From the IMG/VR virus record IMGVR_UViG_3300029224_000081, positions 1-25,990 of that record: a stretch of 25,990 nucleotides of DNA; one strand, written 5' to 3'. The notes below the pieces were generated by a model, which saw only the letters and a program-made list of their open reading frames with translations, had not been told where the DNA came from and did not search any database. This stretch comes from a virus (Duplodnaviria > Caudoviricetes). Shown here piece by piece: positions 1 to 25,990 of this stretch. The stretch's first letter is position 1, and each line of letters begins with the position of its first letter. A program made the position numbers and the translations under genes.

Positions 1-1
1 T

Positions 2-451
2 CAAGCGCAACCCATTTTGATGGCGCGCTCGGTGGCAATGACCGTCTGTCGACGTGTGTTCGATTGTAGTTTGTTGCAGTTAGGCAATAGCTTCAACCGG
101 AACCACACCACTGTATTGGACGCGGTGAACAAAACCGAAACCTTCTCAACCGTCGATGCAAAAACGCGGTGGATTTTAAAATATCTCGAAGCCCGCGCCA
201 CGGGCGTTCTGGATTGTAGTATTTTCCCCACACCTCGACCGGTCGTGAAATACGTTTCTGTCGAAAGCAGGATGCCGGACCGGGTCACTGAGCTTGCCGA
301 AGCCTACACAGATTTTGAAAATCATCAGTTCAGCAAAAACGAGACAAAGTATCTCCGATATTTGCTTTGCGCGGCCAGAGAACTGCGCGCGACGACAGAA
401 ATCCATTCAAAATTCCAATCTCCCAACCCCAAAAAGGAACACGTCCTATGA
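2..451 (+). CDS. DnaA domain IV-like HTH protein (5' partial)
   Basis: ARSVAMTVCRRVFDCSLLQLGNSFNRNHTTVLDAV resembles the DnaA C-terminal consensus ARQIAMYL...SLPEIG..F.RDHTTVLHA; the frame is open to the window edge. Confidence 0.7.
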   Translation, partial: QAQPILMARSVAMTVCRRVFDCSLLQLGNSFNRNHTTVLDAVNKTETFSTVDAKTRWILKYLEARATGVLDCSIFPTPRPVVKYVSVESRMPDRVTELAEAYTDFENHQFSKNETKYLRYLLCAARELRATTEIHSKFQSPNPKKEHVL

Positions 452-1086
452 ACACCCCAAGCCCAACAGAAACCAAGGTGCAAATCCCCGCTGGATACGT
501 ACAGGATCGGGACGGCCATCTTGTTCCGCGCGATAAAGTAAAGCCCATTGATATGGATCGCGACAGGTTGGTTAAAAAGCTCATCAAGGATGCGAAAAAA
601 CTATCCGGAACCCTGGCTGAATTCCGCGAAGACGGATTTGATCAGATTGCAAAATTCGCCGACAAATCAGCTGCACAATACGGCGCTAAAATGGGCGGAA
701 GAAAGGGCAATATGACCCTGCACTCATATGATGGCACATACAAGATTGTTCTCAACAAGGCTGAATTCAAGACGTTCGATGAGCGCCTTCAGACCGCCAA
801 GTCCCTCATTGATGAATGCATTCACACTTGGGCGAAAGGCGCAAATAAAAACCTCCAGGCATTGGTCGACCATGCGTTCGAAACGGACAAAGCAGGCCAT
901 GTGTCAGTTAGTAAAATCCTTGGCCTTCGCCGTATCAACATTGATGACGAACGCTGGGCAAATGCCATGACCGCGATTGCTGACAGCATTCAATCCACTG
1001 GCTCAAAACGCTATTTGCGGTTCTATGAGCGCATGGGAGAAAGCGAAGAATACCGCCCGATCTCACTTGATGCCGCCAACGCGTGA
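448..1086 (+). CDS. DUF3164 family protein (Mu-like early/middle gene)
   Basis: ATG 448 after AAGGA, overlapping the upstream stop (ATGA); motifs G.KGNMTLHSYDG, FDERLQTAKSLIDEC, YLRFYER. Confidence 0.88.
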   Translation: MNTPSPTETKVQIPAGYVQDRDGHLVPRDKVKPIDMDRDRLVKKLIKDAKKLSGTLAEFREDGFDQIAKFADKSAAQYGAKMGGRKGNMTLHSYDGTYKIVLNKAEFKTFDERLQTAKSLIDECIHTWAKGANKNLQALVDHAFETDKAGHVSVSKILGLRRINIDDERWANAMTAIADSIQSTGSKRYLRFYERMGESEEYRPISLDAANA

Positions 1087-1095
1087 GGTAGTGCA

Positions 1096-1359
1096 ATGAA
1101 TTCGGCTACTCACGATATGGATGGCAAAATCAATCATCCAGATCATTATAACAACCACCCTTCCGGCATAGAGTGCATCACGGTCACTGAACACATGGGA
1201 TTTTGTTTAGGCAACGCGATGAAATATCTATGGCGCGCCGGTCTCAAAGGCGATGCCATTGAAGATTTGAAAAAATCACGCTGGTACATCGACCGTGAAA
1301 TTGCGCGTTTGGAAATGGTAGCTGGCGGCACCAGAAAAACTGGCCGGGGGTGCGAGTGA
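1096..1359 (+). CDS. DUF3310 family protein (T7 gp1.7-like putative nucleotide kinase)
   Basis: INHPDHY...IECI...FCLGNAMKYLWRAGLKG..EDLKKSRWYIDR; GAGG RBS. Confidence 0.88.
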   Translation: MNSATHDMDGKINHPDHYNNHPSGIECITVTEHMGFCLGNAMKYLWRAGLKGDAIEDLKKSRWYIDREIARLEMVAGGTRKTGRGCE

Positions 1360-1565
1360 TGGACCGCAAAGCCGATATGCTCATCTATCACGCACCTGAC
1401 GTTTTGGAATTTGTCGGTAACGGTCGCTCCCTTCTGTCCTACCAAACACCCCATGCCCACGGTTGCCTGATGCAAAGTCAAGCAATGCCGTCAGGAGATC
1501 GCAAGCATGTGATCAACGATCTCTATACCGCCCTTCTCGAACAGCAGAGGGCTGCAACGTCATGA
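1359..1565 (+). CDS. hypothetical phage protein
   Basis: Fills the gap exactly, with TGATG and ATGA overlaps on either side; start could be GTG 1356. Confidence 0.6.
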   Translation: MDRKADMLIYHAPDVLEFVGNGRSLLSYQTPHAHGCLMQSQAMPSGDRKHVINDLYTALLEQQRAATS

Positions 1566-1984
1566 CCCGAGCCGCCCTTGCCAAAATTCATATTGCCAAA
1601 AAAGAATTGGGATACAGCGACGATCTTTATCGCGATGTGCTGGAACGTATAACAGGCCAACGCTCATCTGCGAAAATGACCGACAGGCAACATATTGCCG
1701 TCATCAAGGAATTCAAGCGTCTGGGTTGGAAACCCATTCCCGGGGGCAAAAAACAGAACGGCGGCAAGAATAAATGGCGCGAACCGTCTGACAATCCCAT
1801 GCACCGCAAAATCTGGGCGCTGGGCAAAGAACTCGACCGCCTCGGTTACTGGAAACAGACTTGGAAAGTCGCCTTGCGCAAATTCGTTAAATCCGAAACC
1901 GGCGTCGACGATATTGACTGGCTGGAAACCCGGCAGGCATCAAACGTCATCGAAGCCTTAAAGTCGATAGTGAGGCGCATGTAA
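1562..1984 (+). CDS. gemA: GemA / Mu gp16 family (DUF1018) regulatory protein
   Basis: LAKIHIAKKELG.SDD.YR..L...TG.RSS..M and KIWAL...ASNVIEALK motifs; ATG 1562 overlaps the upstream stop. Confidence 0.9.
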   Translation: MTRAALAKIHIAKKELGYSDDLYRDVLERITGQRSSAKMTDRQHIAVIKEFKRLGWKPIPGGKKQNGGKNKWREPSDNPMHRKIWALGKELDRLGYWKQTWKVALRKFVKSETGVDDIDWLETRQASNVIEALKSIVRRM

Positions 1985-2193
1985 TGGCTGCCCTGCTCAA
2001 ATCCCCATCGCTTTTAAGCTGGCCGCAACAGCAGGAAATCAACCGGCTGTCTGGACGTCGCGATATCCTGCATTCGCGCATACAGCGCCTGCGCCCGGCT
2101 GCTCACAGGCGTGTGGTTCTGGAGGCGCAATTGCGCCAACTCACAGACCGGCAATTAAAGCTGGAAACTGAATTATCAGAAGGGGATTTGTGA
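1984..2193 (+). CDS. hypothetical coiled-coil phage protein
   Basis: TAATG coupling to gemA, GAGG RBS. Confidence 0.7.
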   Translation: MAALLKSPSLLSWPQQQEINRLSGRRDILHSRIQRLRPAAHRRVVLEAQLRQLTDRQLKLETELSEGDL

Positions 2194-2195
2194 TG

Positions 2196-2534
2196 TCAGT
2201 TTGTCGGTGCCAGTTTATTCTTATTCACATACGTTTGGGTTGTTGCGCACAGCAGTTTCATCTGCAACGCACTCGCGCGTTTCAACGAGTATTGAGCAAT
2301 TGTGACATTTGCATTCAGGCCTGCGAGAACCTTACTTTCGTATCCGACAAAACGCTTTGTCACAAACGCCATCATAGCTTCGGCATCGATGGCGATATTG
2401 CACTTTTCTTCCAGTGCCACGGCCTTGGCCAAGGCGGTCATCTCGGTCATATACGTCAGGCCGTCCATTTTCTCCTGGGCAACACTGATATTGGTCAAAA
2501 ACATCAGGCCAGCAATCATCAAGAATACGCGCAT
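2196..2534 (-). CDS. small secreted/periplasmic protein (inverted moron)
   Basis: AAGGGAGAG RBS; Sec-type signal peptide MRVFLMIAGLMFLTNISVA-Q; two Cys; only credible minus-strand CDS in the window. Confidence 0.78.
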   Translation of the reverse strand: MRVFLMIAGLMFLTNISVAQEKMDGLTYMTEMTALAKAVALEEKCNIAIDAEAMMAFVTKRFVGYESKVLAGLNANVTIAQYSLKRASALQMKLLCATTQTYVNKNKLAPTN

Positions 2535-2546
2535 TTTTCTCTCCCT

Positions 2547-2575
2547 TTGACAAAAATTTCAAATCACCTTATCGT
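2547..2575 (+). promoter_or_regulatory. sigma70-type promoter for the c4-icd-ant cassette
   Basis: TTGACA (2547-2552), 17 bp spacer, TATCGT (2570-2575). Confidence 0.75.
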
Positions 2576-2594
2576 AGCGTTACTTTGCCCTCAA
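2566..2594 (-). promoter_or_regulatory. candidate promoter for the inverted moron
   Basis: On the minus strand, TTGAGG (2594-2589), 17 bp spacer, TAAGGT (2571-2566). Confidence 0.4.
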
Positions 2595-2645
2595 GGTAAA
2601 GTCGGGAATGCAAGCCCGTTCAACAGTAGGCGCTCGATGCGCCAC
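2582..2645 (+). promoter_or_regulatory. c4 a1/b1-type leader with upstream antisense target sites
   Basis: 5' hairpin ACTTTGCC/GGTAAAGT; b1 TGCAAG (2609-2614) in a CGGG/CCCG loop; a1 CAGTAGG (2624-2630). Confidence 0.7.
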
Positions 2646-2665
2646 GCTCCAAGCGTGGTTTTTTT
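2641..2665 (+). terminator. intrinsic terminator/attenuator upstream of C4 RNA
   Basis: CCACGCT-cca-AGCGTGG stem followed by T7. Confidence 0.75.
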
Positions 2666-2666
2666 A

Positions 2667-2743
2667 TGGTCGGGTGCAATGGGAGACCTTCGGGTCTGCC
2701 GTGGCCTACTGCACGGTCTTGCAACCCGTTGTTGCCCGGCCAC
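2667..2743 (+). ncRNA. c4: C4-like antisense RNA (P1/P7 C4, P4 CI class)
   Basis: Closing stem TGGTCGGG..CAATGGG / CCCGTTG..CCCGGCCA; AGACC-TTCG-GGTCT hairpin; CCGTG/CACGG hairpin with loop GCCTACTG (a'); unpaired TCTTGCAA (b'); both have complements upstream and downstream; lies upstream of an antirepressor. Confidence 0.85.
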
Positions 2744-2787
2744 CCTTTTGCAAGAGGGTGGCAAGGCGTTAATACAAACAGTAGGAG
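2739..2787 (+). promoter_or_regulatory. C4 downstream targets b2 and a2 over the icd-like RBS
   Basis: b2 TTGCAAGA (2748-2755) at the loop of a GCCACCCT/AGGGTGGC hairpin; a2 CAGTAGG (2779-2785) overlaps the AGGAG RBS. Confidence 0.78.
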
Positions 2788-2793
2788 ACATTT

Positions 2794-3006
2794 ATGTCCC
2801 ATTCCTCAAATCAGGTGAAGTATATCCGCGCCAGAAAACTGGTCAGCGCGGCGGTAAAGCCCTATCTCGACCAGCCCGATCCTTACAACCGGATACAAAT
2901 GCACCTCATTCTCACCGCCAGACAACAACCCAACCTTGCGCGGGCGCTTCAACGCATCGCCGCAAGATCGATTGCCATATCGGCAACAACCAAAAAGGAG
3001 AATTGA
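2794..3006 (+). CDS. small protein in the icd position of a c4-icd-ant operon
   Basis: AGGAG RBS covered by the a2 site; 70 aa; assigned by position only, no sequence homology recognised. Confidence 0.7.
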   Translation: MSHSSNQVKYIRARKLVSAAVKPYLDQPDPYNRIQMHLILTARQQPNLARALQRIAARSIAISATTKKEN

Positions 3007-3009
3007 GCC

Positions 3010-3666
3010 ATGACCACCGAACTCATAAATGTACCGTTTCACGACGAAGAAGTGATGATGATCGAGCACAATGGCGAACCCTATGTTCCGGTCAAACCGA
3101 TTTCAGACCGTCTTGGGCTGGAGTGGAGCCGTCAAAGAAAGAAACTTCGGGATGCTTTCAAGCGTTTCCCCACGGTACTTATGTACTGTGGAACAGGGGC
3201 CGGGGAACGCGAAATGACCTGTCTCCCACTGCGCAAATTGCCTGCATGGCTGTTCTCTATCAACGCAAACAAGGTGCGCCCGGACCTGAAGGCGGATGTC
3301 ATTCGCTACCAAAACGAATGCGACGACGTGCTGTGGCGGCACTGGTCGGGCGAATTGCATCACGATCTGGCACGTCTCAAGGATCAGAATTACAAACTCA
3401 TCCAGCATTGCCTGATGTCCAAACCGGTGTGGTCGAAGGTTTATTTTCACCAGCAGGCAGGCATTCCCAAGCAAATGGTGTGGCGTCATATGCGCCGCTC
3501 CCAGGGCGAAGTGGAAGAAGTGATCGAGGAAATGGAAAAGGTTGGCGTTATTTCCGGGGACGGCTGGTTTCAGATGTTGTGGAATTCGCAAGATCAATCT
3601 TGGGAACCGGAAGTCTGGCCCCGCGTCGGCTCCACACCGTCATTGCCCGCCCCCATTGGAGCTTAA
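3010..3666 (+). CDS. ant: phage antirepressor, P22 Ant N-terminal domain
   Basis: VPFH......HNGEPYVPVKPI...LGLEW..Q..KL, CLPLRKLPAWLFSINANKVRP, YQNECDDVLWRHW; AAGGAG RBS. Confidence 0.9.
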   Translation: MTTELINVPFHDEEVMMIEHNGEPYVPVKPISDRLGLEWSRQRKKLRDAFKRFPTVLMYCGTGAGEREMTCLPLRKLPAWLFSINANKVRPDLKADVIRYQNECDDVLWRHWSGELHHDLARLKDQNYKLIQHCLMSKPVWSKVYFHQQAGIPKQMVWRHMRRSQGEVEEVIEEMEKVGVISGDGWFQMLWNSQDQSWEPEVWPRVGSTPSLPAPIGA

Positions 3667-3669
3667 ACC

Positions 3670-3876
3670 ATGGCACCCAAACCGCAATATTCAGCCGGGA
3701 CCATTCCGGTTGCCTTTCGTCACGGCAATTGCCTGTCGATCATGGTCGCACGGGTGGATGGCAATCCATCCCACGATCAGTACGGCGACAGGTTAAAGCA
3801 AACCGGAGACACTTTGGAAACCACGCTGGACAAAATCAGAATGTGGCTTGCAGACCTGCCCCAAAGGCAGAATTAA
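3670..3876 (+). CDS. hypothetical protein
   Basis: GGAG RBS, 3 nt after the ant stop. Confidence 0.65.
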   Translation: MAPKPQYSAGTIPVAFRHGNCLSIMVARVDGNPSHDQYGDRLKQTGDTLETTLDKIRMWLADLPQRQN

Positions 3877-3901
3877 CACTCGCATTACAGGCAGGTGCCG
3901 C

Positions 3902-4147
3902 ATGACCAAGCGCCTGCCTGTCACCGATCATGCCGTGGTTCGATACCTTGAGCGCGTTGCCGCCATCGATATTGACGCCATCCGGCAACGCATTCATGAC
4001 CACACCCATCAGGCGTTAGCCCATGGTGCGCGTGGCATTGTCTCTAACGGTATTACCTACAGATTTGCAAAAGGCCGGGTTGTCTCTGTCTGGGTTGCCC
4101 AGGCTCATATGAAGCCTTTGAAGTGGAACAAGGGGGATGGCCGTTGA
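3902..4147 (+). CDS. hypothetical phage protein (VTDHAVVRYLERV motif)
   Basis: ATG 3902 after AGGTG; motif typical of small phage proteins; stop overlaps the next start. Confidence 0.72.
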   Translation: MTKRLPVTDHAVVRYLERVAAIDIDAIRQRIHDHTHQALAHGARGIVSNGITYRFAKGRVVSVWVAQAHMKPLKWNKGDGR

Positions 4148-4551
4148 GCGATCCTGCCGAACATCAATTCACCAAAGACATGAAAGATGTTGCCGACACC
4201 ATCGGTATCGAAGTTGCGCAAAATCTGGTTGATAATCTGCCCGGTCTGGAAGTTAAAATTCCCAAGGTCTGGTCACCGGACAGCGTTCTGGCCCTGCTCG
4301 ACCGAGAAACCGCCGATGTCCTGATAAAATATTATCCCGGCGATATCCTCTATGTGCCAACGATGAAGTTCAGTGCGGAAACCAGACCAGCGGCAATCAG
4401 GCTTCACGCTGAGGGTCGTTCAAATCGCCAGATAGCGCTTGAACTCAAAGTGACCGAACGACATATCCGCAATCTGCTGAATTCAGAACCGCGCCTGAAA
4501 AAACACGATCATCGCCAGATCGACATGTTTGCAAGCTCTGAAGATCGATAG
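4144..4551 (+). CDS. Mor/C family late transcription activator
   Basis: TTG start after AAGGGGG; A..IGIEVAQ.LV....G..V.IP, G.ILYVP and a C-terminal HTH (GRSNRQIALELKVTERHIRNLL); directly upstream of the lysis genes like Mu C. Confidence 0.85.
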   Translation: MSDPAEHQFTKDMKDVADTIGIEVAQNLVDNLPGLEVKIPKVWSPDSVLALLDRETADVLIKYYPGDILYVPTMKFSAETRPAAIRLHAEGRSNRQIALELKVTERHIRNLLNSEPRLKKHDHRQIDMFASSEDR

Positions 4552-4553
4552 GC

Positions 4554-4596
4554 CGGAACCCTTCCACACGATTTCCTGTTTTAAAATGACCATGGT
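4554..4596 (+). promoter_or_regulatory. putative activator-dependent late promoter (Plys-like)
   Basis: CGGAACCCTTCC dyad; CATGGT 25 nt downstream, the same spacing as the copy at 24202. Confidence 0.55.
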
Positions 4597-4627
4597 GACC
4601 TCCATATTTTAATTGGAGTGCTCAATC

Positions 4628-5845
4628 ATGCGCGTTGACCAGGCAACAATCGAAACGCTTATGGCCGGTGGCGGTGAGCCTGGCATGGGTGATGCCATCA
4701 AGCTGGCGGCCAGGAAAATCAAATGCGAGGTGGCGACACTACAGGCAATCCTGAACGTCGAAAGTGGCGGCGATGCGTATGATGATAAAGGTCGACTTAT
4801 AATCCTGCCGGAGAAACACATTTTCTGGCGCTACCTGCCCAAATCAATGCGCAATGGTGCCCGGGCATCACGCCTGGCAACTCCAAAATGGTCAAAATCA
4901 AATTACAAAGGCCTCGGCGGCAAGGGCTCAGACAAGCGTTGGGATCGGCTCAAGGCAATGGTTACCCTGCATGGTGAGGCTGGTTTTAAATCTGCGTCCT
5001 ATGGCAAGGCGCAAATCATGGGTTTCAACCACAAGCTTTGCGGATTTTCTGTTGTCACAGAGTTTGTGCTATCTCTGGCCGCGTCAGAAGATAATCAGGA
5101 CGACGCCTTCATTGGTTTTCTGCTCGGTGTGGGGCTGGCCGAAGATTTACGCCAGCGTGATTTCCGCGCTATTGCCCGGCGCTATAATGGCTCCGGCCAG
5201 GTTGATCTTTACTCTGGCATGATTGCGCGGGAATATAAAAACCTCACCGGCAAAGCCGCGCGCATTAAATCCAAGGTGCGGCAACAATCCCTGCGTCTCG
5301 GTTCTGAAGGCTACATGGTCGAAGCCTTGCAAAAGAAACTAAACTCTCTTGGATATGCCACCGGCATTGATGGTGATTTCGGCCCGGCCACGCGGCGTGC
5401 GCTCGTGGCCTTCCAGGCAGATATAGGCCTGAAAACAGACGGCATCGCCGGTCGAAAAACAAACGATGCGCTGGAAAAGGCCGTTCCCATCATGCAACAG
5501 GGCAATGACGGCAGGCAGGATGCCTCAATCAAAGACCTGAAGAAACGCTCAAGCATCGCCCGCAAAGCCGACACTATGAAAAAAGCTGCAGGCGGTACCG
5601 GGTTTTTTGCACTCTTCACTGAATACATGGGTGGCTTTGAAAACCTGATTGGTCAGCTCGGCTCTTTCGACACCGTGTTCAGTCAGCTTGGCCAATTGCG
5701 CGAGGTCTTTAATCCAGCATTAAAACTGGCCGCAGCCCATCCGTGGCTAATCGCCGCTGTGGTTGCAGCTTTGGTTTTTTACCAATCTGACGGTATTCTC
5801 AAGCGCCGATTATTCGACTTTAAGAACTGGAGGAACGTAGGGTAA
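4628..5845 (+). CDS. endolysin: N-acetylmuramidase (DUF3380) + PG-binding domain + hydrophobic C-terminal extension
   Basis: AILNVESGG, IILPEKHIF, SASYGKAQIMGFNH, ARRYNG; LRLGSEG..V..LQ..L...GY....DGDFGPAT..A..AFQ...GL..DGIAG; GGAG RBS. Confidence 0.9.
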   Translation: MRVDQATIETLMAGGGEPGMGDAIKLAARKIKCEVATLQAILNVESGGDAYDDKGRLIILPEKHIFWRYLPKSMRNGARASRLATPKWSKSNYKGLGGKGSDKRWDRLKAMVTLHGEAGFKSASYGKAQIMGFNHKLCGFSVVTEFVLSLAASEDNQDDAFIGFLLGVGLAEDLRQRDFRAIARRYNGSGQVDLYSGMIAREYKNLTGKAARIKSKVRQQSLRLGSEGYMVEALQKKLNSLGYATGIDGDFGPATRRALVAFQADIGLKTDGIAGRKTNDALEKAVPIMQQGNDGRQDASIKDLKKRSSIARKADTMKKAAGGTGFFALFTEYMGGFENLIGQLGSFDTVFSQLGQLREVFNPALKLAAAHPWLIAAVVAALVFYQSDGILKRRLFDFKNWRNVG

Positions 5846-6252
5846 TGGGTTTTATAGCATTCCTTTTAAAAATCGGACTGGGCGGCATCATCGATAAAAC
5901 GCTCGGTTACATGGAAAAGAAAGCGGAACTGGAAGGAGAGCAGGACAAGCTCCGGTCAGATATCGCAATCCAGCACATCAAATCTGCCGTCGACGAGACC
6001 CGCATAATGGCCGACCTCAACAAATCCAAAATGGAAAATCAGATGTTCTGGTGGTTTCTTGCTCTGTTCATTCTGCCCTTGGCGATTTGGTGGGGTGCAG
6101 TTATCGCCGACAGTTTGTTTTATTTTGAATGGGATGTTGCCGCTTTGCCAGCACCGCTGGATCAATGGGCAGGCGACATGATCAAGTGGCTGTTTTACGT
6201 CGGCTCAACCGTAAGCGGTGCAGCCATGGTTAAGGGGGTTTTTTCAAAATGA
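5845..6252 (+). CDS. membrane protein of the lysis cassette (3TM holin-like)
   Basis: TAATG coupling; amphipathic N-terminus, coiled coil, hydrophobic segments. Confidence 0.65.
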   Translation: MGFIAFLLKIGLGGIIDKTLGYMEKKAELEGEQDKLRSDIAIQHIKSAVDETRIMADLNKSKMENQMFWWFLALFILPLAIWWGAVIADSLFYFEWDVAALPAPLDQWAGDMIKWLFYVGSTVSGAAMVKGVFSK

Positions 6253-6563
6253 GCGGCGTTGAATTTTTCGGTATCAAGCTGGCCACAATTGTTACAGCCT
6301 TCATCGGCGCGATACTATCCATCGGTGTTGATTTGAAATCACACACCAAGCTAACGGCCTTTGGTTCTTTGCTGGCAGGCGTTTTTATTGCTGCCATCGC
6401 CACCGAACCGACGATTGAGTTTTTCAACCTGTCAATAACCTGGGGGCATGCCGTAGCAGGTATTTACGGCATATCTGGCCGCAATCTCGTTGTCTGGATA
6501 TCACGTGCTTCCAAAAATCCCGAAGGCATTGTCTCGGCTATTTTAAAGCTGGGGAAGAAGTGA
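6249..6563 (+). CDS. putative holin (three hydrophobic segments, basic C-terminus)
   Basis: 104 aa, hydrophobic, ends LKLGKK; within the lysis cassette. Confidence 0.65.
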   Translation: MSGVEFFGIKLATIVTAFIGAILSIGVDLKSHTKLTAFGSLLAGVFIAAIATEPTIEFFNLSITWGHAVAGIYGISGRNLVVWISRASKNPEGIVSAILKLGKK

Positions 6564-6569
6564 GACCGT

Positions 6570-7067
6570 ATGGCCTATACAGCCGATCAGCGTAAAAAGG
6601 CGCGTGAGGCTTTCGTCTTCAAACGCCAATCCCCGCCAACAATATCGTTGGCTATTGGCGTTCCGCCAACCACCATCCGCCGATGGAAATCTGATGCGCT
6701 CAGAAAAGGCGATGACTGGGGTGTGGCACGGTCCGCCAACCTGATAGCCGGTCAAGGCCTTGAAGCTGTGGTCATGACGGTTGTCGAAGATTTCGTCATG
6801 CTCACCCATGCGTCTATGGATGACATCAAGGGCAGTACCAGCGATGTCGACACCAAGGTAAAACAGCTTGCGTCCCTGGCTGACAGTATGACCAAGGCCG
6901 TCGCCGCCGCTGCCCGTGTTACCCCGAAGATTTCAGAATTGGGTGTTGCCCAGGATGTGTTGCAACGCATGTCATCGTTTGTTGCAGAAAACTATCCGCA
7001 ACATGCCGATGCTTTCCTTGAAATCCTTGAACCGTTCGGCCACGAAATTGTCGGGGCATATTCATGA
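6570..7067 (+). CDS. DUF1804 family protein, putative terminase small subunit
   Basis: MAY....R..AR..FVF, N-terminal HTH with RRWK...GDDW..AR, FLEILEPFG; directly upstream of TerL. Confidence 0.85.
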   Translation: MAYTADQRKKAREAFVFKRQSPPTISLAIGVPPTTIRRWKSDALRKGDDWGVARSANLIAGQGLEAVVMTVVEDFVMLTHASMDDIKGSTSDVDTKVKQLASLADSMTKAVAAAARVTPKISELGVAQDVLQRMSSFVAENYPQHADAFLEILEPFGHEIVGAYS

Positions 7068-8704
7068 ACGTCATTGTCACGGCTGCTGAATTCAAAAAAT
7101 CTCTCGAAGAAATGGCGGATATTTTCCGCAAGAAAATTGAACTGGAAGTTGAAGCCTTTGACGCTGATGATGATGCCCGCAAGGCACGGGTGGAAAAAGT
7201 CAAAGACCCTGTTCATGGCTATCGGTTTTTCTGTGAAACATACTTTCCGCACTATCTGACAAAAGGTCCGTCCGCACTTCACCTTGAGTTATTTGAGCGC
7301 CTGCCAAAAATGATTGCTGACCCACGCGGTATCAAGCTCAACCTTATCGCGCCGCGTGGTTCGGCCAAATCCACGCACATCGACCTTATGTTCCCGCTGT
7401 GGTGCACCGTTAACGGCTACAAGCATTACATCGGTTTGATAATGGATGCCTTCGAGCAAGCCGCTGTCATGATTGAAGCGCTTAAAGCTGAAATGGAAGT
7501 CAACCCGCGTCTGGCCTATGATTTTCCCGATATCATGGGCCAAGGTCGGACATGGCGCGAAGGCCTCATCATCACCCGCAACAATATCAAGATTGAGGGT
7601 TTTGGCACGGGAAAGAAAATACGCGGTCGCCGTCACGGTCCCTATCGTCCGGACCTGATCTTGATGGATGATATTGAAAACGACGAGGCGGTTAAAAGTC
7701 CAGAACAGCGCAAGAAGCTGGAGAACTGGATTTCCAAAGCGGTGCTGGAACTGGGGCCAACCGATGGCACCATGGATGTTCTGTTTGCGGGAACAATTTT
7801 GCATTTTGATGCGGTCATTGTCCGGTTCTCCAAAAAACCCGGCTGGCAGACTATCCACTTCCAGGCGATCATGAATTGGCCGGACCGTATGGACCTGTGG
7901 GACCGTTGGGAAGAAATTTATATCAACGAGGGCGAACCCGCTGCTGATATGTACTATGCTGAAAACAAAGCCACTATGGATGCCGGGGCAATCCTGAATT
8001 GGCCGGACAATCACACGCTGTTGTTCCTGATGAAAAAGCGCGCGGGCGAACATGCAGCTTTTGCATCAGAATATCAGAACAAGCCGATCAATGAGAATAA
8101 TGGCTTCCAAAACCTTACCTTCTGGGTACGACGCAAGCCCAACCTGATCCATTTTGGCGCGATTGATCCTTCTCTGGGCAAAAAATCAAAAGGTCGCGAT
8201 CCTTCGGCCATTCTGATTGCCGGTGTTGATCCTGTCACCAAGGAGCTGGATATTCTGGAAGCCCGCATCAGAAGACGCCTGCCCGATATCATCATATCAG
8301 ACACCATCGCCTTGCAACGCGAATACCAATGTGTCCTGTGGTTCGTCGAGGCGGTGCAGTTTCAGGAGTTCCTGCGCACAACATTGATGGCGACAGCTGC
8401 CAGCCAGGGCGTTGCTTTGCCCGCCATCCCGGTCATTCCGTTTGCTGACAAGCACTTGAGAATTGAGCGATTGCAACCGCCCACGGCCAGCGGTCTTATC
8501 CGGTTCCATAAAGGCCAATCTACGCTTATTGACCAGTTGCAGCAATTCCCGGATGCCGATCATGATGACGGCCCGGACTGTCTCGAAATGCTGTGGGAAA
8601 ATGCACTCAAATACAGCCGGGGCGGGGCTGCTGACATTGGCGGCATTCAAAGTGCCCCGTCCAACCTTGGCGGTGGTTTGAGCGATTACAGGCTAGGAGG
8701 TTAG
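7064..8704 (+). CDS. terminase large subunit
   Basis: YFPHY, Walker A APRGSAKST, IRGRRHGPYRPD, Walker B LILMDDIEN, nuclease AIDPS and HDDGPDCL. Confidence 0.95.
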   Translation: MNVIVTAAEFKKSLEEMADIFRKKIELEVEAFDADDDARKARVEKVKDPVHGYRFFCETYFPHYLTKGPSALHLELFERLPKMIADPRGIKLNLIAPRGSAKSTHIDLMFPLWCTVNGYKHYIGLIMDAFEQAAVMIEALKAEMEVNPRLAYDFPDIMGQGRTWREGLIITRNNIKIEGFGTGKKIRGRRHGPYRPDLILMDDIENDEAVKSPEQRKKLENWISKAVLELGPTDGTMDVLFAGTILHFDAVIVRFSKKPGWQTIHFQAIMNWPDRMDLWDRWEEIYINEGEPAADMYYAENKATMDAGAILNWPDNHTLLFLMKKRAGEHAAFASEYQNKPINENNGFQNLTFWVRRKPNLIHFGAIDPSLGKKSKGRDPSAILIAGVDPVTKELDILEARIRRRLPDIIISDTIALQREYQCVLWFVEAVQFQEFLRTTLMATAASQGVALPAIPVIPFADKHLRIERLQPPTASGLIRFHKGQSTLIDQLQQFPDADHDDGPDCLEMLWENALKYSRGGAADIGGIQSAPSNLGGGLSDYRLGG

Positions 8705-8708
8705 CGCC

Positions 8709-10064
8709 ATGGAAGAAGTATCAAATCAAGAGCGCAAGAACCTGAAGAAAGATGCCGGAAGGCTCATTGCCAGTGCCCGCAATGATGTCACCATCCCCCA
8801 CTTCAATGATGTGTTTTTCAACACAGACCCGACCATATTATCGCGTGGCGGTGGCAAAGGTCTTGAAATCTATGAAGAGATCGAACGCGACACCGAAGCC
8901 TATGCATTGTTACAAAAGCGCAAATCCACTCTCATAGAGCGTGATTGGGAAGTCGTGGCCGGAGGCGACAGTGCCCGAGATCTCGAAGCGGCGGAATTTG
9001 TCACCCAGCAATTCAAACAAATCCCTTTTGAAAGAATGTGCGAGAACCTTCTGGATGCGACCTTGAAAGGCTATTCGATTATTGAGATCGTCTGGCAGCG
9101 GTTCGAGAACAGGATAATTCCAAAGAAAATCGTATCGCAAGAACAACGCCGCTTTGTGTTTGATGAACACTGGCAGCCGCGCCTTTTGACATGGACAAGC
9201 ATGTTCAAGGGCGAAGAATTGCCCGCCCGCAAATTCATGGTTCATCGCTTTGGCGTTAAAGGCAATCGCCCCTACGGTCTGGGCATGGGCACCCGGCTGT
9301 TTTTCCCGGTTATGTTTAAACGCGAAGGTATAGCCTTCTGGTTGAAGTTTCTGGAGAAATTTGCCAGCCCCACTGTCGTCGGCAAAACACCGTATGGCAC
9401 GTTAGAGGGCGATCAGCGCAAATTGTTAGACACTCTCCAGCGTTTTCATTCGGATGGTGCGATCACGGTTCCGCTGGACGTTGAAGTTGCTCTGCTGGAA
9501 GCCACACGAAGCGGATCAATGTCCGGTTTTGAATGGTGTAACTACTGGGATAAGCAGATGTCTATCTGTATTCTCGGTGAAACCCTGACCACGGATATTG
9601 GCTCTGTCGGCTCTTTGGCCGCCGCACAGGTTCATTCCGGCGTTCTCGACAAACTGGTTGATAGCGACAGTGATTTACTGTCAGACACGCTTTATGAACA
9701 ACTCATCACGTGGATGATAGAATATAATTATCCCGGAGCCGCCGTGCCACGGGTTGTTCGTCGCCGCCCCAAAAATGAAAAAGCAGAAGCGGAAACCAAC
9801 CAGGCCAAGGCCGAAGCCTCGCTATCGCACAATGAGGCACTTCAAGCCAAAATGGCATTCATCTCAATTATCAACAATGATGAAACCGCCACATCCATAT
9901 TGATGGCATCCGGTCTGGTCGATGGGCTTGAACCTGAAGTGGTGGCAGAACTTGTCAATATCCGGTCTGAATTCAAAGCCCAGGCACCGGCTGCAATTGA
10001 TATCCCGGCCCTGGACGACGACACCGCCGCCTTTGCAGCCTACAGGCTTAAAAAAAAACATTAG
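8709..10064 (+). CDS. portal protein, DUF935 / Mu gp29 family
   Basis: LLDATLKGYS..EIVW, PYGLG, FWLKFLEKFASP, ILGETLTT, GSLAAAQVH; AGGAGG RBS; ends just after an A9 run. Confidence 0.93.
   Translation: MEEVSNQERKNLKKDAGRLIASARNDVTIPHFNDVFFNTDPTILSRGGGKGLEIYEEIERDTEAYALLQKRKSTLIERDWEVVAGGDSARDLEAAEFVTQQFKQIPFERMCENLLDATLKGYSIIEIVWQRFENRIIPKKIVSQEQRRFVFDEHWQPRLLTWTSMFKGEELPARKFMVHRFGVKGNRPYGLGMGTRLFFPVMFKREGIAFWLKFLEKFASPTVVGKTPYGTLEGDQRKLLDTLQRFHSDGAITVPLDVEVALLEATRSGSMSGFEWCNYWDKQMSICILGETLTTDIGSVGSLAAAQVHSGVLDKLVDSDSDLLSDTLYEQLITWMIEYNYPGAAVPRVVRRRPKNEKAEAETNQAKAEASLSHNEALQAKMAFISIINNDETATSILMASGLVDGLEPEVVAELVNIRSEFKAQAPAAIDIPALDDDTAAFAAYRLKKKH
10050..10058 (+). other. A9 slippery run, candidate -1 recoding site joining portal to MuF
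   Basis: The -1 frame opens right after TAA 10049-10051 and runs without a stop into ORF 10151..11617. Confidence 0.55.
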
Positions 10065-10150
10065 CATTTTCTGAAACAGACAATAAAGATGCCGTTGATG
10101 ATCTGGCCAGTGAAGCTCTGATCGGCTCACAAGCCTATTTCAAATCCCGC

Positions 10151-11617
10151 ATGGATGATTTGCGTATCGCCGTTGAGCAAGCCGCCAGTTATGACGATGC
10201 TGCAGCGTTCGCCATCATCAAGGGGGCTACGTGGGCCAGCGATGCCTTGGGCGATTACCTTGCCGATGGTTTGCTTCTGGCAGCCCTCATGGGTCGAGAT
10301 GCGGTCTTTGGCGAAATGGCAGGTGGATCCGACACCGATCTTTTTGCCGATGACACCGCGTTCGGCCAGACCTTCAAAAAGCAGATTGAATTTCTTGAAC
10401 AAAAGCAGGTCAAACCAACCAAACGCTGGACCGATGTCTTGCGTGGCGATCATGACCGCGCTTTTGTCGTCGCCGGGGCAACTGATCTCGACATGCTCAA
10501 GGACTTTCAAAATTCGCTGGTAAAATCACGCACAGACGGCACCTTGTTCAAAGATTTCCAAAAGGATTTTGACCGGATTGTCGAAAAATACGGCTGGGAG
10601 TTTAACGGTGACCGCACGTGGCGGGCACGTACAATCTTTGAAACCAACATGCGCACGTCGTATATGGCGGGTCGCCTGGCCCAGATGCGTGATCCCGACG
10701 TGGTCAAAGCCCGGCCCTTCTGGCAATACCGTCACGGGGTGACGCGTACACCCAAACGGCCCAGACCCGCTCATCTGGGCTGGCACGGCCTGACCTTGCC
10801 CTGGGATGATCCCACGTGGCAAACGATATTCGCGCCCAACGGCTGGAAATGTTCATGTGCAATCGTGACATTATCTGCCCGTGATATGGAACGCGAAGGC
10901 AGAAGCAGCCCGGACAAGCCGCCTGTTTTAGAAACTGAAAGATATTTCGACCGCTCGTCAGGTGAATTTGTCGATAAAGTCAAAGATATCGATTATGGTT
11001 TCGAGTACATGCCCGGTGATTTGTGGGAGCGTGGCCTTGTGCCATCTGAACTCATACGCGAAGCCGGTGTCATTTCGCGGACAACCGGTCTCATCGTCGA
11101 AATTGATAAACCGCGTGGCATTGCTGAATTGATAGAAGATGCTGTCGCCTTCAAATCGAAACCTTTGAAAAAGGACAAATCCGACAACACCTATATTGAT
11201 GCCTTCCTGAAACCGTTTGGTGCGACGCGAACAAAGGCTGTCCGGTTTGTCGATAAATCCGGCACATCCATTCCCATTTCAGCTGAGCTATTCAAAGACC
11301 GCTCCGGCACGGTCAAGGTTAAAAAGCGTGGCCGGGAAATCTATACGGCAATGATCGCTGAAGCCATCCGCGATCCTGATGAAATCTGGCTGGGCGTGCG
11401 CGGTTTGAAATTGCCGGATAGTGAGGCTGTTGAATACATTATCGACCGCCGCTACATTCGCGTCGATCCCGATACCGGTATTATCATCGTGTTTCAGATG
11501 GGAGAAAACGGCTGGGAAGCTGTCACAGCCTTTCAACCCAATGCCAAGGGCAAGACAAGTTTCGGCGCGCTGGACGGGCGGCGCGGCGGCAAGCTGATCT
11601 ATGAGAGAAAAAAATAA
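10151..11617 (+). CDS. MuF (Mu gp30) minor head protein with C-terminal PBECR2-like nuclease domain; frame open from 10052
   Basis: HDRAFVVAGA, IFETNMRTSYMAGR, PRPAH..WHG, PNGWKCSC; C-terminal KRGRE..AEAIRDPDEIW..RRYI..VTAF..RRGGKLIYER. Confidence 0.88.
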   Translation: MDDLRIAVEQAASYDDAAAFAIIKGATWASDALGDYLADGLLLAALMGRDAVFGEMAGGSDTDLFADDTAFGQTFKKQIEFLEQKQVKPTKRWTDVLRGDHDRAFVVAGATDLDMLKDFQNSLVKSRTDGTLFKDFQKDFDRIVEKYGWEFNGDRTWRARTIFETNMRTSYMAGRLAQMRDPDVVKARPFWQYRHGVTRTPKRPRPAHLGWHGLTLPWDDPTWQTIFAPNGWKCSCAIVTLSARDMEREGRSSPDKPPVLETERYFDRSSGEFVDKVKDIDYGFEYMPGDLWERGLVPSELIREAGVISRTTGLIVEIDKPRGIAELIEDAVAFKSKPLKKDKSDNTYIDAFLKPFGATRTKAVRFVDKSGTSIPISAELFKDRSGTVKVKKRGREIYTAMIAEAIRDPDEIWLGVRGLKLPDSEAVEYIIDRRYIRVDPDTGIIIVFQMGENGWEAVTAFQPNAKGKTSFGALDGRRGGKLIYERKK

Positions 11618-11644
11618 GCGGGTCGATATGCCCAACCCGCTTTT
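11608..11644 (-). terminator. intrinsic terminator, probably bidirectional, stronger on the minus strand
   Basis: AAGCGGGT/ACCCGCTT stem; the minus strand gains a G-U extension and a TTATTTTTTT tail; the plus strand has TTTT. Confidence 0.75.
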
Positions 11645-11685
11645 GTGCTGACTGCCAGGACCGGCAATGGTCATCGTCTCACACA
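11608..11685 (-). ncRNA. candidate small structured RNA convergent with the MuF-nuclease gene
   Basis: Bounded by a TTGTTT-17-TATATT promoter and a terminator; internal hairpin ATTGCCG-gtcc-TGGCAGT whose G-U pairs form only on this strand. Confidence 0.55.
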
Positions 11686-11690
11686 CGTTC

Positions 11691-11719
11691 AATATAATAG
11701 ATAAGAGGTAAAAAAACAA
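11691..11719 (-). promoter_or_regulatory. sigma70-type promoter for the candidate small RNA
   Basis: On the minus strand, TTGTTT (11719-11714), 17 bp spacer, TATATT (11696-11691). Confidence 0.55.
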
Positions 11720-12174
11720 TGGCCGGATTGAGTTTGAAAGTAACGATCAAGGACAAGGATATTTCCCGCAAGCTGGATCGGGCGCTTGAAAAAATTGAAA
11801 ACCCGGTAGCATTTTACAAAAACGTTGGCGAACATGTGATCAAAACCACTGTTGAGCGTATTGCCGATGAACAAACACCCGATGGTCAGGCATGGCAACG
11901 CCTGTCACCGGTCACGCTGGCCGCGCGCGCCAAACGCGGAACCGGTTCAACCATCTATCGTGAATATGGCGATTTCATCGGAACGATCAATTATGAAGCC
12001 AGCGATGATAATTTGATCTGGGGGTCGCCGGATGTGCGCGCCCGGATTTTCCAACTTGGCGGAAAAGCCGGGCGCGGTCAGTCTGTGACATTGCCAGCAC
12101 GCGAATATCTTGGCCTGTCTCCACAGGATGAAACCATCATTCTGGAAATGGCAGAAGATCATGTGGGCCTGTAA
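11719..12174 (+). CDS. virion morphogenesis protein (Mu G/gp31, phage tail S family)
   Basis: EQTPDGQAWQRLSP.T, ARIFQLGG.AGR, LPAREYLGLS..D; GAGGT RBS. Confidence 0.9.
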   Translation: MAGLSLKVTIKDKDISRKLDRALEKIENPVAFYKNVGEHVIKTTVERIADEQTPDGQAWQRLSPVTLAARAKRGTGSTIYREYGDFIGTINYEASDDNLIWGSPDVRARIFQLGGKAGRGQSVTLPAREYLGLSPQDETIILEMAEDHVGL

Positions 12175-12271
12175 AAAACTGTTTTTGACACCGGAAACAT
12201 CAATTTAAAAAAATTGCGCGAGAAGGCAATTTTAGGGGGTCTCTGGTGTATGGGTAGCCTGAAGGTCGCTC

Positions 12272-12293
12272 ACCCCCCGTTAACCCCCCGTTA
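12272..12293. repeat. tandem 11-bp repeat ACCCCCCGTTA x2 in the G-I intergenic region
   Basis: Exact copies at 12272-12282 and 12283-12293. Confidence 0.8.
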
Positions 12294-12413
12294 GAATCGC
12301 ATAGAAGCCTAATGCAGTGCCCCGACCTGCCTTGACTGTGCATTCATATCTTGAAATCGCAGCTGAATGCCTGCATCATGGGTTTTTCCAAAAATCAATA
12401 AATATGCAATTGA

Positions 12414-12436
12414 GCGGAACTCTTCCGGTCTCATAA
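12414..12436 (+). promoter_or_regulatory. putative late activator site (PI-like)
   Basis: GCGGAACTCTTCCGGTCTCATAA, 22/23 identical to 24202-24224. Confidence 0.65.
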
Positions 12437-12495
12437 TGCTGGCCCGTGTGGTTGTGTGCATTCACAGAAATCAAACTGAGAAAGCATACAGACGG

Positions 12496-13629
12496 ATGGC
12501 CAAGGAGAAGAAAAATGCTCGCATAGAAGTTTTTCGCGTTGGTACTTTCACGCCCATGGGCGGATCACCGCTGGCTTTTGCGGCGGCTGATCTGAAAGCC
12601 ATTGCTGACGCATATGACCCTTTGACGTCGCCCGCCCCTATGGTGGTCGGTCATCCAAAAACAGATGATCCGGCATATGGCTGGGCAGAATGTTTTTCTT
12701 TCGATGAGGAAAGCGACATTCTTTCTGCTGATCTCACAGACATTGAACCCAGCTTCGCGGTAGCGGTTCAAAAAGGGCACTACAAGAAAGTGTCACTGTC
12801 GTTTTTCTCCCCCACATCGCCAAGCAATCCAAAGCCCGGATCGTACTACCCGAAACATATCGGTTTCTTAGGCGCTGTCCCGCCAGCGGTTGCCGGTCTC
12901 AAGCCGGTCTCGTTTGCTGACAGCAATGATGACGAAATCCTCACATTTGAAGGCGCGATTGATTTTGGCACCTTTGATGCTGAAAACGTCGGCAGCATCT
13001 TTCGCGGTATTCGCGATTGGCTGATTGAGGAAAAGGGTAAAGAAAAAGCCGACGAAATTATTCCCTCCTGGCGCATCGACTGGGTCAATGATCTCGAACT
13101 CAAGACAGATGATCCAGACAGTTTTGCTGCCCCACTTCAAAAATCGAAAAAGGATAAGTCCATGTCAGACAAGGACACCGCTGCTTTTGCTGCCCGTGAT
13201 GAAAAATTGAAGGTGCGCGAAGCTGCACAAGACAAACGTGAGGTCGAAGCTGCCCACGCCGACAATGTTTCATTTGCGGAAGGTCTTGTTACAGCTGAAA
13301 AGCTTATTCCCGCCAATCAGGAGAAAGTTGTCGCCCTTCTGGATGCTGTCATTGCCACTGATGCACCTGTGTCTTTTGCGGGCACAGAAGAAAAAGTGCC
13401 CGTTGGCCAGGCCATCCGCGACCTTCTGACAAGCCAGCCGAAAGTCGTCTCCTTTGGTGACTTCGATATGGGTGATGACCCTGAAGCGGGCAATGTTGCC
13501 AGTTTTGCAACCCCAGAAGGTGCCCGCGTTGATAGTGGCGAAATGGCCCTTCATGCCAAAGCCATCAATTATCAGGCCGCACATCCCGGCACAGACTTCC
13601 TCACAGCCGTTCAAGCGGTTGGCGGATAA
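12496..13629 (+). CDS. prohead protease/scaffold (Mu I, gp32-like)
   Basis: IEVFRVG.F, AYDP....AP.VVGHP, PAYGW, YKKVSLSF, HIGFLGA.PPAV.GL. Confidence 0.9.
   Translation: MAKEKKNARIEVFRVGTFTPMGGSPLAFAAADLKAIADAYDPLTSPAPMVVGHPKTDDPAYGWAECFSFDEESDILSADLTDIEPSFAVAVQKGHYKKVSLSFFSPTSPSNPKPGSYYPKHIGFLGAVPPAVAGLKPVSFADSNDDEILTFEGAIDFGTFDAENVGSIFRGIRDWLIEEKGKEKADEIIPSWRIDWVNDLELKTDDPDSFAAPLQKSKKDKSMSDKDTAAFAARDEKLKVREAAQDKREVEAAHADNVSFAEGLVTAEKLIPANQEKVVALLDAVIATDAPVSFAGTEEKVPVGQAIRDLLTSQPKVVSFGDFDMGDDPEAGNVASFATPEGARVDSGEMALHAKAINYQAAHPGTDFLTAVQAVGG
13162..13629 (+). CDS. nested in-frame scaffold protein (Mu Z-like)
   Basis: Internal ATG 13162 with an AAGGA RBS after an A-rich linker, in frame with the protease. 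Confidence 0.65.
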   Translation: MSDKDTAAFAARDEKLKVREAAQDKREVEAAHADNVSFAEGLVTAEKLIPANQEKVVALLDAVIATDAPVSFAGTEEKVPVGQAIRDLLTSQPKVVSFGDFDMGDDPEAGNVASFATPEGARVDSGEMALHAKAINYQAAHPGTDFLTAVQAVGG

Positions 13630-13645
13630 TTAAAGGACACCAGCC

Positions 13646-13984
13646 ATGTTTAAATCCACCGTTCCCATCCTCACATCCACCATCATTGCTGCAGCCCCTA
13701 TTGCTGAAGATCAGCTTATCGGTTTTGACAACCAGCCAGCAGCTGCAGACGCGCCAGTTAAAGGTGTCGCCCACAATGATGCTGCAACCGGTGAAGCCGT
13801 CAGCATCCTGCATATTGGTTTGCGTGATCTTGTGGCGGCGGCGGCCATTTCGAGTGGTGATCTGGTGAAATCTGATGCCAACGGCAACCCGATCACTCAC
13901 GGCGGTGTCGGCGCATCATTTGGCCGCGCTCTTGACGATGCCGCCCAGGGCGACCGTATCCAACTTCTTATCAACGTCACTTAG
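13646..13984 (+). CDS. DUF2190 family capsid cement/decoration protein
   Basis: Ala/Gly-rich; GVA..DAA.GEAV, AAI..GDLV.SDANG, GRAL..A..GD.I; sits before the capsid gene. Confidence 0.85.
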   Translation: MFKSTVPILTSTIIAAAPIAEDQLIGFDNQPAAADAPVKGVAHNDAATGEAVSILHIGLRDLVAAAAISSGDLVKSDANGNPITHGGVGASFGRALDDAAQGDRIQLLINVT

Positions 13985-14001
13985 CCAGAAGGTTCTTATC
14001 T

Positions 14002-14952
14002 ATGACCGGAAAAACAATGAACAGCGGACAAGCTCAAGTCATCAGCCCGATACTGACGACACAGGCGCGCGGTTATACCAATTCTGAATTTGTCGGGCTT
14101 AGCCTCCTGCCCTGGGCGGATATTCCAAATCGCTCCATGAAGGTTATCAACTTCGGCAAAGATGCCTTTCGCAAATACATGAAAACCCGACGTGCGCCGG
14201 GCGGTTCAATTCCGCGACTGAATTTTGGTTATGCATCCGATCCCGTCTCTCTTTATCAAGAAGCGCTTGCCGGGACGGTTCCGGTTGAGACAGCTGAAGA
14301 TGCAAACCGGGTGCCGGGCATTGATGTGGCAGCCGTCGCGGTTCAAGGTGTCCAGGACATAATTGCGCTTGGCCGCGAAGCACAGATTGCAGCACAGGTT
14401 CTCGATCCTGCAAATTACAATGCCAACAACAAATTGGCACTGGCCGGTACTGATAAATGGACAGACCCGGCTTCCGATCCCTTGAGCGATGTTACGGCAG
14501 GGCGCGAAGCCATTCGCCGGATGATAGGCCGTTACCCCAATGTCATGGAGCTTTCAGCCACGGCACTAAACGCCTGTAAAAATCATCCAACCATTAAAGG
14601 GCAATTCAAATACACCAGTTCACAAAGCATCACCACTGACATGCTGGCCGGGTATTTTGAAGTTGCCGAAATAATCGTCGGTGCAGCGGTATACCTGCCC
14701 GATGGTGCAGACGATGATGCCCCCGGCCTGGACGTTTGGGGCAATGATGTTGTTCTGGCCTATGTACCCAAAGGCGGTCAATACCGTGTCCCGGCATTTG
14801 GCTACACATACCGCCTTTCCGGATATCCGATGGTTGAGCAGCCCTGGTATGACCCCGACACGCGCTCATGGGTCTACCCGACCTTTGAAGAGTTCCGGCC
14901 TTACCTCGTAGGCGCTGAGGGCGGGTTTCTCATTCAGGGCGCGGGAGGCTGA
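14002..14952 (+). CDS. major capsid protein
   Basis: PILT..ARGY.N..FVG, T.RAPG, KW.D..SDP, PAFGYTY.L.G.P; 316 aa, after protease and cement. Confidence 0.9.
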   Translation: MTGKTMNSGQAQVISPILTTQARGYTNSEFVGLSLLPWADIPNRSMKVINFGKDAFRKYMKTRRAPGGSIPRLNFGYASDPVSLYQEALAGTVPVETAEDANRVPGIDVAAVAVQGVQDIIALGREAQIAAQVLDPANYNANNKLALAGTDKWTDPASDPLSDVTAGREAIRRMIGRYPNVMELSATALNACKNHPTIKGQFKYTSSQSITTDMLAGYFEVAEIIVGAAVYLPDGADDDAPGLDVWGNDVVLAYVPKGGQYRVPAFGYTYRLSGYPMVEQPWYDPDTRSWVYPTFEEFRPYLVGAEGGFLIQGAGG

Positions 14953-14955
14953 ACA

Positions 14956-15282
14956 ATGATTAATGTCACTCTTATCTCACCCGCGAAATTCGACGGCAAA
15001 ATCCATAAAGCTGGATGGTCAGGCGAAGTGTCTGAAGGCATTTTCAACGACCTTGAACAGCTTGGCGCGATAGCATCGGATGGCGGTGCTGCCCAGCCCA
15101 CGCCGGAATTGACACCTGAAGAACGCGCCGACGAAATCGCCAGCGCTGTGAAGGCAGCGGTTCTCCAAAACCCAGAGCGCAAAAATCAACCAACTGTTTC
15201 GTCGGTTGAAGACATGAGCGACTTGAAAGATATCAAGGCCGCTGAGATCAAAATCGCATTTGAAGTTTTGAGCAAAAAATAA
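14956..15282 (+). CDS. hypothetical head-region protein
   Basis: GGAGG RBS; position of Mu gp35-like genes. Confidence 0.75.
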   Translation: MINVTLISPAKFDGKIHKAGWSGEVSEGIFNDLEQLGAIASDGGAAQPTPELTPEERADEIASAVKAAVLQNPERKNQPTVSSVEDMSDLKDIKAAEIKIAFEVLSKK

Positions 15283-15436
15283 ACCAGAGAGGGCGGCGGT
15301 TGTTCGCCTTGGGTAAGAAGGTCTTGCCCCGCCGCCCATGGTTTTCAACGTCACAAAGTATTTGGCCGGCAAGTCACGGATATCTTGCCTGCCGCCCGCA
15401 GGTTTCACGCCAAAATGGCGTTAGAGGAAAGAGTGA

Positions 15437-15907
15437 ATGGCTAAGTTTCTAACGGTTGATGAAATGGTGACGCGGGTGGGGCAACGCGAAATGCTCCAGA
15501 TCGCTGGCCTTGGCCGTGAGCGAAGCGAAGATGGCCGCACACTTGATACTGAAAAGATTGAGACCGCCCTTTCCTTCGCTGATGATCTGGTTATCGCCAA
15601 ATTGCGCGGGCGCTATAAAACCATTATCGACTTGACGCCCGCAACCACGCCCGATCTTCTCAAAGGTTATGTGGAAGATATAGCCCGCTATCGGTTGCGT
15701 TCACGCTCTGGCGATCAAAACCAGATCACAGAAGAAGTGCGGAAACGTTTTGAGGATGCCTGTGCATTCCTGAAAGAAGTCCAGGCGGGCAAATCCTCAA
15801 TAGATATTGCTGGTGATCCCCGTGGAGACGAGACCCGATTTTTTGGCATCGGCGATGCCAACCCGCACAATAGAGCCGATGAAATCCTTGCGGGGTATAA
15901 TCCGTGA
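15437..15907 (+). CDS. head-tail adaptor, Mu gp36 / DUF1320 family
   Basis: I..AL..AD..V...LRGRY, P.LL....DIARYRL, V.KRFEDA..FL..V..GK. Confidence 0.88.
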   Translation: MAKFLTVDEMVTRVGQREMLQIAGLGRERSEDGRTLDTEKIETALSFADDLVIAKLRGRYKTIIDLTPATTPDLLKGYVEDIARYRLRSRSGDQNQITEEVRKRFEDACAFLKEVQAGKSSIDIAGDPRGDETRFFGIGDANPHNRADEILAGYNP

Positions 15908-16398
15908 GCGACGCCTCAATCAAACGCACCCGTGCCAAAACCATCATCGCTAAGGTCGAAGAAGGCCTGATTGCAATATTTGACGAAAATCTGCCCAAAT
16001 GGGTGGACATTGCCGCCGTGCCGGAAAATCCATCCGACTTTGATTTTGCCAATCGCGATGGCGCACTGCTGGTCCATTATGCCGGTTCAAGATATGCCGA
16101 ACCACAAGGCCAGTCGATCAATCAAAACCGGGTGATGACGTGGCAGCTGGTCTTAAAAACCCGGTCGTTCAATGGTGAATATGGCGCATATGCCGTTTTG
16201 GAAGACATCCGGCAGGCCGCCCAGGGTTTTTCTCTCGAAGGCGGCGGCCCTATCCGCATCATTCGCGATGATCTGGTCTCTGAAGCTGACGGTGTTTGGG
16301 AATGGCGCATTGTCATCGCCCTGCCGATTGCTGCCGTTGCCCGCCACACAAGACGCTCACAATTAAGCCCGGTTTTGGGCACTCAATCCGCAACCTGA
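15904..16398 (+). CDS. Mu gp37-like tail terminator/neck protein
   Basis: GTGA overlap; GALLVHYAGSRY, GAY..LE.IR.A..GF. Confidence 0.8.
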   Translation: MSDASIKRTRAKTIIAKVEEGLIAIFDENLPKWVDIAAVPENPSDFDFANRDGALLVHYAGSRYAEPQGQSINQNRVMTWQLVLKTRSFNGEYGAYAVLEDIRQAAQGFSLEGGGPIRIIRDDLVSEADGVWEWRIVIALPIAAVARHTRRSQLSPVLGTQSAT

Positions 16399-16410
16399 CG
16401 AGGACTGACC

Positions 16411-16761
16411 ATGTCACGCAAGCCCCAGACCATGAACGATCAAGCCACAACGTCAAAATCGGACGCTGTTGCAGATGCCAAAAAACAAGTGCCTGCTCCC
16501 GCCGCTGCCGAAAATGTTGAGAAGGTGAAAAAACACAAGCCTTCTCCAATGAGCCCGGCGCACAAAGATGTGCTCGAAGGGCTGGAAGGCAACTACCGCT
16601 ATTCCGGCCCGACACTGACATTCGAGTGTCGCGCAGGCAAAACCCACATGCTGATTAAAGGCAGGGATTACATCATATCCGACCTGCCCCACCACGAAGC
16701 TATTGCAAACGTCATTTTGCGCCGCCTGCTGGTGAAATCTGACGCCAAAAAGGAGGCTTAA
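16411..16761 (+). CDS. hypothetical protein preceding the tail sheath
   Basis: GAGGA RBS; low-complexity N-terminus; YRYSGP. Confidence 0.72.
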   Translation: MSRKPQTMNDQATTSKSDAVADAKKQVPAPAAAENVEKVKKHKPSPMSPAHKDVLEGLEGNYRYSGPTLTFECRAGKTHMLIKGRDYIISDLPHHEAIANVILRRLLVKSDAKKEA

Positions 16762-16764
16762 CCC

Positions 16765-18030
16765 ATGCCTGATTTTCATCACGGCCCCGAAGTTCTTTTC
16801 CAGTCAACCCCCGCCGTTGTACGCGAGGTTCGATCCGCCGTTACATTTTTGAACGGAACCGCGCCAATTGGCGACGTTCACGCCACCCCGGCTGAACGTG
16901 CTGATTATATAAATCAGTTGATTATTGTGAACAGCCGCACCGATGCCGCCCAGTTCGGGCCTGATAAAGCCGGTTATAATATTCCCGCAGCCCTTGATGC
17001 GATCTTTGATGAAAGCCCAGGTGGCACGATCATTGTCAACAATGTGTTTGATCCCGATGTCCATCAAAATGCCGGTACTGAAGATCCCGCATTGGTCACA
17101 ACTGCTGAACTGACCGGGGGTGTCGATGCCAGTGGTCAGCGTTCCGGTCTGGAAAAAGCCCGCGAATGCTACCAGCGGTTTGGTTTCTTTCCCAAAATGT
17201 ATCTGTCCGACAGATCGTCACTTCCAGCGGTTCGATCCGCCATGTCGACGATTGCGCAAACCCTCAAAGGTCATTCGATTGTTGATATGCCGGTTGGCCT
17301 TTCAACCCAACAGGCGATTGAAGCGCGTGGCCCATCTGGATCAGTCGATTTTAATACAGCCGATAATCGCACCATCATTTGCTACCCGCACATTGAGGTG
17401 GAAGACAAGGTAAATGGTGGAACCAAACTTGATCCGCTGTCAACGGCTCTGTGTGGCGCGCTCATCAATCAGGATTTGACCAAGGGTGGTCCCAACCATT
17501 CACCGTCAAACATTGAAATCAATCGCGCCCTGGGCATGGAATTGCCGATTGTCTGGGAGCCGGGCGATATTCAAAGTGACACCAACCTGTTGAATGATGC
17601 TGGCATTGTCACCCTTCGCCGGGGCTTTGCTACCGGCATCAACACATGGGGCAATCGCTCCGCTTCCCACCCGACGTCAACCGCACAGGAAAACTTCATT
17701 CATGTGCAACGCATTCTGGATGCAACCCACGAAGCCATTATCTTCTTCATGGTGCAATATACCGACCGGCTGGGAACGCCTGAGAATATTGAAGCGGTTG
17801 AAGAAGCCATCAATGCATTCCTGCGATCCAAAATCGGTCGCGGCGAACAATCTTGGTTCTATGACGCCCGGTTCTCGTTTCCCAGTGACCTTAATACGGC
17901 ACAGGAAATTTCCAATGGACAGTTTACTTACAAGCTGACATCCGCGCCAGTGAGCGTCATGGAACGACTGACGACAATCTCGTCCATTGATATCAACCTC
18001 ATCAACAACGTATTGCAGCTTGCCGCTTAG
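16765..18030 (+). CDS. contractile tail sheath protein (P2 FI-like)
   Basis: FHHGPEV, GTAP, HSPSN..I, NLLNDAGIVT, WGNRS, FIHVQR; AGGAGG RBS. Confidence 0.93.
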   Translation: MPDFHHGPEVLFQSTPAVVREVRSAVTFLNGTAPIGDVHATPAERADYINQLIIVNSRTDAAQFGPDKAGYNIPAALDAIFDESPGGTIIVNNVFDPDVHQNAGTEDPALVTTAELTGGVDASGQRSGLEKARECYQRFGFFPKMYLSDRSSLPAVRSAMSTIAQTLKGHSIVDMPVGLSTQQAIEARGPSGSVDFNTADNRTIICYPHIEVEDKVNGGTKLDPLSTALCGALINQDLTKGGPNHSPSNIEINRALGMELPIVWEPGDIQSDTNLLNDAGIVTLRRGFATGINTWGNRSASHPTSTAQENFIHVQRILDATHEAIIFFMVQYTDRLGTPENIEAVEEAINAFLRSKIGRGEQSWFYDARFSFPSDLNTAQEISNGQFTYKLTSAPVSVMERLTTISSIDINLINNVLQLAA

Positions 18031-18042
18031 GAGGTTAAAAAA

Positions 18043-18555
18043 ATGCCTGTACAAACTGGAAGTACCACAAACGCTGATATTCTGATCAACGGCGTCGACC
18101 TTGCCGGTCGCGTGATGGAATTGGACCTCGGCGATTTTGGCTATGAAGAAGTCGAACACACCACGCTGGGGATGATTGGTATCATCAAACTGCCAAGTCG
18201 TGCGGTTTCTGCGATTGAGGGAACGATCAAGTTTGAATATCTTGATCCGGAACTTAAACGCCAGCTGCAAAACCCCACCATTACCCACAAGCTGCAGCTG
18301 CATCAATATGTCGATGTAAGCGGCCCAGATGGGTTGGACGTTAACGCCTCACACGTACTGGTCCAGCATGTCGGTTTTCGGGTTCTGGCAACAAAAAAAG
18401 GCACGTCTAAACTGGGTGAAGCTGTCGAGATGGAACAGAGTATTTCCATTCTCTCATTTACTGAAAAGGTCTACGGCGAAGAAACCCCGATCCTTGAATA
18501 CGATGTGTTCAATCGCATCCACAAGGTCAATGGGGAAGACGTCTGGCCGACATAA
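18043..18555 (+). CDS. tail tube protein (P2 FII-like)
   Basis: NA.I.ING.DLAGR, EH..LGMIG.IKLP, EYDVFN.I..VNGED; follows the sheath. Confidence 0.9.
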   Translation: MPVQTGSTTNADILINGVDLAGRVMELDLGDFGYEEVEHTTLGMIGIIKLPSRAVSAIEGTIKFEYLDPELKRQLQNPTITHKLQLHQYVDVSGPDGLDVNASHVLVQHVGFRVLATKKGTSKLGEAVEMEQSISILSFTEKVYGEETPILEYDVFNRIHKVNGEDVWPT

Positions 18556-18567
18556 AGGGGACCGCTC

Positions 18568-18753
18568 ATGAACAATCCCATCATGAAATATTTTGAGTTT
18601 TCTCATCTGCCGGAACGGTTGCAAAAAATCAGCAAACCTTTCCACGCGCTTGCTGAAAATTTGAACAACAACATTCCGGATGGCCCGGAAAAATCAGCCG
18701 GGTTGCGCAAGCTTCTGGAAGCCAAGGACTGCATGGTCCGCGCGCAACTCTAA
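18568..18753 (+). CDS. conserved small helical protein inserted in the tail operon
   Basis: AAGGGG RBS; YFEFSHLP..LQ..SKPF..LA...PDGPEKSAGLRKLLEAKDC.VRA. Confidence 0.8.
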   Translation: MNNPIMKYFEFSHLPERLQKISKPFHALAENLNNNIPDGPEKSAGLRKLLEAKDCMVRAQL

Positions 18754-18783
18754 TCAAAACCGTCGGAGAAAAAGGATACGACA

Positions 18784-19179
18784 ATGACCAAAGAAACCAA
18801 GACCCCAACCGTGGATACAGATGTCAATGTTACGGGCTTTCTTGCCCGCCTACGGGCATTTAAAAAATCCAATGAACGCGATGTGACCGTAACCCTGCCG
18901 GAGTGTGGTGAAACGGTGACCTACCCCGGATTTGTCAGCCACGCAACGATCATGAAGGTTTTCAAAAAATCGGGCGGTCAAAAGGGCACAGCCAAAATGG
19001 CCTCAGTGGCGATTGCAACCTTATGTCGTTTTGGTCCCGAAGGTGAACAGATTTCCCATACGGATGTGGCCGAACTTCTGCCAAACCGTGACGTAACCTT
19101 CCTGTCAGGCAAATGCCTGGGCGTTGAGGATGATGATGACGATGGAGACGACGACGAGGGAAACGCACTCAGCGGCTAA
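18784..19179 (+). CDS. tail assembly chaperone (P2 E / lambda G-like)
   Basis: AAGGA RBS; lies between tube and tape measure; slippery G GGA AAC near its end. Confidence 0.85.
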   Translation: MTKETKTPTVDTDVNVTGFLARLRAFKKSNERDVTVTLPECGETVTYPGFVSHATIMKVFKKSGGQKGTAKMASVAIATLCRFGPEGEQISHTDVAELLPNRDVTFLSGKCLGVEDDDDDGDDDEGNALSG

Positions 19180-19322
19180 GCACCCCGCTGGACCACGTGT
19201 TTATGATCGCAAAAGGCTGGTCGCATCAGGAACTGGGGCAAATGGAAGAAGGTGAATTCCTGTTCTGGCTAGACCAGCAAAACGAAATGGAGCGTCTGAA
19301 GAACGAAGCGTTAGAGGAATAA
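19158..19322 (+). CDS. -1 frameshift extension of the tail chaperone (E+E' / GT)
   Basis: GGGAAAC 19158-19164; the -1 frame reads KRTQRLSTPLDHVFMIAKGWSHQELGQMEEGEFLFWLDQQNEMERLKNEALEE*, with the GW..EL..M...E..FW pattern. Confidence 0.85.
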   Translation, partial: GKRTQRLSTPLDHVFMIAKGWSHQELGQMEEGEFLFWLDQQNEMERLKNEALEE

Positions 19323-19328
19323 GATTAA

Positions 19329-21623
19329 ATGGCTAACGTTTTTGAAATGATGTTCAAGGTGGTTGATAAAGCCACCGGTCCCATCCGCAAAATCATGAAA
19401 GCGACAGCAGGCCTGCGCACCGGCCTGGGGAAAGTCGGCAAGGCCGCCGGAAAAGTTGTGGCTGTCGGCGCGGCTGCTGGCTTTTTATCCCTCTCGACGG
19501 GGTTAGCTGCCAGTACATCTAAGGCCATCGCTTTTGAAAGTGCGATGGCCGATGTCAATAAGGTTGTGGATTTTGCCAGCCCGCAAGGCTTCAAGGACAT
19601 GGGGCGTGACATCATTGACCTGTCACGCAAAATCCCGCTTGCCGCGTCCGCCATATCCGAAATTGTGGCGGCTGCTGCACAATCCAATGTGGCAAAGGCT
19701 GACCTGCTGAAATTTGCCGAAGGCGCGGCCAAGGTTAGCGTAGCTTTTGATATGGCGGCGGGGTCGGTAGGTGAAAATCTTGCCAAAATCAAAACCAATT
19801 TAAGCCTGACAGTTGATGAGACCTTCGCCTTTGCTGATACACTCAATTTCCTGTCAAACAATCAGGCAGCTACAGCAGCACAATTGCTGGTATTTTCTCG
19901 AAACACGGTCTCACTTGGTACGGCCAACGGTTTCACCGCCAATCAGGTGGCAGCATTGGGAGCCGCCATGATCGGCACCGGTGCTGAGGCTGACGTCGCC
20001 AAAACCTCGTTCAATAATATGGTACGTGCGCTCACCAAAGGTGAAGCGGCCACAAAGGCCAATCGCATCGCCTTTAAACGACTGGGGATGGATGCAACGA
20101 CCGTCTCAAAAACCATGCAGACCGACGCCATCGGCACCTTGCAGAAGGTCTTTGGGAAGATCAGGCAACTGCCCAAAGAAGTCCAGGCGGCAACCATATC
20201 ACAATTATTCGGCAATGAAGCCCGCGCCCTGATGCCGCTGATCAACAACGTCGACGTACTCGACAGTGCCCTGAAAAACATTGCCGATCCCAGCAAGTTC
20301 GTCGGCAAATCTGTCGAAGGCGAGTTCAAGGCGCGGGCTGCAACAACCGAAAATAATATGGGGTTGATGAAAAACAATATTGATGCCCTGGCCGTGGCCG
20401 TGGGCAGCCGCCTGCTTCCGGCAATCAATGATGGTCTCAAGGCCGTCAATGATTTCCTGTCGACATTGGGCGATGGAACCTCATCAATTGAAAAAGCGTT
20501 GGCCAGTGTTACAAAATTCTACAAGGATTTTACAACCGGCTTTGGTTCATCATTTGATGGTATCCGGGAAAAGTTTTCCGGTGTTACCGAAGCTTTTTCC
20601 AGACTGGGCGATACCATGGGTAAAATATTCGGTCGCATTACCGGAAAATCAGAGACCTTTGGTTCCACGCTTGGCAAGTTGCTCGGCGGTGCATTTGAAG
20701 CATTGTTGACTGTGATAGAAGCCGTCGTCGTCACGCTTAATTGGTTTTTAACAGGGATGCTGGACATCGTCGATGCCGTTTCCAATTTCATTGAATTAAT
20801 CAGCAACGGCCTTGCGAATATCGATTTGTCAGCACTGAAGCCTGATTTTAGCAGCTGGGAACTGCCCAACCTCAAGTTCTGGGAGAGTGATACCAAAAAG
20901 GCGACAAAGAGCGTCAAGGATTTGAACAAGGCCACCAAGGCCGTATCGAGCTTCAAGGTCAATGATCCTGATGCCATCGCTAAAGCAGCCCGACAGACAA
21001 AACAGATTGAAGCTAGTCAAAAACGGATCATAAAACAGGCCACAGCTGTCATGTCAGCTGTCAAATCCATGGTTTTTCAATCTCAAAAGGCCTTGTCTTC
21101 AGTCGACTGGTCGCGCCATGGCAGGCGCATGATGGACACTTTGGCCGCTGGTATGAAGGCGCGGGCCTTTGTTGTTGTCGATCAGATCAAGGCGACGATG
21201 AAAGATGTTAGAAATTATCTGCCGTCATCGCCCGCCAAGGTCGGTCCGCTGTCAGATATTCATAAACTCAAATTTGCTGAAACAATCGCCAAGTCGATCA
21301 AAGCAGGCCCGATGGTCAAGGCCATGCGGGCGGCGACATTGGCGACACGGGCAGCCGCCAACGATAATCAATTTGGTGCTTTGTCACAGTCCGGATTTAC
21401 CAGAGGTTCAGTCACCCAATCCAACATTCAATCCCAAGCCCGAAGGTCTGCTTCTAACGGTACGCGTGGAACAACAATTCATTATGCTCCCAACATCACC
21501 ATAGAAGGTGGTGCCCCGGATGCTGAGAAGCGTTTTAAAGAACTGTTGAAAGAACATTCCCGCGAGATCAAGAAAGTGGTTGATGACGAAAACAATCGCG
21601 TGGCCAGGAGGTCTTACGGATGA
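19329..21623 (+). CDS. tail tape measure protein (TP901-family core)
   Basis: AIAFESAMADVNKVVDF, EF.ARAATTEN, LP.SPAKVGPLSD; 764 aa, Ala-rich. Confidence 0.95.
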   Translation: MANVFEMMFKVVDKATGPIRKIMKATAGLRTGLGKVGKAAGKVVAVGAAAGFLSLSTGLAASTSKAIAFESAMADVNKVVDFASPQGFKDMGRDIIDLSRKIPLAASAISEIVAAAAQSNVAKADLLKFAEGAAKVSVAFDMAAGSVGENLAKIKTNLSLTVDETFAFADTLNFLSNNQAATAAQLLVFSRNTVSLGTANGFTANQVAALGAAMIGTGAEADVAKTSFNNMVRALTKGEAATKANRIAFKRLGMDATTVSKTMQTDAIGTLQKVFGKIRQLPKEVQAATISQLFGNEARALMPLINNVDVLDSALKNIADPSKFVGKSVEGEFKARAATTENNMGLMKNNIDALAVAVGSRLLPAINDGLKAVNDFLSTLGDGTSSIEKALASVTKFYKDFTTGFGSSFDGIREKFSGVTEAFSRLGDTMGKIFGRITGKSETFGSTLGKLLGGAFEALLTVIEAVVVTLNWFLTGMLDIVDAVSNFIELISNGLANIDLSALKPDFSSWELPNLKFWESDTKKATKSVKDLNKATKAVSSFKVNDPDAIAKAARQTKQIEASQKRIIKQATAVMSAVKSMVFQSQKALSSVDWSRHGRRMMDTLAAGMKARAFVVVDQIKATMKDVRNYLPSSPAKVGPLSDIHKLKFAETIAKSIKAGPMVKAMRAATLATRAAANDNQFGALSQSGFTRGSVTQSNIQSQARRSASNGTRGTTIHYAPNITIEGGAPDAEKRFKELLKEHSREIKKVVDDENNRVARRSYG

Positions 21624-22102
21624 GATTGCTTCTTGGTTCAATCAGGCTTGGCACTGATACGGCCATAACCGGCCCGACCAGCGCGTCAACGTCACAAGCC
21701 ACATCAATTGCCATCTATGCGGTCAATCGTGGCAAGCCGATCCCCCACGTGGTTGGTGATGAGCTGATCACGAAAGAGTTTTCGTTTTTCTTCAATGAAA
21801 CCTTCTGCAACGTTGCCACAAATCTGGCCCGGCTTGAGATAGCATTTGCCACCAAATCACCGCTGGCGCTGGTCATTGGCAACGGGCTGGATTTTCGCGG
21901 GCTTCGATACATTGTCACCGCTCTCGACATAGAGGTTTTAAAAACCGATCGGTCAGGCAATCCGGTCAGTGTCGGAGGCAATATTTCCTTGCTTGAAGAT
22001 CCATTGCAGGGTGGCCTTGGTCGCCAGCTTGACATTATCGCCCGCACCCGTGCCATTGCACGCGGTGGCATTGCGTCGCTCAATGCAATAGTGAGGCGAT
22101 AA
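21620..22102 (+). CDS. P2 GpU-like tail protein
   Basis: LLG.I, GKP....GDEL, PLALVIGNG; ATGA overlap with the tape measure. Confidence 0.82.
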   Translation: MRLLLGSIRLGTDTAITGPTSASTSQATSIAIYAVNRGKPIPHVVGDELITKEFSFFFNETFCNVATNLARLEIAFATKSPLALVIGNGLDFRGLRYIVTALDIEVLKTDRSGNPVSVGGNISLLEDPLQGGLGRQLDIIARTRAIARGGIASLNAIVRR

Positions 22103-22104
22103 TC

Positions 22105-22371
22105 ATGGTGAGGTTAACCGGAGAATATTTCGAAGTAGTAGCGCGACCCGGTGAACGCTGGGATTTGCTGGCCTATGATTTCCTTGGTGATGTACGTCTG
22201 CAAAGCCTGATTATTCAGGCCAATTTTGAACCCTATATTGATAACCTGGGCGTGCCGCCGCTGATCATTGAAGTTGGAACGGTGCTACGAATTCCGGTGA
22301 TTGAAGACGATGGCATTGATGAAAATGATCTACCGCCCTGGAAGCGCAATGATCCGGATTATGAGATATGA
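22105..22371 (+). CDS. tail protein X (LysM-like)
   Basis: GERWDLLAY..LGD, IIQAN, G.VLRIPV, LPPW. Confidence 0.88.
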   Translation: MVRLTGEYFEVVARPGERWDLLAYDFLGDVRLQSLIIQANFEPYIDNLGVPPLIIEVGTVLRIPVIEDDGIDENDLPPWKRNDPDYEI

Positions 22372-23390
22372 TTGATTTTCGTAAATTTGGCGGCGGTGCG
22401 GCCCGGTTGATTTATCGTGGGATTGATATTTCATCCGAACTGACACCCATGACCACATCCATCAATTACACCGATAACTGGCACGGTGAAGCCGACGAAA
22501 TTGACGTCACCGTGCAGGACAAGGACGGGCGCTGGAAACGCTCCTGGCATCCACAACACGGCGATACAATGCAGTTGTTTCTGTCAGATGATGGTTTTCG
22601 GTTTGTCGATTGTGGCACATTTGAGCTTGATGAACCCAATGCCAAAGGCGGTCGTGGCGGGGATTATATGACCATGCGCGGGTTAGCCGCCCCCATCACA
22701 AAAGCCTTGCGCACCCAGCAAACCTTTGCTTACGAAAACAAGAAACTTGATGCCGTCGTAAAAGAAACCGTCGCCCGCACCGGGTTGACAATTGAAGGTA
22801 AAATAGACCCGCTGTTCTTCAAGCGCATCACTCAGCGGCGAGAGTTTGATCTGGAATTTCTCAAGCGCCTGGCAGAAGACACCGGGCATTATTTTTCTGT
22901 CAGAGGTAATCGGGCAATCTTCACAAACTACAATTCAATTGATGGCCGAAAACCCACCCTGATCATCCATATGGAAGATAAAACCCGCGATCAGGGACCG
23001 TTAGAAGATTACGATTTGAAGTTCCAGTCGAAAGATACCAATTCCAGGGCAAGCGTCAAATATTCCGATCCCGATACCAAGAAGATCATCAACCATGAAG
23101 AGGCTGACAGCCGCATCAAAACCGGTGACGAGTTGAAAATCCGTGGGGAACGGGTGGAAAGCAAAGCCAATGCCGAAGCCCTGGTCAAGGCGCGGTTGCA
23201 CATGGGCAATCGCAATTACAAGGTTGCCTCATTCACGATGAAGGGCAATTTAAAAGCTCTGGCAGGCAACACAATCGGGGCTGTGGGGTTTGGGGTTTAT
23301 GACGATACATATGTTATCAATACCAGCGCGCATTCGATATCCCGAGGTGGTCATACTGTAAATGTGGAGTGTTCCGTTGCGGGCAAATAA
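22368..23390 (+). CDS. late control D / baseplate hub protein
   Basis: Y.G.DIS, YTD...GEADEI...D.DGRW, CGTFELDE, Q..E.DL.FL.RLA. Confidence 0.9.
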   Translation: MIDFRKFGGGAARLIYRGIDISSELTPMTTSINYTDNWHGEADEIDVTVQDKDGRWKRSWHPQHGDTMQLFLSDDGFRFVDCGTFELDEPNAKGGRGGDYMTMRGLAAPITKALRTQQTFAYENKKLDAVVKETVARTGLTIEGKIDPLFFKRITQRREFDLEFLKRLAEDTGHYFSVRGNRAIFTNYNSIDGRKPTLIIHMEDKTRDQGPLEDYDLKFQSKDTNSRASVKYSDPDTKKIINHEEADSRIKTGDELKIRGERVESKANAEALVKARLHMGNRNYKVASFTMKGNLKALAGNTIGAVGFGVYDDTYVINTSAHSISRGGHTVNVECSVAGK

Positions 23391-23409
23391 CGAACCAAAG
23401 GATGGAAAA

Positions 23410-23589
23410 ATGGAAATTATAGAACCCTCTGACGTTGATTTGGATGCAGCCCCCGAAACTGTCCAGAAGTATATTGATGAACTGGTCGCCGACATAGAGC
23501 GTCTTAAAGGCATAGTAGGCGAGCTGGAATGGGCGGCGGAACAAGAGGCCGAACGCCATCTTGATTATGTGCACGGGACGGAAACCTGA
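23410..23589 (+). CDS. small acidic hypothetical protein
   Basis: AAGGA/GGA RBS before ATG 23410; fills the D-V gap; coiled-coil-like. Confidence 0.6.
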   Translation: MEIIEPSDVDLDAAPETVQKYIDELVADIERLKGIVGELEWAAEQEAERHLDYVHGTET

Positions 23590-23591
23590 TC

Positions 23592-24086
23592 ATGCGCGCG
23601 AAAGGCGAATATCAGAACAATCCCGTCGCGAAAAAAATGATCGTGACCGAACGCGACCCTAAAAAGATGCGGGTGCGGGCAAAGATTGAAGATGAAGACG
23701 GTATTGAGACTTATTGGCTTGATATCCTGTCGTCATCATCATCTTCGACCAAATCATTCAATATGCCCGATGAGGGCGATGAAGTCTGGGCGATGGTCGA
23801 TGCCAAGGGCGAAGAAGGTTTTGTCGTCGGATCGCGCTATAATGATGTTGATACACCGCCCAATGATACAAATGATGACTGGTCATTTTCCGGACCCTGG
23901 GGAAGCATCCACATCAGCAAGGCAACCGGTGAACTAACGGTGACGCTGTCAAAAGCCACGCTCAATATTGATGTGATTAACGTGGCAGGCCAGCGGATCG
24001 ATCACAATGGCCGCAATATTGGCCATGACCATACCCACAGCGGTATTGTTTCCGGACCCTCTAACACCGGCACACCCAATCCATAG
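23592..24086 (+). CDS. baseplate spike protein V (Mu gp45 / P2 V)
   Basis: RVR...D.DG..T.WL, MPD.GDEV, G.V.G..YN..D.PP, C-terminal HTHSG...G...TG.P. Confidence 0.9.
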   Translation: MRAKGEYQNNPVAKKMIVTERDPKKMRVRAKIEDEDGIETYWLDILSSSSSSTKSFNMPDEGDEVWAMVDAKGEEGFVVGSRYNDVDTPPNDTNDDWSFSGPWGSIHISKATGELTVTLSKATLNIDVINVAGQRIDHNGRNIGHDHTHSGIVSGPSNTGTPNP

Positions 24087-24201
24087 AGCTTCAGTACCGC
24101 CAGAAACGACGATACCGGCCATCCTCGACGAAAATGGCGGTGCGGGATCTGGAACACCTCGATTTGTGACGGTTCTGACGGGTTGATTATAACGCATTCG
24201 C

Positions 24202-24245
24202 GCGGAACTCTTCCGGTCACATAAGTCTCTCGCGCGCGCGATAAT
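24202..24245 (+). promoter_or_regulatory. putative activator-dependent late promoter for baseplate genes
   Basis: GCGGAACTCTTCCGGTCACATAA and GATAAT (24240-24245). Confidence 0.65.
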
Positions 24246-24251
24246 CGCCGA

Positions 24252-24656
24252 ATGTTAGACCGTTATCAAATCCCCTATGCGCACTGGTCCGTCAAGGTTG
24301 GCCGTCGCGATCCCGAAACCGGCATTGCGGATGCTGTTCATGGGGAAATAGTGACCGCACTGGATGACGTGCATCAGGCCATTGCCAATCTGATACTGAC
24401 ACCAAAGCGCTCGGTGCCGGGCAATCCGGAAAAAGGCTGTGATCTGACACCTTACATAGACCGTCATGAAGCCGAAGCCATTCCCAACATCACCCGCGAA
24501 ATCTGGGATGCGCTGGCGATCTGGGAGCAACGCGCCATCATCGACAGCGTCTCTATCGTCCAGGTCGCCTTCGCCCATTTTGTCGCCCGCATCAGCTGGC
24601 GGCCAATCCAAAGCGTTCTCGATGATGTGCAGATAACGGAGGTGAACCTTGTCTAA
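24252..24656 (+). CDS. baseplate wedge protein W / gp25 family
   Basis: DVHQAI..LILTPK.SVP..PE.GC, I.DAL..WE.R. Confidence 0.9.
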   Translation: MLDRYQIPYAHWSVKVGRRDPETGIADAVHGEIVTALDDVHQAIANLILTPKRSVPGNPEKGCDLTPYIDRHEAEAIPNITREIWDALAIWEQRAIIDSVSIVQVAFAHFVARISWRPIQSVLDDVQITEVNLV

Positions 24657-25773
24657 CCTCCGCACTCTGGAAGATTTGCGTGGCAGTGAGCCGCCGCAGT
24701 TTTTTGATACCGATCAGGTTGCCATCAAGGCAAGGCTGGTTGCGAAGTTCGAGGCCGACACAGACAAGACGCTGTTTGAAGGCCAGCCCGAAATGTTCAT
24801 GATCGAGACAATGGCCTATGCGCTTTCTATCCGCTCTGAAGGCGAACAAAATGCGGTGTTGCAAAATACCATAGCCTGGTCGCAAGGCCGCCACGTGGAA
24901 GATTTGGCCACCAACGTCTCGATCTATCGCCTGTTGCCGCAATCAGCCGTCACCACTTTAAAATTTACCCTTGAAAACGCCGCTGGCACAGATACCAACA
25001 TTGCAGCCGGGGTGCGCATGTCAGGTGCCGGGCAGACCTTTGCGCTTGATGGGGATGTGATCATTGAAGCTGGAGCGCTGGAAGCCAGCGGTTTGGCACG
25101 TGCGGTTGAGGCCGGGGCGCTGGCAAATGACCTGCAGCCCTTTGTCATCAATGTGCCGGTTGATGTTTTGCCAAGCGGTGTCACCGGCTATAATACGACG
25201 GTTACTTCTGCCGGTTCTGACATTGAAGATATCGAACGCTTTCGTGGCCGCGCCGCTAACGGTAATTTCCGCATCACCAAAGCAGGCACCCGTAACGGTT
25301 ATCGCGAACGCGTTAAAGGTGTAAATCCGGAAATCACTGATGTGGGCGTTGTTCGCCCCCAGCCCGGCTATATCGATATTTATCCATTGATGACAACCGG
25401 CCTGCCCAGTGCAGAGATCAAATCACTGGTACTGGCCGTTCTTGATCCCGAAGACGATGTGCCCATGGGTGATTTTGTCACAATCAAAGACCCGATCCCG
25501 GTGACCTTTGATTTTACCGTCATTGTCCGTATTGATGCAGCTGACACAGCTGTGGAAGCCACCACCCAGGCAAAAGTCGAGACAATATTTAAAAGCTGGT
25601 CAACAACCATGGGTGTCCGGGTATCACCATCTGTGATTATCAGTGAAATTCGCACCCTTGCCGGGGTCATTGACGTTGAAGTTACCGGCCTTGATTATAC
25701 CGATCTGGACGCGACAGAATTTGCAGTATTGGGCGTGCTTACCCTTGACGTGCAGGTGACCCCTGATGTCTGA
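24649..25773 (+). CDS. baseplate J / gp47 family protein
   Basis: TTG start after GGAGGTG; P.F..TD, GQPE, G.D.ED.E.FR.R, AG...GY, PMGD.V. Confidence 0.92.
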   Translation: MSNLRTLEDLRGSEPPQFFDTDQVAIKARLVAKFEADTDKTLFEGQPEMFMIETMAYALSIRSEGEQNAVLQNTIAWSQGRHVEDLATNVSIYRLLPQSAVTTLKFTLENAAGTDTNIAAGVRMSGAGQTFALDGDVIIEAGALEASGLARAVEAGALANDLQPFVINVPVDVLPSGVTGYNTTVTSAGSDIEDIERFRGRAANGNFRITKAGTRNGYRERVKGVNPEITDVGVVRPQPGYIDIYPLMTTGLPSAEIKSLVLAVLDPEDDVPMGDFVTIKDPIPVTFDFTVIVRIDAADTAVEATTQAKVETIFKSWSTTMGVRVSPSVIISEIRTLAGVIDVEVTGLDYTDLDATEFAVLGVLTLDVQVTPDV

Positions 25774-25990
25774 TCCGTTCATTCCTTCAAACATTATCCC
25801 ACCGGGGATCAATGACGAACGAAGCCGGGCGTTCATACAGGCTTTTTCTGACGAGCTTGAAGCCGTCGACCTAAACCGCCTGTTGGTTCAAAATGCTCTA
25901 ACGGTTGATGAGCGCCTTTTACCGGCAATGGCCGTTGCCCGTGCCATGACAGATTTTATTGTGCCCAACATGCGTGTTGATCTGGTTCGA
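25766..25990 (+). CDS. phage tail protein I (P2 I-like), 3' partial
   Basis: ATG 25766 overlaps the end of J; MSDPFIPSNIIPPGINDERSRAF...VDERLLPAMA is open to the window edge; follows W and J. Confidence 0.78.
   Translation, partial: MSDPFIPSNIIPPGINDERSRAFIQAFSDELEAVDLNRLLVQNALTVDERLLPAMAVARAMTDFIVPNMRVDLVR

Follow-up and report, generated by a model that had tools for sequence, protein, structure and literature searches.

How does a phage make its MuF protein when the frame that encodes it has no start with a ribosome-binding site, and when the portal gene in front of it stops one codon after a run of nine adenines? The question is raised by the window, the whole 25,990-nt stretch of DNA analyzed here. 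By its gene content the window belongs to a Mu-like transposable phage that has a contractile tail, and its genes follow the order terminase, portal, MuF frame, gpG, protease, capsid, sheath, tape measure and baseplate.

A portal gene ending at a run of nine adenines

The features around the junction were the following.

7064..8704, + strand: terminase large subunit (phrog_38), upstream context
8709..10064, + strand: Mu-type portal gene (gp29/DUF935; PF06074, E 2.5e-97; phrog_113) with a strong Shine-Dalgarno sequence (SD)
10046..10059, + strand: candidate recoding site GCTT-A9-C, from the sequence and from conservation of the run and its flanks in relatives
10062..10064, + strand: zero-frame stop TAG, one codon past A9, ending the short portal
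10072..10074, + strand: third-frame stop TGA (frame 9904-10074), which would end products with two added A's or one A lost
10064..10092, + strand: region of the stem GCATTTT/AAGATGC, weak by its fold energy, not conserved and likely no stimulator
10052..11617, + strand: -1 frame with linker, portal-tail module, MuF and PBECR2, 521 aa from stop to stop, without a start bearing a ribosome-binding site
10094..10318, + strand: helical module resembling the C-terminal tail of Mu-type portals, predicted from alignment and models to be the MuF-docking piece
10502..10864, + strand: core of the MuF domain (PF04233, E 2.2e-11, residues 151-271 of the -1 frame; phrog_220)
11201..11605, + strand: PBECR2 domain with a predicted RNase fold (PF18810, E 1.1e-27), from a family without a conserved His
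11719..12174, + strand: gpG-like virion morphogenesis gene (PF05069), downstream context

The short portal has 451 aa (50.9 kDa) and lacks the usual C-terminal tail; with its PF06074 domain lying between the terminase and MuF it is a portal of the Mu gp29 type. The gene ends in CTT AAA AAA AAA CAT TAG, with A9 at positions 10050-10058, and a TAA at 10049-10051 precedes the opening of the -1 frame, whose translation begins KKTLAFSETDNK. The preliminary description of this DNA had placed the opening of the -1 frame exactly at the run, and its coordinates were confirmed. It had also stated that the ATG at 10151 has no ribosome-binding site, in agreement with a calculated anti-SD pairing of +3.4 kcal/mol, compared with -11.1 kcal/mol for the portal start and -7.2 kcal/mol for the gpG start. 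The MuF and PBECR2 profile scores (44.9 and 97.1 bits) both exceeded the curated cut-offs. One added A or a -1 shift of the ribosome would produce the same predicted fusion protein of 969 aa. The A9 at the junction is the sole run of eight or more A's or T's in the window. One relative (L131) has A9 as well; it is 99.95% identical to the window over 9,885 nt (5 mismatches, no gaps) and may share its assembly.

Conservation of the run and of both reading frames

A set of 216 classified loci, including the window, was assembled from three collections. Scans of viral contigs with a single protein gave 0 and 2 loci, and an alignment query was used for the fuller collection. One of the two genes was missing from 29 loci. 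The 187 complete loci were divided into 59 outside the clade (tail on the portal, or a tail score below 42) and 128 inside, by a rule that made no use of the A-run, and the latter were collapsed at 90% portal identity into 77 representatives. The preliminary description had suggested looking in homologues for the A-run and the -1 offset, and both were found: a run of at least seven A's is present at the junction of 72 of the 77 non-redundant clade loci, with exactly nine in 65. These 65 A9 loci comprise 47 split loci, all with the -1 offset, and 18 in-frame fusions, and the run lies in codon phases 0, 1 and 2 in 47, 4 and 14 of them. The other seven run-bearing loci have 7, 8, 10 or 11 A's; two records with A10 (L112 and L339) are in frame. 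None of the 59 complete loci outside the clade has A9 at the junction. The junction cannot be put down to chance, since A9 occurs there in 65 of 77 relatives and the same loci contain no other run of eight or more A's in 659,079 nt. Judged from this comparison of sequences, the A-run junction is real and conserved, and both chance and sequencing error are rejected at the level of the family.

Other samples gave a similar picture. All four deposited phage genomes of the group are split with the -1 offset (A9 in RR1-B, RcWaterboi and EBPR siphovirus 4, A8 in RcapMu), and RcapMu and RcWaterboi are described as plaque formers (bioRxiv 2021.08.04.455094). When longer homologues were searched for, 79 of the 80 proteins obtained were in-frame portal-MuF-PBECR2 fusions; in 72 of these 79, KKK, KKN or QKK occupies the column at which the window breaks. 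From two even samples of host genomes, 401 in each, came 14 clade loci with a readable junction, many overlapping the earlier loci: seven split with A9, five fused with A9, one fused with A10 and one split without a run. A scan of DNA with the motif GCTC-A9-S-NN-TGA alone met the portal-MuF junction in 33 of 110 loci; it revealed no other pair of long ORFs with the motif, and no other portal family was added. The plasmid search gave only distant portals, with less than 40% identity among the matches listed. Some lineages have no run: three of the 77 representatives (L024, L173 and L178) are run-less in-frame fusions, and a recoded short portal is therefore not required in every lineage. The only split lineage that lacks a run (L026 and L030) has an ATGA/GTGA stop-start overlap and makes tail-MuF-PBECR2 separately.

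The sequences flanking the run bear signs of selection on two products. Of the 47 split loci, 46 have a -1 frame that stays open across the run; 28 have no start codon before the tail, and only one has a start with an SD. Substitutions in 19 disjoint pairs of split loci fell on third, first and second codon positions in the proportion 139:55:44. A zero-frame stop lies within three codons after the run in 38 of the 47 split relatives. Among the 18 fused A9 genes, 16 have a +1A-frame stop no more than three codons on (background 0.17; 7.0 expected from synonymous-codon resampling), 8 have one as near in the remaining shifted frame (3.8 expected), and all 18 have one in at least one shifted frame, figures that overstate independence in that the 18 loci represent approximately eight lineages. 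Earlier flips may have left behind the stops in the second shifted frame. Selection on both products, which is expected of programmed transcriptional slippage, was thus found as an open frame and as near stops.

On a tree of 83 rows, made by a quick method with a midpoint root and leaving out L037 and L183 as too short, the label "fused with run" changed 11 times, at least nine of these changes being forced by starred branches; some of the 11 are borders with the outgroup or with run-less rows, and phage mosaicism can blur such a tree. By this reconstruction, the default state, split or fused, has flipped repeatedly within the family. As 18 fused loci keep A9, 16 of them with a near +1A stop, and the state flips on the tree, the short portal and the fusion are likely both made in split and in fused A9 loci alike. 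The programmed recoding put forward in the preliminary description, which would join the portal to MuF-PBECR2, is strongly supported by this conservation.

Slippage of the polymerase or a shift of the ribosome

We propose that the host RNA polymerase slips on A9, so that some of the transcripts gain an A. The 451-aa portal and a 969-aa portal-tail-MuF-PBECR2 fusion would then come from one stretch of DNA, and in the in-frame relatives the same +1 A event would act as a mirror and yield the short portal. We estimate the probability of this reading, RNA-polymerase slippage on A9 producing the short portal and the fusion, at about 0.7; slippage rather than a ribosomal shift is the step that we infer. 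A homopolymer of about nine and an independence of codon phase, both expected of transcriptional slippage, were observed. The family pattern is G-C-n-pyrimidine, then A9, then C or G: in the 65 A9 loci, position -1 is never G, position -3 is C in 60, position -4 is G in 52, and position +1 is never T. GCTC precedes the run in 29 of 47, 4 of 4 and 6 of 14 loci in phases 0, 1 and 2. Slippage is favored because these flanks are independent of phase, because there is neither an SD nor a conserved stem, and because the run is nine long in any phase, close to the 9-10 bp hybrid. On the T. thermophilus dnaX gene, slippage on nine A/T reaches about 50% (PMC5009743; PMC3711429). The lack of any A9 locus with a +1 offset, which two added A's would rescue (0 of 65), counts against slippage.

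The same two products would result from programmed -1 ribosomal frameshifting on A_AAA_AAA (or A_AAA_AAC/G), which we consider rather unlikely. The heptamer A_AAA_AAA stands in the portal frame in all 65 A9 loci, in every phase, although this is unavoidable for any A9, and in an IS cluster it is a proven shift site that works with a stem-loop (PMC4066793). Only the 0 and -1 states are found with A9, and the strongest stop signal of the fused genes is in the -1 frame, both as a ribosomal shift would have it. Seven in-phase A's would however be enough for the ribosome, yet the run is nine long in all three phases, and the flanks are conserved irrespective of phase. A_AAA_AAG is present in only three of the 65 loci even though AAG is the preferred Lys codon (AAG:AAA of 997:501 elsewhere in these genes). 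Neither of the stimulators expected for such a shift, an upstream SD or a downstream stem, was conserved: an SD-like motif was found upstream of A9 in one of the 65 loci (mean of the controls, 8.8), an internal SD as a stimulator at the A9 site was likewise unsupported, and pseudoknot-free folding of the 65 loci showed no conserved stem near the run (downstream mean z -0.37). Stable downstream folds (z below -2) in eight of the 65 loci are a small excess in favor of the ribosome. An upstream nascent-RNA hairpin was unsupported as a stimulator (mean z -0.25). The stem at 10064-10092 that the preliminary description had noted does fold, at -5.1 kcal/mol, but it is weak (z -0.5 in a 40-nt window and -1.9 in a 30-nt window) and its structure is not conserved, so that no conserved stimulator is seen there. 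The host tRNA-Lys genes provide a weak test, with both anticodons in two of five genomes and one in each of the other three, as the exact pattern used can miss genes, and they are given no weight. The two mechanisms had previously been offered as equals; both fit every A9 locus, but the evidence leans to transcriptional slippage.

Three further explanations place the cause elsewhere. In a DNA phase variation, replication slippage would toggle A9 and A10 within a population and so switch between short portal and fusion. The seven run-bearing loci of other lengths and the two in-frame A10 records are what such toggling could leave, but the 47 split and 18 fused loci all have A9, so the state is not set by run length, the lengths are far more uniform than expected of a toggling tract, and MuF would not be made at all by a genome fixed as split, no start being conserved; we regard this explanation as very unlikely. 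Recoding could also be absent altogether, the downstream frame being translated on its own from the ATG at 10151 or by reinitiation and the Lys run being a protein signal. The overlap lineage L026/L030 is a precedent for separate synthesis and two genes are annotated in GenBank for the four phages, but A9 loci have no conserved start or SD, the coding signature extends upstream of any start, the first helix of the tail lies upstream of ATG 10151, and a Lys signal needs neither AAA-only codons nor KKN or QKK according to phase, which makes this explanation highly improbable. The last is a sequencing error in the homopolymer, or else an inactivating mutation that affects one prophage, in what is truly a single 969-aa ORF. 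The 79 in-frame fusion proteins show that such an ORF exists, but 47 non-redundant A9 loci share the offset, as do phages that form plaques, and the in-frame relatives have A9, not A10, with selected out-of-frame stops. This alternative, which had been kept open in the preliminary description, is rejected by the conservation across relatives and has hardly any probability left.

The portal tail and the MuF domain

The resemblance to the tail of Mu gp29 portals that had been noted for the start of the downstream ORF is confirmed by an alignment: the C-terminal tails of 24 Mu-type portals match the segment 10094-10318, and the match takes in a helix that lies upstream of ATG 10151. The Mu-type phages encode the tail within the portal frame and have MuF as a gene of its own. 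The structure of an in-frame relative (P0010) was modeled with a mean pLDDT of 79 and a pTM of 0.41. In this model the Lys run is in a predicted disordered linker (447-469) leading from the portal to a helical tail module, which is followed by MuF and PBECR2. Its fold matches were 8rka and 9khx, and the Mu and JBD30 portals were the top matches by both sequence and fold. The neck structures of Mu and JBD30 model only 369-405 of the 512-526 portal residues, and the short portal would therefore span the part that forms the ring. The predicted complex of tail and MuF from a Mu-type locus (L068) scored 0.78 with a best control of 0.00, one of the three runs giving 0.00, the runs agreeing in at least 11% of contacts and the partner pLDDT being at least 35. 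The mark for this score is reached by 116 of 157 solved pairs and by 2 of 215 mismatched pairs. The modeling supports a predicted binding of the tail to MuF; a search of the PDB by sequence found no MuF structure.

[quoted passage not shown] In the PBECR2 domain of the relatives there is no conserved His (best column 16 of 65), and a conserved Lys/Arg cluster and a Thr in 59 of 65 were found. The nuclease effector named in the preliminary description is by its Pfam label a PBECR2 domain, a putative nuclease without the conserved His.

In Mu-type phages, MuF would dock on the portal tail; here the tail is joined to MuF and would fold onto it, and the slip site would attach the whole tail-MuF-PBECR2 block to a share of the portal subunits. 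Both portal forms would enter one ring, and it is likely that only some subunits of the ring bear MuF-PBECR2 inside the head. The share of fusion subunits would depend on how often slippage occurs and on the frame that is used by default. Given the in-frame forms, this share need not be small. The earlier proposal that a minority of portal subunits is fused was not upheld, as 18 of the 65 A9 relatives default to the fusion and the ratio may be high or reversed. [quoted passage not shown] A more speculative extension, which is possible but on balance doubtful, is that a non-covalent docking of MuF has been replaced by a transcriptional coin toss. A9 would then set the number of fusions among the 12 subunits, clonal virions would differ in their injected payload, and lineages would retune the dose by flipping the default frame while keeping the run. 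Head assembly in Mu includes a C-terminal trimming of the portal; the reading given here does not depend on it. Nothing on processing of the portal tail was found in the accessible parts of PMC3447690 and PMC11445458.

If true, the short list of genes with programmed recoding would gain the portal, a virion protein that belongs to the core and is usually invariant, and the site would exemplify productive RNA-polymerase slippage in a tailed phage. The split and in-frame A9 forms are a natural experiment on the need of the head for its MuF cargo, for which culturable members are available (RcapMu and RcWaterboi). The predicted contact of tail and MuF offers a testable answer to how MuF attaches to Mu-type portals, and MuF proteins carry many phage effectors. 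For dozens of prophages the annotation gives two genes, or a single one, at a place where both products are probably made.

Comparison with known systems

No description of a conserved portal recoding site was found in the literature covered, which consisted of main texts mostly outside subscription journals. The word "portal" is absent from the accessible text of PMC3711429 and from the first 300,000 characters of PMC5009743, and "frameshift" from the main text of PMC5512222. Two elements are already in print, as far as the accessible texts go: the plain portal-MuF-PBECR fusions (PMC5512222), and a remark on a possible frameshift in the RcapMu record. This GenBank record (JN190960), for RcapMu36/37, notes a short portal, a frameshift that would allow readthrough, and a MuF-like ORF without a good RBS; it concerns one genome and gives no site, mechanism or conservation.

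The closest parallel is dnaX (tau/gamma) of Thermus thermophilus, which like the window has nine A/T, near stops in both shifted frames, and one gene that supplies an oligomeric machine with a long and a short product (PMC5009743); the reverse arrangement is described for dnaX as two-ORF poly-A genes (PMC3711429). The present case differs in that the gene encodes a phage portal and has repeatedly changed its default frame within one family, and slippage here is deduced from sequence. In Shigella mxiE, spa33 and mxiA and in a magnesium-chelatase cluster, a poly-A/T run joins two annotated ORFs or truncates one (PMC3711429, PMC5009743), and the chelatase cluster also has in-frame fused homologues, as does the portal family. 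Those are cellular genes, whereas the portal is a virion protein. Recoding also sets the extended share in the C-terminal extensions of phage capsid and tail-tube proteins. In phage late genes, it sets the share of the extended structural protein in the tail assembly chaperone G/GT (PMC3711429). Unlike the run described here, both are phase-locked ribosomal heptamers in other genes. The portal-MuF-PBECR fusions of the polyvalent proteins, for which a virion-packaged RNase was predicted, contain these domains in an identical order (Iyer et al. 2017, PMC5512222), but in the text available they are plain fusions, whereas here most members are split and would be joined by recoding only. In Mu (gp29/gp30), JBD30 (gp32) and SPP1 (gp6/gp7), the portal is followed by MuF as in the window. 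In the Mu-type phages, however, every portal subunit has the tail, whereas in this family it has passed over to the MuF side of the putative slip site.

Length variants of the A-run

Near its end, the portal gene of phage RcapMu (L003) had CTA C A8, whereas that of RcWaterboi, a phage with the same split -1 junction, and that of another R. capsulatus prophage (L136) had CTC A9. Length and offset were identical in the two forms, and the C A8 of RcapMu may be a naturally weaker site or an error in the order of the bases. Runs of 7, 8, 10 or 11 A's were observed in L039, L112, L118, L132, L157, L159, L176, L177, L183, L212 and L339, some of these records showing other offsets. These may reflect misassembly, prophage decay or genuine variation.

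Loci devoid of the run

The A-run was lost in the lineage comprising L026, L133, L158, L030, L137, L163 and L338, in which portal and MuF remain split. There, the start codon of the tail-MuF-PBECR2 gene overlapped the stop codon of the portal gene as ATGA or GTGA, and in several members the new N-terminus of its product had Cys-rich residues. In L024, L127, L173, L178, L055 and L059, portal and MuF were fused in frame in the absence of any A-run. The last two lacked PBECR2 and fell outside the clade, the group of the window defined independently of the run. Such in-frame fusions would place MuF on every portal subunit, unless it is trimmed.

Motif matches outside the portal

Among the 110 loci retrieved with the DNA motif GCTC-A9-S-NN-TGA alone (L216-L325), 77 matches were not located in a portal gene. 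Most of these grouped into a small number of recurring contexts, flanked by short frames on both sides. It is possible that they mark T-tracts on the opposite strand.

Other frames in the window and in RcapMu

Additional features of the window
2190-3905: ORF of 571 codons, matching neither Pfam nor PHROG and overlapping smaller likely genes
19158-19164: GGGAAAC heptamer at the 3' end of gene 18784-19179, ahead of the tape measure gene

The ORF is probably a shadow frame. Behind the heptamer, the -1 frame stayed open to about position 19,322, and the site looks like the usual G/GT ribosomal frameshift of tail assembly chaperones. The RcapMu record marks a second "potential -1 frameshift", at position 2062 of the L003 locus, in RcapMu35, a small gene immediately upstream of the portal. 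In the window, no gene lies between terminase and portal.
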